64,000 nucleotides of DNA, taken from positions 32,150 through 96,149 of the forward strand of contig JAZDJQ010000001.1 of assembly GCA_043803765.1 (NCBI GenBank), given 5' to 3'. The notes under the pieces were generated by a model. That model made no database searches. It was not told the DNA's origin and saw only the letters and a program-made list of their open reading frames with translations. Numbering within the stretch: position 1 is the first letter of the stretch; the number at the start of each line of letters is the position of its first letter. The position numbers were made by a program, and so were the translations under genes. Origin of the DNA: Candidatus Iainarchaeum sp. (GTDB lineage Archaea; Iainarchaeota; Iainarchaeia; Iainarchaeales; VGJJ01). Shown here in pieces: positions 1 through 64,000 of this stretch.

Positions 1-6292: not shown

Positions 6293-8446
6293 ATGAATCG
6301 ATTCTTTTTGTTGGTTGGGGCGCTTCTTCTTTTCTTGGGGGGTGGCACGAGTGTTTTTGCCCTCTCGTCGTTGGAATATTCAGGTCCTGATCTTTTTCCC
6401 ACGGATCCTTCATGTCAGTCTATCAATGATGGTTGTCCTAATCCTCATTATACATCGTTCTCTTTCACGTATACTTCGGATCAGGCGATTTCTCCTAATG
6501 GGGGTTTCAGGATTGGTATTGGGTGGATGTTTAATGGGTTGTTTTTGGGTGATTTGCTCCCTAATTGGGGTTCCCCTCAATTCTTTTTTCCGTCCTTCCC
6601 TAATTATACAACTGTTTCTTCTCCCGTTCCTTTTTCAACTTCGAAACAGTGCACGGGTAGTTTTTGCAACTCCCAAGTGTCGTTTCCCAATGGTCTTCCT
6701 TCCGGTACTCCGGTAACAGTATTGTTTGGTGATACTTCGGGTGGCAGTCCGGGCATACTTGTCCCTGCTATCGAGTCTAATGCGCAGGTCTTTCTTTCAG
6801 AGGATTTTTCAGGTTCCCAGACGTTTGTGTTGGCTCCGGATCCTCACCCCAGACTGCATGTTACGGGCACGCATGCGGACAGGGTAGTAGTGATTGGTCC
6901 TTCCACGGTGAATGTGGGGGAATATGCGATGTTTGTTGCGAAGGTGATGGAGGGTCCCGATGCGTATGAGCATAATTCGTTTACGGACGGGAATTTTTTG
7001 GGCACCTTTTCTTTCTCTTCTACGGATTTCCGTGCGCGCATGCCCCCCACAGTTGGGATGTCTCTGGCGGATGGTGGGGTGAGGAAGTTTTGGATTCGTT
7101 TTTCCACTCCGGGGATTCATTCCGTCAATGTTCATGCGAATGGTGTGGGTGTTGATTTGGTTGGAGTGAGCAATCCTATCGAAGTGCGTTCCGGTCCGGT
7201 GGTGGGTACTCCCAGTAGTCCAGTTCCAGACAATTACAACCTGTATTGGGGTTCTTTGCATAATCATACTGCTGTTGGGGGTCATGCGTTGAGTACGACT
7301 GAACAGGCTTTTGATTTTGGCAGGGAGTACGCTCGCTTAGATTTTCTTTCAATGAGTGAGCATTGCGGTACGGAGGAGTTTAATTTCGCTGAGTTGGAGA
7401 ATATGGCGGATGCCCGTTATATTCCTCGTGTTTTCGTGACTTTTCCTGCGTATGAATGGACTAGTTCTTCAGAGGGTCATCGTCATGCAATTTTCAAGGA
7501 TTCGGCTTCCGCATTCAGTTTCTGTGATACTGGTACAAATCAGATTGGGGAACAGGAACAGCTTGACTCTTCGTTGAGCACGTTTTTGTCGGATGTAGGA
7601 AGTGTGGGGGGTATCGCGATCCTGCACCACCCTTCTTGGAATCATGTTTCGGGGGTTAATTGGGGTTCGAAAGATTCCAATGCGCAGCGTTTGGTGGAAA
7701 TCTATTCTTGGCACGGTCGTTCGGAATACTATAATAATCCTTTATTGATTCACAACTCACCGAGTGCGCAGTTTGATGCGAAGACGGGAAATTTTGTCCA
7801 GGATGCCTTGGCGTCTGGTTATCGTTTAGGTATTACGGCGGATGCTGATAATCATTTTGGTATGCCCGGTTCTAATGCTACTAAGGGGTGGTTGAAGGGG
7901 TTCTATGCGCGTAATGGGTTGACGGCAGTGTATGCTCCTTCTCTCACGAGGGACTCCGTTTGGAGTGCGTTGAATGCTCGCAGGGTATATGGGACAACCG
8001 GTGCGCGTATCCAGTTGAAGTTCACTAGTGGTTCTCATTGGATGGGGGAGGAGTTTTCCTCTGTTTCGATTCCGTCCATGAGTATTCGTGTTCTCGGTAC
8101 AACACCACTAGATTATGTCAAGATTTTCCGTGATGGGAAGGAGGAGGTGTTTTCTTGGACGGGTGATGGTTCGTTGTCGAATATTGATTTGCAGTTCACT
8201 GATACCAATGTGATTCCTTCGAATACGTATTCCTATTATGTTCGGGTTCATCAAGCCAATGATCATTATGCGTGGTCTTCTCCTATGTGGATTACGTATC
8301 TGCCTGCGCGTTTTTCTTCCGCGGATTCTTCTGCCTTGTATCTCGAAGAGTTTGTTTCCTTCCTTTATCCTCCTTTGTTTTCTTTGGAATTGGTGAATGC
8401 GTTGGTTGATTCGGCCACTAATTTGGGGCGTTTTTCCTTCAGGTGA
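6293..8446 (+). CDS. Secreted PHP-domain metallohydrolase (DUF3604/CehA-like)
   Basis: Signal peptide; WGSLHNHT, SEH, AYEWT, GHRH, HHP, VEIYSWHG, DADNH motifs; C-terminal Ig-like YYVRVHQ..AWSSP. Confidence 0.8.
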   Translation: MNRFFLLVGALLLFLGGGTSVFALSSLEYSGPDLFPTDPSCQSINDGCPNPHYTSFSFTYTSDQAISPNGGFRIGIGWMFNGLFLGDLLPNWGSPQFFFPSFPNYTTVSSPVPFSTSKQCTGSFCNSQVSFPNGLPSGTPVTVLFGDTSGGSPGILVPAIESNAQVFLSEDFSGSQTFVLAPDPHPRLHVTGTHADRVVVIGPSTVNVGEYAMFVAKVMEGPDAYEHNSFTDGNFLGTFSFSSTDFRARMPPTVGMSLADGGVRKFWIRFSTPGIHSVNVHANGVGVDLVGVSNPIEVRSGPVVGTPSSPVPDNYNLYWGSLHNHTAVGGHALSTTEQAFDFGREYARLDFLSMSEHCGTEEFNFAELENMADARYIPRVFVTFPAYEWTSSSEGHRHAIFKDSASAFSFCDTGTNQIGEQEQLDSSLSTFLSDVGSVGGIAILHHPSWNHVSGVNWGSKDSNAQRLVEIYSWHGRSEYYNNPLLIHNSPSAQFDAKTGNFVQDALASGYRLGITADADNHFGMPGSNATKGWLKGFYARNGLTAVYAPSLTRDSVWSALNARRVYGTTGARIQLKFTSGSHWMGEEFSSVSIPSMSIRVLGTTPLDYVKIFRDGKEEVFSWTGDGSLSNIDLQFTDTNVIPSNTYSYYVRVHQANDHYAWSSPMWITYLPARFSSADSSALYLEEFVSFLYPPLFSLELVNALVDSATNLGRFSFR

Positions 8447-8535
8447 AGAATTCTCCGGTTTACTCTAATGAATCGAATCCGGTAAGTGTTTTCGAATTGG
8501 GTGGTTTTACTTAGGGCGTATTGGAAGAGAATGTG

Positions 8536-8638
8536 TTTTGTTATAGCAAAAAGCCTAATTATTTGAACATTTGATGGGCTTTTTGCATATAGCAAATTGC
8601 TCAATAAAAGTTCAGGAACAAAACCAATTTGCTATATC
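8536..8638. repeat. Nested inverted repeats (MITE-like, operator or terminator)
   Basis: GCAAAAAGCC/GGCTTTTTGC (8546-8586) and ATATAGCAAATTG/CAATTTGCTATAT (8587-8637). Confidence 0.55.
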
Positions 8639-8687
8639 TTCTAAAAGTGGAGCAGAATAATTCCTTGGATTTTTTTTTTAAGAATTA

Positions 8688-9503
8688 CTACTCTTTTACG
8701 TGCAATAGAAGTGTCGCCAGTCCTTCCGTGTCAATAATGATAGTGTTAACTTGTATGTAGGGGGGGTATTTTTCCATCCATTCCTTTTCTAGTAATGGGT
8801 TGGGTTCTTTTGCATAAATTCGTAGAACATATTCTTTTGTCCCTTCGGTTGGAGTGATTGTTCCTCGTATTCTTATTTTTTTCATCCATTCGGGCGAGAA
8901 TGCTGGGAACGTTGGTCCAACGAGTATGTCGTTGGGTTCGAAATCTACTGCGTAGGTTGTTTCGGGTTCGATGGTGGTGCGAAAACTCAGTCCTTGATAG
9001 TAGGTGCTTCCCCACCCTCCTCCAATGAATAGGGTAGTGTCGAACTCCGTTTCTTGAGTGGAAATGACAGCTTCTTGCGTGGCAGGGGTGGATTGGATTC
9101 CAATGGTGTATGTCTTATTTTCGGGGGCGTTTATCCATGTGTTTATTCCTGTTGTATGGAACGTGGGGTGAAATTCGGGTTGCATATATGTTGCGTTTGT
9201 TATTTCTGCTAACTTGTTCATGTTTCCATCTTTCCATACTTGTGTGTGTTCTTCAAATTGTGTGGGCATTGCAGGTAATTGTGTAAAAATTTCTTTTTCG
9301 TTGTTTAATCCATATACTTCTTTGAAAAATTTTTCTACTTCCTCGAGAGTGACTCCTTTTTTTTGGGCTCGTTGTTCAAAAATGTGGTGATTATGAATTT
9401 TTTCTATTGGTTCTGTTTTGGGTATTGTTTTAGTTGTATCATCGTGGATGCATCCTGTCATTAGAATGAGTAGTATGATTCCTATTTTTTTCCAATCCAT
9501 CAT
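8688..9503 (-). CDS. Putative lipoprotein, paralog of 11008..11799
   Basis: Start 9503 forms an ATGA overlap with the upstream stop; lipobox-like LILMTGC; QPEFHPTF and GPTFPAF motifs. Confidence 0.75.
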   Translation of the reverse strand: MMDWKKIGIILLILMTGCIHDDTTKTIPKTEPIEKIHNHHIFEQRAQKKGVTLEEVEKFFKEVYGLNNEKEIFTQLPAMPTQFEEHTQVWKDGNMNKLAEITNATYMQPEFHPTFHTTGINTWINAPENKTYTIGIQSTPATQEAVISTQETEFDTTLFIGGGWGSTYYQGLSFRTTIEPETTYAVDFEPNDILVGPTFPAFSPEWMKKIRIRGTITPTEGTKEYVLRIYAKEPNPLLEKEWMEKYPPYIQVNTIIIDTEGLATLLLHVKE

Positions 9504-10717
9504 GAGTAATCTGCCCCTGCTTGGAATACTTTGTTGTGGTCTCCTGCCGAAACGAATCCGTTGAAATCTCCCGAGAAGCACAATTGGTTGGTATCTTCTG
9601 CCCCTAATCCTGTGATGAGCCGGCTGGCAATGGTCGCGTTGCCCGAGTCCCATTTTTTGCAGGCGGTGGATGTTATGGGGTTGGTAGTTCCGGTCACGCT
9701 GCAGGGTTCTTCCCATCCTCCCATTCCCCATGTTCCGCATCCATTGCCCGTTCCCATCCATGCTTTCAGCACGATATTGGCATCGCTTCCGGAGAATGCA
9801 CTGGTGAAGTTGCCGTCAATATTAACCACCACGTTTCCCGTGTTGGTGATCGTGTAGGGAGATAGTGTGTTGTCTTGGCAGAAATTGGCTCCATAGTAGA
9901 TAGTGGCATAGGCTAAATCGGAGAATAGGCATTGGATGCCCGCTCCCGAAGTAGCTACGTATCCTTGGATAAGTAGTGTTACATTCTGGTCGGATGCAAT
10001 GTAGGGGGTCATGTCACCATATATTTCTCCATAAAATGAACGTATGTTGAGTCCGGTTGAAAATTGCTCTAATGGTAATGATGCTATTGCTTCATAGGTG
10101 CCGCTGTTGTAGTTCCAGATGAACATATTGATATCAACTGATCCGCCACCTGCGCTAGGACACCCCGCGGCCCCTCCATGAGCATCTCCTGCGTAATCGA
10201 ATCGTATTCCCGAAACCGTGTTTTCGTTTTCTGCGATGGGAACTACGAATCGTGCGGTGGGGGCGTTTCCAATACCACTTGTTCCAGTGTAGGCATACTC
10301 TCCATCTACTTCATATCGCACGGTGATTGCATCATATTCGCTGGTATTGAATTCGGTGGTGGGGGTGTTGTTGTTGGTTGGGGGTTTTCCTGTGCCGTTT
10401 CCGTCATAGATGTAGTAGGTGCTGCTGGGAGAGGTTACCCCTTGGTAGTTGTATTCTTTTTCTGTTGTTTCGTTTCGGTTGGCGGTCGGTCGTACTTTTG
10501 CCGCGTTTCCATCATCATCCGGGTCGTATTGGGCGTTTCCTTCTACGAAGAAGAATGCGTCTGCCGCACAACTTCCTCCGTATGTGATGGTGATGCTTCG
10601 TGTGCTGGGTACGTTGAATGTGAATGTGGTGGTTGCGGTTGTTGCGGCGTTCAGGAGGGGCATGCTGATGATTAGTATGAGAAGCAATCCGATGGTTATT
10701 GTTGTTCTCCTGCTCAT
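9500..10717 (-). CDS. Secreted beta-rich protein, putative fibre subunit
   Basis: Signal peptide ending LLNA/A; Thr/Gly/Asn-rich with several Cys; shares a domain with the C-terminus of 11882..16459. Confidence 0.75.
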   Translation of the reverse strand: MSRRTTITIGLLLILIISMPLLNAATTATTTFTFNVPSTRSITITYGGSCAADAFFFVEGNAQYDPDDDGNAAKVRPTANRNETTEKEYNYQGVTSPSSTYYIYDGNGTGKPPTNNNTPTTEFNTSEYDAITVRYEVDGEYAYTGTSGIGNAPTARFVVPIAENENTVSGIRFDYAGDAHGGAAGCPSAGGGSVDINMFIWNYNSGTYEAIASLPLEQFSTGLNIRSFYGEIYGDMTPYIASDQNVTLLIQGYVATSGAGIQCLFSDLAYATIYYGANFCQDNTLSPYTITNTGNVVVNIDGNFTSAFSGSDANIVLKAWMGTGNGCGTWGMGGWEEPCSVTGTTNPITSTACKKWDSGNATIASRLITGLGAEDTNQLCFSGDFNGFVSAGDHNKVFQAGADYS

Positions 10718-11007
10718 TCTGGAAATCAAGCGTCTTCCTAATATAATGCTTATTAATCCTGAAGGCTTCACTCTCAAAGTATTGGAAAAAAGAACTAAAA
10801 CAAGGACATTGGCCCGCTATTACTTTATTTTTTTTATAAATGCATTTTATAGACAACGCCAACTCCTAAATCACCACCCTTTTTGGTTTTCTTCTCATTG
10901 GTATCATTCGTTGGGCGTGGGGAAGTCGTTTTTGTTCGTTTTTGCTTCTTTTTGCGTTTCATTTTTTGTGAAAAGCTTTTAGTTTCCAAACAGTATGGAA
11001 TCCTATC

Positions 11008-11799
11008 ATGCGTAACGATTTTCCTTTTTCGCTTTCCCCCAGTGTTTTTCGGATAATCGCTTTTTTTATTTTTGGAGTAGTGGTTTATTTTTTGTATTCT
11101 TCTTTTTTTTCTTCCCCTTCCCATTCTATTTTTGTGGTGGATGATATTGTGGGTTGTGAGAATCTGGATCGTTCTTCGTATGGTGTTTCTTCTTCTATTT
11201 TTGGTGATCTTCCTTCTCCTCCTAAGTGTTTTGTTTCTATTCTTTCTGCTTTTCGTAACCGGTCTTTTGTTGATCTTAATTTTTTTGATTCGTCGTATTA
11301 TCTTCAGCCAGAGTTTTATCCTAATTTTTTGTCTGAGGGTCTGCGTGTGTGGAAGAATCCGGATGATGCTCATTATGGAGTAGTGGGTTATGGTTCCTAT
11401 CCTTCCCATTCCGATGTTCGTGTTGTTGCTCCTACAAAAGTGTATTTTTTTGTTTTTTCTGGGTTTGGGGTTCGGAGTGTTCAATCTGTTTCTCTTCGCG
11501 TTGTTTTTGAGAATCCGTCCGATGCTAATTATTTTTCTGTTTCATTAGATGAGGATACTTCGCAGGATTTTTTATTGGGCCCTACTTTTCCTAAGTTTCA
11601 TCCTTTGTGGGTGCATCCGGTTATTCTGACGGTAATTCCTCTTGATTCTTCGTCTTCTCATTCGGCTACTATTTCAATCCAGACGGTTCGTTCGCTGGCG
11701 GATTTTTCTTCGGATCCTATCACGGAATTGTTTCTTTTTTTTGATTCGACGGATTATGTCGGGGGTCGGCAGGTTTATCGTTTGACTATTCGTGAGTGA
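11008..11799 (+). CDS. Membrane-anchored protein, paralog of 8688..9503
   Basis: N-terminal TM; YLQPEFYPNF and GPTFPKFHPLW motifs. Confidence 0.75.
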   Translation: MRNDFPFSLSPSVFRIIAFFIFGVVVYFLYSSFFSSPSHSIFVVDDIVGCENLDRSSYGVSSSIFGDLPSPPKCFVSILSAFRNRSFVDLNFFDSSYYLQPEFYPNFLSEGLRVWKNPDDAHYGVVGYGSYPSHSDVRVVAPTKVYFFVFSGFGVRSVQSVSLRVVFENPSDANYFSVSLDEDTSQDFLLGPTFPKFHPLWVHPVILTVIPLDSSSSHSATISIQTVRSLADFSSDPITELFLFFDSTDYVGGRQVYRLTIRE

Positions 11800-11881
11800 T
11801 TTTTATTCAGTTTCTTTAATTGTTCTCATTGGGGCCGTGTTTAACGTCATTCATTTTAAATCAAAAGTTCCCCTTTTCTTG

Positions 11882-14800
11882 ATGTCTTTCGTTCATGGAA
11901 GAGTGTTGATTCATTGTCTTAGTGTTCTTTTTCTTGTTGCGGTGATATCATGGCCGGTGATTGGTCAGGAGTTGATAGTGGAGCGGGTCTTGCCGGATGC
12001 TCCTCTTTTTTCTATTATATCCCCTCTTGATAATGATGGGGTGAGTGGGGATGTTCTTTTTATCATTAAGCCTTCTTCTCCTCTTTCTCGTTCATCCATT
12101 CGTTTGATGGATCGTTCTTCTGATTTTGTTTCTTCTTTTTCTGAGTCGGAATCCTATACGGTTTCATGGCCTTCTTTATCCGTGCGGGATGGGGAGTATT
12201 CTTTTGAGATTTCGGCTTGTGATGATTCGCGTTGTGAGACGCGTGAGTTAAGTGTTCGAGTAAGAAATGGGCTTGAGGATGTTTCTGTTTCTCCAGATGA
12301 TTCTACCGTTTCTCCTGTTTCGGATGATTCCATTCCAAGCGGCAGTTCTTCTTCTCCTTCTTCTTCTCGTCCGGATGTTCGTGAATCCAATCGTTCATCT
12401 TCTACTATTTCGGTGACTCCTTCTAATCATGTTGGGGCATTCTCTTTGTATCGTGGTTCGACTCAAAAAAACTCGACGGGGGATGATTTTGTGATTCGTC
12501 CCGGTTCGTATTCGGTGGATGCTCATTTTTTGGAGAATGCGTTGAATGTGCATGTTGAGAATGTTCGTCTTGATTCTTCTAATGTTTTGTTTTTTTTTGA
12601 AAACGATGTGTTGGATTCTTTTTCTATCGGGAAAGTTAAGTATTCTGTTTCCCGTTCTTCTTCATTATCTATTCCTTATTCCTTTGGTTCTGCCTCGCTC
12701 GATCTTGCAGGAGAGCCTCTTTCCTATAATTGGATTTGTTTGAGTTGGTCTCGTTCTAGGGAAAAGTGTGAGAGTGAGTGGGTTTCTCCTTCTTCTTCTC
12801 TTTTTACTTTTGATTTTGTTTCATCCGTTGTTGTTTTGGCTCATGCTGCTCCCGTGGCTGTTCCTACTGCCCCTGCGGGTGTTCCTACCCCCGTGTCAAC
12901 GGTTTCTCCTGTTGTTCGTCCGGTCGTTGTTTCTCCGGGCGTTGTGTCTCCTCCTGTTGTTTCTCACGATGATGTTGTTTCTCTCTCTGCTTCCAATCTT
13001 CCTGCACGCGCTATTTTGTTTGATGGGAATGGGAATGAGATTCGTTCTTCTTCTGGGCGTTTTGATGTTGCGAAGGGTGTTTATGATGTAGGTATTTTCT
13101 TTATTGATTCTCCTATTGGTTTCGTTTTTCTTGAAAATGTCCGTGTTGACCAGAATGGGGTGTTGCTCATTGCAGATGATTCGGTTGATTATTCTTCTAT
13201 TTCTTCTCCTCCTGATTCGAATTGGTTGGGGATTGTTTCTTTTGATTCTGAATATTCTTTTTCTGCCGGGCTTGTTTCGATTCGTCCTCCCGAGAGTGTG
13301 AGTGGATATTTTGAGTGTTCTTCTTGGGATGTGAGGGAGAAAAAGTGTTCGGTTTCATTTGAACCTGTTTCTTCTTCTGATTCAATGGGAGATCTTTCTC
13401 CTCTTTTTTCCCGTTTTCGTGAGTCCTTGCCCGATTCGGCTCAATTTTCTTTTGTTTCTCTCCCTCTTGCATACGGTTGGAGTGTTTCTCCTATGAATAT
13501 TCTTTTGGAACAGCCCTTGCTTAGTTTTGCAGCTAATGATATTCCGCATATGAAGGCGACTGTTTCTAATTATTTCATTGATTCGGGGGATGTTCCTATT
13601 GTTGCTTCTCTTACTTTTCCGGATGGTTCGGTTCATGATTTGGATTCAAATGCGATTGTTCCTCTTTCAAGTGGAGAATTTGATATTTTTCCTTTTCGCC
13701 CTCGTAATTTTGTTCCCGGGTTGTATACGATTACCGTGAAGGGTAAATCCAATAGTGAGTCGCTTGTTTCTTCACGTCCTTCTGTTGTTTCTTTTTCTCC
13801 TCCTTCGTCTTCTCCTTCTTCTCTTTCATTTGCTTCTCCTCCCGTTTCTGCTTCTCGTTCATTTTATTGGGGTCTTGTTGCGGTGAACACGATGCATAGT
13901 ATTTATCGTCCGGGGGAAACTGCTGAGTTTGAGATTGTGGTATTGGATAAGGAGAGTTTTGGGGTGAAGGGTGCTTCGGTTACTCTTTCAATCACGTCTC
14001 CCATCTCGGGTTCATCTAGCGTACTTTCTACTCCTTCTGGAATATTGGAGACGACAACGCCGGGTATTTACATTGCCAAGCTTCCCGTAACCGAGGAGGG
14101 AACTTATCGTGTTTTGGTTGATGCGTTAGCCGATGGTATTGATTCGTCTATTCAAACTACTTTTGATGTTCATTCTCGTTATGATTTTGATATTGTTCGT
14201 TGGACGGCTACTAAAATAGATCCTGCTCGTCTTCCCGTCCCTGTCGAATTGACGATTAGTCCTGTTTCGAGCACGGTAAAGAATGTTACTGTTCGTGAGT
14301 TTGTTCCTAAAGAGTTTGATATTGTTTCGGATCAAAACGTTTGGGTGTATGAGACCGCGAATGAGAAGGTGATTGAGTGGAGAAGTGTGGCGTTGGATTC
14401 CAATGCTCCTGCGGTATTATCTTATTCTTATTCGGTTCCAGACCTAAAACCGTGGTTGTATCTTTTGGGTCCTATTGAAGTGAGTCCTATTTCTTCTATT
14501 CCTTCTCCTCGTGATTCTTTTTGGGAGGCGCGTAGTTGGATGGTGGCCGTGGATGAAAATCCTACTTCCAAATTGTTCTTTCGTCGAACGGGGTTTAGGA
14601 CGGTCGCCGTGGAGCCGTCGCCGAATGATGTGAATTGTGGGGTGGGGTGTGATATTGATTCTTACCTTGCGGGGGTTCAGTCCTTGTATAACCTTTCCGA
14701 TATCAATGGGACTACTACCGATACGAACGCGGGGGTTACGGGAACGACGGCAGGTATTAAGAAATATTTTTCAGCGGTATCGTGGGCGCTTGTTCCGCAG

Positions 14801-16459
14801 ACGATTGTTACCTCCGGTACGTGGATGGCTGGAATTGCGTGTATCACCGGCAGTACCCTTGATAATAACACGGCTCCTGCTTTTGCTATTTATCGCTGGA
14901 TTGCTGAAACGGATAGCAATGGAGAACGTATCGTGAGTCGATTTAATGCTTCCGAGATGTGTCCTATTACAACGGCGGCAATGCGCCAAAACACTAAAGC
15001 GGGAAACGTATCGAGTGTTACTTTTAATCGGGGGGACAAAATCGTGGTGGAGGTCTTGGCGGCAGTGAATTCCACTGTCCCGCCGCCTACTAGTCGTACT
15101 ATTAGTTATCGTTTTGGAAATTCGAGTACCCCAAATGATGGTAATGTTATTCTTCCTTCGGGTGTTACGTTGCGTTTTGTCGGAGACGCTAATACGATGT
15201 TGGTTTCTCCGTCGAATGATTCGAATAAGGCGATTAATGTTCCTTTTGTAGTGGATACGAATGCGACGTGCGAGCCCCATTTGGATAATGAGTCCTCTTA
15301 TTTTGATTGTGGGGATGTGAATGCGGTTCTCCAGTATTGCGTCCTCTCTTCCGGTCAGTGTGGGTCATTCTCCGACATGAATTCGGATTCTTCTTCTCCT
15401 TTGTATATTTCAAGCGGTTCTTTTGTGCAGAGTGATGATGTTCTCAATATGAGTGACACGAATACGTTTTCTTTTACTGTTTCCGGGACGCAGGTTGGGA
15501 GTTACACGTTGCGTTCCAAGGTTGATGGGGATTGGCTTCTTGCTACTAAGTATTCTAGTGGTGCGAATGATCGTAATATCACTATTTATGTTCCCCCCGA
15601 TATTAACATCACCAAACTGGATGGTTATCTGGATACTGGCGATTTTCCTGTTTTCAATTATTTTGTTGATGGAAATCTCATGATTGATTTTAATGTGTTA
15701 AGTGTTGATAGGAATAGTTTGTTGTTGGATTTGAATTATTCTTCTTCTGCTTCCCCGTATACGGGAACGGCGGTTGTGGATGATGTTAATTTGTCATTGC
15801 TTCCTTCTTCGGGTTCTTGGTATTGTGATGATACTGATTTCACTGATATGACTACTTGTGGGATTGATTGGAATATTTCAGCAGTAGCGGATGGTAATTA
15901 TTGGATTCATGCTACGTTATCCGATTCGTTGAATAATATTGATATCGATGTTTCCGATCGGAATGTGGGAATTGGGAATTTTGTTCCGCCTGATTATTCT
16001 TTTGTTCTTTTCCTTCCTTCTTCGGGTTGTACATTAGGGAAGGGTAATATTACGGGGGGTGTTTCCTGTCAAAAGGGATACATGGAGTCCACCGACACGA
16101 CGGGTGTTTCGGATGCTAATCAGATTGCTCCAGAGGGTCAGTCTGCCTCGGTTCCTTTTTTTGTTTATGATAATCAGTCTTCTACTTCTTCTGATTTGAA
16201 TATTGTTTTGGATTTGAATACTGCTCTTTCTGCAGAGCTTCGTCTTAAGGCTTCCTTGAGTGCTTCCGGGTATGAATCGGGTTGTTCGGGTGATACTGCT
16301 GTTGGGTGTATTCTTCTTTCTACTTCTACTCAAAATATTGGTAAGGCGGTTTATTCGGTTGGTTCGCAGGATTTGAATGTCTGGTTTTGGGGTGATTTTG
16401 TTTTGGCTTCGGTTGGGAGTTCGGATGTGAATGTGGATAGTAACAGCATCAGTCCGTGA
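11882..16459 (+). CDS. Giant secreted multi-domain surface protein with MG2-like and Ig-like domains
   Basis: Signal peptide; NTMHSIYRPGETAEF (MG2/A2M_N-like); VTVREFVP..W..LSYSY module; Cys-rich C-terminal domain. Confidence 0.8.
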   Translation: MSFVHGRVLIHCLSVLFLVAVISWPVIGQELIVERVLPDAPLFSIISPLDNDGVSGDVLFIIKPSSPLSRSSIRLMDRSSDFVSSFSESESYTVSWPSLSVRDGEYSFEISACDDSRCETRELSVRVRNGLEDVSVSPDDSTVSPVSDDSIPSGSSSSPSSSRPDVRESNRSSSTISVTPSNHVGAFSLYRGSTQKNSTGDDFVIRPGSYSVDAHFLENALNVHVENVRLDSSNVLFFFENDVLDSFSIGKVKYSVSRSSSLSIPYSFGSASLDLAGEPLSYNWICLSWSRSREKCESEWVSPSSSLFTFDFVSSVVVLAHAAPVAVPTAPAGVPTPVSTVSPVVRPVVVSPGVVSPPVVSHDDVVSLSASNLPARAILFDGNGNEIRSSSGRFDVAKGVYDVGIFFIDSPIGFVFLENVRVDQNGVLLIADDSVDYSSISSPPDSNWLGIVSFDSEYSFSAGLVSIRPPESVSGYFECSSWDVREKKCSVSFEPVSSSDSMGDLSPLFSRFRESLPDSAQFSFVSLPLAYGWSVSPMNILLEQPLLSFAANDIPHMKATVSNYFIDSGDVPIVASLTFPDGSVHDLDSNAIVPLSSGEFDIFPFRPRNFVPGLYTITVKGKSNSESLVSSRPSVVSFSPPSSSPSSLSFASPPVSASRSFYWGLVAVNTMHSIYRPGETAEFEIVVLDKESFGVKGASVTLSITSPISGSSSVLSTPSGILETTTPGIYIAKLPVTEEGTYRVLVDALADGIDSSIQTTFDVHSRYDFDIVRWTATKIDPARLPVPVELTISPVSSTVKNVTVREFVPKEFDIVSDQNVWVYETANEKVIEWRSVALDSNAPAVLSYSYSVPDLKPWLYLLGPIEVSPISSIPSPRDSFWEARSWMVAVDENPTSKLFFRRTGFRTVAVEPSPNDVNCGVGCDIDSYLAGVQSLYNLSDINGTTTDTNAGVTGTTAGIKKYFSAVSWALVPQTIVTSGTWMAGIACITGSTLDNNTAPAFAIYRWIAETDSNGERIVSRFNASEMCPITTAAMRQNTKAGNVSSVTFNRGDKIVVEVLAAVNSTVPPPTSRTISYRFGNSSTPNDGNVILPSGVTLRFVGDANTMLVSPSNDSNKAINVPFVVDTNATCEPHLDNESSYFDCGDVNAVLQYCVLSSGQCGSFSDMNSDSSSPLYISSGSFVQSDDVLNMSDTNTFSFTVSGTQVGSYTLRSKVDGDWLLATKYSSGANDRNITIYVPPDINITKLDGYLDTGDFPVFNYFVDGNLMIDFNVLSVDRNSLLLDLNYSSSASPYTGTAVVDDVNLSLLPSSGSWYCDDTDFTDMTTCGIDWNISAVADGNYWIHATLSDSLNNIDIDVSDRNVGIGNFVPPDYSFVLFLPSSGCTLGKGNITGGVSCQKGYMESTDTTGVSDANQIAPEGQSASVPFFVYDNQSSTSSDLNIVLDLNTALSAELRLKASLSASGYESGCSGDTAVGCILLSTSTQNIGKAVYSVGSQDLNVWFWGDFVLASVGSSDVNVDSNSISP

Positions 16460-16681
16460 TAAGGTCATTCCCGTGTTTTTCTTTCCCTTTGCAGGATATT
16501 TTTAGTGGAGTTGGGGGTGTTTCTTCCTCGGGTTGTTTTTTTCCCGGATGGTCTTTTTTTAAATGGTTTCTCGGCCTTTCCTACTATGATACATCCTGCC
16601 AATAATTAGGCTGTCATGTGGGGCGAGTTGTTTCTCACGTGTTGGTAGTTGGTAGGAGTATTTTCATTGTAGTGGAAAATT

Positions 16682-16755
16682 GGGGCCATAGCTCAGTCTG
16701 GTAGAGCAGCGGACTCTTAATCCGCGTGTCGAGGGTTCAAATCCCTCTGGCCTCG
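16682..16755 (+). tRNA. tRNA-Lys (CTT)
   Basis: Cloverleaf; GCGGA-CTCTTAA-TCCGC anticodon arm. Confidence 0.95.
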
Positions 16756-16761
16756 TTTGTT

Positions 16762-16825
16762 ATTTTTTTCCCCGGGGTTTTTTCTGTGAAGAAAAAAGGC
16801 CGGTTCTGAATCCCTCTGGCCTCGT
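16762..16825 (+). repeat. Hairpin repeat unit plus copy of the tRNA-Lys(CTT) 3' end
   Basis: 16764-16802 is identical to 18004-18042; AATCCCTCTGGCCTCGT is repeated at 16809-16825. Confidence 0.85.
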
Positions 16826-16874
16826 CTTGTTTTTTTCCCATTCAGAGGATTGCAATAGAGCCCCCTTGTTCCTA

Positions 16875-17630
16875 TTATTTTCTCTTGAGCGCTTCCGTAA
16901 AAGATTTGATTCCTTCAAACAGGTCCACGGGGACGAGGATGACCGTGTTGCTAGGCGTTGGTCCTAATCCATCGATGGATTGGAGTGTTCGTAGTTGCAT
17001 GGCCCCTTGCGTTTCTCCCATGATGCGTGCGGCTTCTGCGAGGTTCTTTGCTGCGAGCTTGTCTCCTTCGCTTTTGGTGATGTTCGCTCGTTTCTCTCTT
17101 TCCGCGCTTGCCTGTCTTGACATGATTCGTTTCAGGTCTTCCGGCATCTCAATGTCTTGCATTTTGATGCTTTCTATTTCCAGCCCCCATTGTTTGCTTT
17201 CTTTTTCTACGATGGCTGCTATTTGTTCCCCTATTTTTTGTCTTTCCGCCAGCACGTCATCTAGGTTCATGTTTCCTATCACATCGCGTAGTGCGGTTTG
17301 AGCATATTGGGATACCGCGTATACGTAATCTTGTACGTGGATGATTGCTTTTTGTGCATCTTCGACTCTAAAATATACAACTCCATTGATTGCAACTGGA
17401 ACATTGTCTTTGGTGATGGCTTGCTGTCTTGGAATGTCCATGGTGAGCACGCGCATGTCCACGGTTACACTGCGGTCGATGATGGGGATGATGAAATTGA
17501 GTCCGGGGGATAGTGTTCCTTTGTATTTTCCTAGCCGGAAAATGACGGCTGTTTCATATTGTTGAATGAGTCGAATGCTGGCGACGATAATTAAACCCAC
17601 TACTGCAATTCCAACAAATTCCCATACCAT
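16875..17630 (-). CDS. SPFH/stomatin (band 7) protein
   Basis: N-terminal TM; FRLGK..PGLNFIIPIID, ITKDNV, AQTALRDVIG, QASAEREKRA. Confidence 0.92.
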   Translation of the reverse strand: MVWEFVGIAVVGLIIVASIRLIQQYETAVIFRLGKYKGTLSPGLNFIIPIIDRSVTVDMRVLTMDIPRQQAITKDNVPVAINGVVYFRVEDAQKAIIHVQDYVYAVSQYAQTALRDVIGNMNLDDVLAERQKIGEQIAAIVEKESKQWGLEIESIKMQDIEMPEDLKRIMSRQASAEREKRANITKSEGDKLAAKNLAEAARIMGETQGAMQLRTLQSIDGLGPTPSNTVILVPVDLFEGIKSFTEALKRK

Positions 17631-17829
17631 GTTTTTGCCCCCTTGTTTATTCTTTCTTTCTTCCTATCTTTCTAAAAACCCCTTTCTTCACGGGTTGCTT
17701 TATAACCATTATTTGGTGATTTTCCTAGGTACATTGCCATGGTTGCGGTGGTGTTTTTTCCCCCCGCTGGCATTCGATGGACAGCAATGGGTTTTCCAAC
17801 TCTTTGTTTTCCTGTATACGCTCAACGAG

Positions 17830-17903
17830 GGGGCCGTAGCTCAGCCTGGTAGAGCAGCGGACTTTTAATCCGCGTGCCGTGGGTTCAAATCCCACCGGCC
17901 TCG
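17830..17903 (+). tRNA. tRNA-Lys (TTT)
   Basis: Cloverleaf; GCGGA-CTTTTAA-TCCGC anticodon arm. Confidence 0.95.
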
Positions 17904-17959
17904 TTCGTGCGTAATCTCGCGTGGTGAGGAAGTAAGGGTTTCTTTTCAGGAACCCAGAT

Positions 17960-18116
17960 TCCCGTGTTTTTTTTCTGGTTAGAAAAAGGCCGTTGCGTAG
18001 CCATTTTTTCCCCGGGGTTTTTTCTGTGAAGAAAAAAGGCCGTTGCGACAGCAATTTTTCCCCGGGGTTTTTGCCCAAAGGCAAAAAGGCCGGTTCTGAA
18101 TCCCACCGGCCTCGTT
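17960..18116 (+). repeat. Three tandem 50-bp hairpin units plus copy of the tRNA-Lys(TTT) 3' end
   Basis: AAAGGCCG at 17985, 18035 and 18085; AATCCCACCGGCCTCGTT is repeated at 18099-18116. Confidence 0.85.
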
Positions 18117-18224
18117 GTTATTTTTTCCCCCTATTAACCCGTTTGCTATTTTTTTCTTACCCAAACCTTTTTTTCCTCCAGTTGTGCTTAATTGTTCTAT
18201 AATACTTTCGGGAGGTATTTCCTT

Positions 18225-18785
18225 ATGGTTCGAAAATCGGTTCCTAAAAAATCATCCAAAAAGTCCCTTTCGGTGGATGTGAACGCATCTTCTCCTTCTT
18301 TTGAGATGAGTGCGCTTCATTCCCAGCTTCGTAGTATGCAGGAGCGTATGGATCGGTTGTTTAATTCTTCTTTGTTTGAGGATCCTCTTACGGGTTTGTC
18401 TCTTTCTGTTCCATTGCGTTTTCCTTTGAGGGGAATGTCTTCTGATTTTCCTCTTGCGCGTCCTCTTTCTGATTTTTATGAGACGAAAACGCAGGTGTGT
18501 GCGGATGTTGATTTGCCCGGGATAGAGAAGAAGGATATTCAACTGAATGTTTCTCAGGATAGGGTGGAGATTAAAGCATCCAAATCTCATGAGTCAAGGG
18601 AAGATACGAAGGGAGAATTTCGTATGGAGCGTTCCTATTCTGGTTTTTATCGTACGTTTACGTTGCCTTCGCATGCCGATACGTCTAAGTTGCATGCGAC
18701 ATTTGAGAATGGAGTGCTTCACCTGCGTATTCCCAAGCGTAAGTCGTCTTCTTCTCCTTCTTCGCGTCGTGTTCCGGTTGAATAG
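18225..18785 (+). CDS. Small heat-shock protein Hsp20
   Basis: DLPGIEKKDIQL, ERSYSGFYRTFTLP, ATFENGVLHLRIPK; GGAGG SD. Confidence 0.92.
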   Translation: MVRKSVPKKSSKKSLSVDVNASSPSFEMSALHSQLRSMQERMDRLFNSSLFEDPLTGLSLSVPLRFPLRGMSSDFPLARPLSDFYETKTQVCADVDLPGIEKKDIQLNVSQDRVEIKASKSHESREDTKGEFRMERSYSGFYRTFTLPSHADTSKLHATFENGVLHLRIPKRKSSSSPSSRRVPVE

Positions 18786-18845
18786 TGGCAGGTTTTTTTT
18801 TCTTCCTGCCTTCTTTCTTATAAACTCGGCTCGTTTCTTACTATT

Positions 18846-19034
18846 ATGGTTTCAACTAGGGTATTGCATCGTTCTACGAATGACCGTATTTTGGGCGGGG
18901 TGTGCGGGGGCATTGCGGAGCATTATGGGTTGGATTCTTCTATTGTTCGTTTGGGTTGGATTCTTCTTTCTCTTATTTGGGGTATTGGAATCGTTTTGTA
19001 TATTGCGGCTTGGCTTATTATTCCAAAAAAGTGA
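18846..19034 (+). CDS. pspC: PspC domain protein
   Basis: LHRSTNDRILGGVCGGIAEHYG..YIAAWLIIP. Confidence 0.9.
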   Translation: MVSTRVLHRSTNDRILGGVCGGIAEHYGLDSSIVRLGWILLSLIWGIGIVLYIAAWLIIPKK

Positions 19035-19082
19035 TGTTCGGTTTGTCTATCCTTTATAATATCTAATTTTCTTCTTTTGGTT

Positions 19083-19811
19083 ATGCCTTCTTCTTCTATT
19101 ATTGAAGCAAGGAAAATCACCAAGACGTACACGTTGGGCGAAGTTCCTTTGCATGTGTTGAAAGGGGTTGATGTTCAACTCAAGCGCGGGGAGTATGTTT
19201 CGATTACGGGTCCTTCGGGTTCGGGTAAAACGACTCTTCTTGATGTTCTTTCCGGTCTCTTGCGTCCTTCTTCAGGGGATGTGTTGATTAATGGTAATAA
19301 GGTTTCGGATATGGATGATAATGAGTTGGCTTTGGTGAGGGGTCAAACGATTGGTTTTGTTTTTCAAACATTTAATTTGATTAATCGTATGACGGCCGTA
19401 GAGAACGTGATGCTTCCTCTTTGGTTTCAAGGCATTCCTCTAGTTGAGCGTAAATCTCTTGCGGAGAAAACCCTTTCGGATGTGGGGTTAGGTGATCGTC
19501 TTTATCATAAGCCCACTCAGCTTTCAGGTGGTCAACGTCAGCGGGTAGCGATTGCTCGTGCTCTTGCAACGAATCCGGATGTTATTGTGGCGGACGAACC
19601 AACAGGTAATTTGGATTCGGTGGCAGGTGCCTCCATTCTGAATATTCTGGATTCGCTTCATCAAAAGCAGAAGAAAACCATTCTGGTGGTGACGCATGAG
19701 AAGTATGTTGCGGAGCGTGCCGAGCGTATCATTAATATTAAGGATGGTCTTATTCAGTCTAGTCATGTTGTTAAAAAATCCCGTTCGAGGGTGAAGGAGG
19801 ACTATAAATGA
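19083..19811 (+). CDS. ABC ATPase, LolD/MacB family
   Basis: GPSGSGKT, LSGGQRQRVAIARAL, ADEPTGNLD, VTH. Confidence 0.95.
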   Translation: MPSSSIIEARKITKTYTLGEVPLHVLKGVDVQLKRGEYVSITGPSGSGKTTLLDVLSGLLRPSSGDVLINGNKVSDMDDNELALVRGQTIGFVFQTFNLINRMTAVENVMLPLWFQGIPLVERKSLAEKTLSDVGLGDRLYHKPTQLSGGQRQRVAIARALATNPDVIVADEPTGNLDSVAGASILNILDSLHQKQKKTILVVTHEKYVAERAERIINIKDGLIQSSHVVKKSRSRVKEDYK

Positions 19812-21049
19812 AATATATCGTGTTGGCCATTTTGGCTTTTTGTATGCTGGCGGGTCTGGCTCATGCGCAATTGGTAACCGTGTCATCGTATAATATTGAT
19901 CCTTCTCCTACCATTCCCGGTCAAACGTTCACCTTGTATGCGTATGTCTACAATAGTTCTCCTATTTCGGCTATTGATACTGTTTTTACTCTTGAGCTGG
20001 GTTCTGATACTACCGATTCTTCTTTTCCTTTTTCCATTGAGCCTACTGATACGCTCACGCGTAGTTTGGGAACCGTTCTTGGTTTTTCCACGGTGCTAGT
20101 GAAATATCAGATTCAGGTTGACCCGGCTGCATTAGATGGGCAGTACACGATTAATTTGAAGGCGTCTTCCCAAAATCAATCGGGCGGGGTGCTTCCGATT
20201 GTGATTAATATTGTTGCGCGTAAGCCTATTCTTTCTATTATTCAGTCTTCTCCTACGCAAGTAGAAATTGGTCATACGGATTCTTTGCAGCTTACATTGA
20301 AAAATACGGGTTCTTCTACTGCTACTAATATTTTAGTTAGTTTGCAGGAGGACCGAACGGTGACAAGTACGGGTGCTGTTGTTGAGCGTGATATTGTTCC
20401 ATTGGGTGCTTCTACTCAATTTGTTTCCTCGTTAGGGGTGGGCAGTACTACGATTGTGAATGTTCCTATTTTGGTTAATCCTTCTGCTTCCTCCAAGCCC
20501 TATTATGTTCCGGTAACAATAGAGTATTATGATGAAAACAAGTCATTGTATACGGAAACGAGTTATCTCGGATTAAAGGTGGTGGGCAGTCCTAATTTGG
20601 AAGCCATTGTTGCAGATGCTGAACCATTGCTTGTTCCCGGGGGAAAGTCTCGTTTGACGATTGATTTGTTCAATAATGGTTTGGGTCCTGCTAAGTTTGT
20701 TCAGGCTCAAGTGGATGCAGGTTTCTTTTCCATTCCTTCGGACGCATTTTTCATTGGCACCATTGAGTCGGATGATTTTGATTCTCTTCTATTGGATGGA
20801 ATTGTTTCTTCTTCTGTTTCTCCTGGGGAGTATCCGGTGGATGTTCATATTCAATACAAGAATGAGTTTGGCGACTCGTTTTCATTTACCAAGGTAGTGA
20901 ATGTTCGTGTTTATAGTCCGGGGGACGTTCCTTCTGCGAATGGGGATAATGGTTTTCCCATTTGGATTTTTCTCATTGTGATAGTGGGGATTGGATACTG
21001 GTGGTTTAAGATTCGTAAGAAAAAGAATGGGAATGGTAATGGAAAGTGA
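19808..21049 (+). CDS. COG1361 S-layer-family protein
   Basis: Signal peptide, Ig-like repeats (LKNTGSSTATNI), C-terminal TM; usual partner of MacB-type ABC systems in archaea. Confidence 0.8.
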   Translation: MKYIVLAILAFCMLAGLAHAQLVTVSSYNIDPSPTIPGQTFTLYAYVYNSSPISAIDTVFTLELGSDTTDSSFPFSIEPTDTLTRSLGTVLGFSTVLVKYQIQVDPAALDGQYTINLKASSQNQSGGVLPIVINIVARKPILSIIQSSPTQVEIGHTDSLQLTLKNTGSSTATNILVSLQEDRTVTSTGAVVERDIVPLGASTQFVSSLGVGSTTIVNVPILVNPSASSKPYYVPVTIEYYDENKSLYTETSYLGLKVVGSPNLEAIVADAEPLLVPGGKSRLTIDLFNNGLGPAKFVQAQVDAGFFSIPSDAFFIGTIESDDFDSLLLDGIVSSSVSPGEYPVDVHIQYKNEFGDSFSFTKVVNVRVYSPGDVPSANGDNGFPIWIFLIVIVGIGYWWFKIRKKKNGNGNGK

Positions 21050-21070
21050 TTCGGGGGAGCTTTTTTTTCC

Positions 21071-22297
21071 ATGAATCCTTTAACTGAGGTTCCATCTTTT
21101 GCTTTGAGTAATTTGACTCATCAGGGACTGCGTTCCTATCTTACATTGTTGGGCGTAGTCATTGGGATTGCGGCGATTGTTACTTTGTTTTCGTTAGGTT
21201 CCGGTCTCAATAATGCGGCGACGGAGCAATTTGAGAAACTAGGAAGCAATACTCTCTTCGTTGCTCCTGCGGGTTCTTCCGGCGCGGGGGGAAATGCCCC
21301 TAGTACGAATGTTAAGACTCTTTCTCAATCCACGGTTGATAAGATTAAGGCCATTCCTCAAGTGGAGTTGGTGTTGGCCCCATTAGCATCATCGGCAAGT
21401 ATTGCTTTTGGTCGTGAGGTGGTGCAGGCTTCTTTTATTGCAACTACCGCAGAAGAGGGGAAGGCGTTTGTAGATACGGGTTTTGTTGAATTGGATGAGG
21501 GTCGTGATTTGGAGAATAAGGATGTTTTTTCTGTTGTTGTTGGGAACACTCTTGCTAAGGATGCGTTTAGTAAAGAAATTCGTCTTGGTGATAAAATTGA
21601 TATTGAGGGTCATTCTTTCAGGGTGGTGGGTATTACTAAGGCGAATGCTCAATCCTTTGGTGGGGGTCCTAATACGAATAATACTATTTTTGGTACTAAG
21701 AAGGGGTTTAATCAATTGTTTGCTGAAACGAATCCTGTTTTTCTTTTGGTGAAAACCACTTCTCGTGATGATGTTGATTTGGTTAAGAGTAAAATTGATC
21801 GTCTGTTTGAATCGATTTATGGGAAAGACCAAAAAGTATTTGCCGTTGCTACAAGTGACCAGTTGCTTGAACAATTGGGCCAATTTTTGGCGATTATTCA
21901 ATTAGTGTTAGTAGGAATTGCGTCTATTTCTTTGCTTGTTGGCGGTATTGGTATTATGAATACGATGATTATGTCCGTGTTAGAGAGAACGAGTGAGATT
22001 GGGGTGATGAAGGCGATTGGGGCTACTAACACTCTTGTATTGAGTGTTTTTATTGCCGAAGCAGGTTTTATTGGTTTGGTTGGGGGTATTTTTGGTGTGC
22101 TGATTGGGTATGCTCTTGCATTTACCGTGGGTGCTATTTCGATTGCCTCGGGTCTTGCGTTAAGAGTAGAACTTGACCCTTTTCTTGTTGGGGGGTCTCT
22201 TCTTTTTGCTATGATTGTGGGAATGGTTTCAGGTCTTATTCCTGCACGAAGGGCGGCACGCATGGATCCGGTGGTGGCATTACGTGGAATTGAATAG
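21071..22297 (+). CDS. ABC permease, MacB/FtsX family
   Basis: RSYLTLLGVVIGIAAIV; VGGIGIMNTMIMSVLERTSEIG; PARRAARMDPV. Confidence 0.93.
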   Translation: MNPLTEVPSFALSNLTHQGLRSYLTLLGVVIGIAAIVTLFSLGSGLNNAATEQFEKLGSNTLFVAPAGSSGAGGNAPSTNVKTLSQSTVDKIKAIPQVELVLAPLASSASIAFGREVVQASFIATTAEEGKAFVDTGFVELDEGRDLENKDVFSVVVGNTLAKDAFSKEIRLGDKIDIEGHSFRVVGITKANAQSFGGGPNTNNTIFGTKKGFNQLFAETNPVFLLVKTTSRDDVDLVKSKIDRLFESIYGKDQKVFAVATSDQLLEQLGQFLAIIQLVLVGIASISLLVGGIGIMNTMIMSVLERTSEIGVMKAIGATNTLVLSVFIAEAGFIGLVGGIFGVLIGYALAFTVGAISIASGLALRVELDPFLVGGSLLFAMIVGMVSGLIPARRAARMDPVVALRGIE

Positions 22298-22333
22298 AGT
22301 TCTTTTATTTTCATTAATTATTATTTTGCATTT

Positions 22334-23557
22334 ATGAATCCAATAATGGAAGTTCCTTTATTCGCGTTGCGTAATTTGAAACAGCAGTCTCTTCGTTCCG
22401 CGCTCACGTTTTCGGGTGTCATCATTGGGGTGGCGGCTATTATTACATTGTTTACATTGTCAGCTGGTCTGAATGAGGTGGTTGAACAACAATTCGAGCA
22501 ATTAGGGAGCAATACGTTGTATGTTTTTCCTTCGGCTCTTTTTTCTGGAAGTGGAGTGTCTTCGATTAATCTCAAAACTCTTTCTGAGAGTACGCAGGAT
22601 AAAATAAGATTTGTTCCAGAGGTGCAGTCCGTGCTTCCGCAGGTGTATGCGCAGGGAACGATGCAGCAGGGAAAAGAAAAATCTCTTGTATACATTGTGG
22701 GTTCTTCTCCTTCGGATGTGCAGGACTACATGGATGCGGGTTTTCTTGTGGTAACAGAGGGGCGTATCTTTAAGTCAAATGAAACATTTTCTGTTTTGGT
22801 TGGGGAGGATCTCGTTGAAGACGCGTTCACCAATCCCATTCGTCTTGGAGGCAGTCTCATTATTGAGGGAAAATCATTCAAGGTAATCGGCTTCATGTCT
22901 CAGCCATCTAAGGTGGCAGGTGACCCCTCTTCTCCATCTAATTCTCTTATGATTTCAGACAAGGGGTTTGCACAGCTTTTTTCTCAAGTAGACCCGTTAT
23001 TTCTTCTCGTCAAGGTGAATACTGCATTGGATGTAACGCCGGCAAAAGAAAAAATCGAGCGAGTATTAGAGAAAGTGTATGGGAAGGACCAGCCTTATTT
23101 TTTAGTATACACGTCAGAGCAACTTCTTGATCAATTTAATCAATTGTTTGGGATTGTGCAGCTTGTTCTCATTGGAATTGCGTCTATTTCTTTGCTTGTA
23201 GGTGGTATTGGTATTATGAATACGATGATTATGTCCGTGTTAGAGAGAACGAGTGAGATTGGTCTCATGAAAGCAGTAGGTGCCACCGATACGCTCGTAT
23301 TGAGCGTTTTTCTTGCCGAAGCGGGCATTATTGGCTTAGTTGGAGGTATATTTGGTTTGATTATTGGGTATGCTCTTGCATTCGTGGTGAAAATCGTTGC
23401 AGATGCCTCGGGTTTTGGTTTAGTGATTGAGTTGGATCCTTTTCTTATCGTGGGGGGTTTGCTTTTTTCCATTCTTATTGGCATGCTTTCAGGTTACATT
23501 CCTTCTCGCAATGCCGCAAAAATGGACCCAGTAGTTGCCATGCGTGGAACGATTTAA
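22334..23557 (+). CDS. ABC permease, MacB/FtsX family (tandem paralog)
   Basis: Same motifs as the preceding gene. Confidence 0.93.
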   Translation: MNPIMEVPLFALRNLKQQSLRSALTFSGVIIGVAAIITLFTLSAGLNEVVEQQFEQLGSNTLYVFPSALFSGSGVSSINLKTLSESTQDKIRFVPEVQSVLPQVYAQGTMQQGKEKSLVYIVGSSPSDVQDYMDAGFLVVTEGRIFKSNETFSVLVGEDLVEDAFTNPIRLGGSLIIEGKSFKVIGFMSQPSKVAGDPSSPSNSLMISDKGFAQLFSQVDPLFLLVKVNTALDVTPAKEKIERVLEKVYGKDQPYFLVYTSEQLLDQFNQLFGIVQLVLIGIASISLLVGGIGIMNTMIMSVLERTSEIGLMKAVGATDTLVLSVFLAEAGIIGLVGGIFGLIIGYALAFVVKIVADASGFGLVIELDPFLIVGGLLFSILIGMLSGYIPSRNAAKMDPVVAMRGTI

Positions 23558-23608
23558 TGCTTTTCAAAAGCCCGTTTTATAAGCGTTCTGGGATGACTTT
23601 TCTTTATT

Positions 23609-23682
23609 GGGGCTGTAGCTCAGCCTGGGAGAGCACATCGCTGAAGACGATGGTGTCGCGTGTTCAAATCACGCCAGCCCCA
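23609..23682 (+). tRNA. tRNA-Phe (GAA)
   Basis: Cloverleaf; CATCG-CTGAAGA-CGATG anticodon arm. Confidence 0.95.
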
Positions 23683-23897
23683 CTTATTTTCTATTTTGTT
23701 GATGCTGTTTTACGTGGAAGTCGATTTTGTCTCCATTTTTTTGGGGGGATTGTGCTTCTTTTTTTTGTTAGGATGTGCGGCGCATTCCATTACCTAGCTA
23801 TTTCGCTTTTTTTGAAATCGCATCCAGCAAAAATACCCTTGTCGCGGGTGGCGTTTTTCCCACGATTATGCGGGACATAAAAGACCGATGGACTAGT

Positions 23898-24008
23898 CTA
23901 TAGTTTTCCAATTGCTTCCAATAGTTTTCGGTGCGGTTTCACCAGCTTGTTGAACAGTTCAAACTCTTCCCTGACGATAGCCAATCGTTCCTTATCGCTT
24001 AAACGCAT
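23898..24008 (-). CDS. 36-aa putative antitoxin partner of the Fic/Doc protein
   Basis: Manual translation MRLSDKERLAIVREEFELFNKLVKPHRKLLEAIGKL; overlaps the 3' end of the Fic gene. Confidence 0.6.
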   Translation of the reverse strand: MRLSDKERLAIVREEFELFNKLVKPHRKLLEAIGKL

Positions 24009-24390
24009 TGATTTTTCCATGTTGTATCCACTCCTTGATTTCTTCGTCCGTATAATATCCCTCGCGTATTCCCGTCATGGTTTTGGCGTTGTCGGGATTG
24101 TCTGCAATGTTTGATTTAGCATTGTTCAGCGTTAAAAAATAAGTGGTCGCGAGTAGAGCCGTGCGTCGATTCCCGCTGGCAAATGCATGTTTTTGGATGA
24201 TTCCTTTCATCAAAATAACTGCCTTGTCATACGTATCTCCTTTCGTTTGTTCACAGTTTCGCAAAACTTCTCGTATTTTCGTCTCACTCAACACTTTGGG
24301 CGAGTCGGCCTTTTTGGCCTTCAACAGCATTAGCGCCAACAGGTTGAGTTCGATGATTTTCTCCACGGAAGGATAGCCAATCATATCCAT
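23992..24390 (-). CDS. Fic/Doc family toxin
   Basis: HAFASGNRRTA matches HxFxxGNxR. Confidence 0.9.
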   Translation of the reverse strand: MDMIGYPSVEKIIELNLLALMLLKAKKADSPKVLSETKIREVLRNCEQTKGDTYDKAVILMKGIIQKHAFASGNRRTALLATTYFLTLNNAKSNIADNPDNAKTMTGIREGYYTDEEIKEWIQHGKINAFKR

Positions 24391-24420
24391 TTTCCGGAAT
24401 GACTGCCTAAAAAAGGTATG

Positions 24421-24451
24421 GGTGTCGCGTGTTCAAATCACGCCAGCCCCA
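24421..24451 (+). repeat. att-like direct repeat of the tRNA-Phe 3' end
   Basis: Identical to 23652-23682. Confidence 0.92.
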
Positions 24452-24465
24452 TTTTTTTTCCTGAA

Positions 24466-24888
24466 TTAGTATTTCAATGGATCGATTCGTTTTATTCCTT
24501 GTACCTTGTCAAAATCCGTGTCGGCTGAAATGATTTCCTTGACATCATTTAGTTCCATTGTTGCCAAATGGATTCTGTCGGCGCCAAATAACGTGTTTTC
24601 ATACGTTGCGGCTTTCTTGATGGTGAATAAATCAGTATCTTGCCACGCGATAGGATAACTCATGAGTGCGTCCATATTTTTTGGCAAATCTAGCTCTCTT
24701 TCCTTTTGTCTTCTTTTTTCACTATTTATTTTTTGGATGACTCCAATCATTTCAATGAGGGTTAACTGTGATGACGTCACTTTTAGTTTTCCATTTTCAA
24801 TGTCTTCTAGGATTCTCGTGCATGCTTTGCCATACTTGTCGCTGTTTTCGATAGCGTACCCAAATATGTTGGTGTCAATATATTTCAT
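24466..24888 (-). CDS. vapC: PIN-domain toxin (VapC)
   Basis: YIDTNIF, TLIE, ADRIHLAT, IISADTDFD. Confidence 0.9.
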   Translation of the reverse strand: MKYIDTNIFGYAIENSDKYGKACTRILEDIENGKLKVTSSQLTLIEMIGVIQKINSEKRRQKERELDLPKNMDALMSYPIAWQDTDLFTIKKAATYENTLFGADRIHLATMELNDVKEIISADTDFDKVQGIKRIDPLKY

Positions 24889-25115
24889 AGGTTGGCTCGG
24901 ACATTTTTGATGAGATTCACCATGTCAATGTTCAATCGTACGTTTTGGGTGGTGAGAAATTTAGTGGGATTCTTAATCCGTTTGGGGGCGTCTACCAATA
25001 CTTTTCCTCCAACAATGTACCATTCAATCATCTGTCCGGGTTTGGCTCCGAGAAAATCGGCTATTCTCTTGGGCACGGTAGCCTGGCGCTTGCTCGTTAA
25101 AGTGGATTCATCCAT
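24885..25115 (-). CDS. AbrB/MazE-type antitoxin
   Basis: TLTSKRQATVPKRIADFLGAKPGQMIEW; ATGA overlap with vapC. Confidence 0.88.
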   Translation of the reverse strand: MDESTLTSKRQATVPKRIADFLGAKPGQMIEWYIVGGKVLVDAPKRIKNPTKFLTTQNVRLNIDMVNLIKNVRANL

Positions 25116-25120
25116 GTAAA

Positions 25121-25138
25121 AGTATTACCCGTAATACT
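25121..25138. promoter_or_regulatory. Operator palindrome of the abrB-vapC pair
   Basis: AGTATTAC-cc-GTAATACT lies between the TATA-like box and the ATG. Confidence 0.65.
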
Positions 25139-25308
25139 ATTTAACCTTTTGGGAGCCGTGCCGCCGCTGAAGTGTTCCGTGCATATCCAAATCACGCTAA
25201 TCCTATTTCTAAAATAACATATTATTCTATTTTCTTGTGTTTTGCATTTTTTTTGCAAATTATAAAGAGGACACTAAATAGAAATAGACAAGACCTTTGA
25301 GAGAACTA

Positions 25309-26259
25309 TTATTTGGCCGCAGATAATCGATTAGCCACTTCATTCTCGAGTCTCATGAGAATCAATCTAACGACAAATGCACTGTTCTGAAACTCGTGCC
25401 GGACATCGGCCGCCACCTCTTTCATCGGTCCGCTAATGACCCCCAAGCGATAAGTGTGTTGGCGCAGGATTGAACAACCTTTTTCAAGATCCTTTTGAGC
25501 TTCCTTCACCCTATAGCGAAGAGATTCATATTCTGTTTGCATTGGAGCATGGGAAAAATAATCATTAAATTGTTCAATGATATTTTTTCCGGCGTTCCTT
25601 CCTGTAGCTGAAAAAGAATCTACTAATTCCTCACATAACGGCGACGTGAAAACGCGCAAAAAATATCTCAAAGTACGACTGTCAGCTTCCTGTTTTGAAT
25701 ATTCTTTTCGAATGGCCGTCAAATCCGAGGCCAACATTGGCAACGTGATTCTCTCCAATCGAAGTTTTTGCGATTGTATACTCAAATCATGCAGATTTAT
25801 TGCGATAATGCCAATTTGGTTTTGCATGTTGTGACGAACGGTTGCGGTTTTAGCTGAAGATTTACTTATTGACTCCAAACTCCAAGTGAGTTTTTGTAGT
25901 CTATTTTGTGCTTCAAGGAGATCTTTTTGTCCATCAAAAACAGCCAATTCTAATTCACGCAAACGTTTCGTGGAATTTGAATCAGAACCTACAATCTCCT
26001 CCATCGAACGCCTAATGCCTGGGGAAGGAAAATATTGTGCATACAACTGCCTAAGCGAAGGAGAAGCAAACCGGCGGAGAAATAGTTCACGTTCATGCCA
26101 CGAACCATGTTCCCCCGTTTTCTTTTTTTTCCGACGAATGCGCATAATCTCTCGTGCAACCGTTGAAATCGTCGTTGGACGGTTTCGAATGGGCCCCATG
26201 TAATTTGTCCATTTAGACTTAATTTGCCGGCGCAATCTCGATAGGAATGAAGATGGCAT
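25309..26259 (-). CDS. Orphan helical/coiled-coil protein with basic N-terminus
   Basis: 316-aa ORF filling the gap; no recognised motif. Confidence 0.65.
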   Translation of the reverse strand: MPSSFLSRLRRQIKSKWTNYMGPIRNRPTTISTVAREIMRIRRKKKKTGEHGSWHERELFLRRFASPSLRQLYAQYFPSPGIRRSMEEIVGSDSNSTKRLRELELAVFDGQKDLLEAQNRLQKLTWSLESISKSSAKTATVRHNMQNQIGIIAINLHDLSIQSQKLRLERITLPMLASDLTAIRKEYSKQEADSRTLRYFLRVFTSPLCEELVDSFSATGRNAGKNIIEQFNDYFSHAPMQTEYESLRYRVKEAQKDLEKGCSILRQHTYRLGVISGPMKEVAADVRHEFQNSAFVVRLILMRLENEVANRLSAAK

Positions 26260-26367
26260 GCGACTAAAAAATGAAAATGGGTATTTAATGATAGGTGACG
26301 AATTACTGGCTGGACGGTGTGCTTTTTACAATAATTTCCTGTGCGCACGTTCGTTTTTTTTTTAAAA

Positions 26368-27837
26368 TTATTTAATGTTCCTCATCTGCGGGAAGAATAA
26401 TACGTCGCGGATCGTGGGCTGGTCGAGTAATAGCATCACCATTCGATCGATGCCGATTCCGAGTCCTCCCGTGGGGGGCATTCCGTATTCCATGGCGAGA
26501 ATAAAGTCCTCGTCTACGGGCATTTCTTCTCCTTTTGCTCTTCCTTCTTTTGCTTGTTTTTCAAGTAATTCGCGCTGTTTGAGTGCATCATTCAATTCCG
26601 AATACGCGTTGCTTATTTCCCATCCGTTGATGAATGATTCAAACCGCTCAATGAATCCTTTTTCGGTTCGGTGTTCTTTGCATAAGGGGGTTGTTTCATA
26701 CGGGTAATCGGTGAGGTGCGTGGGCTGGGTGAGGTGTTTTTCCGCTACGGCTTCGAATAATTCGTTGATGATTAATCCTCTTATTTTTGGGTTTTCCATT
26801 TTGTTTCCTGTTTTGGCAATCTCTTTGAGTAATTCGTCATCACTCAATTGGTCCACGTCAATGTCGGCGTATTTTTTGATTGCTTTTTTCATGGGGAGTC
26901 GCTCCCATTTTTCTCCCAAATCGAAGTCAACTCCTTGGTATGTGAATCGTTCGTTTCCGTGTACGGCCATGCATGCTTCACGGTATATTTCTTCGGTTAG
27001 TTTCATCATATCATGATAATCGGCATATGCCCAGTAGCATTCCATGCTCGTAAATTCCGGATTGTGTGTTTTATCAATGTCTTCGTTTCTGAAATTTTTT
27101 CCTATTGTGTATACTTTTTCCATGTTTCCAATCGTGAGTCGTTTCAGATACAATTCGGGTGATATGGATAAGTATAATTCTTGGTCGAGTGCATTGGATT
27201 GTGTGGTGAAGGGTCGTGCGTTTGCTCCTCCGTATTGTGTTTGCAGGGTGGGTATTTCTACTTCTACAAATCCTTGTCGATCTAACACGCGTCGTACTGC
27301 TTGAGTGATTTTGCTTCTTCCTACAAAAACACGTTTGACTTCTGGATTCATGAGTAAGTCCAAGTATCGTTGCCTATACCTTGCTTCGATATCGGATAGT
27401 CCATGCCATTTGTCGGGGAGTGGTGCAATGCTTTTTCCTAGTATTCCTATTTTTTCTGCTAGTATGCTTATTTCTCCTCGTTGTGTTCGTATTATTTTTC
27501 CTTCGGCGAACCCGTAATCTCCTGCGTCCAGCATTTCGATGAGTTCAAATCCTTCGGCGGGTGTTACTCCTGCTTTTAATTGTACTTGTATTTTTCCCGT
27601 ATCGTCCCACATGTCCAAGAATGCTAGTTTTCCAAATCCCCGTATGCTCATTATTTTTCCACAGATTTTTGCTTGTTCGTTGCTTTCTTCCCCATTTTGT
27701 AGTCCATTAAATTTTCTTTTTATTTCGCTTGCAGTGTGCGTTCGTGAATACTGATAAGGATAAGGATTGATTCCTTTCTCTTTGAGCGTTTTGAGTTTCT
27801 GTATTTTGCTCGTACGTAGTTCTTCAAACGTGGTCAT
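26368..27837 (-). CDS. lysS: Lysine--tRNA ligase, class II
   Basis: OB fold; RYRQRYLDL, GGANARPF, FRNE, HNPEFT, GMPPTGGLGIGIDR. Confidence 0.97.
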   Translation of the reverse strand: MTTFEELRTSKIQKLKTLKEKGINPYPYQYSRTHTASEIKRKFNGLQNGEESNEQAKICGKIMSIRGFGKLAFLDMWDDTGKIQVQLKAGVTPAEGFELIEMLDAGDYGFAEGKIIRTQRGEISILAEKIGILGKSIAPLPDKWHGLSDIEARYRQRYLDLLMNPEVKRVFVGRSKITQAVRRVLDRQGFVEVEIPTLQTQYGGANARPFTTQSNALDQELYLSISPELYLKRLTIGNMEKVYTIGKNFRNEDIDKTHNPEFTSMECYWAYADYHDMMKLTEEIYREACMAVHGNERFTYQGVDFDLGEKWERLPMKKAIKKYADIDVDQLSDDELLKEIAKTGNKMENPKIRGLIINELFEAVAEKHLTQPTHLTDYPYETTPLCKEHRTEKGFIERFESFINGWEISNAYSELNDALKQRELLEKQAKEGRAKGEEMPVDEDFILAMEYGMPPTGGLGIGIDRMVMLLLDQPTIRDVLFFPQMRNIK

Positions 27838-27902
27838 GCACTACTTTTGCCTCTGCCTACTCTTAAAAACAGGTGCCGGTTCTTCTGGGTACAATACCCG
27901 TT

Positions 27903-28643
27903 CTATACTTCTTTGAATGCTTCTTGTGTACTTGATATTTGGATTCCTCGCGGGGTTATTTGCAATGGGTGTAAGTCTTCCGAATGGTGGGTTGCCCGCA
28001 GTTTGCGTACGTGCAGGGTGCGGTTGCTTTGGCTTCCCATTCCTAAATAGTGCAGCATGAATACTCCGTCTACTACGAATTCTTCTATGCCAAATCGGGA
28101 GTATACTCCTCCGTCTCCTTCTCGTACTTCACTCACCATGAGTGTGGTAACGCCTGTTCTTTCGAGCATATAACTTATTTTCAAAATGGCTTTTCGTACT
28201 TCATTTGCATTGTCATAATTGAATCCCAACGCGGGCAGTGAGTCAATTACGAGTCTTTTTGCTCCAATTCTTCGGGTGGTGCGCATGATTTCAAGTAATA
28301 GTTTGTCTAAGTCAAATCCAGTGGGCATGCTGAATTGTTCTTCGCTCGGCATTCCTATTTTGGTGATGCTTCCATCAATAATTTCAACAATGTTTTCATC
28401 CTCTAGTTTTCGTAAATCCCATCCGAATGATAGCATGTCTTCTCTCAATAGATTGGGCCGTTCATCTAATGTAACATATACGCCGGGCTGCTTATACTGC
28501 ATTGCTCCTGCGTAAATGTATTGAGTGCAGAAAATACTTTTTCCTGTTCCAGTTGCTCCCGATACAAGGAAGCTTCTTCCTTCTGGAAGTCCTCCTTCGA
28601 TGAGTTCGTCCAATCCGGTGATTCCGGTGGGAATGCGGTCCAT
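27903..28643 (-). CDS. KaiC-like / RAD55 family ATPase
   Basis: RIPTGITGLDELIEGG, GATGTGKS, RLVIDS, VRKLR. Confidence 0.9.
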   Translation of the reverse strand: MDRIPTGITGLDELIEGGLPEGRSFLVSGATGTGKSIFCTQYIYAGAMQYKQPGVYVTLDERPNLLREDMLSFGWDLRKLEDENIVEIIDGSITKIGMPSEEQFSMPTGFDLDKLLLEIMRTTRRIGAKRLVIDSLPALGFNYDNANEVRKAILKISYMLERTGVTTLMVSEVREGDGGVYSRFGIEEFVVDGVFMLHYLGMGSQSNRTLHVRKLRATHHSEDLHPLQITPRGIQISSTQEAFKEV

Positions 28644-28788
28644 TCTTTCATGAATTCGTTGGTTTCTTTTAAGCCTGCGTATCGGTTGAGTGTAATTTCC
28701 ATGCAATTTGGGGAACGTTTTAAAGACCCATTTCCCTCTTTGTCCCTATTGTCCCTTATCTTAGGGCGATGAATGGGAGGAAATACAC

Positions 28789-29607
28789 ATGTCTGATACA
28801 ATTGGGGAGCACCATATGCATCACCCGCCTGTGAAGGGCGATGATTTTCATGCTTATGTGCTTCCATTAAGCATACTTTTGGCTGCTATAATCATCGGCT
28901 GGTCGATGACGACTTCTGCGGCTGCATTGGGTAAGAGTTTCGCTAATATTGCAATTAATGTTCCTTCGAATGGGGGAGATAATTTGCCAGTTCTTCCTAC
29001 CGACCAAGAGGATTTGGCTCCTTCCATAACTAAGACGATGGCCGAGCTTTTGGCGGATGCCCCGGGTGGCATTGGGAGTGATTCGGCTCCTCTTGTGATG
29101 GTGGAATACTCGGATTATCAGTGTCCTTATTGTAAGGTTTTTTTCAAGGATACGGAAGGGCAGCTTATTGATAAATATGTTGAATCGGGGCAGCTCCAAA
29201 TTTTCTATAAGGATTTTCCTTTGAGTTTTCATTCAATGGCAGCTAACTCTGCAAATGCTGCTCGTTGTGCAGGGGAACAGGGAAAATATTGGGAGATGCA
29301 TGATAAAATATTCGAGGAGACCTATGCGATTTCCCCTTCTGCTACTTCTCAGTATACAATAGACGATTTGAAGAAGTGGGGTGCTGATTTGGGATTGAAC
29401 ACCACTCAATTTGATTCGTGTGTGGACAGTTCGAAGTATGATGCCGAGATTCAGGCTGATTTGGTCGAGGGTCAAACGGTAGGGGTTGGGGGGACTCCCA
29501 GCTTTGTAATAGGTTTGCGCGACCAGCCCGGTCAGTTAATCGTGGGGGCTCAACCGTATTCTAGTTTTGAGATGGTGGTTGAATCGCTTCTTCAACAGGC
29601 CAATTAG
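28789..29607 (+). CDS. Membrane-anchored DsbA-family oxidoreductase
   Basis: EYSDYQCPYC, DFPL, GTPSF, GAQPY. Confidence 0.92.
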   Translation: MSDTIGEHHMHHPPVKGDDFHAYVLPLSILLAAIIIGWSMTTSAAALGKSFANIAINVPSNGGDNLPVLPTDQEDLAPSITKTMAELLADAPGGIGSDSAPLVMVEYSDYQCPYCKVFFKDTEGQLIDKYVESGQLQIFYKDFPLSFHSMAANSANAARCAGEQGKYWEMHDKIFEETYAISPSATSQYTIDDLKKWGADLGLNTTQFDSCVDSSKYDAEIQADLVEGQTVGVGGTPSFVIGLRDQPGQLIVGAQPYSSFEMVVESLLQQAN

Positions 29608-29692
29608 TTAATATTGTGGGGGAGGTTTAGGGATTTTTTCCCCTTTCCTTTTCCCACTCCTTTTTATTTTCTCTCTTCTTTTTTTCCTGTTC

Positions 29693-30208
29693 ATGAAGCA
29701 CTTGTTGTTCTTTTCTTTTGTTGGTTTTCTTTTTTTGTCCGGTTGTATTTCGGCTAAATACGAGTCGCGTGACACATCAAGCATTGCTCCAACGTCTATT
29801 TCTTCGTTCCAGCTCCTTCCAAATGCTACCATCTGCACGGAAGATGGGAAACCCATTATTCGTTTGTTTTCTACTACCACATGCCCTCATTGTCATTGGA
29901 TTAATTCTACCATTAATGGGGTTATGGATGAATATGTTGCGGAAGGAAAGATTGTTGCGTATCATTGGGAATTGGATAATGGGGATAATCAATTGACTCC
30001 TAATAGAGAGTCTTCTATTCTTCCGGGTGAAGTGGAGTTGTTTCAGTCCGTTAATCCCCAGCAGACCGTTCCAACCTATTTGTTTGGGTGTAAGTATTAT
30101 CGTGTAGGAAACGCCTATGAGTCTATTGATAATACTGATTTGGAAGCGGGTGAGTTCAAAGCGGTGATTGAGAAACTCATTTCTGAAGTTTCGGCTAATT
30201 CCACTTAA
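29693..30208 (+). CDS. Thioredoxin-like lipoprotein
   Basis: LSGC lipobox; TTCPHC; VPT cis-Pro motif. Confidence 0.8.
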   Translation: MKHLLFFSFVGFLFLSGCISAKYESRDTSSIAPTSISSFQLLPNATICTEDGKPIIRLFSTTTCPHCHWINSTINGVMDEYVAEGKIVAYHWELDNGDNQLTPNRESSILPGEVELFQSVNPQQTVPTYLFGCKYYRVGNAYESIDNTDLEAGEFKAVIEKLISEVSANST

Positions 30209-30264
30209 CATTGGGGAACTAGTTTATATTTTTCTGCGTTTCATTTTGGTATGGAGATGTTTGT

Positions 30265-30507
30265 ATGATGAATCACGCTATTACGATTTATTCTATTCCT
30301 TCGTGTGCCTATTGTAAGATGGAGAAAGAGTTCTTGATAGAGCATAACATTGTATTCAAGGAAGTAGATGTAGCCGAGGACACGCAAGCAGCCCAGCGAA
30401 TGATTATGAAGTCCGGTCAGTCCGGTGTTCCCGTTACTGAGATTGATGGGAAAATTATTGTGGGCTTTGATAAGTCCGCATTGAAAAAACTCCTCGATAT
30501 TGCCTAA
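30265..30507 (+). CDS. Glutaredoxin-like protein
   Basis: CAYC; SGQSGVPV; IIVGFD. Confidence 0.9.
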   Translation: MMNHAITIYSIPSCAYCKMEKEFLIEHNIVFKEVDVAEDTQAAQRMIMKSGQSGVPVTEIDGKIIVGFDKSALKKLLDIA

Positions 30508-30511
30508 TTCG

Positions 30512-31543
30512 CTATGAGCAGTTCTTGGGTGGTTTTTTAATAAATTGTTCAAGGATGTCGGTGCATTCTCGGATGTCGTCTCGGCTGGCGATACTGTGCG
30601 TGGTATGAATATTTCGGATGCATACCCCCATTGATGTTGCGGGAACCCCTCCTTTGGATAATGAGATAGTGAGTGCATCTGTGGTTCCGAAGTTGCTCAC
30701 TTCTAATTGGATGGGTATCTTCATCTGTTTTCCTAGTTTTCGGATGTAATTATTGATGCATGCGTTTCCAATCATTTCGTCGTCTTTCATTGTGAGGACG
30801 GGCCCCTTTTCTACAATTTTGGTTGGTTCATCATTCATGTCGTTCGCATTGCTCACATCTACTGCAATAGCAATAGCGGGTTCTACTTGGTAGGTGGAGA
30901 CTTTTGCTCCATACAATCCTACTTCTTCTTGTACAGTGAAAACATAGTAGATATCATTTGTGCATTTTTTGAGTCGTTTAGCTAGTTCGAGTAGGATGAA
31001 GCATCCGATTCGGTCGTCAAGTGCTTTTCCTGCAATGAAATTTTTGTTTCCTATTCTGTGGTCGACTCGTTCTAGGCTTAGGTACGCTCCCACGTCTATT
31101 CCTTTTTGTTTGATTTCAGTCGCGCTGAGTCCAGTATCCACAAATAAGCTGTTCATCTCGGGTAGTTCGCTCATTTCGTAATCATTGTTTATTTCTTTTG
31201 TGGACACGATTCCTTTTACATTTTCTTTTGTTCCAATGACTTCTACTGTTTGTCCAATTACGTTGACGGTGTTGATTCCTCCAACTGCGCTCACGTACAT
31301 TCTTCCGCTTTTGTCGATGCGTTTGATCATCAATCCTATTTCGTCCATGTGGGCGGCGAGCATGATGCTTGGTTTTTTTCCTTTTTTGTGGCAGATGAGG
31401 TCTCCCATTCTGTCTACTTTTGTAATATCGACGAGGGGTTTCATTCGTTTGATGATATATTCTCGTACGAGTTCTTCGTTCCCCGATACTCCATCTAAAT
31501 TCATTAATTCGTGCAGGATTTTATAATCCATTTTTTTATCCAT
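30512..31543 (-). CDS. M42 (TET) aminopeptidase
   Basis: AAHMDEIG, KALDDR, VQEEVG, GTTDA, RNIH. Confidence 0.93.
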   Translation of the reverse strand: MDKKMDYKILHELMNLDGVSGNEELVREYIIKRMKPLVDITKVDRMGDLICHKKGKKPSIMLAAHMDEIGLMIKRIDKSGRMYVSAVGGINTVNVIGQTVEVIGTKENVKGIVSTKEINNDYEMSELPEMNSLFVDTGLSATEIKQKGIDVGAYLSLERVDHRIGNKNFIAGKALDDRIGCFILLELAKRLKKCTNDIYYVFTVQEEVGLYGAKVSTYQVEPAIAIAVDVSNANDMNDEPTKIVEKGPVLTMKDDEMIGNACINNYIRKLGKQMKIPIQLEVSNFGTTDALTISLSKGGVPATSMGVCIRNIHTTHSIASRDDIRECTDILEQFIKKPPKNCS

Positions 31544-31549
31544 TTCTCG

Positions 31550-32788
31550 TCACCTCATTCCTCTTGTTACTTTTTCAATAACTGTCATTCCTTCATTTAC
31601 TTCTTCTTTTGTTATATTCAACGAGGGGGAAATCCTTATTCCTTCCCATCCGCACCCTAGAACGATAACTCCTTCCTTAAAGCATTTTTGCTGGAATAGG
31701 TTTCTCATTTTGGTATTTTTAACGTCGAATGCCCGCATTAATCCTATTCCTCTTGGTCGGTGGATTTTGTCCGTTTTCGCATGGATTTCATTTAACCATT
31801 TTCCTATTTCTTTTCCTTGTAGTGTGGCATTTTGTAGGAGTTTTTTCTTTTTTATTTCTCTTATTATGGCAGTCCCCATTGCCATGTCGAGGATGTGTCC
31901 TCCCCCCCATGTGGAGGAAATAGCTCCTTTTTCTTTTGGGAACCATTTTTTGTTGGCGAGGGTAGCTCCTACTTGTAGCATTTTTGCGCTGGTTTGAATA
32001 TCGGGGGTTATTCCGTGGTGTTGGTAGGTCCACCATTTTCCTGTTCGTCCCATTCCTGCTTGTATTTCGTCAAAAATGAGGGGTATTCCATACTGCTTTG
32101 TCACACGTCGTATTTCTTTTACCATGGGCGTAGTTGCGGGTAAGTATCCTCCTTCTCCTTGTACTCCTTCCATAATAACGAATCCTATTTCATCTGCATC
32201 GAATTCTCTTTTCAATAGTTCTTCTAGTTCTCCCGGTCCATTATCATTATAGGATATGTGTCGTACGGGTAATCGTAGGAAGTGTTTTACTTGTACGCTT
32301 TTGGAATTGGTTAAGCTTAATGCTCCTGTTGTGCGTCCGTGCCATCCGTTTTTGAATGATATTCCTACTTTTGCTGTTGGTCGTCGGTGGCATGCAATTT
32401 TCAATGCATTTTCATTTGCTTCTGCTCCTGAATTGATGAGGAATCCTTTATCAAATTCTTTTGGTGTAATGCTTCGTAATTCTTCTAATAATTCCACGTG
32501 TTCTTTTACTACAAAATCCTGTCCTCCGTATTTGATGGGCGTCTGTTGTGCGTATTTTTTCATGATGTTCAACAAAGTAGGATTGTTATACCCGAGTGGG
32601 TTGCTTGCTATTTGTGCTGAAAAATCAAGAAACACATTTCCATCCATGTCGGAGAAATGGCTTCCTTTTCCTTCTCCCGAATGTACGTACGCGTGGTCGA
32701 TGTTGAATGCTCCATTTCGTTGTCTGAGTCTATTCAAAATGCCCTTGGACTTTGGCCCCGGCAACATTGTTTTGAGTGTAATCTGCAT
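31550..32788 (-). CDS. Class III PLP aminotransferase (GABA/lysine/ornithine type)
   Basis: NSGAEANE, WHGRT, EGVQGEGG, DEIQAGMGRTG, SAK, STWGG. Confidence 0.9.
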   Translation of the reverse strand: MQITLKTMLPGPKSKGILNRLRQRNGAFNIDHAYVHSGEGKGSHFSDMDGNVFLDFSAQIASNPLGYNNPTLLNIMKKYAQQTPIKYGGQDFVVKEHVELLEELRSITPKEFDKGFLINSGAEANENALKIACHRRPTAKVGISFKNGWHGRTTGALSLTNSKSVQVKHFLRLPVRHISYNDNGPGELEELLKREFDADEIGFVIMEGVQGEGGYLPATTPMVKEIRRVTKQYGIPLIFDEIQAGMGRTGKWWTYQHHGITPDIQTSAKMLQVGATLANKKWFPKEKGAISSTWGGGHILDMAMGTAIIREIKKKKLLQNATLQGKEIGKWLNEIHAKTDKIHRPRGIGLMRAFDVKNTKMRNLFQQKCFKEGVIVLGCGWEGIRISPSLNITKEEVNEGMTVIEKVTRGMR

Positions 32789-32826
32789 ATAGGGCAACGA
32801 TTGGTTTTTGGGGATTAAAATGCTTC

Positions 32827-34284
32827 CTAGTCTATTCCCTGTGCTTTCTGTAGTTTTCCCGAATAATCGATGTACACTGTTTTGGTCTCTGAGAACTCGT
32901 GTATTCCTTCTATTCCTGCTTCTCGTGTTCCATTTCCTGTTTGTTTGACTCCTCCGAATGGCAGGTGTACTTCCGCACCAATCGTGGAACTATTCACATA
33001 CGTAATGCCTGCTTCAATTTTTTCGATTGCCAGCATGGCGTTTGTGATGTCGTTCGTGTAGATGCTGCTACTTAATCCGTATTCGATTCCATTGCACACG
33101 CGAATGGCATCATTCAGGTTTCGTATTCGGATAATAGCAGTAATGGGTCCAAATATTTCTTCTTGTGCAATGCGTGCATTTGGTTTCACGTGTGAAAAAA
33201 CGGTTGGTTCGAAGAAAAATCCTTTTTCGTTGGGCGTTTTTCCTCCGCATAGTATTTTTCCTTCTTTTCTTCCAATGGTAGAATACCGGATGGTCTTTTC
33301 CAGCGCCTTTTCGTTAATGAGTGGTCCAACGTCTGTTTTTTTGTCTAATCCGTTTCCAATTCGTAATTTTTTTACTCGGTTCACGAGTTTTTCTTCCAGT
33401 GTTTTTGCTATTTTTTCGTGTACAATTACGCGTGATGCTGCCGTACATCGCTGTCCTGTCGTTCCAAATGCTCCCCAGATGATCCCATCCACTGCTAAGT
33501 CTAAATTGGCATCGTCCATTACGATGATGGCGTTTTTTCCTCCGAGTTCCAATCCAATCTTTTTGATTCCTGCATTTTGGGTAATCCATTTTCCTGTTTC
33601 TTTGCTTCCCGTGAATGATAATCCGCGTATGTCGTGGTGTCGTACAATAGTTCCACCTACTTCTTCCGCGCTTCCCGTTACCATGTTAATAACTCCATCT
33701 GGCACTCCTGCTTCGTGAATGATATTCACTAAATCCATTGCGCATCGCGGCGTATCTGAGCTGGGTTTGAATACGATGGTGTTTCCGCAGACAAGTGCGG
33801 GCGCTATTTTCCATGATGGAATCGCAATGGGAAAATTCCATGGAGTGATGATTCCAACAACCCCTACGGGTGTGCGTGTCGTGTAAGCGATTTTGTTTTT
33901 TAGTTCACTTGGCGTGGTGTGTCCATACAATCGTCTTCCTTCTCCTGCCATGTATTCAAATAGGTCGATTCCTTCTTGCACATCTCCTCGTGCTTCTTTC
34001 AATACTTTTCCCATTTCTTCGCTCATTCGCCGTGCGAGTTTTTCTTTTTCTTTTCTCATTCGTCGTGCAATTTCGAATAAATACTCTGCTCGTTTTGGTG
34101 CGGGTGTTTCTTTCCATTCCTTGAGTGCTTTTTTAGCCGATTCAACTGCTTTTTCTACGTCGTGCGATGTTCCGCTTGGGAATTCCGCTATTTTTTTTCC
34201 AGTAGCAGGGTTGAGGCTTGGGAATCGTTTTCTTCCCTCTCCGGTGGTCCATTTTCCTTCAATAAAAATTCTATTCTCGTGCAT
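32827..34284 (-). CDS. Aldehyde dehydrogenase
   Basis: ITPWNFP, FTGS, LELGGKN, GQRCTA, EEIFGP, PFGG. Confidence 0.95.
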   Translation of the reverse strand: MHENRIFIEGKWTTGEGRKRFPSLNPATGKKIAEFPSGTSHDVEKAVESAKKALKEWKETPAPKRAEYLFEIARRMRKEKEKLARRMSEEMGKVLKEARGDVQEGIDLFEYMAGEGRRLYGHTTPSELKNKIAYTTRTPVGVVGIITPWNFPIAIPSWKIAPALVCGNTIVFKPSSDTPRCAMDLVNIIHEAGVPDGVINMVTGSAEEVGGTIVRHHDIRGLSFTGSKETGKWITQNAGIKKIGLELGGKNAIIVMDDANLDLAVDGIIWGAFGTTGQRCTAASRVIVHEKIAKTLEEKLVNRVKKLRIGNGLDKKTDVGPLINEKALEKTIRYSTIGRKEGKILCGGKTPNEKGFFFEPTVFSHVKPNARIAQEEIFGPITAIIRIRNLNDAIRVCNGIEYGLSSSIYTNDITNAMLAIEKIEAGITYVNSSTIGAEVHLPFGGVKQTGNGTREAGIEGIHEFSETKTVYIDYSGKLQKAQGID

Positions 34285-34380
34285 GCTTGTTTCATTATTT
34301 TGGGCTATAAAATGCTTCTATTCCATGATTTGCGATGCGGGCAGGGTAACCTATATAAATAGGCACAACGAAGAAATAGT

Positions 34381-34761
34381 ATGACAATCGATATATCGAA
34401 GGTGAGTATGCTCGAGCTTCAAGTGTTGTGGCACCTCTCTCGGCAGGACGCACACGGGTATGCCCTTATCCAAGACCTTTCAAAACATCGTTCTTCTCCT
34501 CTTACTCCCGGGACGCTTTATCCTTTGCTTCGTCGTTTTTCTCAGCATGGGTTAATTGCTATTTCTCAAACGGGTGATAGGGAAAAGAAAACGTATACGC
34601 TTACAAGTGATGGAAAACGTGTACTTGACAAACTAGCAGGGGAGTTTGTGGAAACATTTGATGGGATTTACACGCATTATCATTGCACGGCTTGCACTCA
34701 TTTCTTGCATGACAAAGAAAGTATTCCTTCTATTCGTCCTTCTTCAAAAGGGAGCATATGA
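34381..34761 (+). CDS. PadR-family regulator with His/Cys tail
   Basis: HGYALI, PGTLYPLL, KKTYTLT..G; C-terminal HYHCTACTHFLH. Confidence 0.85.
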   Translation: MTIDISKVSMLELQVLWHLSRQDAHGYALIQDLSKHRSSPLTPGTLYPLLRRFSQHGLIAISQTGDREKKTYTLTSDGKRVLDKLAGEFVETFDGIYTHYHCTACTHFLHDKESIPSIRPSSKGSI

Positions 34762-34762
34762 C

Positions 34763-36184
34763 ATGTCTTCTCTTTCAAGCACGAACAATCGCACCACTCT
34801 TGTTGCACTTGACCGTGATGTCTTTGACCATGCGGACACCGAATCCCATTCATACAAAGCACTCCCCGGTCTTTCCGAATCGCTCGTGCGCGAGATTTCA
34901 AAGCAAAAAAATGAACCTGCGTGGATGCTTGACATTCGTCTCCGCGGTTTGCGTGCATTTCTTCAAACACCTGTTCCAACGTGGGGTCCTGATTTGTCTT
35001 TGTTAAAGTTCGAGGATATTATTTATTATGCGCGCCCCGATGCTAAAAACGATAGTGAAAAATGGGAGGATGTTCCTGCTGAAATAAAAAAAACGTTTGA
35101 TCGGTTGGGTATTCCTGAAGCGGAGCAAAAATATCTGGCGGGTGCCGGTGCTCAATATGATTCAACCGTTGTTTATCATAAAATTAGGAGTGATTTACAA
35201 AAAAAAGGGGTTATTTTCGAAGACATGGATGTTGCGTTGCATAAGTATCCTGATTTAGTGAAAGAATATTTCATGACAAAATGTATTCCTGTTGCGGATC
35301 ATAAGTTTGTCATGCTTCATGCCGCGGTATGGAGTGGTGGAACATTTATTTATGTTCCAAAAAATGTGCGTGTTGACCTTCCACTGCAAGCCTATTTTCG
35401 AATGAATGCTAAAAGTGGCGGACAATTTGAACATACGTTAATTATTGTAGATGAGGGAGCAGAACTCCACTATTTGGAAGGGTGCTCCGCACCGCAATAT
35501 GCGCTTAATTCGCTTCATGCCGGGTGTGTGGAAATTTTTGTTAAAAAGAATGCGCGGATGCGCTACTCTTCCGTTGAAAACTGGTCCCGCAACACCTATA
35601 ATTTGAACACGAAACGTTCTATTGTAGAAGAAAATGCATTCATGGAGTGGGTTTCTGCCCAAACAGGGTCGGGAACCACGATGTTATACCCTTGCTCCAT
35701 TCTCAAGGGGGAGAACGCCAAGGCAGATCATCTTTCTATTGCGGTAGCGGGAAAAAACCAGTATCAGGATACCGGTGCTAAAGTGTATCATCTTGCGCCG
35801 CATACTCATTCTATTGTTCGTGCCAAGTCTATTTCTAAAGATGGCGGGGTGAATACTTTTCGCAGTCATGTAAAGGTGAATAAGAATGCTTCGGATTGTA
35901 AGATTTCGATCAAATGCGATGCGTTGCAAATGGATGATGCTTCTATTTCTAATACGTTTCCTTTTATGAAAATTCTTAATTCGGATGTGGATGTGGCGCA
36001 TGAAGCAACGGTTGGAAAGATTGACGCTAGTCAAGTATTCTATCTCATGTCTCGCGGTCTTTCAGAGGAACAGGCGACACAGCTTATCGTGCAGGGTTTT
36101 GTTGAGAATGTGGTGAGGGAGCTTCCTTTAGAATACGCTGTTGAATTAAACCGTCTTATTGCAATGGAGATAGAAAATCACTAA
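34763..36184 (+). CDS. sufB: Fe-S assembly scaffold SufB
   Basis: FDRLGIPEAE, AVWSGG, GQFEHTLI, EGCSAP, HEATVGKI. Confidence 0.95.
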   Translation: MSSLSSTNNRTTLVALDRDVFDHADTESHSYKALPGLSESLVREISKQKNEPAWMLDIRLRGLRAFLQTPVPTWGPDLSLLKFEDIIYYARPDAKNDSEKWEDVPAEIKKTFDRLGIPEAEQKYLAGAGAQYDSTVVYHKIRSDLQKKGVIFEDMDVALHKYPDLVKEYFMTKCIPVADHKFVMLHAAVWSGGTFIYVPKNVRVDLPLQAYFRMNAKSGGQFEHTLIIVDEGAELHYLEGCSAPQYALNSLHAGCVEIFVKKNARMRYSSVENWSRNTYNLNTKRSIVEENAFMEWVSAQTGSGTTMLYPCSILKGENAKADHLSIAVAGKNQYQDTGAKVYHLAPHTHSIVRAKSISKDGGVNTFRSHVKVNKNASDCKISIKCDALQMDDASISNTFPFMKILNSDVDVAHEATVGKIDASQVFYLMSRGLSEEQATQLIVQGFVENVVRELPLEYAVELNRLIAMEIENH

Positions 36185-36196
36185 TGGGGAAAAAGT

Positions 36197-37351
36197 ATGT
36201 CTTTTCGTCAACCTTTTTTTCATCTTCGTGAAAAGGCAACTGCTGCCTTATGCCAGTTATCCGTCCCTTCTTCTCGCTACGGTTTAGATATTTTTCTTCC
36301 TTCTCCTAAACTTACTTCTTTTTCTTCAGCTTCCGATGCTTCATTCCGTTTTTTTCAGGAGAAAGACGGGGTTGTGATGATGGATTTTCATACGGCGTTG
36401 GAAAAGTTTCCTGATATGTTGTCCTCTCTTGCTTCGCTATTGGATGAGGAGGATTATTTTGAGATGCATCATCTCGCTTCCATTGAAAATGGTCTTCTTA
36501 TTTGGGTGAATGAGCACGTTTCTCCCGCGCAACCTTTTTCTATTCCTTCTCTTCCGCTTGCTGTTTCCCATATCCTTCTCATTGCTTCTTCTCATTCTCG
36601 TATAACTTGTGTTTATTCTCCTTCTCCTCTTTCATCTTCTCCTTCTTCTTCTGTTATTGAAATTGTTGCTTCTCCTTATTCGCATGTTGATTTTGTTTCG
36701 ATGTCTCCTTCTTCTCCTTCTTCTTTTCATTTTTCTTTGCGTAAGTCTAGTGTTTCCTATCATGCATCGGTGAATTGGTATTGGGTTGAATCAGGCGCCT
36801 CTCTTTTGCGCACCATTACTTCTTCTTCTCTTATTGGGGAGCGTGCTTCCTCTAAAGATATTGGTCTTATTCTTGGTCATGCGGAAAACGTGTTAGATGT
36901 TCATCAATCCGCGTATCATTCCCATCCATCTACTAAATCCCAGATTCTTCTTCGCGGAACGTTGGACGATTATTCTAAATGTGTGTATCATGGTCTTCTT
37001 CATATGATTCCTTCCGCGCGGGGCAGTGTGGGTCATCAGCGGGCAGATTTTCTTCTTCTTTCCCCTCATGCCGAGGTCGACCCTGTTCCTTCATTGGAAA
37101 TAGAAGGGTCGGATGTTCATTGTTCTCACGCGGCAACTATTGGGCGTCTTGATAAGGAAAAACTATTCTATCTTTCTTCTCGCGGCTTGGATGCCGCGCG
37201 GTCTCGTTCGCTTTATATTAGTGGTTTTATCACTCATCTTCTTTCTCATTTCCCTGATTCCATTTCCCTTGATGTTATCCGTAGTATTATAACTTCCACT
37301 CTTCCCTTTTTTGACTACTCTCATCCTATGGATGTGGGGGTTGTGGCATGA
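36197..37351 (+). CDS. sufD: Fe-S assembly protein SufD (Ser-rich, divergent)
   Basis: PSLEIEGSDVHCSHAATIG..LFYLSSRG. Confidence 0.85.
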   Translation: MSFRQPFFHLREKATAALCQLSVPSSRYGLDIFLPSPKLTSFSSASDASFRFFQEKDGVVMMDFHTALEKFPDMLSSLASLLDEEDYFEMHHLASIENGLLIWVNEHVSPAQPFSIPSLPLAVSHILLIASSHSRITCVYSPSPLSSSPSSSVIEIVASPYSHVDFVSMSPSSPSSFHFSLRKSSVSYHASVNWYWVESGASLLRTITSSSLIGERASSKDIGLILGHAENVLDVHQSAYHSHPSTKSQILLRGTLDDYSKCVYHGLLHMIPSARGSVGHQRADFLLLSPHAEVDPVPSLEIEGSDVHCSHAATIGRLDKEKLFYLSSRGLDAARSRSLYISGFITHLLSHFPDSISLDVIRSIITSTLPFFDYSHPMDVGVVA

Positions 37352-38586
37352 TTCCTAGTTCCGAATGGGTCATTCGAAAACAGTTTCCTATTCTCTCGCG
37401 TAAAGTGGGGAAGTTTCCACTCGTATATTTGGATAATGCAGCTACCACTCAGAAACCTCTTTCCGTGTTGCAGAAAATGGAAACGTATTATCGTTTTCAT
37501 AATGCAAATGTGCATCGTGGGATTCATCAGCTTGCGGAGGAAGCCACGTTGGCATATGAGCATGCTCATTCCAATGTTGCACGTTTGATTCATGCTCGTT
37601 CTTTAAGTGAAATTGTGTTCACTCGTGGAACAACCGATGCATTAAACATGCTTGCGCGCATGCTTGCTTCAAAAGTTGGGCACGGGGACGAAATTCTAGT
37701 GTCTCAAATTGAGCATCATTCTAATCTTATTCCCTGGCAGCAGCTTGCTAAACAAAAAGGGGCTGTTCTTCGTTTTATTCCCTACGATTCCAAGTCGGGT
37801 GCTCTTTCTTTGAATTCTTTGCATAAACTTATTACTCCTAAGACAAAAATAGTGGCGCTTACGCACGTGTCAAATGTTTTGGGTTGTATTGTTCCTCTTA
37901 AGGATGTTATTTCACGTGCGCATGAGGTAAACGCATTCGTAGTGTTGGATGCCGCCCAGAGCACAGCCCATCTTCCGTTAAACGTGCACTCGTTAGATGT
38001 TGATTTTGCTTGTTTTTCCGGTCACAAAATGTACGGTCCAACGGGTATTGGAGTGTTGTTTGGTAAAGAGTCTCTTCTTTCTTCCCTTGACCCGGTTGTT
38101 TTTGGTGGGGAAATGGTGCGCGAGGTGTATTTTGACCGTGCGGTTTGGAATGAAACTCCTTGGAAGTTTGAGGCAGGTACTCCTCCTATTGCGGAAGGCG
38201 TTGGTTTGGGTGCGGCGGTTGATTTTCTTCTCGCTCAACGTATTTCTTCTATTCGTGCTCATGAGAAGAAACTATTGCGCAGAGCATATGACAACATTTC
38301 ATCTCTTTCTAATATTACCGTGTACGGTCCTTCATCTATTGAGGAACGTTCCGGTGTTCTTGCATTTTCAGTGAAGGGAATTCATCCTCATGATGTGGCG
38401 GCATTTTTGAATGAGAAGGGTATTGCGGTTCGTGCAGGCCATCATTGCGCCATGCCTCTTACGCAACTTCTTGGTGTTCCTTCTACCACGCGTGCAAGTG
38501 TAGGCATATACAATACGCGTGCGGAAATCGATTTCCTTGTTGAGAGTCTTTCTCATGCGCAAAAGGTATTCAAAGGAGGTCTATAA
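37348..38586 (+). CDS. sufS: Cysteine desulfurase SufS
   Basis: YLDNAATTQKP, EHHSN, SGHKMYGPTG, RAGHHCA. Confidence 0.95.
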   Translation: MIPSSEWVIRKQFPILSRKVGKFPLVYLDNAATTQKPLSVLQKMETYYRFHNANVHRGIHQLAEEATLAYEHAHSNVARLIHARSLSEIVFTRGTTDALNMLARMLASKVGHGDEILVSQIEHHSNLIPWQQLAKQKGAVLRFIPYDSKSGALSLNSLHKLITPKTKIVALTHVSNVLGCIVPLKDVISRAHEVNAFVVLDAAQSTAHLPLNVHSLDVDFACFSGHKMYGPTGIGVLFGKESLLSSLDPVVFGGEMVREVYFDRAVWNETPWKFEAGTPPIAEGVGLGAAVDFLLAQRISSIRAHEKKLLRRAYDNISSLSNITVYGPSSIEERSGVLAFSVKGIHPHDVAAFLNEKGIAVRAGHHCAMPLTQLLGVPSTTRASVGIYNTRAEIDFLVESLSHAQKVFKGGL

Positions 38587-38589
38587 TTA

Positions 38590-39018
38590 ATGTCTGCTAC
38601 TAGTAAAGAGAAAGAATTTGCAGGCGACGGCATTTACCGAGAATTTATTCTTGACCATTATCACCATCCTCAGCATCATGGCACGCTTTCTCATCCTTCG
38701 ATCCATCATCGTGAAAAAAATATTTCGTGCGGGGATGATATTTCCATTCAAATTAAGCTTGATAAGAGTGGTCGAGTGGAAGATGCTCGTTTTACAGGCT
38801 CGTTGTGTGTTATTTCTACTGCCTCTGCCTCATTGTTGTTGGATGCGATTCGCGGTAAAACACCCAAGGAGATTTCCCTTTTTTCACGCGAGGATATTCT
38901 CAAATTGTTAGGTATTACGCTAGGTCCGACTCGTCTGAAGTGTGCGATGCTTCCTCTTGATACGATCAAAAATGCTTTTCATATTCATCATAACTACCAG
39001 GGGGCTAAACATGCCTGA
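38590..39018 (+). CDS. sufU: SufU/IscU-like scaffold or sulfurtransferase
   Basis: ILDHY, NISCGD, CVISTASAS, RLKCA. Confidence 0.9.
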   Translation: MSATSKEKEFAGDGIYREFILDHYHHPQHHGTLSHPSIHHREKNISCGDDISIQIKLDKSGRVEDARFTGSLCVISTASASLLLDAIRGKTPKEISLFSREDILKLLGITLGPTRLKCAMLPLDTIKNAFHIHHNYQGAKHA

Positions 39019-39763
39019 TCTTGTGATTCAAAATCTTCATGTTTCAGTAGGGGAAAAGGAAATTATTTCCGGGATAGATTTGTCTATTCGTTCGGGGGAA
39101 ATTGTCGCGCTTATGGGCCCGAATGGGAGTGGAAAATCCACTCTTGCGTATGTGTTGGCCGGCCACCCTCATTATCGTGTAACGAAAGGGAGTATTACAT
39201 TTGGTGGTAAAGATGTTCTTTCTCTCAAACCGCATGAGCGTTCAAAGTTGGGGTTGTTTCTTTCATTTCAATATCCTTCCGAAGTTTCCGGTGTTACTGT
39301 TTCTAATTTTCTTCGCACGGCAATGAATGCACGTGTAACGAGTCCTGTTAAAGTGGCTGATTTTGTTGTTAAGCTTAAAGAAAAAATGTCTCTTCTTAAG
39401 ATGGATTCAAAACTGGTTAATCGTTATCTCAATGAGGGGTTTTCGGGCGGAGAAAAAAAGCGATGCGAGATTCTCCAATTGGCGATGCTCGAACCTTCTC
39501 TTGCTATTCTTGATGAAACGGATTCGGGCATGGATGTGGATGCACTAAAAATACTAGGCGATGGTATTACCGCTATTGCAAAAGAGAATGGAATGGGGAT
39601 TCTCCTCATCACGCACTATAATCATGTTCTTCAATATATTCATCCGTCTCGAGTATACGTATTAGTGGATGGTAAGATTGTTGGTTCGGGTGGGGTTGAA
39701 TTGGCGCATCGGATTGAGAAGAATGGTTTTGATTCTTTTTCTATAAGGGCAGGGGTTGCATGA
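39011..39763 (+). CDS. sufC: Fe-S assembly ATPase SufC
   Basis: GPNGSGKST, FSGGEKKR, LDETDSG. Confidence 0.95.
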   Translation: MPDLVIQNLHVSVGEKEIISGIDLSIRSGEIVALMGPNGSGKSTLAYVLAGHPHYRVTKGSITFGGKDVLSLKPHERSKLGLFLSFQYPSEVSGVTVSNFLRTAMNARVTSPVKVADFVVKLKEKMSLLKMDSKLVNRYLNEGFSGGEKKRCEILQLAMLEPSLAILDETDSGMDVDALKILGDGITAIAKENGMGILLITHYNHVLQYIHPSRVYVLVDGKIVGSGGVELAHRIEKNGFDSFSIRAGVA

Positions 39764-40080
39764 CAGTTGGAGAGCAAAGTGAAAATTCCTTTGTTACAGA
39801 GAGTCAGGTTATGGAAGCGTTGAAGAGTGTGGAGGATCCCGAATTGCATGTGGATATTGTGACACTGGAACTCATTTATGGTATTCGTATTGATGGAAAA
39901 AGGATTCATATCACAATGACTCTTACTACTCCTGCTTGTCCATTTGGTCCTGCCCTTGTTGAGAGTGTTAAACAAGCTGTTCAGAAAATTCCTCTTGTTG
40001 AACACGTAGAAGTCCACGTGACATTTGAGCCGCTATGGCAGCCTTCGTATGATTTGAAGGCGTTAATGGGTCTGCTTTAA
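39760..40080 (+). CDS. sufT: DUF59/SufT Fe-S maturation protein
   Basis: DPELHVDIV, MTLTTPACP, FEPLW. Confidence 0.9.
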   Translation: MTVGEQSENSFVTESQVMEALKSVEDPELHVDIVTLELIYGIRIDGKRIHITMTLTTPACPFGPALVESVKQAVQKIPLVEHVEVHVTFEPLWQPSYDLKALMGLL

Positions 40081-40253
40081 CTTTTAGCAGAATCGGCATT
40101 GGTGGTTTTCTTTCTTTTTTTTCTTTGTGTTTTTTTTCTTGGAGACTGGCATGCGCACTCCTCCTTTTTTCGTCATTTGTCATGGCAAAGTTAGCGTTTA
40201 TAATTCTATTCACTCCTATTTTTTTTCATACTAATTAGTGCGAGTACTTTCCT

Positions 40254-41468
40254 ATGCGTCATTCCCTTGCTAAAAACAAATCATCCACCGGAACCGAGTC
40301 GGTTTCTCTTCATCGTGCTGTTGGGGGGAAGATTGGGGTTCATTCTAAAGTGAAAGTTCGGTCATCCCATGACCTTTCTCTTGCATATACTCCCGGCATT
40401 GCGCAGGTATCATTAGCAGTTGCCAAGAATCCTTCTCGTGCATTTGAGCTTACTCTCAAAAAGAATTCTCTTGCGGTTATTTCAGACGGAAGTAAAGTAT
40501 TAGGTTTGGGTAATCTTGGTGCGGTGGGTGCTATTCCGGTAATGGAAGGGAAAGCAGTTTTGTTTAAGGAATTTGCTGGAATTGATGCTTTTCCTATTTG
40601 TATTCAAACGCAGGAAACAAAAGAAATTATTTCGATTATTCGTAATATTTCTCCTGTTTTTGGTGCGATTAATCTGGAAGATTTTACTGCCCCAAAGTGT
40701 TTTGAGATTGAAGCGGGGTTGCAAGATTTAGGTATTCCTGTTTTTCATGATGACCAGCATGGAACCACTATAGTCGTGTGTGCCGCGCTTCTTAATGCGG
40801 CAAAGGTGGTGAAGAAGCCCTTCTCTTCCCTGCGTGTGTGTATTAATGGTGCGGGTGCTGCCGGAAACGCTATTGCTAAGATGCTAATGAGAAAAAACGA
40901 TTCGCATGGCTTTCCTTCAGTAAAAGAAATCATTCTCTGCGATTCTAAGGGGATTCTTTCCTCTCATCGTGGTGATTTGGATTTCGCCAAAAAGGAGCTT
41001 CTTCGGTTTACTAATCCGCATAAAATTGTTGGACGTCTTTCGGATGCATTAGCAGGGATGGATGTTTTCATTGGTGTTTCGGTTGCTGATGCACTCAACC
41101 CCGATTGGATAAAACAGATGAGCAAGAACCCTATCATTTTTGCTTTGGCTAATCCTACTCCTGAAATTATGCCGGATGTTGCACGGAAAGCGGGTGCTTT
41201 TATTGTGGCGACGGGCCGTTCCGATTTTCCCAATCAGGTGAATAATGCGCTTGTTTTTCCCGGCATTTTCCGTGGTGCATTGGATGCTCATGCGGTGCGA
41301 ATTACGGAAGGAATGAATAATGTTGCTACTCACACACTGGCAAATATGGTTCCTTTTCCTACGCGTGAAAAAATTCTACCCCCTCTTTTGGATAGGAGTG
41401 TTGCAAAAAAAATTGCGGCCGCCGTTAAGGCACAGGCATTGAAGGAAAAAGTCACGCGTTCAACGTAA
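40254..41468 (+). CDS. NAD(P)-dependent malic enzyme
   Basis: AYTPG, MEGK, NLED, HDDQHGT, GAGAAG, ATGRSDFPNQVNN. Confidence 0.95.
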   Translation: MRHSLAKNKSSTGTESVSLHRAVGGKIGVHSKVKVRSSHDLSLAYTPGIAQVSLAVAKNPSRAFELTLKKNSLAVISDGSKVLGLGNLGAVGAIPVMEGKAVLFKEFAGIDAFPICIQTQETKEIISIIRNISPVFGAINLEDFTAPKCFEIEAGLQDLGIPVFHDDQHGTTIVVCAALLNAAKVVKKPFSSLRVCINGAGAAGNAIAKMLMRKNDSHGFPSVKEIILCDSKGILSSHRGDLDFAKKELLRFTNPHKIVGRLSDALAGMDVFIGVSVADALNPDWIKQMSKNPIIFALANPTPEIMPDVARKAGAFIVATGRSDFPNQVNNALVFPGIFRGALDAHAVRITEGMNNVATHTLANMVPFPTREKILPPLLDRSVAKKIAAAVKAQALKEKVTRST

Positions 41469-42240
41469 CAGTTTTTCCTTTTTCCTCTTTTGCGAGTTGT
41501 TCTCTTCCTTTTTCTGTGAGAATGAGAATATTTCCTCTTCCCTTTTTTATTTTTTTGATGAATCCATAGCTTTCCATTTCCGATACAACGAGTGAGACTT
41601 TTGCTTCTCCAATATTTACAAGTGCTCGTAATTCTTTTTGTGTCATCCTGTTTCCCCCTCGTTGAAGGTGATGTAATGCTTCTTTAGCATACGTGTCGAG
41701 GATTATTTCTTCTTTTTTCTCCTCTGTTTTTTTTTCTACTTGTTTTTTTTCCTCTTCTGTTGGAGAAAAAGTGTTTTTCCTCACATTCAATATGGCATAT
41801 CCCGCTCCCACTAATACTATTCCTATTACCATCCACCATCCTATTGTGCTTTGTGCGAGCTGGTCCCATACCGTAATAGGCGGTTCCTCATCGGGGAGAG
41901 TGACATCAGGAATTTCTCCAATGATTGGCAATAGAATCAAATCAATCGTATAGGTTCCTTTTTCTCCTTCGATGGTGATGAGTTGTATTGCTTCTTGTAC
42001 TACGATTCCTTGTTCCATGAGTGTGGCTTTCAATGTGTATTTTCCTTCTCCTGCTTCGAACGAATAGATTCCGTCTTTCGCTAATTTGGTCTGCGCAGGA
42101 TTTGTATCAAGGGTTACGATGGCATTTTGCACTGCTTCGAGTGTTAGTCCGTCGTATACGGTTCCTTCAATTAGGGTGGCGTGCGCACTTGGAAAAGCGA
42201 ATAGTAATGCGCACAGGATAATCCATTCACGTGCTTGCAT
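41452..42240 (-). CDS. Membrane-spanning regulator: extracellular Ig-like domain, TM, C-terminal wHTH (COG2512-like)
   Basis: Signal peptide; TM; TQKELR..EAKVSLVVSEMESYGFIKKIKKGRGNIL. Confidence 0.8.
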   Translation of the reverse strand: MQAREWIILCALLFAFPSAHATLIEGTVYDGLTLEAVQNAIVTLDTNPAQTKLAKDGIYSFEAGEGKYTLKATLMEQGIVVQEAIQLITIEGEKGTYTIDLILLPIIGEIPDVTLPDEEPPITVWDQLAQSTIGWWMVIGIVLVGAGYAILNVRKNTFSPTEEEKKQVEKKTEEKKEEIILDTYAKEALHHLQRGGNRMTQKELRALVNIGEAKVSLVVSEMESYGFIKKIKKGRGNILILTEKGREQLAKEEKGKTVTLNA

Positions 42241-42397
42241 ATTCGGATACTGTTCCCTCTTCCTTATAACAATAAGGCTTTTTTTCTTTTCTTTCTATCT
42301 AAAACGTTCATATAAAGGATATTTTTTTCTTCTTTCATCACTCTTTTTTTCTCTTTAACAAGAATAGTTATAAATCACCCCCTTCCATCTTCTCATT

Positions 42398-43051
42398 ATG
42401 CCTCCTTTTTCTCGTGTATTATTTTTTCTGCTCCTTTTTCTTTCACTTTCGAGTATTGTCTTTTCCCAGTCTTCCCGTGGAACGGGTTCAGCAGTTTCTC
42501 CTATTTCCCCTGACCCTATTACCCCACTTTTGGTTCGGTCTTCTTCTCCTAACTCTTTGGTGGGTATTTCAACCACGGATGCCTCTTCTCGGGCTGTTCT
42601 GGCGCAAGAGGCATCGGCTTATGCTACTCTTCGTAGGGAATGGAATGAGTCGTCATCGGTTGGAATTCCTTCTGCCGAATTGCGTTCTTTCTTGGTGGAA
42701 TCGCGTCATCGTTATCTTATGGCAATTCATAATCGTCTTGTTTCAATATATCATCGTATGGATTATCTCATTCAAAAACTCAATCCTTCTCTTGTTCGAA
42801 TGCGTTCTGTTCATAGTCAAAATCCCCATATTTCTTATTTTGATTCCCGTTTGAATTCTCTTTCTGTTTCTATTGCTTCTCTTGAGAAGGAATCCGATGC
42901 TCTTGCTCGTCTTCTCGAATCATGTCCTTCTTCTGTTGATTTTAGTCAGTGTGTTAAAGAGTCCCGTGATGCTTCTTCTCAATTACTTGCTCACTTAACT
43001 TCCTATATGGTGGAACATCGCGAATTAGTTTCTCTTCTTGTTTCTTCCTAG
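42398..43051 (+). CDS. Secreted helical hypothetical protein
   Basis: Signal peptide; heptad-like helices; one Cys pair. Confidence 0.6.
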   Translation: MPPFSRVLFFLLLFLSLSSIVFSQSSRGTGSAVSPISPDPITPLLVRSSSPNSLVGISTTDASSRAVLAQEASAYATLRREWNESSSVGIPSAELRSFLVESRHRYLMAIHNRLVSIYHRMDYLIQKLNPSLVRMRSVHSQNPHISYFDSRLNSLSVSIASLEKESDALARLLESCPSSVDFSQCVKESRDASSQLLAHLTSYMVEHRELVSLLVSS

Positions 43052-43095
43052 TTTTAGGATAACGTATATAACTCGTTTCCTTCTATTTCATTATC

Positions 43096-44028
43096 ATGAA
43101 TGCACGTAATGTTATCATTATTGGGGGAGGGATTTCGGCTCACACGGCAGCCGTGTATGCGGCGCGTGCCTCTCTTAATCCATTGGTTATTTCGGGTGAA
43201 ACTCCTGACCAATTATCTCTTACTACTCTTGTAGAGAATTTTCCCGGTTTTCCAGATGGGGTTATGGGTCCTGACCTTATTGATCGTGCGCGTGAACAGG
43301 CAAAGAAGTTTGGTGCCGAGTATGTGATGGAAACGGTTATTTCTATTTCTAAATTTGATAATGGTTTTGAAGTTAAGACAAACGAAAACAGTTATATGGG
43401 TAAAACAATTATTCTGAGTACGGGTGCGAGTGCCCGCACGACGAGCATCAAAGGGGAGAAGGAATTTTTTGGTCGTGGGGTGAGCACGTGTGCAGTCTGT
43501 GATGCTGCTCTCTATCGAAATAAAACAGCAATTGTGATTGGGGGTGGTGATTCGGCGATGGAGGAAAGCATGGCATTATCCAAGTTTGCTTCTCATGTTA
43601 CCATTGTTCACCGTCGTGATTCTTTCCGTGCTTCTCAAATCATGCAAAATCGTGTGTTAGGAATGAAGGACAAAATTTCGGTTGTTTGGAATGCGGTTCC
43701 TATTGAAGTGTTAGGCGGGAAGCAGGTTACAGGTGTTAAAATAAGAGATATAATCACGAAAAAGGAAAAGATTATTCCCGCGGATGGAGTATTTCTTGCT
43801 ATTGGTCATATTCCTAATACTTCTTTTTTGAAAGGCTTTGTTGATTTAGATAGTGCGGGCTATATCAAAGTGGATGGGGTGAAAACCTCCCAATCCGGGG
43901 TGTTTGCCGCAGGTGATGTGATGGATCCGCGCTATCGTCAAGCCATTACGTCTGCAGGAACGGGGTGCAAGGCCGCGCTGGAAGCGGAGTGGTTCTTGGA
44001 AAGGGGTTCCATGGAACGGAAGCTTTAA
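43096..44028 (+). CDS. trxB: Thioredoxin reductase
   Basis: VENFPGF, CAVCD, GGGDSA, HRRD, AAGDV..YRQAITSAG. Confidence 0.95.
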   Translation: MNARNVIIIGGGISAHTAAVYAARASLNPLVISGETPDQLSLTTLVENFPGFPDGVMGPDLIDRAREQAKKFGAEYVMETVISISKFDNGFEVKTNENSYMGKTIILSTGASARTTSIKGEKEFFGRGVSTCAVCDAALYRNKTAIVIGGGDSAMEESMALSKFASHVTIVHRRDSFRASQIMQNRVLGMKDKISVVWNAVPIEVLGGKQVTGVKIRDIITKKEKIIPADGVFLAIGHIPNTSFLKGFVDLDSAGYIKVDGVKTSQSGVFAAGDVMDPRYRQAITSAGTGCKAALEAEWFLERGSMERKL

Positions 44029-44051
44029 TTCAGGAATGTCCTTTTCGAGTG

Positions 44052-44966
44052 ATGTCTTCAGAGCCTAGGCATGGTTTTCATTCTTCCCGGAAGCCTCGGA
44101 AGAAACGGTTAGGCACCTATGGGAAAGATCCCGTAGAGGTGGGGAAACATCTCAGCTCTTTTCATCGGAATCCAGGTTGGTTCCGGCTGGTAGAAAGGAA
44201 TTCTAAGGGAAAGCTGGTTTTGAGTGAGGTGGCCCGGAGGGAATTGCATTCAGCAATAACGGGAGAACCATGGGAAAGGCACCATCACCCTGTTAATCGA
44301 ATCAAACGTACACTTAATCTTTCCGCTGAAAAGCAGGCGAATCCTTTTGATGAAATGACCGGGTTTGAATCTCACCAAATGGGTTTTTCCCGTTTCATAG
44401 AGAAGAAAAAAAGGGAGTCGGATAAGCGCTTGTTGGTTGCGCATTATTCGAATGAGCGTTCCCGGAAAGAATACCTTCGCGTCCTTTTTCATCGTCCCGT
44501 TTCGTTCAATCTCTATCCTAATGTAAGAGTACGTATTCTTTCTACGGGCATACTGAATGTGTATTCTGGGAATCCGAATACACGGCCTCGTTCTCTCGTA
44601 GGTGTTTTCATTAATGGGAAACGCTTGTTTTTCTATCGTAGCAGTGGGAAAAACAGTGGGCATCCCGGGAAGTGGTTTCCTTGTGCGGGAATTGAAATGA
44701 TTCCTCACTCGACTCGTTCCTTGCGCATAGGAAACATTAGGAAGATCACAGGTCACCCGCAGTATGGTACAGCTCATTCTTTTCCTCACTGGGTGGATGT
44801 TGTTTCGGATGCTATTGCAAAAGCAGTTACTCATGGAAGAATAAAGTTGTGGGATCAAACGACTCCTTCCGATTGCCAGCGTTTTCAGGAAACGCTGAAT
44901 TTTTTTCCACCTATGGAGCGTTCCGTTCCAAGAAGCGGGCTTCCTTCCCTTCCAGATTTATCCTAG
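44052..44966 (+). CDS. Orphan basic protein
   Basis: Long ORF between trxB and the dehydrogenase; R/K-rich N-terminus; FYRSSGKNSGHPGKWFP segment. Confidence 0.65.
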   Translation: MSSEPRHGFHSSRKPRKKRLGTYGKDPVEVGKHLSSFHRNPGWFRLVERNSKGKLVLSEVARRELHSAITGEPWERHHHPVNRIKRTLNLSAEKQANPFDEMTGFESHQMGFSRFIEKKKRESDKRLLVAHYSNERSRKEYLRVLFHRPVSFNLYPNVRVRILSTGILNVYSGNPNTRPRSLVGVFINGKRLFFYRSSGKNSGHPGKWFPCAGIEMIPHSTRSLRIGNIRKITGHPQYGTAHSFPHWVDVVSDAIAKAVTHGRIKLWDQTTPSDCQRFQETLNFFPPMERSVPRSGLPSLPDLS

Positions 44967-45022
44967 AGCGGTTGGCTTTTTTAAACTCGGTGTTTTTACT
45001 TTTTCCAGGTGGTTGGTTTTCT

Positions 45023-46132
45023 ATGGTGAACTATGATATATTTGGTCCAGAGAAAATAGTCAATGTGTATGATCCAAAATCGGGGATGCGCGGGGTGATT
45101 GTGATTGACAACACGCGCCGTGGTTTAGGGAAAGGCGGTATTCGTATGACCGGCAGTGTGAGTGTGAATGAAGTGATGCGTCTCGCTCGCACGATGACGT
45201 GGAAGAATGCCATGGCCGATCTTCCTTTTGGTGGGGCTAAAAGCGGTATCATGTTCGATCCCAAAAATAGTACCCCGCAAAAAAAGAAACAAGTGATCGA
45301 GGCCTTTGGTCGTGCATTGAAGGGAATTGCTCCTTCTTTGTATGTGGCAGGGCCCGATATTAATACTACTGAAAAGGAAATGGGGCAAATTGCCATTGCG
45401 GCAGGAAACAGAAAAGTATGCACGGGAAAACCCGCAAAAATGAAAGGTCTTCCTCATGAATTGGGCAGTACTGGTTTTGGTGTGGCGCATTCCACCATGC
45501 TGGCGATTGAACGATTGGGGATAAAGCCTGAAAATGCGCGCGTAGCCATTGAAGGATATGGAAACGTGGGAACATTTGTTCATCAGCACTTATCCGAGTG
45601 GGGTGTTCCGGTGGTAGCGGTGTCGGATTCGCACGGTGTCATAATGGATAAGCATGGATTAGATTATGCGCGTCTTATGCAAGCGAAGAAGGATCATGGA
45701 ACCGTAACAAAGTATCGTGGTAAATATGCTCATGTTGGGAAAAATATTCTCACGGCCCCTGCTACTGTTTTGGTTACTGCCGCCATTCCCGATTTGGTGA
45801 CGATGAAGAATGTTCATCAACTAAAGCATCAGCTGGTGGTGCAGGGTAGCAATATTGCAATGAGTGAGGGGGTTGAAAATCGCCTTTATTCTCGTGGCAC
45901 GTTAGTTATTCCCGACTTTGTGGCGAATGCGGGCGGAGTTATTTCTTCTTACGTTGAGCATATTGGCGGGACACCTACTACGATGTTCACGATGGTAGAG
46001 AGCAAAATAAAGAAAAACGTACGAGCCATGTTTTCCGAGATGGATAAGGGAAATCTCCCTCCCCGGCAGGCGGCCATGCGGATTGCATTAGAGCGAGTTA
46101 AACAAGGGAATTGGAAAGGGCCTAAATCGTAG
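45023..46132 (+). CDS. Glu/Leu/Phe/Val dehydrogenase
   Basis: GKGGIR, MTWKNA, GGAKSG, GYGNVG, PDFVANAGGV. Confidence 0.93.
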   Translation: MVNYDIFGPEKIVNVYDPKSGMRGVIVIDNTRRGLGKGGIRMTGSVSVNEVMRLARTMTWKNAMADLPFGGAKSGIMFDPKNSTPQKKKQVIEAFGRALKGIAPSLYVAGPDINTTEKEMGQIAIAAGNRKVCTGKPAKMKGLPHELGSTGFGVAHSTMLAIERLGIKPENARVAIEGYGNVGTFVHQHLSEWGVPVVAVSDSHGVIMDKHGLDYARLMQAKKDHGTVTKYRGKYAHVGKNILTAPATVLVTAAIPDLVTMKNVHQLKHQLVVQGSNIAMSEGVENRLYSRGTLVIPDFVANAGGVISSYVEHIGGTPTTMFTMVESKIKKNVRAMFSEMDKGNLPPRQAAMRIALERVKQGNWKGPKS

Positions 46133-46180
46133 GCCATTTCCGTTCTCCTATTAAATGTTTTTTTCTTTTCTCTTGTGCAT

Positions 46181-47296
46181 ATGTCTTCCCATTTTTCTTT
46201 ATCTGAACGAGACACTCATTCTTCTGCGCGTGCTGGGAAACTAAATCTTTCTCATGGTAAAATAGAAACTCCTTTTTTCATGCCGGTTGCCACGAAGGGT
46301 AGTGTGAAGCATCTTTCTCTTGAGGAAGTTTCCGATATGGGTTATCGTTGTATGATTTCCAATGCCTTTATTTTCTATCTTCGTCCGGGTCTTTCAACAA
46401 TTAAGAAAGCAGGCGGTATTCATTCGTTTATGAATTGGGAGCACGGTCTGTTCACGGACTCTGGCGGTTTTCAAATCCTTGATGATGTTTTTCTCAAAAC
46501 GAGAAAAGAGGAAGGAGTCATACTGAATAATCCTTTCACCAAGAAAGCAGAATTATTCACGCCCGAAAAATGTATGGGTGTTCAAATGGCTCTTGGAAGC
46601 GATGTCGCGATGTGTTTGGATGATGTTCCGCGTTATGGTGCAGAGCAGGGGAAGAAGTTCTATGCGGATACTCTTTCTCGTACTCTTCATTGGGCAAAGC
46701 GTTGTCGTGCCGCGCACACGTCTAAAAAACAATTATTGTTTGGCATTTCCCAAGGCGGAACGTTTCTTGATTTGCGTAAGAAAGGGTTGCTCGCATTGAG
46801 TGAAATGGGTTTTGATGGATTGGCGTTAGGCGGGTTGGCGATTGGGGAACCAAAGCCCGTTCTTCAAAAAATAATTCAGTTGGCTCGTAAAATTATTCCA
46901 GAGGAAATGCCGCTCTATGTGATGGGATTAGGCACCCCTAGTGATGTCATTCAAGCCATTGGGAATGGTGCGGATATTTTTGATTCGGTTTTTCCTACTC
47001 GTACGGCGAGGCATGGTCTTGCCCTTACTTCCTCAGGACGTGTTTCGATTAAGCATTCCCGTTATTCTCGTGATTTTTCTCCATTAGATAAAGCATGTGA
47101 TTGTTTTGTCTGTCAATCCTATTCCAAAGCGTATCTTCATCATCTTTCTAAGAGTAGTGAGGAATCCGGTTTTCGTTTCCTTTCCCATCATAATCTTTTC
47201 TTTATGCAGCATACTCTTGAAAGTGCGCGTGTGGCAATTAGGGAAAACCGTTTTGCTTCTTTTTCCCATTCATTTTTATCCAAGTATGGGGTTTGA
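46181..47296 (+). CDS. tgt: tRNA-guanine(34) transglycosylase, bacterial/Q-type
   Basis: TPFFMPVAT, TDSGGFQ, GGLAIGE, DSVFPTRTARHG, CDCFVC..HN; no PUA domain. Confidence 0.92.
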   Translation: MSSHFSLSERDTHSSARAGKLNLSHGKIETPFFMPVATKGSVKHLSLEEVSDMGYRCMISNAFIFYLRPGLSTIKKAGGIHSFMNWEHGLFTDSGGFQILDDVFLKTRKEEGVILNNPFTKKAELFTPEKCMGVQMALGSDVAMCLDDVPRYGAEQGKKFYADTLSRTLHWAKRCRAAHTSKKQLLFGISQGGTFLDLRKKGLLALSEMGFDGLALGGLAIGEPKPVLQKIIQLARKIIPEEMPLYVMGLGTPSDVIQAIGNGADIFDSVFPTRTARHGLALTSSGRVSIKHSRYSRDFSPLDKACDCFVCQSYSKAYLHHLSKSSEESGFRFLSHHNLFFMQHTLESARVAIRENRFASFSHSFLSKYGV

Positions 47297-47358
47297 CGCT
47301 TTCCTTTAAATGGGGTTCGCCAAACTATTATGTTGGCGTAAAGGAGTTTGGTTTCTCT

Positions 47359-47667
47359 ATGGTGCATCCCCGTATTACTGTTGTACATGACCTTGATTTG
47401 GATGAGATTGATCGTTCCTTTATTGATGAAACCCTCCTTCGTACGCTCACCAAAATGGATCGTCTTCTCAAGAATGAGCATCGGTTGAAGGCCGTATACA
47501 AGCAAATCCAAAAAGAAGGTTTGCGTCATAAGACGGAAGTGTCTCTCTCTCTTGATGGGCCGGGTAAAGCGTTTCATTCTCAATCGTCTGATTGGAAAGT
47601 GCGTTTGGCTACAACGGAAGCGTGTACTATTCTGGAAAGAGAGATTATGCGTCATTCGCAGCAATAG
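47359..47667 (+). CDS. HPF/RaiA-like ribosome-associated protein
   Basis: About 100 aa; beta-alpha-beta3-alpha pattern ending DWKVRLATTEACTILEREI. Confidence 0.6.
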   Translation: MVHPRITVVHDLDLDEIDRSFIDETLLRTLTKMDRLLKNEHRLKAVYKQIQKEGLRHKTEVSLSLDGPGKAFHSQSSDWKVRLATTEACTILEREIMRHSQQ

Positions 47668-47679
47668 GGGGGATACAAA

Positions 47680-48414
47680 ATGGTTGAATTCGAATCCGCA
47701 ATAACCAAAATAACCCATTTTCCTATTGAGGAAGGGCATTCCGCGCGCGTGTTTGAGTGTTCCATTCCTGCGGGGGTTTCTTTTTCATTTGTTTCGGGGC
47801 AATTTGCCATGGTTGCTCATCCGGATGTAAAACTTCTTGCTAATCCTTCAGTGTTGAAATGGGCATCTTATTCTATCTCTTCTTCTCCTGCACAGCGTGG
47901 TGTGCTTGAGTTTTGTATTGGGGATGGTTCTCCTACGGGTGTTTCGCATAAACTCATGTCTCTTTCAGTTGGGGACAAAATTCTGGTAAAAGGCCCTTTT
48001 GGTAAATTTAATTTGAATGAGTCCGCTCCCGAGTATGTTTTTCTTGCAACGGGAACAGGAATAGCGCCTCTTATTTCTATGATTCGCACACTCGTAACGA
48101 GTGGGAAAAAAATCCCTATTTCATTGTATTTTGGTTTTCGTTTTCCTTCTCAATTCATGTATGCGGATGAATTGGCATTGTTGCAGCAATCCTATCCTCA
48201 TTTCAAATGTATTCCTATTGTTTCTCGTCCGGATGAAAAGTGGAAGCATAAAAAGGGGCATATTCAGGATGTGCTAAAAGATTATTCTTCTCCTTTGAAA
48301 CAAAAAGCATTAGTGTACATTTGTGGTAAGCCTCAAGTTGCGGAAGAATTGGCTGCATTTTGCATCGAATCCATGCGTTTTCCTTCCGAGCATGTCTTAT
48401 TGGAGAAGTGGTGA
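47680..48414 (+). CDS. FAD/NAD(P) ferredoxin-reductase-like oxidoreductase
   Basis: GQF, YSISSSP, GPFG, ATGTGIAP, YICG, EKW. Confidence 0.9.
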   Translation: MVEFESAITKITHFPIEEGHSARVFECSIPAGVSFSFVSGQFAMVAHPDVKLLANPSVLKWASYSISSSPAQRGVLEFCIGDGSPTGVSHKLMSLSVGDKILVKGPFGKFNLNESAPEYVFLATGTGIAPLISMIRTLVTSGKKIPISLYFGFRFPSQFMYADELALLQQSYPHFKCIPIVSRPDEKWKHKKGHIQDVLKDYSSPLKQKALVYICGKPQVAEELAAFCIESMRFPSEHVLLEKW

Positions 48415-48434
48415 TTTTTTTGACTAAAACACAA

Positions 48435-48800
48435 ATGGTTAAAATAGTGGTATACGCCCCCAAAACGAACGTGGATTCTATTCTGGACATGTTTCATCAG
48501 CAGGGGGGCGGCTCGTATGGGGATGGAAAATATGTGGGTTGTGCTTTTCTCACGTTCGGCCATGGTACTTGGATTGCATTGAAAGGGAGTAAACCTTTCA
48601 AGGGTCGTTTAAACAAGAGGGAGATGTCTCAGGAAGTGAAAATTGAGACGACTCTTCCTAAATCGAGTGCCGAGCGTGTCATTAAACTCATTCGTTCCAT
48701 TCATCCGTATGAGGAGCCTATTATTGAAATGTATCCTCTTGAGTCCATTGAGGAAGAGAAGACAAAATCGGGTAAAGTGGAAGTGCTCAAGTACAAGTAA
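48435..48800 (+). CDS. YqfO / Nif3-insert (PII/CutA-like) protein
   Basis: KIVVYAP, Y..CAF, EVKIE, HPYEEP. Confidence 0.85.
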   Translation: MVKIVVYAPKTNVDSILDMFHQQGGGSYGDGKYVGCAFLTFGHGTWIALKGSKPFKGRLNKREMSQEVKIETTLPKSSAERVIKLIRSIHPYEEPIIEMYPLESIEEEKTKSGKVEVLKYK

Positions 48801-48837
48801 TATTTTTTTTGTATTTTTTCAGTGAAGCATTTTTTCC

Positions 48838-49155
48838 CTAATAATGTTCCAATCCCTTTATTCCGTATGAAATAGTAGCGCCTGCTTTTACTACGGTGGC
48901 AATCTGTATAATTTCGGTGATTTCTTTTTCGGTTGCCCCGTATGCTTTTGCTTTTTGGGCATGGGAATCAATGCAGTATTTGCATTGGATCGCGCATGCC
49001 GCGCATAATGCGGCTAATTCTTTTGTTTTTTTATCTAATGTTCCGGCTGACATTACGGTATTTTTCCATGCGGCATAGGCTTCGTTTGCTGCTCCCGCAT
49101 TCTGTTTGTATTTTTCGCTTGCTTTCAAGTATTCATCGTAGAATAGTTCAGTCAT
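48838..49155 (-). CDS. CMD/AhpD family protein
   Basis: LDKKTKELAAL, CKYCIDSH, GATEKEI. Confidence 0.9.
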   Translation of the reverse strand: MTELFYDEYLKASEKYKQNAGAANEAYAAWKNTVMSAGTLDKKTKELAALCAACAIQCKYCIDSHAQKAKAYGATEKEITEIIQIATVVKAGATISYGIKGLEHY

Positions 49156-49429
49156 GGATTTCTCCTCGCGGGGGTTCTTCGGAGAACATTGATTTTGTGC
49201 TATATTTTGCTTGGGCAATTATTCGCAATGCCCTTGTAATTTCTTCCAGAGAAACATTTCGGCTCATTGCCTGCAAATTGAGGGGTAATCCCGATTTCAA
49301 GTGTTGAGTCTCTTGTAATGGAGTAAATCCACTTTTCACTAATTGGCGTACTAGCGTCTGCACTCGTCTATTCTCAACTGTACCTTGCCTCGGTTTCACT
49401 GGCCTTGACCTCGATTTGCGTCTTGCCAT
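49148..49429 (-). CDS. Small orphan with basic N-terminus
   Basis: MARRKSRSRPVKPR; stop overlaps the CMD gene start. Confidence 0.5.
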   Translation of the reverse strand: MARRKSRSRPVKPRQGTVENRRVQTLVRQLVKSGFTPLQETQHLKSGLPLNLQAMSRNVSLEEITRALRIIAQAKYSTKSMFSEEPPRGEIHD

Positions 49430-49464
49430 GTTTCATCCTTGTTTTTCGCCTATTAAATGGTTTG

Positions 49465-49659
49465 TCTTGCATTCAAAAGGAGGTTATTTATTTCAGGATT
49501 TTAGACTATTTGGCGCGTAAAAAGTCCAAAACAAAATGCGTTTTTGTCCACGTTCCTCTTTCGCCTTTAGAAGTGAATGCACTCGAAGCCAATCTTCCTT
49601 CTTTCCCGCCACCCACTATTGCGGAAGGGATTGCGGCATTTTTGCGAACGCAGAAATGA
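49465..49659 (+). pseudogene. C-terminal remnant of pyroglutamyl peptidase I (C15)
   Basis: FVHVPLSPLE..PSFP..IAEGI matches the Pcp C-terminus; N-terminal two-thirds absent. Confidence 0.55.
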
Positions 49660-49987
49660 ATGCTAAATATTTTTCGTAAAAGCCTATTTTTCCATCTTCG
49701 TCGCCGAATCCCATCGCTTGATACCATTTTTCGTATTGTTTGTGGTTTCCTGCAAAATGGATTTCTTTTATTTTTTCGTTTTCTTTTATTCGCATGGCGA
49801 TGCGGTATTGTCCTGCCTCAAGAACGTAAAAATCAAGCCCGTGTTTCAGGTGCCGGGCACCGGTCTCAAATTGTTGCTTGGCAACCTTTTTCAGAATTTG
49901 TTCTTGGATTGAAACATCAAATTCATTGAAGTGGACATCCCACCCCGGTATGAATTCAATTCGATATGTATTATTCAGTGAATCCAT
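49616..49987 (-). CDS. RelE/ParE-like toxin
   Basis: YRIEF..ILKKV..RHLK..GQYRI..FAGNHKQYEKWY. Confidence 0.75.
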   Translation of the reverse strand: MDSLNNTYRIEFIPGWDVHFNEFDVSIQEQILKKVAKQQFETGARHLKHGLDFYVLEAGQYRIAMRIKENEKIKEIHFAGNHKQYEKWYQAMGFGDEDGKIGFYEKYLAFISAFAKMPQSLPQ

Positions 49988-50135
49988 ATCTTTTCTTCAC
50001 TTCTTCCCATGTTTCATATTTCAAGCCCTTAGCTTTCATTTCAGCCACTTGCTGCTTGATTTTTAGTGCAACAAGTTCAAGCTCGCGCTCTTTGCTTATT
50101 TTTTTGGTAAGCTGTTGTTGTATTTCATTCGTCAT
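49971..50135 (-). CDS. Putative antitoxin
   Basis: GAAGGTGA SD; ends TWEEVKKRYG; overlaps the toxin start. Confidence 0.7.
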   Translation of the reverse strand: MTNEIQQQLTKKISKERELELVALKIKQQVAEMKAKGLKYETWEEVKKRYGFTE

Positions 50136-50190
50136 CGTATCACCTTCTGCATATACTGGGCTTTCGCCCAATATATGAGTTGCGAATTAG

Positions 50191-51147
50191 CTATTCTTCA
50201 ATATCTTCAATTCCTTTTTCCGTTACTGCATACACGGCTTCTCCGTCTGGTAGGGATGGGCTGTCTACCAGTTTGGCGATTCGTTTATTCTCTTTTCCTT
50301 TGCGCAAATACAACCTTGTTTTGGACGCATGGCCTACCACGTTTCCACCAATTGGCGCGGTGGGGTCTCCAAACATGATGTCCGGTCTTTCCATGACTTG
50401 GTTGGTTACAAGAACAACCACATTATGGATTTCGGCTAATCGTTGCAATGTGCGCATGTGCTTGTTTAATCTTTGTTGTCTGTCAGCTAATTGTCCTCTT
50501 CCAATGAATTCGCTTCTAAATTGTGCGGTGAGCGAATCCACAATCACGAGTTTGATGTTTTTTTCTTTTACCAACTCAGCTGCTTTTTCTGCTAATAACA
50601 TTTGATGGTCGGCATTGTATGCGCGTGCTACAAATATTTTTTTCAATACTTCATCTGGGTTCATTCCATTGGATTCGGCGATTGCGGTTACTCGTTCAGG
50701 TCGGAATGAGTTTTCCGAATCAATGTATAAGCAGTTTCCTTCCAATCCTCCTTCATCTTTTGGTTTCTGTACGGTTACAGCTGTTTGAAAGCACCATTGT
50801 GTTTTCCCCGATGCAAATTTTCCATAAATCTCCGTAATGGATTGGGTTTCAATTCCTCCTCCTATTAGTTTATCTAATTCCGCACTTCCCGTGGTTACTC
50901 GTCCTACGAGTTTTCGTCTTTCGGCGAGTATGTCTGCGCTTTCATATCCCATTTCCAATGCGTCTCGTGCTGCTTTGATGGCTTTGTCGGATGTTCCTTC
51001 CCCTAAGCTGGCGGCTTCTATTAATTCCATGGGGGATGCCACGGCAACGCTTTCTAATGTTTTATATCCTGCAGCAAATAGTTTTTCTGCGGCTTGGGGT
51101 CCGATTCCCGGCAGGTCTTTCACTTCTTTAATTTCCATTTTAGGCAT
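50191..51147 (-). CDS. radA: DNA recombinase RadA
   Basis: HhH DLPGIGP; GKFASGKTQ; VDSLT; LADRQQ; PIGGNVVGHA. Confidence 0.96.
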   Translation of the reverse strand: MPKMEIKEVKDLPGIGPQAAEKLFAAGYKTLESVAVASPMELIEAASLGEGTSDKAIKAARDALEMGYESADILAERRKLVGRVTTGSAELDKLIGGGIETQSITEIYGKFASGKTQWCFQTAVTVQKPKDEGGLEGNCLYIDSENSFRPERVTAIAESNGMNPDEVLKKIFVARAYNADHQMLLAEKAAELVKEKNIKLVIVDSLTAQFRSEFIGRGQLADRQQRLNKHMRTLQRLAEIHNVVVLVTNQVMERPDIMFGDPTAPIGGNVVGHASKTRLYLRKGKENKRIAKLVDSPSLPDGEAVYAVTEKGIEDIEE

Positions 51148-51384
51148 ACTATCCACACTTCCTATCCCTTTTTTTTTACGGCACGTGTGAGAAGCGGCTT
51201 TGTGAGGGCCCTTCCCTTGCACCGGGGACGCTATATGGTTTCATCTCTTAACTTAAAAAGGTTGCCAGAGCGCTCCGCCGTGATGGTGAGATAGCGAACC
51301 TTTTTTTTTGAATTTTTGTTGAAGGGTTTGTTATTATGCCATACGCTCGTTAAATTGTTCAAATACGTATGCTTTTTGCTATAG

Positions 51385-52449
51385 TTATGCTTGGAATCGA
51401 CTGATATATCCCCTGAAATAGTGGATTCTTTCTTTGCAGTTGGATAATTCTCCCAAGATGTCGTCTAGCTCTATTTTGGACAGGGTGGTTCCATACAGGT
51501 TGGCTGCTATTGCTCCTTCCGTGAATAACGTGTTGAGCGCTAACCAGTATTCGAGTTGGGCTTTTCCTCGTTTGATTTCCACCGCGACGGGTGCCCCTTC
51601 TCTTGTTCCTCGGAGGAATGACCATTCCGTTTCGGTTCGTTCTTTTTTTTCGACCGTAGTGAGTAATTCCTTCAACAATTGCTTCATGTAGTCGCGTGCT
51701 TCCGCAGGGGCTTTGGGAAAAAGATTGATTTTTTCTATTCTCGTTTGTGCTCTCCGGATTTCCTTTTCAGCATATTCCTTATTTGTTTTCTTTATTTTCA
51801 TGATGGCATCTATTTCCGCTACTTGTTTCTCTCGTTCGGTTGGTGGGGTGTTGGGGTTGGTTTGCGCCCATTTTTTGAGCAGGTCGAGTTGCCGCAGTTG
51901 GTATTTCATTGCCTCGTCCAGTGTCACATATAATTCCAGTATTTTCTGGTTGTGCCGGATGAGTTCGATTGGTCGCGTTGTTTTTTTTCCTGTTATTGGT
52001 CTTTTGCTTGCGCGTTTCCTATATTCCCTTTCTTTTTCTGCAATCATCTCTTCTAACCGCATGATGGCGGCTTTTCCTCTTCTGGCAAGGCGCCCTTGAA
52101 TCTCGTGGTAATAATAATTGGATTTGAGCGGTCTCATTTTTTCCTGTCTGAATTCGTATACCGTAAAGGGGATTTTGGATGGATGATATTCCGTTCCATC
52201 CCGTTCTTCGCTCCACCTGGAAATTCGGTAATTCCACAGGTTGATCTGATCCTGGGTCATTCGTCGATATTCTATCCTGTTTCCATGCTTGATTTTTTGG
52301 TATAGCAGGTTTCTTCCCGCCTTGTTTTCTAATTCGAGTGGGTCGAACACGTGTTTCACGTGTACTCTTCCCCGAATCAATAATTGTTGGGTGTTCAATC
52401 CTTGCAGAAACCGCAGAGTGGGTCTTGGTGTTGCGCGTCGTCGTGGCAT
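51385..52449 (-). CDS. Orphan coiled-coil protein with basic N-terminus
   Basis: 354-aa ORF starting MPRRRATPRP; helical R/K/E-rich. Confidence 0.65.
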   Translation of the reverse strand: MPRRRATPRPTLRFLQGLNTQQLLIRGRVHVKHVFDPLELENKAGRNLLYQKIKHGNRIEYRRMTQDQINLWNYRISRWSEERDGTEYHPSKIPFTVYEFRQEKMRPLKSNYYYHEIQGRLARRGKAAIMRLEEMIAEKEREYRKRASKRPITGKKTTRPIELIRHNQKILELYVTLDEAMKYQLRQLDLLKKWAQTNPNTPPTEREKQVAEIDAIMKIKKTNKEYAEKEIRRAQTRIEKINLFPKAPAEARDYMKQLLKELLTTVEKKERTETEWSFLRGTREGAPVAVEIKRGKAQLEYWLALNTLFTEGAIAANLYGTTLSKIELDDILGELSNCKERIHYFRGYISRFQA

Positions 52450-52483
52450 CTATAGGGGCAGACAACATCATTCTGCATTAAAA

Positions 52484-53524
52484 ATGGCGCGGGATGGAAG
52501 GATACTAGTGTATTCTCCTTCTTTTGTATGGAAAAAGGGTTCTCTTTCGTCTGAAGGGGCGGATTTTCTTCTTTCTTTTGAATGGCGTTCTTTTTCAGTT
52601 GGGGTTATTTCTTCTATTTCAGAGGAAAAGAAAATAGTGCGGAATCATTGGTGTGCGTTTCTTTCAAATAATCCTTCTTTCCGTGACCGTTTTTTTGTTC
52701 AAGACGAGGGCGATATTCATGTAGTGATTGATTTTGGTAAAGATTCCGTTTTTTTTCGTATTCATCCTATTATTCTCGTAGGACGCTATCTCAAACTCGC
52801 TCGGGGTATTGCTCAGACGCGTCATTATTGTTATTCGTGCAAGGGGGTGGGTAAAAAAAAGGGCAAATTGTGCTTTGTGTGTAATGGTGAAAAGATTCTT
52901 ACGAAAGAGAGCGTGCAGGAACTAATTGCTCCTTTTGTTAAAGAAGTCTTTCAGTGTGAGGAAGTATTATTTCATGGTGCGGGGAGAGAAGATGTGGATG
53001 TGCGTATGCTGGGTAATGGTCGTCCTTTTGCATTGACATTGGAAAATCCTCGCGTTCGAATAGTAGACGTGTTGCAATTAATGAAAAAAATTAATCACGC
53101 ATTGCTTGGGAAAGTCGAGCTTATTGAATTACAACTGGGTGTTTCGCGTGATGTGGCAAGGATAATGCAGACGTATCATACGAAGAAATATCGTGCTCTT
53201 GTTGAGAGTTTGGAAAAGATTTCGATTCGAAAACTGGATTCTTTTTTGCATCAAAAAATAGATGTTATTCAAACCACTCCCTCGCGGGTGGAAAAACGCC
53301 GTGCAATGAAGGAGAGGTTTCATTGGGTTGTTTTGGAAAAGGTAACGCAGATAGACTCTCATCATATTGAAATGGAGTTGCACGCCTCACAAGGGTGTTA
53401 TATCAAGGAGTTTATTTCGGGGGATAATGGGAGGAGTGTTCCTTCCTTTTCTTCTTGGTTGGCGTCCCCCTGCACGTGTATCGAGTTAGATGTTCTGGCT
53501 ATTTTGGATGAATCATTATTTTAA
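52484..53524 (+). CDS. pus10: tRNA pseudouridine(54/55) synthase Pus10
   Basis: GRYLK..RGIAQT, FHGAGREDVDVRMLGNGRPF, QTTPSRV, YIKEFISGD; start uncertain. Confidence 0.92.
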   Translation: MARDGRILVYSPSFVWKKGSLSSEGADFLLSFEWRSFSVGVISSISEEKKIVRNHWCAFLSNNPSFRDRFFVQDEGDIHVVIDFGKDSVFFRIHPIILVGRYLKLARGIAQTRHYCYSCKGVGKKKGKLCFVCNGEKILTKESVQELIAPFVKEVFQCEEVLFHGAGREDVDVRMLGNGRPFALTLENPRVRIVDVLQLMKKINHALLGKVELIELQLGVSRDVARIMQTYHTKKYRALVESLEKISIRKLDSFLHQKIDVIQTTPSRVEKRRAMKERFHWVVLEKVTQIDSHHIEMELHASQGCYIKEFISGDNGRSVPSFSSWLASPCTCIELDVLAILDESLF

Positions 53525-53552
53525 TTTTCTTTTTCCTCGCCGAGCGGTTTTT

Positions 53553-53714
53553 TTATTTTTTTTCCGCTTTGAGATAGTCTCCCAGCATTCGGTTGGCCGT
53601 TTCTCTTGAAATGTAGGTGTCTTTTTTCAACCATCCTTCCCACTTTTTTTTCCACGTTGCGAGCGTGTTTTTCCAATTTCCCCTATTATTCATAGCAAGG
53701 TATCCTGCTTTCAT
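53553..53714 (-). CDS. Small Trp/Lys-rich hypothetical protein (53 aa)
   Basis: Manual translation; starts 15 nt after the RPA stop. Confidence 0.35.
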   Translation of the reverse strand: MKAGYLAMNNRGNWKNTLATWKKKWEGWLKKDTYISRETANRMLGDYLKAEKK

Positions 53715-53729
53715 TTTTTATGGGATTGT

Positions 53730-54704
53730 TTATTCGGGTGGGAATGGTATTTTTTCTGCTTCTTGTATAACGATTTCAGTGCTGGTTCGGTCCATTCCTA
53801 TTTTTCCTCTTCCGAGTATGTGCATGTATTTTCCACGAACATCATTGCATAATATTATTCGTTCTTTTTCATTTTCAAGCAGGGACAGCACGTCTTCTTT
53901 TTCTTTTCCGTATATTTTTGCTGCTGTTTCTCCGAATGCGACTCCTCGCATCGTGGCCGTTCCATCATCTACGAGTAGTGAAACAAGTAATTTTGTTTCT
54001 ACTTTTCCTTCTTTTCCGCATTGGGGGCAGCTTGTTGAGCGTTCCATTAGTTTGGCTTGGCATGCCGTGCATCGTACATAGTATCCTTTTCCGGGTAACA
54101 CGTCTACTACGTGTACGTTTCCTTCAAATGATTCATTTTCGCGTACGTTTGACAATGGTGTTTGTTTTTCTTCTTTTTTTTCAATTTCTTCTCCTTCTTG
54201 TCCTTCGACGATGCATGTTCCGTTATACCCTAATGATACTTGTACTTGTCCATTGAATATTCCGATTCGTGCATTTGTGATTGTTATCTTGCTTCCTTTT
54301 CTAATTTTTTTTGCTTCTGCTTCTTCTGCATCTTTATTCCAAAATGTGTACAATGCTTCTCCTGTTTCATCCGTTAAACGTGTGGTGAGATATTTTCCTT
54401 CTTTTCCATTTTTGGTGAATGTTTTTATTCGGTCCGCAATTTTTACGGTGGCTGAAATGTCCACGTTATTCATTCCTGCTTTCAGTTCTCCTAATGATAT
54501 TTTCATTCCTTTTTTTTCTAGTGTGGGCAGATGCACGTTCAAGTCTTTGCTTAGCAGTACTAATGCTCCTTGTTCGGTGAGTAATCCTCCGAATTTGCTT
54601 ATTTTTTCTTTCATTTTTTCCAGGATGACTTCTTTTTCTATTCCTGTTTCGGTGGCGATTTGGTGGAGGGTTTCATCAATATCAATCGATCCATTACTTG
54701 TCAT
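53730..54704 (-). CDS. rpa: Replication protein A (OB folds plus Zn finger)
   Basis: GGLLTEQGA N-domain; DETGE..FW; CxxC..CPQC; DDGTA. Confidence 0.85.
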   Translation of the reverse strand: MTSNGSIDIDETLHQIATETGIEKEVILEKMKEKISKFGGLLTEQGALVLLSKDLNVHLPTLEKKGMKISLGELKAGMNNVDISATVKIADRIKTFTKNGKEGKYLTTRLTDETGEALYTFWNKDAEEAEAKKIRKGSKITITNARIGIFNGQVQVSLGYNGTCIVEGQEGEEIEKKEEKQTPLSNVRENESFEGNVHVVDVLPGKGYYVRCTACQAKLMERSTSCPQCGKEGKVETKLLVSLLVDDGTATMRGVAFGETAAKIYGKEKEDVLSLLENEKERIILCNDVRGKYMHILGRGKIGMDRTSTEIVIQEAEKIPFPPE

Positions 54705-54907
54705 GACCTGTTTACGTCCCTATCCTATTTTAGGGTTGTCCTTTCCTTCATCTTTTGCCCATAAAGTGGATAAAAAAATAATTAAATGTGATATTTGGCC
54801 AATACTGTTGTTTTAGTCCCTTTTTCCAATGCTTTGCAAGCAAGTCCCTTCCCTTGTTGAGTGTTCATTCCTAATCCTTTTTATTTGTACAAGGTGTGCT
54901 TATTTGA

Positions 54908-55588
54908 ATGTGGGAAGAAGTGGGGGAAAATGTGTATGCTTCATTTGGTACCGATTCTTCCAGTCATACCTATGTTTTAGTAGGAAAGTCTGTCGCGTTG
55001 ATTGATTCGGGTCTTGCTGGGAGTTCTCGTCAATTGAAAGAAGGATTGTCTTCTATTGGGGTGTCTTTCAAGGATGTGAGTATTGTTCTTCACACGCACG
55101 GTCATGCGGATAATTTTGCTTTGGATTATCTTCTTCCTAAAGCGCAGGTGTGGATGCATCCTGCGGATGCATTGTATGTGAATGCGAAGGATCCTGTTTT
55201 TGCTCTTACGGGGGGGCTTGCTACTCCTTCTCTTAAGTGGCCGGCTATTCAGCACACGTTTGTCGACAAACAAGTATTTGATTTGGGTAATTTTTCTATT
55301 CAAACTATTTTTACTCCGGGTCATACTAAAGGGAGTGTTTCGTTTATGGAGCAGAACAAAAAATGGTTGTTTTGTGGTGACGCATTATTTTCTACTGGAT
55401 TAGGGCGATGGGATTTGACGAGTGGGAACAAGCCTCAGGTTATTTCATCTGCTCGTAAAATTCTTTTTTCTTCTCCTAAGATGATTCTTCCCGGGCATGG
55501 TCTTCCTATTAAAGCACGGGGAAGTGCCTCTATTTCCCGTCAGTTAGAGCGTTTGATGGGTGAAGAAGTTCCCGAGTCCTATTACTAA
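54908..55588 (+). CDS. MBL-fold hydrolase
   Basis: THGHADN, TPGHT, CGD, PGHG. Confidence 0.88.
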   Translation: MWEEVGENVYASFGTDSSSHTYVLVGKSVALIDSGLAGSSRQLKEGLSSIGVSFKDVSIVLHTHGHADNFALDYLLPKAQVWMHPADALYVNAKDPVFALTGGLATPSLKWPAIQHTFVDKQVFDLGNFSIQTIFTPGHTKGSVSFMEQNKKWLFCGDALFSTGLGRWDLTSGNKPQVISSARKILFSSPKMILPGHGLPIKARGSASISRQLERLMGEEVPESYY

Positions 55589-55684
55589 TGCGTAATTCGT
55601 CAATCCCCCGTTTTCTTCCCGTTGGGTTGTCGAAGCTCTTTGTTTTTAAGGGGATTTTTGTATTCTTTTTTCATTGTGAGTCCT

Positions 55685-56524
55685 ATGTTGCACACCCACC
55701 CTCATTCCAAACCAGAAAAAAATACTCTTCCTTTTCCTTTTCCTCCCAGTCAGGGGAATGTGTATCATTCTCTTATTGAGACGGCTCAGAAAAGCCCCGG
55801 TCAAGTATTTGTTGTGATTGACCCTCCTGATCATACTCCTGAGCAGGTGAAGCATATTGCGCTTGCGGCTGATCGTGCGGGTGTTTCTGCTTTTGCGGTT
55901 GGTGGGAGTTTGGGTGCGCAGGGAAAAATTTTGGATGATTGTATTGCGGCCATTAAGTCTGTTTCCAAAAAGCCCGTGATTCTTTTTCCGGGTAATATTG
56001 CTACTCTTTCTCCAAAGGCGGATGCGGTTTATTTTATGAGTTTGTTCAACTCCACGGATCCATATTATATTTCCGGTGCCCAAATAGCAGCAGCCTATCC
56101 TGTGAATAAAATGAGGATTGAAACGATTGGAACTGCTTACTTGGTTTTTGAACCGGGTCAGGCGGTTGGTTGGGTTGGGAGTGCGAAGCTTCTTCCCAGA
56201 AATATTCCTTATTTGGGTGCGGTGAGTGCTCTTGCTGCGCAAATGTTAGGTATGCAGCTTATTATTCTCGAGTCGGGTTCGGGTGCTCCTTCTTGTGTTC
56301 CTCCCGAGTGTATTGCGGCCGTACGCAATATGGTTCATCTTCCTATTGTTGTAGCAGGTGGAGTAAAAACGCCCGAGGATGCTGCTCGGTGCATTAAAGC
56401 AGGCGCGGATATTGTTCATGTAGGAACAAGTATTGCGAAAGCCGCGGATGGGGATATGAGGAAAGCAGAAAAACTCATGAAAGAATTAGTGGATGCAGTG
56501 AAGAAAGCAGGTAAATCTCGCTGA
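55685..56524 (+). CDS. Geranylgeranylglyceryl phosphate synthase
   Basis: IDP, VGGS, LFPG, MSLFNS, ESGSGA, AGG, GADIVHVG. Confidence 0.88.
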   Translation: MLHTHPHSKPEKNTLPFPFPPSQGNVYHSLIETAQKSPGQVFVVIDPPDHTPEQVKHIALAADRAGVSAFAVGGSLGAQGKILDDCIAAIKSVSKKPVILFPGNIATLSPKADAVYFMSLFNSTDPYYISGAQIAAAYPVNKMRIETIGTAYLVFEPGQAVGWVGSAKLLPRNIPYLGAVSALAAQMLGMQLIILESGSGAPSCVPPECIAAVRNMVHLPIVVAGGVKTPEDAARCIKAGADIVHVGTSIAKAADGDMRKAEKLMKELVDAVKKAGKSR

Positions 56525-56525
56525 G

Positions 56526-57362
56526 TCAGAGTGAATCGTAATACTTTTTCAATAGCATTGCATCCTTTTCCTGTCCCGGGCATTCCGTGATGCATATTCC
56601 TCTTACGTTGAATTCTTTTAAGCTTTCTGCCATTGCTTTCCAATTCATTGTGTTTTCGTGTGAGTCAAGGCTCGTGTGGTATTTTTCTCCTTTTTCAGTA
56701 AAAGTGATTCCGCAGCATTGGATATGCATGTCTTTCAGGTAGTTTTTATCATATTTTTCTATTTTTTCCAGTATTTCATCGAATTTTTCTTTTTTGGTAA
56801 GACTTCCATTGCTTGTTGCATGCGCATGCCCAAAGTCCATGCACCATGATAGTCTATTTTCTTGTGCAATTTCCATGATTTCTTCCAAGTTTCCCCATTG
56901 CGATTTTTTTCCTGCGAACTCGGGGGCGATTTTTATTTTGATTCCATTCTTATCCAATCGGTCATATATTTGGTTGCATGCATTCACTATTTTTTCTTTT
57001 ATTTTTTTGCTTTCATCCCCGTGCCGGAATGCGGCATGAACCGCTACGCTTTCCGCTCCGCACAATCCTCCCATTTTGCATGCTAAATATAGTCGTTCAA
57101 TGCTCGCTTTCAGCGTTTCATTTTTCTGTGAGTTAAGGTTAATGTAATAGGGTGCATGTACACTCAATCGTATTCCTTCCTTTTTTCGTGCTTCGTTTAC
57201 TTCCATTGCTTTTTCTTCATTTTTGATGTAAACGGATTGTACGAATGCTAACTCCATGGCATCCAAACCTAATTCCTTAATTGTATAAACTCCCTGCACG
57301 ATTCCTTTTCCATTCGTTGAGCGCGGGATGCCGGAGGGTCCAAATCCTAATTTTCGTGTCAT
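56526..57362 (-). CDS. nfo: Endonuclease IV-like TIM barrel
   Basis: GPSGIP, SVHAPYYINLNS, DFGHAHA. Confidence 0.85.
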   Translation of the reverse strand: MTRKLGFGPSGIPRSTNGKGIVQGVYTIKELGLDAMELAFVQSVYIKNEEKAMEVNEARKKEGIRLSVHAPYYINLNSQKNETLKASIERLYLACKMGGLCGAESVAVHAAFRHGDESKKIKEKIVNACNQIYDRLDKNGIKIKIAPEFAGKKSQWGNLEEIMEIAQENRLSWCMDFGHAHATSNGSLTKKEKFDEILEKIEKYDKNYLKDMHIQCCGITFTEKGEKYHTSLDSHENTMNWKAMAESLKEFNVRGICITECPGQEKDAMLLKKYYDSL

Positions 57363-57412
57363 CCTTGCTGAATATGCCGAAACCTACTTAATGTCTTTCT
57401 TTTTCATGAAAA

Positions 57413-57853
57413 ATGATGTCTCCCCCTAAATCCTCCAAGCGGATTTCTTTTGATGGGTTGCTCAAATCCCCGGATGCGTTTGTTCAGCTTCGTTTTGCTG
57501 GAACAACGTCTTTTTCTCTTCGTTTAGAAGCCAAACGAAAGGGGGATGCACTGGTTGATTTTGGTTTTCATACGGATGGTCCGGTTGTTTTTGCCTTATT
57601 TCTTTCACGTTCTCTTGCTCTTTTTCTCAATCAGTCTTCTACTACTGCTGAATCGATTACTCTTTCTTCTTTTCATGATTCTCTTTCTCCTTCTCCTGAT
57701 GAAAAGGAATATTCTCTTTTTGTGTGGAATGCTATTCAGGATGTGATTGCCCGTCTGCCATTTGATGACCCTTTATCTAAGATGCTTGGAAAAATTTCCC
57801 GCATGAATGATGAGTTTCCCCTTGGGGATGGTAATAAAGACGATGATGACTAA
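57413..57853 (+). CDS. Hypothetical protein
   Basis: ORF fills the intergenic gap; acidic C-terminus. Confidence 0.5.
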   Translation: MMSPPKSSKRISFDGLLKSPDAFVQLRFAGTTSFSLRLEAKRKGDALVDFGFHTDGPVVFALFLSRSLALFLNQSSTTAESITLSSFHDSLSPSPDEKEYSLFVWNAIQDVIARLPFDDPLSKMLGKISRMNDEFPLGDGNKDDDD

Positions 57854-58764
57854 TTCTTGATATTTTGGTGCGCCAGTATATCATATGTTTTCTGCAATGA
57901 TTCCTTCGTCGAGTATTTTGGTTTCCATCCTATTGCTCGTGCTTTGGTAGTGTCATACTCTCGGTGTTTTCCCATTCTTCTCACGTGTGCGGGAATCAGG
58001 AGAGCGGGTTTTCCTGTTATTTTGCTCATAAGCAAAAAAACATAGCTTCCCGCTACCCCTAGTAGTTGGGGGATGCTTTTGGGTCGTTTTACTCCTTGTA
58101 TGTCCGCAATCATATCGACTACTTCTCGAAGAGTGTGCATTTCTTCTTCTGCTACAATGAATGCTTCATTTTCAATTTCTTTGTCTTTTACGCATAGTGC
58201 AATAAAATCGGCTAAATCATCTACGTCCACCATTTGCCATTTGTTTTTTCCTTTTCCAATGAGCGGAAATCCTTTTTTTATGGTTGAAAAGATTCTTTTC
58301 CAGTAATCATTCGGTCCTACTACGAGTGCGGGGCGGATGATGACTATAGGAAAAACTTCCTGCATATTCCATACGAGTTTTTCTGCTTCTGCTTTGCTTT
58401 TCTCATAGTTTGTTTCTGGCATTTGGATTGATTGTTCGTCCAGTTTTTCCTTTGCTTTCCCAAATATTCCAACCGAGCTGATGAAGATGAACTTGCTCAC
58501 ATTTTCTTTCTCTGCCGCATTAAGTAAATTTCGGGTTCCTTCCACGTTAATCCTATACATTTCTTCTTTTGGTGTTCGCTCGTCAATCGTAGCAGCGGCA
58601 TGAACTACGACATCGACTCCTTTCATCACGCGCTCGGCATCTTCTTTTTGTGTGATGTCGATTCCCTTGCTTTTTGATGCTTCCACTAATGTGTATTTTT
58701 TTTCCAGTCGCACGCGTACTGCGTTTCCAATCATTCCCGTGCTTCCAGTGAGTAAAATCTTCAT
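57850..58764 (-). CDS. NAD-dependent epimerase/dehydratase
   Basis: TGSTGMIG, HAAA, INVEGT, YEKSK. Confidence 0.9.
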   Translation of the reverse strand: MKILLTGSTGMIGNAVRVRLEKKYTLVEASKSKGIDITQKEDAERVMKGVDVVVHAAATIDERTPKEEMYRINVEGTRNLLNAAEKENVSKFIFISSVGIFGKAKEKLDEQSIQMPETNYEKSKAEAEKLVWNMQEVFPIVIIRPALVVGPNDYWKRIFSTIKKGFPLIGKGKNKWQMVDVDDLADFIALCVKDKEIENEAFIVAEEEMHTLREVVDMIADIQGVKRPKSIPQLLGVAGSYVFLLMSKITGKPALLIPAHVRRMGKHREYDTTKARAIGWKPKYSTKESLQKTYDILAHQNIKN

Positions 58765-58785
58765 TTGTATCCTATCCTTCGTGCG

Positions 58786-59604
58786 TTATAAAAAGCTTGG
58801 TACGATGTTTAGTGTCCATTCCGGGAAGAAATAGGTGATGAGTACTCCTAGAAAAAGGAACGGGGCAAATTTTGGCAGGTTTCGGTATACCGGGATGGTT
58901 GAAAATCCCATTTGCTTTAGTTGTGGTATATCGTTTACTCCAACGAGTGCAGGAATTTTTTTTCCCCATTTCTTTTTTTCTTCTTCGGTAAGCATTTCTC
59001 CTGCTACTACTTCGTCTTCTTCTAATTGGTTAATGGTGATGCGTTCTAAGAATATGTTTTTTTTTATTTCTTCTTCAAATGCATAAAAGATGATTCCCAT
59101 TACTAATGCGATGCTCATGAATCCTAATCCGCTTATGGAATAGTTTCCTTGTGCCCATAATAGGTAGAGCAGTATTCCTGTTCCCGCCAGCATCATGCCT
59201 GCTTTTTTTCTTTGTGGGGTGTTCCAATCAATTTTGGGTTTCATTCGAATATACCTCCCGACGTAATACAATGAAAATGCGATGCTCGCACTCAATGCCG
59301 CGATGAATAATACGGCGAATGGGAAAATCATTCCCATGAAGAAGGGTTGTACCGTGCTTATTCCCGCAAGTAATTTTACGTCTCCTCCGCCCATTTTTCC
59401 TGTTCGATAAATTAAATATCCTATTCCCATTACTCCTGTTCCCATTGCAATTCCTTCCCATTTTCCTGTTAGTATACTTAATAGTATTCCTATTCCAATC
59501 AACGGGTAGGTAACCCAATCATAGATGTATCCTGTTTTCCAATCGGTGTAGGCTCCTATTCCGGTTGCTGCTACGATGCTGATGAATGCGATTTGGTCTA
59601 GCAT
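58786..59604 (-). CDS. A24 prepilin peptidase
   Basis: AYTD, MGGGDVKL, PKFAPFL; multiple TMs. Confidence 0.88.
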   Translation of the reverse strand: MLDQIAFISIVAATGIGAYTDWKTGYIYDWVTYPLIGIGILLSILTGKWEGIAMGTGVMGIGYLIYRTGKMGGGDVKLLAGISTVQPFFMGMIFPFAVLFIAALSASIAFSLYYVGRYIRMKPKIDWNTPQRKKAGMMLAGTGILLYLLWAQGNYSISGLGFMSIALVMGIIFYAFEEEIKKNIFLERITINQLEEDEVVAGEMLTEEEKKKWGKKIPALVGVNDIPQLKQMGFSTIPVYRNLPKFAPFLFLGVLITYFFPEWTLNIVPSFL

Positions 59605-59611
59605 AGTGTTG

Positions 59612-60964
59612 TTACCGTAGTTTGATTTTTTTTGTTTTTTGGAATTTTTTCATTAGTTTCTGCATTCCTTTTGGGTTTTTCAGTGATTCTTCGTTTAAAT
59701 GCTTGAATTGTCCCATCATTTTTTTGAGTTGTCGATAGTGTTTCAGTAATTCTCGTACGCCTCCTTCTGTTTTTCCGCTTCCTTTGGCAATGCGTTGGAT
59801 TCGTGAGCTCGTAATCGTTTCGGGGTCGCGTTTTTCGTATTTGGTCATGCTATCCATCATGGCTTTATATCCATCTAATTTTTCCTCTCCTATTTCTAAT
59901 TCTTCTTTTGGAATGTTGTTTCCCATTCCCAGCATGTCGGCCACTTTGGATAGCGGTCCCATTTGTCTTGTTGCCGTCAGTTGAGCGTAAAATGTTTGTA
60001 ATGTGAAAGGTCCTTCCATCGGATTGATGGTTTGTCCTTCTTCTATTTTGAGTTCATCTATTTTTTCTAATAATCCTTTCAAATCTCCGTACCCCATTAC
60101 GCGGGAGAGGTATCTTGCCGCGTCAAACGATTCGAAGTCTTGTATTTTTTCTCCTGTTCCGATGAAGAATACGGGGGAATTGGTTGCTTTGCATGCGCTT
60201 AATGCTCCTCCTCCTTTAGCGCTTCCGTCCATCCGCGTGAGAATGACTCCGTTTAATCCTACGCTTTCATGGAATGCCTTTGCTTGTTTTTTTGCTTGTT
60301 GTCCTACATCTCCTCCTATTATTAACCATGTGTGTTCCGGTTTCAATATGGCATGAATACGTTTTACTTCTTCTACTAATTCTGAGTCGAGTGCGCTTCT
60401 TCCTGCTGAATCTACAATAATCGTGTGGACTCCTTTGCTTAGCAATTCTACAATTCCTCTTTTTACTACATGAGAGGCCTCTTTTTCTTCTCTTTCGGCA
60501 TAGAATTGTACTCCGGGAATTTTTTTTACTAATTGTTCGAGTTGGTCGATGGCTGCTGGTCGAAAAGTGTCCGCGGCAATGATTCCGATGCGTAATCCTC
60601 TCTTTGTGTAATATTGAGCGAGTTTTGCTGCAGTCGTTGTTTTTCCACTGCCGAAGAGACCAACCAATAATATGCTGGTTGGTTTTTCTGGGATGTTGTT
60701 TTCTTTTCCTCCAAGCAAATCAACTAATGCATCATACGTGAGTGAGATGAGGTGTTCTTTCCTATTCATTCCTTTTGGTATTTCTTCTGATAATGCCGCG
60801 GTTTCTAATTGTTTGCTGAGTGATAATACTGTTTGTATATCCACATCTGCTGATATGAGGGCGCGTTGTAATTCTTTTATGAGTGTTTTAACGCTATCCT
60901 TGTCTACGACTCTTAACGAGTTGAACGAGTCGAATGCTTTCCGTAATGAGTCTCCGAATCCCAT
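59612..60964 (-). CDS. srp54: Signal recognition particle protein SRP54
   Basis: GSGKTTT, DTFRPAA, DSAGR, AKGGGAL, M domain. Confidence 0.95.
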   Translation of the reverse strand: MGFGDSLRKAFDSFNSLRVVDKDSVKTLIKELQRALISADVDIQTVLSLSKQLETAALSEEIPKGMNRKEHLISLTYDALVDLLGGKENNIPEKPTSILLVGLFGSGKTTTAAKLAQYYTKRGLRIGIIAADTFRPAAIDQLEQLVKKIPGVQFYAEREEKEASHVVKRGIVELLSKGVHTIIVDSAGRSALDSELVEEVKRIHAILKPEHTWLIIGGDVGQQAKKQAKAFHESVGLNGVILTRMDGSAKGGGALSACKATNSPVFFIGTGEKIQDFESFDAARYLSRVMGYGDLKGLLEKIDELKIEEGQTINPMEGPFTLQTFYAQLTATRQMGPLSKVADMLGMGNNIPKEELEIGEEKLDGYKAMMDSMTKYEKRDPETITSSRIQRIAKGSGKTEGGVRELLKHYRQLKKMMGQFKHLNEESLKNPKGMQKLMKKFQKTKKIKLR

Positions 60965-61074
60965 AAATAAAAAGAGAAGAGAGCATCATTTAAAACGGCC
61001 TCTTAGAAATCGCCTTTTTGGAATGCGAACTGTTTAGTTCATACCGATTGGTCGTCAAACGGCTGAAGTGATTA

Positions 61075-62253
61075 TTATTGTTCTTCTGTTGGAATGAGTC
61101 TTTCTAGAAACGCATCGAGTGAGAAGCGTGTCAAGTCTTCATAGGATTGTCCTGTTCCAAAAAAAATGATGGGTTTGTGTAAGTTGTGCAGGATGGATAT
61201 TACTCCTCCTCCTTTGGAATCCGTGTCCAGTTTGGTCAAAATGAATCCATCGATTCCGATGGCCTCGTCGAACGTTCGTGCTTGGGTGAGTATTGCTTGT
61301 CCGGTGTAGGACTCTCCTACGTATATTTTGAGTTGTGGTTGTACCACCCTGTTTATTTTTTTCAGTTCTTCAATGAGATTCTTATTCGTATCTTGTCTTC
61401 CTGCTGTATCAATAATAACCACATCGGCATGGTCTCCTTCTGATGCTTTTACTGCGTCAAATGCTACAGCAGCAGGATCGGCTCCGTATTGGTGTTTGAT
61501 GAGCCGCACTCCTAATTTTTTTGCATGAATTTCAAGTTGTTCAATGCTTCCCGCCCTGAATGTATCTGCGCTCCCCCATACTACTTTTTTTCCTTTTTTC
61601 TTTAGATAGTGGGTTAATTTGGCAATCGTGGTTGTTTTTCCTGCCCCGTTTGGTCCGAGTATGAGGATAATGCACGGGTGATATGTTTCAATTTGTTGGT
61701 CAAAATCAATTTGAACGGGTGGCAGGATCGTGTGCAATGCTGCTTTGATTTCTTTTAATATTATTTTTCCTGGGTTTTCTCGTGCGGAGATCGTGCGGTT
61801 GGTGAGTCGTGCTTGTAGTTCTTCAACTAATGCACTGGCTGTTCCTATTTCAACGTCGGCTTCAAGAAGTGATAATTCGAATTCTTCTAAGAAATGGGTA
61901 ATGGTTTCTTCTTGTAACGTGATGGTTCCTGTTACGATTCCACCTATTTGTTGAAATACTCCTACGCGTGTTTTGATTTCTCTTTCTTCTTTTTCTTGCA
62001 TTTCGGGTAATCTTTTAGATAAGGAAGCAATTGTTTCTCGTGTTGGTAGCGAGTATTTCTCTTTCGTATTGGTTGATTCTTCTATTGGACGCAGCAGGGT
62101 ATTTTTTTTCTCTTTTTCTTTTTTTCTTTCTTCTATTTCGGTCTGCGTTACTGATTCTGGGTGAATATTCCCTATGTTGTTTTGTTCACTTGTTGCGCTT
62201 CCAAGTATTTTCTCGGTGAATCCTGCAATTTTTTTCTTGAGGAGGTCAAACAT
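61075..62253 (-). CDS. ftsY: SRP receptor FtsY
   Basis: GPNGAGKTTT, DTFRAG, DTAGR, TKLD..KGG. Confidence 0.95.
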   Translation of the reverse strand: MFDLLKKKIAGFTEKILGSATSEQNNIGNIHPESVTQTEIEERKKEKEKKNTLLRPIEESTNTKEKYSLPTRETIASLSKRLPEMQEKEEREIKTRVGVFQQIGGIVTGTITLQEETITHFLEEFELSLLEADVEIGTASALVEELQARLTNRTISARENPGKIILKEIKAALHTILPPVQIDFDQQIETYHPCIILILGPNGAGKTTTIAKLTHYLKKKGKKVVWGSADTFRAGSIEQLEIHAKKLGVRLIKHQYGADPAAVAFDAVKASEGDHADVVIIDTAGRQDTNKNLIEELKKINRVVQPQLKIYVGESYTGQAILTQARTFDEAIGIDGFILTKLDTDSKGGGVISILHNLHKPIIFFGTGQSYEDLTRFSLDAFLERLIPTEEQ

Positions 62254-62265
62254 GGTTATTTTTCC

Positions 62266-62706
62266 TCACTTTTTTCTTTCCTTCTTGGCGCGTCGTGCTA
62301 ATTCGAGTAATCTTTGCATGTTTTGAATATTGATTCGTGATTCGCTTAGTTTTTTTCCTAATAATTGTATTTCTTTCTCGAATATTTTTTTCCTTTCTTC
62401 TGTTTCTTTTTCCATTTCTTCTATGGTTGAATGCATCACTACATTTCCGGGGAGGGACCGTTGAAAAGTACTGGGTTTGATTGTTCCTTTGACGAAAAAT
62501 CCCCCTCCTAATGGAAGTAGGGTTTCGACTTCCTTTTTTCCTTTTACTTCTTTCACCATTTCTTGTATGCTGATGTTTTCAATTAGTAATTGTTCCATTC
62601 TCCTCATCTGTTGTGAAAGTTCTCGTGCTTGCTGGTTTTCCATTTTGTATGCTTCTCTTAGTTTGGGCATGTCAATAACCGTTCTTTCTTTTTTATTTTT
62701 GTTCAT
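62266..62706 (-). CDS. pfdA: Prefoldin alpha subunit
   Basis: Coiled coils flanking ETLLPLGGGFFVKG; conserved position between aIF6 and ftsY. Confidence 0.8.
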   Translation of the reverse strand: MNKNKKERTVIDMPKLREAYKMENQQARELSQQMRRMEQLLIENISIQEMVKEVKGKKEVETLLPLGGGFFVKGTIKPSTFQRSLPGNVVMHSTIEEMEKETEERKKIFEKEIQLLGKKLSESRINIQNMQRLLELARRAKKERKK

Positions 62707-62740
62707 TTCGTATCACGCGTCCTTTCTCTTGTCTATATTT

Positions 62741-63421
62741 TCAACCTTGTCGTGTAATCAATCCCGGGTGTAATCCTTCATCAATTCGTGCGAGTTCTGG
62801 CCCGCTGGTTCGTTCTCCTACTATTATTCCATGTTGATTAGCTATAATTGAGTTTGCAATAAAAGGGTCTCCATAATTAGCAGTTGTCGTCATTCCTGCT
62901 GCTCCGAAAATGCTTTCAAGAAACTCCATTTCTTCAGGGGCTGTTTTGGGGTGTGCCAAGAATCCTTTTTCTGTGGCTAGAACGCAGGAACCGGATAATT
63001 CGGTCTGTGCTACTCCTTTTTGGTGTAATGGAATGTTGAAGTATTTCTCGAGCCATTTCATTGTTTCTCTTGGTAGCAATGGACTTACAATTCCTCCTTT
63101 TTTTTGAATGCAAAAGAGGTTTCCTATCGCAGTTACTTCCGGAACCCTTTCTGCTCTAACACCATATTCGTGCAACGTGTCTATTTCATCTTGTGTTGCT
63201 GTGTAGGCGACTGCGAATTTTTTGTGTAATCCTCTTGCTAATACTCCAATGAGGTGGCTTTCGGCTATGGTGCAAGGAATCGCTTCTACACTTAATGTGT
63301 CTTGTATTCGTTTTTGTTCTTTGGAGAGGGTATTTCCTGGTACGAGTGCTATTTCATCCGTTGTTGAACAGAAGATGCCGACGTAGGGGCTTCCGTGCAG
63401 TGCAATGGTCTTGATGGACAT
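62741..63421 (-). CDS. eif6: Translation initiation factor aIF6
   Basis: GSPYVGIF, AIGN, TTANYG, ANQHG..GERTSGPEL. Confidence 0.92.
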   Translation of the reverse strand: MSIKTIALHGSPYVGIFCSTTDEIALVPGNTLSKEQKRIQDTLSVEAIPCTIAESHLIGVLARGLHKKFAVAYTATQDEIDTLHEYGVRAERVPEVTAIGNLFCIQKKGGIVSPLLPRETMKWLEKYFNIPLHQKGVAQTELSGSCVLATEKGFLAHPKTAPEEMEFLESIFGAAGMTTTANYGDPFIANSIIANQHGIIVGERTSGPELARIDEGLHPGLITRQG

Positions 63422-63428
63422 GAGCGGC

Positions 63429-63872
63429 CTACTTTTTTGTTTCATCCTTTTTTTTCTTTTCCTCAACTTTTACATTATCTGTTTTTTCTTTCTTTGGTTT
63501 TTCTTCGTTAGTTTTTTTTTCTTCCGTTTTTTTTGGTACTGCTTTCGTTTCTTTTTTTTCTTCTTTCTTTTTTTCGCTTGCCTTGTTTTTTTCAAAGTTT
63601 TTTAAATCGTTTCCGTTTGGGGTGAAAACCCATAGTTTTTTTTCTTTTTTTCGCAGAACAATAACGAGTTTGTTTGTTTTGGTGTTCATTCCTCTTTTCC
63701 ATATTGTTTCATTCACATCGTGTGATAGCTGAACGTCTTTCAGTTCTGCATGCGAGTGTTTTCGTGCAAACTTTTTTACTGCTTCTATTGTCTTATTCGC
63801 ATATCGTGTGCGTGGAATTCGTACTAAGTTGTTCATTCGTATTAGGTATTCTTTTTCTGCCATGTGCTTCAT
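63429..63872 (-). CDS. rpl31e: 50S ribosomal protein L31e with K/E-rich tail
   Basis: PRTRYANKTI..KKFARKH, DVNETIWKRG. Confidence 0.85.
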   Translation of the reverse strand: MKHMAEKEYLIRMNNLVRIPRTRYANKTIEAVKKFARKHSHAELKDVQLSHDVNETIWKRGMNTKTNKLVIVLRKKEKKLWVFTPNGNDLKNFEKNKASEKKKEEKKETKAVPKKTEEKKTNEEKPKKEKTDNVKVEEKKKKDETKK

Positions 63873-63879
63873 CTCCCAT

Positions 63880-63999
63880 TTAATTCTTCTTTTTGTGCAT
63901 GCGATGCGTATTCGGATTGTTTCTTCCTACGTTTCGTTTTGTTCCGCGTACGCGTTTTGGTACTGCTTTCCTGTTTTTTTTCTTGTACATGCTTCCTAA
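63880..63999 (-). CDS. Probable divergent ribosomal protein L39e (5' partial)
   Basis: Basic open frame ...KKKNRKAVPKRVRGTKRNVGRNNP... at the canonical rpl39e position. Confidence 0.5.
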   Translation of the reverse strand, partial: LGSMYKKKNRKAVPKRVRGTKRNVGRNNPNTHRMHKKKN

Positions 64000-64000
64000 T

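Follow-up and report, generated by a model that had tools for sequence, protein, structure and literature searches.

What placed hairpin repeats, closed by a second copy of the gene's own 3' end, behind each of two lysine tRNA genes in the window (the whole 64,000-nt stretch of DNA that was analysed)? The window belonged to the 1.02-Mb genome of a DPANN archaeon (G000), 46 tRNA genes of which were examined. tRNA genes are classic landing sites of mobile DNA; to our knowledge, the mechanisms known for insertion into them require a tRNA end borne by the element, together with an integrase. It is rather probable that the two arrays are 2 of at least 13 sites in G000 holding lineage-specific, gene-less, modular hairpin insertion modules that re-copy the end of their target.

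Results

Sequence layout of the two lysine tRNA loci

tRNA-Lys(CTT) (16682..16755, + strand; Rfam RF00005, 70.2 bits, and ARAGORN) had the T-loop TTCAAAT at 16736-16742 and was followed by (i) a T-rich trailer TTTGTTATTTT (16756..16766, +), which ran uninterrupted into the T-run of the adjoining unit, (ii) a single back hairpin unit, hp3 (16767..16803, +), with the organization TTTCCCCGGGG-TTTTTTCT-GTGA-AGAAAAAA-GGCCGG, which was matched by model R1 at C1:48916-48952 (E 1.5e-9) and was also an inverted repeat, (iii) the T-loop look-alike TTCTGAAT (16804..16811, +), being 8 nt long (T-loop plus 1) and preceded by GG, and (iv) a copy of the tRNA end (16809..16825, +), identical in 17/17 nt to 16740-16756 and covering nt 58 to the discriminator plus 1. 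The 14 nt past this copy (16826-16839) were similar to the trailer that follows the tRNA itself, if two 1-nt indels are allowed for. The SPFH/Band 7 gene (16875..17630, -; Pfam PF01145, E 6e-43), convergent to tRNA-Lys(CTT), served as context only.

tRNA-Lys(TTT) (17830..17903, +; Rfam, 70.6 bits; T-loop at 17884-17890) was followed by the module front part (17904..17957, +), which folded into two hairpins (hairpin 1 at ~17906-17923; hairpin 2 at 17936-17955, GGGTTTC-TTTTCA-GGAACCC) and showed a weak alignment to the family of two-hairpin trailers found in relatives, and then by three hp3 units: unit 1 (17958..17993, +) displayed a degenerate left clamp ATTCCCGTG and the stem TTTTTCT-GGTT-AGAAAAA with a repeat match of 76%, unit 2 (18007..18043, +; R1 match at C1:50156-50192) shared 36/37 nt with the Lys-CTT unit, and unit 3 (18057..18093, +; R1 match at C1:50206-50242) carried the compensated stem TTTTTGCC-CAAA-GGCAAAAA. 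Across the linker span (17994..18056, +), the linkers GTTGCGTAGCCA (17993-18004) and GTTGCGACAGCAA (18043-18055) lay on either side of unit 2, each composed of a mini-hairpin GC-N3/4-GC and then the T-run of the following unit. The array ended in the look-alike TTCTGAAT (18094..18101, +) and the tRNA end copy (18099..18116, +), identical in 18/18 nt to 17888-17905 (nt 58 to the discriminator plus 2); the downstream Hsp20 gene (18192..18785, +; Pfam PF00011, E 1e-20) was again context only.

The first-pass annotation of this DNA had counted one unit after Lys-CTT and three after Lys-TTT, and these were present at the above coordinates in the short-read metagenome-bin assembly; closure of both arrays by GGTTCTG plus the adjacent tRNA's own 3' end was likewise confirmed over 17/17 and 18/18 nt. 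The ends were allele-specific as had been proposed, the two Lys copies differing at exactly two positions, the same two at which the tRNAs differed. The periodicity claimed for Lys-TTT held (TRF: period 50, 2.1-2.2 copies, 81-85% matches), but its exactness at 50 bp did not, since the start-to-start distances were 49 and 50 nt. The unit as described was correct for the back hairpin and fell short of the whole module, the two front hairpins at 17904-17957 having been missed.

The Lys hairpins had arms of 13-14 nt with 85-86% complementarity and loops of 4 nt, and T-runs were found on both strands in every unit. Folding energy was weak for a single unit (z -0.91) and better for the array (z -2.79), and at Lys-TTT the stretch GGCCGGT paired with ACCGGCC of the end copy. 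By inspection, an upstream TTTTTCC, possibly parallel to AAAAAGG, fitted the idea of a triplex in part only.

Module structure and covariation

The complete module measured ~105-120 nt (range of the occupying modules, 70-250 nt), started 0-6 nt past the tRNA discriminator, and displayed the order hairpin 1, short conserved linker, hairpin 2, T-run, back hairpin, and GGTTC plus an extra base plus G. Hairpin 1 resembled a T-arm with the loop TTYCG, which had a motif in common with TTCYG of the right end, and the back hairpin was composed of a GC clamp and then a T-run/A-run stem. The short form at Lys-CTT contained the T-run and back hairpin only, and the three units at Lys-TTT represented tandem amplification of the back hairpin. 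Loops were often UUCG-like or GNRA-like (GTGA and GAAA), both of which are stable in RNA.

The observation that pairing is kept while the hairpin sequence changes was borne out by covariation in two data sets: (i) 20 units of G000, with 85% of cells paired and 14 both-side changes vs 4.4 in shuffles, and (ii) 48 matches in 44 loci of relatives, with 92.3% paired and 61 both-side changes vs 20.1; in each set 0/500 shuffles were as high, and slid controls of the relatives' hairpin alignment gave 42-72% paired. In the front hairpins, pairing survived both-side changes in 12/14 predicted pairs. No Rfam match other than tRNA was obtained at gathering score (best, P26 with 22.1 bits vs 36), and none was located on six module-bearing loci. 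At Lys-TTT and Leu-CAG the front hairpins were located before the first run of at least 5 T, and thus they could be co-transcribed with the tRNA; the tRNA-end copy was situated behind the T-runs.

Recurrence at other tRNA genes of G000

The search for copies of tRNA ends used a 13-mer, allowed at most 2 mismatches, and extended over 400 nt. A downstream copy of the gene's own 3' end was found at 12/46 tRNAs (8/46 with at most 1 mismatch) and none upstream or inverted (0/46 each), the chance expectation being ~0.2 matches per 46 tRNAs by our own arithmetic. A common layout was shared by 11/12 copy-bearing tRNAs plus the decayed Val-GAC and Gln-TTG (3 mismatches): in it, GGTTC+N+RAAT (the T-loop look-alike with one extra base) followed a GC-clamped T-run/A-run hairpin and preceded the copy, with identity to the tRNA always starting 2-5 nt ahead of the T-stem. 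The hairpins fell into type A (Lys-CTT, Lys-TTT, Arg-CCG, Leu-CAG, Arg-TCT, Gln-CTG, and Leu-CAA), type B (Ala-GGC, Arg-GCG, and Pro-CGG), and type C (Val-TAC and Gln-TTG). The look-alike with the extra base (TTCTGAAT and TTCCGAAT) recurred across sites, and the same 8 nt were found at tRNAs with unlike loops of their own (TTCAAAT and TTCGAAT).

The duplicates were 6, 16-19, 26, ~33, and 43 nt in length, the longer ones (26-43 nt) extending into trailers, and decayed copies with 2-3 mismatches were found at Gln-CTG, Val-GAC, Gln-TTG, and Arg-GCG. The back hairpin was present in 1-7 tandem units, and no ORF was found inside the modules. Hairpin arrays were also found away from tRNAs, all four of them adjoining the stop codon of a mechanically called ORF. 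Copies of tRNA 5' ends were located upstream of 4/46 tRNAs and downstream of none. The six type-A array sites recovered with the first pattern were all on the + strand of their contigs, and tRNA-linked modules took the strand of their tRNA. A particular tie to tRNA-Lys was not supported, the module layout being present behind many other tRNAs, and further copies of the unit were obtained both there and in relatives. The description as a structured, expandable, tRNA-targeted mini-element was upheld by the covarying hairpin, the 1-7 tandem units, and the common layout behind many tRNAs.

Distribution in relatives

Model R1 had 24 matches in G000 and matched 27/41 relatives and 15/16 genus members (0-34 matches per genome). 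In a second species (G015), a downstream copy was found at 8/32 sampled tRNAs and none was upstream or inverted; G000 and G015 had only Ala-GGC and Arg-GCG in common out of the 14 occupied tRNAs for which both were sampled. In 11 relatives, the hairpins at the orthologous Lys loci were different or absent and the copies matched each genome's own tRNA. The differing hairpin sequences at the same Lys genes and the variation of occupied tRNAs by species spoke for independent insertion, as proposed in the first-pass annotation, over one duplicated Lys locus.

In G011, the modules of tRNA-Ser(TGA) and tRNA-Asn(GTT) were identical over ~95 nt bar one 1-nt indel and then continued into each tRNA's own end; gene conversion acting on two older modules, instead of fresh insertion, could account for this near-identity. 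Nested inside the Ser(TGA) module lay a further insert of 51 nt with two hairpins and a 6-nt duplicate, GGCGGG; its absence from the Asn module made one clean filled/empty pair, none being seen at a tRNA site itself. Stacking was observed at tRNA-Ser(TGA) of G002, where three unlike modules lay in a row, each ending in the tRNA end, and two exact 60-nt tandem units were present at Lys-TTT of G011 and also on an independent metagenome contig. Decay within stacks followed no consistent order, the most decayed copy being farthest in G002 Ser-TGA and nearest in G006 Lys-CTT. A similar layout was found at other gene ends, namely tRNA 5' ends (G014 and G006) and a protein-gene end (G005), and in G012 at an unidentified repeat of 3 copies.

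The behaviour appeared to be narrow, because 0/26 sampled tRNAs had an end copy in two genomes of other families. The 80 metagenome loci around relatives of the SPFH gene contained 16 tRNAs, and the informative ones were L023 and L024, both duplicating genomes already included. Viral contigs gave 24 exact 16-mer matches, about chance level, with a weak model match in 1/24 only. A single read run (X1) contained 0.07 of the sampled words; its coverage was confined to pieces resembling tRNA and a portion of the SPFH gene and did not extend to the arrays.

Search for a mobilising enzyme

No RVT_1, TnpB, Cas1, or resolvase was found in G000. Y1_Tnp was present in 3/17 genus genomes and 8/41 relatives, DDE_Tnp_1 in 4/17 genus genomes, and rve and IS1595 in 0/17; no parent IS with matching terminal inverted repeats was detected among these three DDE Pfam families (0-4/17 genomes). 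Tyrosine recombinases occurred in 17/17 genus genomes, a Xer-like one alone in 5/17, including G003 with 34 hairpin matches, and the tyrosine recombinases were Xer-like or element integrases of 444-476 aa. True integrated elements with tRNA duplicates were located in G000 at tRNA-Met (at least 17.4 kb), tRNA-Tyr (5 copies over 10 kb), tRNA-Ile(GAT), and tRNA-Phe; the Met and Ile elements shared a common arm sequence with unlike, tRNA-specific cores, and these arms were dissimilar to the hairpin end.

Several candidate readings were tried and rejected: (i) a RAYT/REP link, as the one IS200-type Y1 gene (C4:202-621) had unrelated GC-rich hairpins at its flanks and was sporadic in relatives; (ii) retro-copying that stops at T-loop position 58, as there was no reverse transcriptase and copies were without CCA; (iii) a TnpB guide RNA with scaffold and flank as guide, and a Cas1-type ruler, as neither protein was present; (iv) a serine recombinase, none being found; (v) a C/D-box reading of CTGA in TTCTGAAT, as the copy had the same sense as the tRNA and no C box partners; (vi) a primer-binding site on the minus strand, as there was no TGG for CCA; and (vii) a minihelix formed by clamp and acceptor copy, which was true only for tRNAs ending in GGCC. 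The earlier suggestion of an empty integration platform was not supported either, there being no evident integron-type integrase and, by inspection, no R''/R' core pair around the hairpin.

Discussion

Proposed mechanism and rival explanations

According to the explanation that we prefer, insertion would yield a second copy of the target stretch that begins at T-loop position 58 and reaches the tRNA end or, in some cases, part of the trailer; the proximal side would keep the intact gene, and the distal side would receive a dead copy fused to the 8-nt T-loop look-alike. The duplicate would be made from the target instead of being borne by the module, probably by template switching (copy-choice) or by recombination, with the T-loop-like end of the module acting as guide. 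Such a route is preferred to a classical, fixed-stagger transposase, because the modules are not accompanied by any enzyme gene and their duplicates range in length from 6 to ~44 nt, a spread that fits no single known enzyme; an enzyme acting in trans could nevertheless be the mobiliser. Judging from the sequence, T-run and hairpin may end transcription from both sides, which would make insertions tolerable. As the search for a mobilising protein came back empty, it is solely by their distribution that the modules would be called mobile.

Among the rival explanations, it is unlikely that the duplicates are attL/attR scars, i.e., that each module is what remains of an integrative element with an element-borne tRNA end, or a cis-mobilisable descendant of one that has no genes; hairpin and GGTTC-N-GAAT would then act as arm and core in a T-loop crossover by a tyrosine integrase. 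A duplicate beginning in the T-loop and stopping at or near the tRNA end is what such scars would give, its extent matching the T-loop sublocation of integrase sites reportedly described by Williams (2002), and an integrase core site would be the simpler explanation of the recurrent extra-base look-alike. Such duplicates do accompany the true elements at tRNA-Met, tRNA-Tyr, tRNA-Ile(GAT), and tRNA-Phe, the common arm and different cores of the Met and Ile elements point to arm families able to switch tRNA, and tyrosine recombinases are present throughout the genus (17/17). However, the modules have no ORF, the Xer-like enzyme is the only one in 5/17 genomes, the hairpin-rich G003 included, and the arms of the true elements are unlike the hairpin end; arrays away from tRNAs and duplicates reaching 26-43 nt into trailers also argue against scars, as does the ~95-nt module found at two tRNAs with each its own end, since a T-loop crossover with an element-borne end would leave a chimeric, dead tRNA. 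Distinctly unlikely is an origin without any mobility, in which ordinary lineage terminators or insulators acquired tRNA copies locally, through slippage of replication at the hairpin or unequal exchange there, and the sites resemble each other through shared constraint and gene conversion. It would suit the exact tandem units (60 nt twice in G011; 49/50 nt at Lys-TTT), the T-runs on both strands, the four of four non-tRNA arrays at ORF stop codons, and the failure of any transposase searched to track the hairpins; but slippage predicts n hairpins with n tRNA ends and a closure other than tRNA, and the arrays showed n hairpins with n+1 ends and were always closed by a tRNA end. Nor would it lead one to expect three dissimilar modules stacked at one tRNA, one 8-nt look-alike at tRNAs with differing loops, a discrete nested insertion in G011, or nearly disjoint sets of occupied tRNAs in two species.

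A functional RNA device, in which the trailer would be processed to a small RNA from the front hairpins or the distal copy would offer the tRNA 5' half, or enzymes acting on tRNA ends, a decoy or an alternative partner, is very unlikely. The strong covariation, the frequent UUCG-like or GNRA-like loops, the GGCCGGT/ACCGGCC pairing at Lys-TTT, and front hairpins that begin directly after the discriminator, ahead of the first long T-run, are in its favour, but occupied tRNAs differ between species, copies at four tRNAs have decayed by 2-3 mismatches, clamp-copy pairing is limited to tRNAs ending in GGCC, there is no Rfam match, and the copy lies behind T-runs. That the arrays are an assembly artefact of the metagenome bin is hardly credible: short repeats in tandem tend to assemble poorly and unit numbers in a bin built from short reads are provisional, yet the layout, for which the first-pass annotation had named this risk, recurs in 17 genomes that were assembled separately, in a single-contig genome, and on independent metagenome contigs.

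Significance

About a quarter of the tRNA genes in a 1-Mb genome are occupied by gene-less modules of 70-250 nt, with all genes whole and with sites that vary between sister species. Should the target be the source of the duplicate, as in the explanation preferred here, the modules would provide a harmless insertion route into essential genes, and a literature search found no description of such a route or of such tRNA-end-duplicating hairpin modules; they would also be a testable source of partial tRNA copies in DPANN and other archaea, and of unusually long or oddly placed tRNA introns and split tRNA genes. More tentatively, the gene-less hairpin modules might constitute a new class of mobile DNA that homes by T-arm mimicry to the tRNA T-loop (3' side) or D-loop (5' side) and inserts by copy-choice or another structure-specific activity re-copying the gene end, never breaking the gene, and giving rise in ultra-small archaea to tRNA fragments, duplicated gene ends, and long introns of tRNA genes. 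For annotation, the modules are a hazard: they produce spurious "att sites" and partial tRNAs, and, being repeats, they cause breaks in metagenome bins.

Comparison with known systems

Integrase att duplicates and CIMEs resembled the modules in the direct repeat of the tRNA 3' part from the T-loop (17/17 and 18/18 nt; 12/46 tRNAs), the intact tRNA, and stacking at one tRNA. They differed from the modules here, which were 70-250 nt long and gene-less, placed the same module at different tRNAs with a tRNA-specific end, had variable duplicates reaching into trailers, occurred as non-tRNA arrays, and were tracked by no helper integrase. No integrase lay inside the modules, no helper element with the same arms was found, the arms of the true elements at tRNA-Met and tRNA-Ile being unlike, and the tRNA block was not part of the element (attP), because the blocks of G011 Ser and Asn differed, a pattern that gene conversion could mimic.

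REP/BIME/REPIN sequences of bacteria are many-copy extragenic palindromes with compensated stems, arranged in arrays at gene ends and linked to RAYT (Y1) transposases. The numerous extragenic imperfect palindromes (24 R1 matches in G000) were similar, but Y1 was present in only 3/17 genus genomes and had other hairpins at its G000 flanks, the units here were in direct order while REPs alternate, and tRNA-end duplication is not a known REP feature. MITEs, Rickettsia palindromic elements, pneumococcal BOX, and Neisseria Correia elements have in common with the modules their small size, a structured, modular, and non-coding make-up, their occurrence in multiple copies, and an ability to lie in or next to RNA genes; but the modules showed, apart from the motif common to the hairpin 1 loop and the right end, no clear terminal inverted repeats, no parent IS among the three DDE families searched, a long and variable target duplicate (6-44 nt) instead of a short and fixed one, and a strong preference for tRNA gene ends. 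The rtT region of E. coli tyrT contains distal 178-bp repeats, each with the tRNA-Tyr 3' end, and thus likewise displays tandem units behind a tRNA, each with its last nucleotides, but it comprises long units at one locus in one lineage, whereas a common hairpin module was found here at many tRNAs.

Cas1-type integrases duplicate their target, as in casposons at tRNA 3' ends and in CRISPR repeat duplication. Here too, a target segment at a tRNA end, exceeding the usual TSD in length, was present in n+1 copies around n inserts; unlike that system, G000 had no Cas1, the duplicate length was unfixed, and the inserts were structured hairpins and not captured DNA. The ends of IS200/IS605 and Helitron/IS91 shared a subterminal hairpin ~10 nt before the right end and a target-like end motif (GGTTC-N-G vs GGTTCR of the T-arm), but we know of no target duplication by these elements, their insertion at the T-loop would split the tRNA, and TnpB was absent and Y1 sporadic here. 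Integron attC sites are paired R''/R' cores (RYYYAAC...GTTRRRY) used by the IntI integrase; the modules differed in having no inverse core 5' of the hairpin, by inspection, and the recombinases were Xer-like or 444-476 aa element integrases. As to an archaeal oligo-T terminator, recognised by a run of at least 5 T with transcript 3' ends mapped to it, the sequence displayed T-runs on both strands of each unit and non-tRNA arrays next to ORF ends.

Hairpin modules at the two tRNA-Lys genes

The studied Candidatus Iainarchaeum sp. genome (1.02 Mb, 41–44% G+C, and 93% complete) comprised 19 contigs, C1 and so on, and carried 46 tRNA genes; no tmRNA was found in these contigs. The window corresponds to C1:32150–96149. 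tRNA-Lys(CTT) (16682–16755) and tRNA-Lys(TTT) (17830–17903) were separated by an SPFH/Band 7 gene on the opposite strand, and an Hsp20 gene lay 3′ of the Lys-TTT array. The two genes were followed, in order, by (i) a T-rich trailer, a single hairpin unit (16767–16803), TTCTGAAT, and a tRNA-end copy running from T-loop position 58 to the discriminator plus one base (16809–16825; 17/17 identical) at Lys-CTT and (ii) a 54-nt two-hairpin stretch, three hairpin units, TTCTGAAT, and a copy of its own tRNA end (18099–18116; 18/18 identical) at Lys-TTT. The differences between the two end copies were exactly those between the two tRNAs. The sequence thus confirmed the hairpin units and own-tRNA 3′ ends reported at both arrays by the first-pass annotation, while its exact 50-bp period at Lys-TTT became a spacing of 49 and 50 nt (unit starts at 17958, 18007, and 18057).

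tRNA-end copies across the genome

The 13 nt after the T-loop of every tRNA were searched for within 400 nt on each side. A downstream copy of the own end was found at 8/46 tRNAs with at most one mismatch and at 12/46 with at most two, while upstream and inverted copies of this 3′-end 13-mer were each found at 0/46. The repeats initially described behind the tRNA-Lys genes therefore recurred behind other tRNAs, and the module, a gene-less hairpin unit closed by a duplicate of the preceding tRNA's 3′ end, was a genome-wide family and not a Lys feature. Eleven of the 12 copy-bearing tRNAs, plus Val-GAC and Gln-TTG (three mismatches), shared one layout: a long hairpin directly followed by GG/GCG, TTC, one extra base, (G)AAT, and a tRNA-specific part. 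The twelfth, Thr-GGT, had a different layout and carried no T-loop look-alike. Three hairpin types were recognized: type A, the hairpin of the first-pass annotation, at Lys-CTT, Lys-TTT, Arg-CCG, Leu-CAG, Arg-TCT, Gln-CTG, and Leu-CAA; type B, with a polypyrimidine/polypurine stem (GACCGGGCGCGAC-TTTTCTTTT...), at Ala-GGC, Arg-GCG, and Pro-CGG; and type C at Val-TAC and Gln-TTG.

Covariation and module anatomy

Across 20 units of this genome, 85% of the cells were paired, and both-side changes numbered 14 versus 4.4 after shuffling (0/500 shuffles as high). Hits of R1, a covariance model of the back hairpin, in relatives (48 hits, 44 loci) gave 92.3% paired cells and 61 both-side changes versus 20.1 (0/500), compared with 42–72% paired in slid controls, this 48-hit alignment having been fitted to R1 itself and hence biased toward the structure. 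The outer GC clamp also covaried (one pair: GC 22/AU 19). Pairing was kept and both-side changes exceeded all 500 shuffles, bearing out the covariation noted in the first-pass annotation, and the hairpins are under constraint for pairing.

The whole module was displayed at tRNA-Ser(TGA) of relative G002, where three unlike modules were stacked 3′ of the gene, each composed of hairpin 1, linker, hairpin 2, T-run, back hairpin, TTCTGAAT, and tRNA end; the Leu-CAG module of the studied genome had the same build. The front hairpin pair began 0–6 nt past the discriminator, its hairpin 1 was T-arm-like (loop TTYCG), and 12/14 of its predicted pairs were kept through both-side changes (14 sequences). 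As relatives showed, the hairpin of the first-pass annotation was real but constituted just the back end of a composite module, and not the whole unit. Positions 17904–17958 aligned weakly to the front-pair family; from this alignment and the module build in relatives, Lys-TTT carries the complete module, its back hairpin present in triplicate, and Lys-CTT a short form. No module part matched Rfam. A candidate C/D-box sRNA (C18:93192–93251, locus L149:1640–1699; 25 bits versus an Rfam threshold of 39) was located just 3′ of the Leu(CAG) module.

Modules at other gene ends and away from tRNAs

The first 16–17 nt of the tRNA were copied upstream at 4/46 tRNAs, versus 0/46 in the downstream control: Arg(TCT), Arg(TCG), Ser(GCT), and Arg(CCG) (two copies), with Ser(TGA) added by eye (sites C7:3062–3160, C9:10790–10883, C18:15850–15926, C18:91510–91701, and C7:19236–19330). 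These copies sat 70–185 nt upstream of the genes with hairpin modules in between, and the Arg modules had a common build: 5′ copy, hairpin (loop TTTCGT), GCACCGA-GGACTA, second hairpin, and CAATAGGCC. Relatives showed the end-duplicate pattern too: G014 and G006 had it at tRNA 5′ ends, G005 at the end of a protein gene, G012 at an unidentified sequence with three repeats, G029 between tandem tRNAs, and G039 within a tRNA, where (L186, ~1440–1580) a type-A hairpin occupied the anticodon-loop (intron-like) position of the opposite-strand gene.

Four type-A arrays in the studied genome had no adjacent tRNA (C18:54740–55020, 6–7 units; C6:12333–12505, 4 units; C12 and C14, 2 units each), and the stop codon of a mechanically called ORF adjoined all four; the array 3′ of tRNA-Ala(TGC) contained no tRNA copy. 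Linkers GAAGTGAAACAAC and GATGTGAAACAAC (C12:36772–36790 and C18:55014–55030) resembled the last codons of the adjoining minus-strand ORFs, whose ends GAATTACAAC... and GAATCACAGCAAC... would both finish ...EL(L)*. Arrays away from tRNAs may duplicate, or even supply, protein-gene ends.

Distribution and turnover among relatives

R1 matched 27/41 relatives and 15/16 genus members (0–34 hits per genome), and was patchy elsewhere in the order. In the single-contig congener G015, 8/32 sampled tRNAs had an end copy, and the counts of upstream and inverted copies were both 0. Of the tRNAs covered by the samples of both genomes, Ala-GGC and Arg-GCG alone were occupied in both; a further six were occupied in the studied genome alone, and another six in G015 alone. 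In 11 relatives, the orthologous Lys loci had hairpins of other sequence or none, and their copies tracked each genome's own tRNA (e.g., CATCGTCCTCG in G011). Two genomes of other families had end copies at 0/26 sampled tRNAs, and motif-led searches found single cases in other families. At G015 locus L114, tRNA-Gly(GCC) and tRNA-Gly(TCC), 1 kb apart, were both trailed by the same 104-nt module, which closed in the own tRNA end only at the TCC copy, where the GTTCCGA motif was missing.

In G011, the Ser(TGA) and Asn(GTT) modules were identical over ~95 nt bar one 1-nt indel, including TTCCAAAT despite differing T-loops, and then diverged into the respective tRNA's own end. The Ser module (locus L176) had, at 1545–1605, a 51-nt two-hairpin insert nested in hairpin 1 with the 6-nt duplicate GGCGGG, while the otherwise identical Asn module (L202) lacked it, making a clean filled/empty pair. 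Lys-TTT of G011 had exact 60-nt tandem units, also present on an independent contig. We take these G011 features, together with the duplicates at other gene ends, as signs that the modules move.

Candidate mobilising enzymes and integrated elements

RVT_1, TnpB, Cas1, and resolvase had no match in the studied genome, which contained one IS200-type Y1 gene and one DDE_Tnp_1 gene. Among 17 genus genomes, Y1 was present in 3, DDE_Tnp_1 in 4, rve in 0, IS1595 in 0, and a Xer-like recombinase in 17, being the sole one in 5, including G003, the genome with most hairpin hits. There was no obvious mobiliser among these families; it may be an enzyme of another family or one supplied by a virus or plasmid.

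The Y1 transposase gene (C4:202–930, L019), with GC-rich end hairpins of its own, lay at a contig start ~230 nt downstream of tRNA-Arg(CCT) and was sporadic in relatives. The genus-wide Xer-like tyrosine recombinase (2360–2848; 294-aa ORF, 160 bits) lay ~2 kb from tRNA-Met (4864–4934). tRNA-Phe(GAA) (23609–23683) and a 30-nt exact T-arm/3′-end copy (~24424–24453) flanked a ~750-nt insert with a Fic/DOC-family ORF (23992–24390, minus; Pfam E 8e-8) and a 40-aa ORF (23898–24020, minus), and a PIN-domain ORF (24466–24888, minus) lay beyond; the insert is an integrase-less gene cassette between att-like repeats. The 13-nt tRNA-Tyr 3′ core occurred five times in C12:125765–135874, at distances of 2.2, 4.7, 5.6, 6.4, and 10.0 kb beyond the gene, a pattern suggestive of integrated elements in a stack. 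The arm TTGTTCATTACAAAAGGCAGTTT... preceded both the tRNA-Ile(GAT) end copy 671 nt downstream (C18:127308) and the tRNA-Met end copies of a 17-kb element (C14:7237–16070), pointing to one arm family joined to two tRNA-specific cores.

Origin of the duplicates

An arriving module would have its tRNA-end duplicate made from the target, as argued by n hairpins accompanying n+1 tRNA ends, by the always intact gene, by a look-alike loop always long by one base, and by the occurrence of one module behind different tRNAs, each time with the end of that tRNA. Simple slippage should leave n ends, but n+1 were seen. A T-loop crossover with an element-borne tRNA end would yield a chimeric tRNA, but the gene was always intact. 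Against duplication from the target stand the tRNA sites themselves, at which no filled/empty pair was seen, the inconsistent decay order in module stacks (G002 versus G006), gene conversion as a possible source of the G011 Ser/Asn identity, and the recurrent 8-nt T-loop look-alike, for which an integrase core would be a neat explanation. For target-derived duplication, the variable duplicate length (6, 16–19, 26, about 33, and 43 nt) and the lack of an enzyme tracking the modules lead us to lean toward a route in which the T-loop-like right end guides copy-choice or recombination. We infer that the T-run plus hairpin might act as a two-way terminator.

Comparison with known systems

A full-text literature search, with hits represented mostly by titles and abstract openings, found no description of gene-less hairpin modules duplicating tRNA ends. 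The element described in PMC3293823, which is 1.8 kb long, encodes a recombinase, and sits at a tRNA-Thr gene, is a different thing. The nearest kinds were (i) att duplicates of integrase elements together with gene-less remnants, (ii) REP/RAYT, (iii) MITE-like modular repeats, (iv) the tyrT distal repeats of E. coli, and (v) Cas1-type target duplication, and the modules departed from each of them in at least one tested defining feature.

Follow-up and report, generated by a model that had tools for sequence, protein, structure and literature searches.

Restriction-modification gene units inserted with long target duplication, reportedly described by Nobusato et al. in 2000 (Gene 259:99), are the closest known case to the archaeal locus considered here. 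The sections of Furuta, Abe and Kobayashi (2010; PMC2853133) that treat such insertions describe addiction-type units that lack a mobility gene and are flanked by long, variable direct repeats, which are single-copy at the empty site. According to the same sections, the repeats often overlap the 3' end of a neighboring gene or a tRNA, a 'virus-like' life cycle via the repeats is proposed, and no archaeal case survived the screen.

Tandem arrays of elements at one tRNA or tmRNA gene are described in the relevant parts of reports on the ssrA gene of Dehalococcoides (PMC3146451), the tycheposon islands of Prochlorococcus (bioRxiv 10.1101/2020.12.28.424599) and archaeal arrays (PMC6563490). The smallest thaumarchaeal element given in those parts of the last report is 2.6 kb long and carries an integrase (PMC6563490).

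The locus described here belongs to a tiny DPANN archaeon (Candidatus Iainarchaeum sp.) and consists of the end of a tRNA-Phe gene and two toxin-antitoxin gene pairs in tandem, each closed by a copy of the tRNA end. All coordinates refer to the window, the whole stretch of 64,000 nucleotides that was analyzed. As in insertion with long target duplication, the units are of the addiction type, no other mobile-element gene lies between the repeats, and the repeated sequence is single-copy at this place in 12 congeners, one of which (G015) has an empty site. Against a repeat of more than 30 bp and variable length, a criterion for long target duplication, this locus is borderline (31 nt exact, 38/40 overall), and the wider family of modules to which unit 1 belongs has repeats of 19–251 nt. 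However, the bacterial cases are restriction-modification genes, whereas these are type II toxin-antitoxin pairs in DPANN archaea and are smaller (~0.6–0.8 kb). In addition, behind some repeats of the module family the target end continues in a diverged copy with synonymous changes, which points to an incoming homologous arm rather than to target duplication. Our literature search found no paper linking this mode of insertion to type II toxin-antitoxin modules, and the bracketing of DPANN Doc modules by repeats of the target end is new to us.

The locus also resembles the tandem arrays, as these are depicted in the parts of the reports that describe them, in that the tRNA at one end is intact and its 3' end recurs in partial form between units, with newer units pushing older ones outward. 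Further likenesses in those descriptions are members without an integration module and small, streamlined host genomes. However, the units described there measure from kilobases to tens of kilobases and form families defined by their recombinase, whereas both units here are ~0.75 kb long, consist of toxin-antitoxin pairs only, and have no cognate recombinase that we could identify. The intact tRNA, partial 3' repeat and empty site of a tRNA-targeting integrative element are all present, but the integrase within the element is absent. The units are also similar to cis-mobilizable elements (CIMEs), being att-flanked without recombination or transfer genes.

The first-pass annotation termed the locus integron-like. 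Gene-sized units separated by a recurring site do recall integrons, and toxin-antitoxin cassettes stabilize large chromosomal integrons. The term is nevertheless best kept as an analogy, as there is no IntI, attI or attC here, the boundaries are copies of the end of the target gene, and the units seemingly have their own promoters. Xer-dependent dif modules of Acinetobacter plasmids are sub-kilobase to few-kilobase units, several of them toxin-antitoxin modules, bounded by ~28-bp core sites and served by a host recombinase in trans. Their sites are dif-like and the same everywhere, whereas the repeats described here differ with the target gene and no XerA site was identified.

The tRNA-Phe locus

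The intact tRNA-Phe(GAA) gene lies on the plus strand at 23609–23683 (ARAGORN; 64.8 bits with the Rfam tRNA model). Behind it come unit 1 (Doc with its 40-aa partner), a 31-nt stretch identical to the tRNA end, unit 2 (VapC/AbrB) and a decayed copy of that end. The last 31 nt of the tRNA gene, 23652–23682, form copy 1, and repeat searches place copy 2, which closes unit 1, at 24421–24451 on the same strand. The two belong to a 40-nt direct repeat (23652–23691 and 24421–24460) that is identical at 38 of 40 positions, the first 31 of them without exception. A whole-genome k-mer survey finds the 31-mer at these two places only. The two copies are 769 nt apart from start to start, and the earlier report of a tRNA-Phe gene with an exact 31-nt copy at this distance is confirmed. 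As single-stranded DNA, copy 2 forms an imperfect 13-nt inverted repeat (11–13 nt) flanking the 7-nt T-loop. We note that an identity of 31 nt is short for homologous recombination and matches the core site of a tyrosine recombinase in size and symmetry.

Copy 3, which closes unit 2, is decayed but non-random, and its strand, spacer and register are all right. It consists of an ungapped core at 25181–25208, spaced by 754 nt, that matches copy 2 at 21 of 28 positions and tRNA-Phe at 20 of 28. A gapped alignment carries it back to CGCTGAAG of the anticodon loop, so that it represents the tRNA 3' half from the anticodon loop on (25165–25208, plus strand). Considering both strands, a match of 21/28 to copy 2 is reached at only six of 2,044,594 genome positions: tRNA-Phe, copy 2, copy 3, the T-arms of two other tRNAs, and one site on contig C17. 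Because so few positions score this well, the chance of finding copy 3 within its ~100-nt spacer is ~1e-4. The third, decayed repeat of the first-pass annotation is thus significant, although it is weaker by stricter scoring: under +2/-3 local alignment only a 10-nt exact core survives, comparison over 40-mers gives 21–22/40, and Rfam does not detect it. The proposal that units were added sequentially at the tRNA, the oldest being distal, fits the gradient of decay (31/31 for the proximal copy, 21/28 for the distal one).

Both units are compact. The stop codon of the PIN gene is 15 nt from copy 2 and the Doc start is 30 nt from it; the antitoxin start is 50 nt away from copy 3, an interval that includes an inverted repeat. 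All genes in the units are on the minus strand, antisense to tRNA-Phe, as had been noted, and there is no GC anomaly over units 1 and 2. An A/T-rich box is found upstream of each unit, and related Doc modules retain a TATA-like box ~25–30 nt before the start, so that units 1 and 2 apparently each have their own promoter.

The locus is bounded on the left by an FtsX-type ABC permease gene (22334–23557, plus strand) that is also found upstream of tRNA-Phe in the loci of congeners by tblastn, and on the right by the lysyl-tRNA synthetase gene lysS (26368–27837, minus strand), which is next in line in 12 congeners with 66–83% identity. Beyond copy 3, a short, T-rich stretch at 25220–25244 (plus strand) resembles the 3' end of the SET gene that follows tRNA-Phe in two congeners (G008 and G013); as a possible trace of the original flank this alignment is suggestive only. 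The remaining open reading frame of the variable region, the orphan orf316 (25309–26259, minus strand), has no Pfam family, no tblastn match at the loci of congeners and no usable Atlas match.

The two toxin-antitoxin units

The Doc (death-on-curing, Fic fold) toxin gene of unit 1 extends over 23992–24390 on the minus strand, with a likely start at 24384. The protein matches Pfam Fic (8e-8, 33.5 bits, cut-off 24), falls just below the cut-off for TIGR01550 DOC_P1 (36.4 bits, cut-off 38.65), and matches the death-on-curing protein of PDB 9vzc_A with an E-value of 1.4e-4. Like Doc of the P1 Phd-Doc system it has a Fic-fold H-x-F-x-x-G-N-[KR]-R loop (HAFASGNRR here), and FASGNRRT is invariant among 17 aligned Doc sequences (alignment A1).

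The partner gene, orf40 (23898–24020, minus strand), overlaps the Doc 3' end by 29 nt. It includes the 36-aa ORF of the first-pass annotation, which is the same frame read from its second ATG and proves to be real and conserved: a homologue follows Doc at 17 of 18 loci with the same overlap, and at 71 of 80 loci in a larger sample. There are 12 invariant columns in the alignment of the family (A2). The protein has no Pfam, NCBIfam or PDB match and no detectable similarity to Phd, and its conserved linkage to Doc makes it a putative antitoxin. It represents an undescribed 40-aa family in which, in contrast to P1 Phd-Doc, the gene order is reversed with the toxin first.

Unit 1 also holds the remnant of a SET-domain gene (23684–23880, end approximate, minus strand; tblastn), which is internally deleted and has an in-frame stop. 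Intact SET genes occur at the same place in G008 and G013 (Pfam SET, 50–51 bits); their proteins match 23736–23858 of the window (tblastn, E 5e-7 and 3e-5, one stop), and the DNA likeness to G008 extends 57 nt beyond tRNA-Phe. Unit 1 is thus not minimal. The description of the inserts as gene-sized cassettes holds for their size, but for unit 1 not for its content, as the unit is not clean of this decayed pseudogene.

In unit 2, the VapC-type PIN toxin gene (24466–24888, minus strand; Pfam PIN 1e-12, 49.1 bits, cut-off 23.6) is preceded by an AbrB/MazE-fold antitoxin gene (24885–25115, minus strand) that overlaps its start by 4 nt, which is the layout of the VapBC family. The antitoxin scores just below the cut-off with Pfam MazE_antitoxin (6.5e-5, 23.2 bits, cut-off 24.7) and gives 3e-4 with TIGR01439 AbrB. 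These matches and that of Doc agree with the earlier assignment of Fic/Doc to the first unit and AbrB plus VapC to the second. A perfect 8-nt inverted repeat with a 2-nt spacer at 25121–25138, between the antitoxin start and copy 3, may be an operator in the unit's own promoter region. The PIN family of the window is rare, occurring in seven of 121 genomes. Its best homologue (50%, in G016) adjoins tRNA-Pro, where no repeat is detectable.

The same site in related genomes

The interval between tRNA-Phe and lysS acts as a hot spot for insertions. Across 12 congeners it measures 31, 388, 396, 468, 703, 796, 801, 870, 941, 1223, 1371 and 1571 bp; the 31 bp of G015 represent an empty site, and the other eleven genomes have other, unrelated cargo that starts within a few nucleotides of the tRNA end. 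A single tRNA-Phe 3' end is found at this place in all 12. The first-pass annotation had proposed comparing the cargo at tRNA-Phe in relatives, which proves variable, and had named a large integrated element in relatives as the finding that would speak against it. None of the 12 congeners has a large element or an integrase in the interval, and there is no integrase among the 17 ORFs found there. In G011, a different PIN_2 pair stands directly behind tRNA-Phe and is followed by a decayed copy of the tRNA end (20/27 identical). G006 has the related pair, but what resembles the tRNA end there is weak and not significant (score 9).

Among the congeners (LysRS 66–83%) and in a metagenome scan we found no strain close enough to this genome for timing the events. 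Searched with one free base, the 31-mer has six matches in metagenome contigs, all of them tRNA-Phe genes of other species and none closer to this genome. It has no match in viral contigs, so that no attP-bearing element was found there, and the Doc profile matches one viral contig (48% identity). Two sequencing runs contain the sequence (shares 0.07 and 0.05) at very thin coverage, yielding few short contigs and no joints, and among them neither a circular form nor an empty-site read nor an excision junction appeared; two read-derived contigs are identical to the window at 23908–24126 and 23369–23546.

Doc modules in other DPANN genomes

The Doc module is found in none of ten sampled congeners, compared with 29 of 121 genomes of the order. 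Within one genus it occupies two different sites, with homology confined to the coding region. It is foreign to the genus of the window and a discrete unit.

Across DPANN genomes, Doc and its partner occur as lone ~0.6-kb units, some of which are bracketed by direct repeats of 19–251 nt that represent the 3' end of a neighboring gene. In an order-level sample, six of 16 Doc loci have a bracketing repeat that scores at least 18, compared with 9/2000 and 8/2000 random segments. In a larger contig sample this score is reached at 16 of 65 Doc loci with full flanks and at two of 118 control segments from the same loci (Fisher p = 1.3e-6; each species contributes one locus, but relatedness among the loci makes them less independent than the test assumes), and 12 of the 65 score at least 25. 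The bracketing repeat is absent at 49 of the 65 loci, or three quarters. Four of the 16 positive loci share their repeat sequence with four of the six order-level positives (L097 with L049, L100 with L053, L127 with L059, and L155 with L058), and because these sequences are identical we take each pair to be the same species. Bracketing repeats are also found at three of 28 loci of a second family, the PIN_2 pairs.

The repeat period at Doc loci is mostly 560–720 nt, and at most repeat-positive loci both repeats lie within ~0–110 nt of the gene pair. At 11 of 19 repeat-positive loci the two copies differ by no more than one mismatch. The repeat represents the 3' end of a long co-directional gene at eight of the 19, the stop codon falling between -1 and +12 nt of where the repeat ends. 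The targets include the ends of protein genes and tRNA-Glu plus 66 nt of flank.

Beyond the block of identity, some copies of the target end diverge while encoding the same or nearly the same protein end. At L116 both copies read SSR-stop, but all three sense codons and the stop codon differ; at L155 the final E-stop is GAATAG in one copy and GAGTAA in the other; and L121 has VV-stop versus VM-stop. Plain target-site duplication would not give such copies. The synonymous changes suggest, therefore, that the target end next to the unit is a variant which the unit itself carried in.

The neighbors of eight Doc units are housekeeping genes, for example those for ThyX, Pus10 and UPP synthase, and there is no integrase among the 22 neighboring ORFs at these loci. 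Two species (80% DNA identity) share an insertion in which the repeat copies are identical within each genome (30/30 and 19/19) and differ between the genomes. In another genus the Doc gene has been deleted and an 86-nt piece of the partner gene is left. For the ThyX-linked unit, no empty site was found among three searched genomes of that family.

Recombinases and repeats elsewhere in the genome

Apart from Doc, orf40, the PIN gene, the AbrB-type gene and the SET remnant, no gene lies between the repeats, and a recombinase is not among them. The genome has three PF00589 hits, none in or beside the locus, in agreement with the earlier statement that no integrase lies inside the units. They are XerA (272.6 bits, cut-off 220; 2003–2887 of the window, 21 kb away) and integrases on contigs C14 and C17. 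A stretch resembling tRNA-Phe beside the C17 integrase (18/21 identical) lies inside an ORF and was treated as a chance match.

A survey of the other tRNAs, which the first-pass annotation had suggested, shows that ten of the 46 tRNAs of this genome have downstream copies of their 3' end. At tRNA-Met there is an integrase-borne stack whose older layers are eroded. The parallel previously drawn with arrays at tRNA-Lys does not hold, as those are gene-less hairpin inserts and a different thing. In the whole genome there are 46 pairs of exact direct repeats of at least 16 nt spaced 250–6000 nt apart, and except for the tRNA stacks and one 59-nt pair on C17 these are paralogues or repeats within genes.

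How the units may have arrived

We tentatively favor, as an explanation that falls somewhat short of probable, the arrival of two independent type II toxin-antitoxin units one by one through recombination inside the 3' part of tRNA-Phe, as small circles and by Campbell-type integration. The anatomy of the locus, the empty or differently filled sites of congeners, the excess of bracketing repeats at Doc loci and the diverged target-end copies are observations that support it; our inferences are the circular state of the units, their entry by homologous recombination, the sequence of events and the part played by addiction. Each unit would have arrived as a small circle that carried the gene pair and its own copy of the 3' end of the target. 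One crossover within this shared stretch, carried out by host homologous recombination, would rebuild the tRNA from the incoming copy and displace the former tRNA 3' end to the far side of the unit, where it would be free to decay. Newer units would enter at the intact tRNA and older ones would be shifted outward, such that copy 3 would be old and copy 2 either recent or still under homogenization. Inserts flanked by repeats are unstable, as recombination between the two repeats can excise what lies between them. Persistence may then be limited to units whose loss is lethal, namely toxin-antitoxin pairs, which would account for the addiction modules in these small units.

Another conceivable source of the same structure is site-specific recombination in trans, which the first-pass annotation had proposed. 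The units would then be att-flanked, cis-mobilizable elements, and a tyrosine recombinase whose gene lies elsewhere (the C14 or C17 integrase, or XerA acting as it does on Xer-dependent dif modules) would integrate them or carry them along through accretion. The genome has these three enzymes and bears real integrase-borne stacks at tRNA-Met. The 31-nt repeat has the shape of a core site, with its imperfect 11–13-nt inverted repeat around the 7-nt T-loop, and blocks of identity that begin in the variable or anticodon loop and continue to the 3' end of the tRNA are classical for tRNA-targeting integrases. Arrays with integrase-less members are also described in the relevant parts of the reports on Dehalococcoides ssrA (PMC3146451) and the Prochlorococcus islands (bioRxiv 10.1101/2020.12.28.424599). 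However, the repeats around this one Doc module derive from many unrelated targets (blocks of 19–251 nt), and each target would need a matching specific enzyme, so that this explanation is less economical than recombination through homology arms. The 22 ORFs neighboring Doc units include no integrase, there is no room inside the units for arm-type sites, and no viral contig carries the 31-mer as an attP-bearing element would. We consider recombination in trans rather unlikely. A dedicated integron-like platform, where cassettes that lack promoters are added by a resident recombinase at one site behind the tRNA and expressed from a common promoter, accounts for the general look of gene-sized units in one orientation split by a repeated site and for nothing further. 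The nearest recombinase gene is XerA at 21 kb, none of the boundaries is of the attC type, an A/T-rich box precedes each unit and unit 2 also has an inverted repeat, the units read towards the tRNA rather than away from a platform promoter, and the same modules occur singly at many other genes; such a platform is highly improbable.

It is also conceivable that two integrase-bearing elements once inserted at tRNA-Phe and were whittled down by the deletion bias of a reduced genome, with the lethal-if-lost pairs kept and the att copies surviving by chance. The decayed pseudogene in unit 1 implies that erosion is at work at the locus. The deletion of Doc down to an 86-nt partner-gene piece in another genus and the eroded layers at tRNA-Met are in keeping with such a history, and so are the degenerate elements and scattered partial tRNAs of tRNA islands, as reported in the pertinent parts of bioRxiv 10.1101/2020.12.28.424599. 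On the other hand, no large element or integrase is present at the site in any of the 12 congeners, and lone Doc units stand among housekeeping genes with repeats ~0–110 nt away and periods clustering at 560–720 nt, an arrangement that independent deletions are unlikely to repeat. The many perfect or near-perfect repeats (no more than one mismatch at 11/19) argue for recent events over long erosion, and we judge the locus improbable as a set of remnants. That nothing was inserted, and that the repeats stem from local duplication or slippage or copy 3 from a chance match, is scarcely credible. Copy 3 is indeed weak under strict scoring and at 40-mer length. However, the 31-mer is exact and unique to two places, copy 3 has the right strand, spacer and register with a score reached at only 6/2,044,594 positions, and the cargo is not native to the genus and is missing at the empty site of G015.

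Implications

If the favored route of small circles and homology arms applies to Doc modules in general, the type II toxin-antitoxin pairs of DPANN archaea, and perhaps those of further ultra-small prokaryotes, may be minimal selfish integrative elements. This generalization is possible but doubtful. Such an element would be a recombinase-less unit of ~0.6–0.8 kb in which an addiction module and its promoter are joined to nothing more than a short stretch copied from the 3' end of a conserved host gene; it would pop out and in via its own repeat, spread between related genomes at the same gene end, and be kept because its loss is lethal. The stack at tRNA-Phe would then represent repeated hits on a favored target. 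If the units are instead eroded remnants, or if an ordinary integrase moves them, what we describe is a routine tRNA island, in a lineage that has been little studied.

It is hard to conceive of an integrative element much simpler than a unit that moves without an enzyme of its own and consists of an addiction module and a homology arm. If the units do move in this way, that would explain how toxin-antitoxin systems spread and persist in the smallest archaeal genomes, which are poor in classical mobile elements, why small foreign genes gather at the ends of tRNAs and at the 3' ends of conserved genes, and why addiction modules are frequent in repeat-flanked inserts. It would also extend the puzzle of long target duplication from bacterial restriction-modification genes to another addiction system and another domain of life.

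tRNA-Phe locus

We identified two small toxin-antitoxin units stacked behind tRNA-Phe(GAA), which is located at 23609–23683 on the forward strand (ARAGORN, Rfam). All four genes lie on the reverse strand, antisense to the tRNA as the first-pass annotation had stated. The unit next to the tRNA contains a Doc/Fic gene (23992–24390; Pfam Fic, 33.5 bits) and orf40 (23898–24020), a 40-aa ORF that is a conserved partner of Doc. This ORF had been described as encoding 36 amino acids; the gene is real and conserved, but the shorter length corresponds to reading orf40 from its second ATG. The second unit consists of a VapC-type PIN gene (24466–24888; 49.1 bits) and an AbrB/MazE-type gene (24885–25115; 23.2 bits, slightly below the cut-off).

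Both units are delimited by copies of the tRNA-Phe 3' end, as had been proposed. The copy closing the first unit (copy 2) is an exact repeat of the last 31 nt of the tRNA at 24421–24451, with 38 of 40 positions matching through 24460, and the 31-mer is found only at these two places in the 1.02 Mb, 19-contig genome. The copy closing the second unit (copy 3, 25181–25208) matches copy 2 at 21 of 28 positions, and a gapped alignment prolongs the match to 25165, at the anticodon-loop letters CGCTGAAG; strict scoring retains only a 10-nt core. The resemblance is nonetheless non-random: a 21/28 match is attained at just 6 of 2,044,594 positions in the genome, and four of the other five are tRNA-Phe, copy 2 and two further tRNA T-arms. 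From these alignments we take copy 3 to be a real but old copy of the tRNA end.

The variable region extends beyond copy 3 to include orf316 (25309–26259), which has no counterpart at the locus of any relative compared. A short T-rich stretch behind copy 3 aligns with the 3' end of a SET gene, although as a trace of that gene it is suggestive only. Upstream of the tRNA are tandem FtsX-type permease genes (21071–22297 and 22334–23557) that share 55% identity. Congeners vary between one and two such genes at this position.

No recombinase is encoded within the locus, and all three tyrosine recombinases of the genome are located elsewhere: XerA at 2003–2887 (NF040815, 272.6 bits), a 451-aa integrase on contig C17, and the integrase of a tRNA-Met element on contig C14. 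The chromosomal XerA gene and the 3' end of a tRNA-Met gene (4864–4934) are 2 kb apart.

The site in congeners

In twelve congeners the permease, tRNA-Phe, a variable gap, LysRS and KaiC could be compared in one continuous piece, while in three more the contig ends at or right after tRNA-Phe. The gap between tRNA-Phe and LysRS is 2688 bp in the window. It is 31 bp in one congener (G015) and 388, 396, 468, 703, 796, 801, 870, 941, 1223, 1371 and 1571 bp in the other eleven. In all genomes compared the cargo begins within a few bases of the last base of the tRNA, and its content differs: two congeners carry SET genes and seven carry unrelated membrane or orphan ORFs, among them G005, whose gap holds one orphan ORF along with a hairpin insert that includes 16 nt copied from the tRNA end. 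In G006 and G011 a PIN_2 toxin gene preceded by a small gene sits immediately behind the tRNA; a decayed tRNA-end copy (20/27) follows it in G011, and G006 shows weak similarity to the tRNA end.

The interval between tRNA-Phe and orf40 in the window is not empty: it holds a disrupted SET-domain gene. Proteins from the SET genes of congeners G008 and G013 align with 23736–23858 across an in-frame stop (E = 5e-7 and 3e-5), and DNA similarity to G008 continues 57 nt beyond tRNA-Phe. In both congeners an intact SET gene (Pfam SET) is the sole gene between tRNA-Phe and lysS.

Doc and orf40 module

Doc homologues with 56–65% identity are found in 29 of 121 genomes of the order and in none of ten sampled congeners. 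An orf40 homologue comes after Doc, overlapping it in the same way, in 17 of 18 loci (the 18th ends too early), and the partner is present in 71 of 80 further loci from DPANN genomes. As in the window (23898–24390), Doc comes first and the 40-aa gene overlaps its 3' end, not the reverse. The partner alignment has 12 invariant columns and no match in Pfam, NCBIfam or PDB. Judged from sequence, this is an undescribed partner family with reversed gene order that is spread over DPANN lineages, and Doc and its partner together make up a discrete module with a wide distribution.

In one genus the module occupies the same site in two species, with 80% DNA identity over flanks and module. A third species retains only an 86-nt piece at that site, and a fourth has the module at another site, with similarity limited to the coding region.

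Repeats bracketing the module

For each locus we scored the best direct repeat with one copy at most 400 nt upstream and the other at most 400 nt downstream of the module, taking scores of at least 18 as positive. Six of 16 Doc loci in the order-level sample are positive, compared with 9 of 2000 random segments of the source genome and 8 of 2000 in the relatives' loci. Of the 65 loci in the genome_contigs sample that have full flanks, 16 are positive, versus 2 of 118 control segments of the same loci (Fisher p = 1.3e-6, a value that overstates independence because the loci are related to one another). Three more positives have short flanks, giving 19 in total; four of the 16 share repeat sequence with four of the six and are taken as the same species.

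The repeats are 19–251 nt long with 0–8 mismatches, and their period is mostly 560–720 nt. In 8 of the 19 positives the repeat corresponds to the 3' end of a long gene co-directional with Doc, with the stop codon –1 to +12 nt from the repeat end. At one locus (L150) the repeat comprises the last 13 nt of tRNA-Glu and 66 nt of flank, and at another (L054) it coincides with the end of a tRNA that runs antisense to the unit, just as in the window. By eye, the tRNA at L054 (2022–2150, genome G018) seems to hold an intron-like insert whose A/T-stem hairpin resembles those of mini-inserts behind tRNAs of the source genome; this tRNA was uncalled by ARAGORN run without intron search. The neighbors at eight repeat-bracketed loci are housekeeping genes (ThyX, Pus10, M29 peptidase, UPP synthase, NifU/IscS and others); none of 22 neighboring ORFs is an integrase, and an IS200-type transposase occurs close to one of the loci. 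PIN_2 pairs of the family seen in G006 and G011 have bracketing repeats in 3 of 28 loci, likewise ending at stop codons.

Proposed insertion of the units

At four loci the stop codon of the target gene lies beyond the identical block, so that two versions of the gene end can be compared. Both tails encode SSR-stop at L116, where each of the three sense codons, and the stop codon too, differs between them, and E-stop at L155 (GAATAG versus GAGTAA). The tails read VV-stop and VM-stop at L121, and at L164 they are equal in length with different residues. The unit thus carries a diverged, still-coding target end and not the unrelated insert sequence that plain target-site duplication would give, and a homologous arm would therefore have been present before insertion. 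A single crossover between this arm and the chromosome would yield exactly the observed anatomy, with the incoming end restoring the target gene and the displaced end remaining as a stump past the unit. We tentatively consider insertion through a carried copy of the target 3' end, with retention by addiction, to be the best supported explanation. Because the identical block varies in length, the targets are many and unrelated, and a recombinase is absent, the sequences favor host homologous recombination over a dedicated site-specific enzyme.

These same three features count against a site-specific recombinase acting in trans, as first envisaged, which we regard as less likely even though the 31-nt block in the window matches a tyrosine-recombinase core site in size and two-fold symmetry, and integrases that target gene ends likewise carry long replacement ends. 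That the units are eroded remnants is less probable still: no large parent element was found at the site in the genomes searched, and none of the 17 gap ORFs tested in congeners is an integrase. The idea that small recombinase-less units were inserted stepwise holds up well.

Under insertion by a carried gene end, the starting arrangement would have been that of G008 and G013, with SET behind tRNA-Phe. Entry of the VapC/AbrB unit would then have displaced the tRNA 3' half, now copy 3, leaving the SET-end trace behind it. Later the Doc unit would have entered with a SET remnant acquired from the equivalent locus of a donor, displacing the end that is now copy 2. An exact copy 2 next to a much-decayed pseudogene can be read as ongoing exchange between copies, or as the product of a recent insertion that carried the pseudogene in. 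The orthologous Doc unit shared by the two species with 80% DNA identity (L049 in G087 and L059 in G077) has bracketing repeats identical within each genome (19/19 and 30/30) that differ between genomes, having diverged together with the surrounding DNA; this pattern hints at ongoing exchange or repeated re-insertion.

Other tRNA-associated arrays and inserts

The tRNA-Met of the source genome also bears a stack of such elements. On contig C12 (129363–135874), tRNA-Tyr is followed by four units (2.2, 2.4, 0.95 and 0.83 kb), each closed by a 14–17-nt tRNA-end copy, and no integrase is found in this array. Among the genes carried are those for a 330-aa Fic protein, a UDG-like protein, a HicAB pair (a 946-bp unit) and a further small pair resembling a toxin-antitoxin system; beyond the tRNA copy, the first and the fourth unit have another 46 nt in common. 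On contig C17 (15901–16548), a perfect 59-nt direct repeat with a period of 589 nt brackets a 122-aa Cys-rich secreted ORF, approximately 1 kb from the integrase gene.

The tRNA-Lys arrays had been viewed as parallel cassettes, a comparison that fails: the inserts behind tRNA-Lys(CTT) and tRNA-Lys(TTT) (16757–16823 and 17904–18115) are gene-less. They consist of one to three A/T-stem hairpins (CCCCGGGG-T6...A6-GGCCGG), then GGTTCTGAATC, and end in 16–17 nt repeated from the 3' end of the respective tRNA. Comparable inserts, in part sharing these hairpin types, lie behind tRNA-Leu(CAG), Arg(TCT), Pro(CGG), Ala(GGC) and Val(TAC) at other places in the genome and behind tRNA-Phe in G005. The motif GCCGGTTCTGAATC occurs three times in the genome, always at such inserts, and in none of the 205 loci searched. 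The hairpin inserts are not gene cassettes; they may be miniature elements or att-side leftovers.

Relationship to known systems

The analogy to integrons drawn at first does not extend to IntI, attI or attC, which characterize integrons and are absent from the tRNA-Phe locus. Tandem stacks at one tRNA or tmRNA with partial 3'-end copies, some of whose members have no integration module, are well known from reports on Dehalococcoides ssrA islands (PMC3146451), Prochlorococcus islands (bioRxiv 10.1101/2020.12.28.424599) and archaeal arrays (PMC6563490), as are tRNA fragments left behind by integration (PMC9897764). Recombinase-less restriction-modification addiction units with long, variable target repeats have been described in bacteria, with the mechanism unexplained and no archaeal case reported (PMC2853133). 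Our literature search, which covered main texts largely outside subscription journals, returned no paper extending that insertion mode to type II toxin-antitoxin pairs or DPANN archaea. The interest of these units lies chiefly in the family-wide repeat pattern, and less in this single locus.
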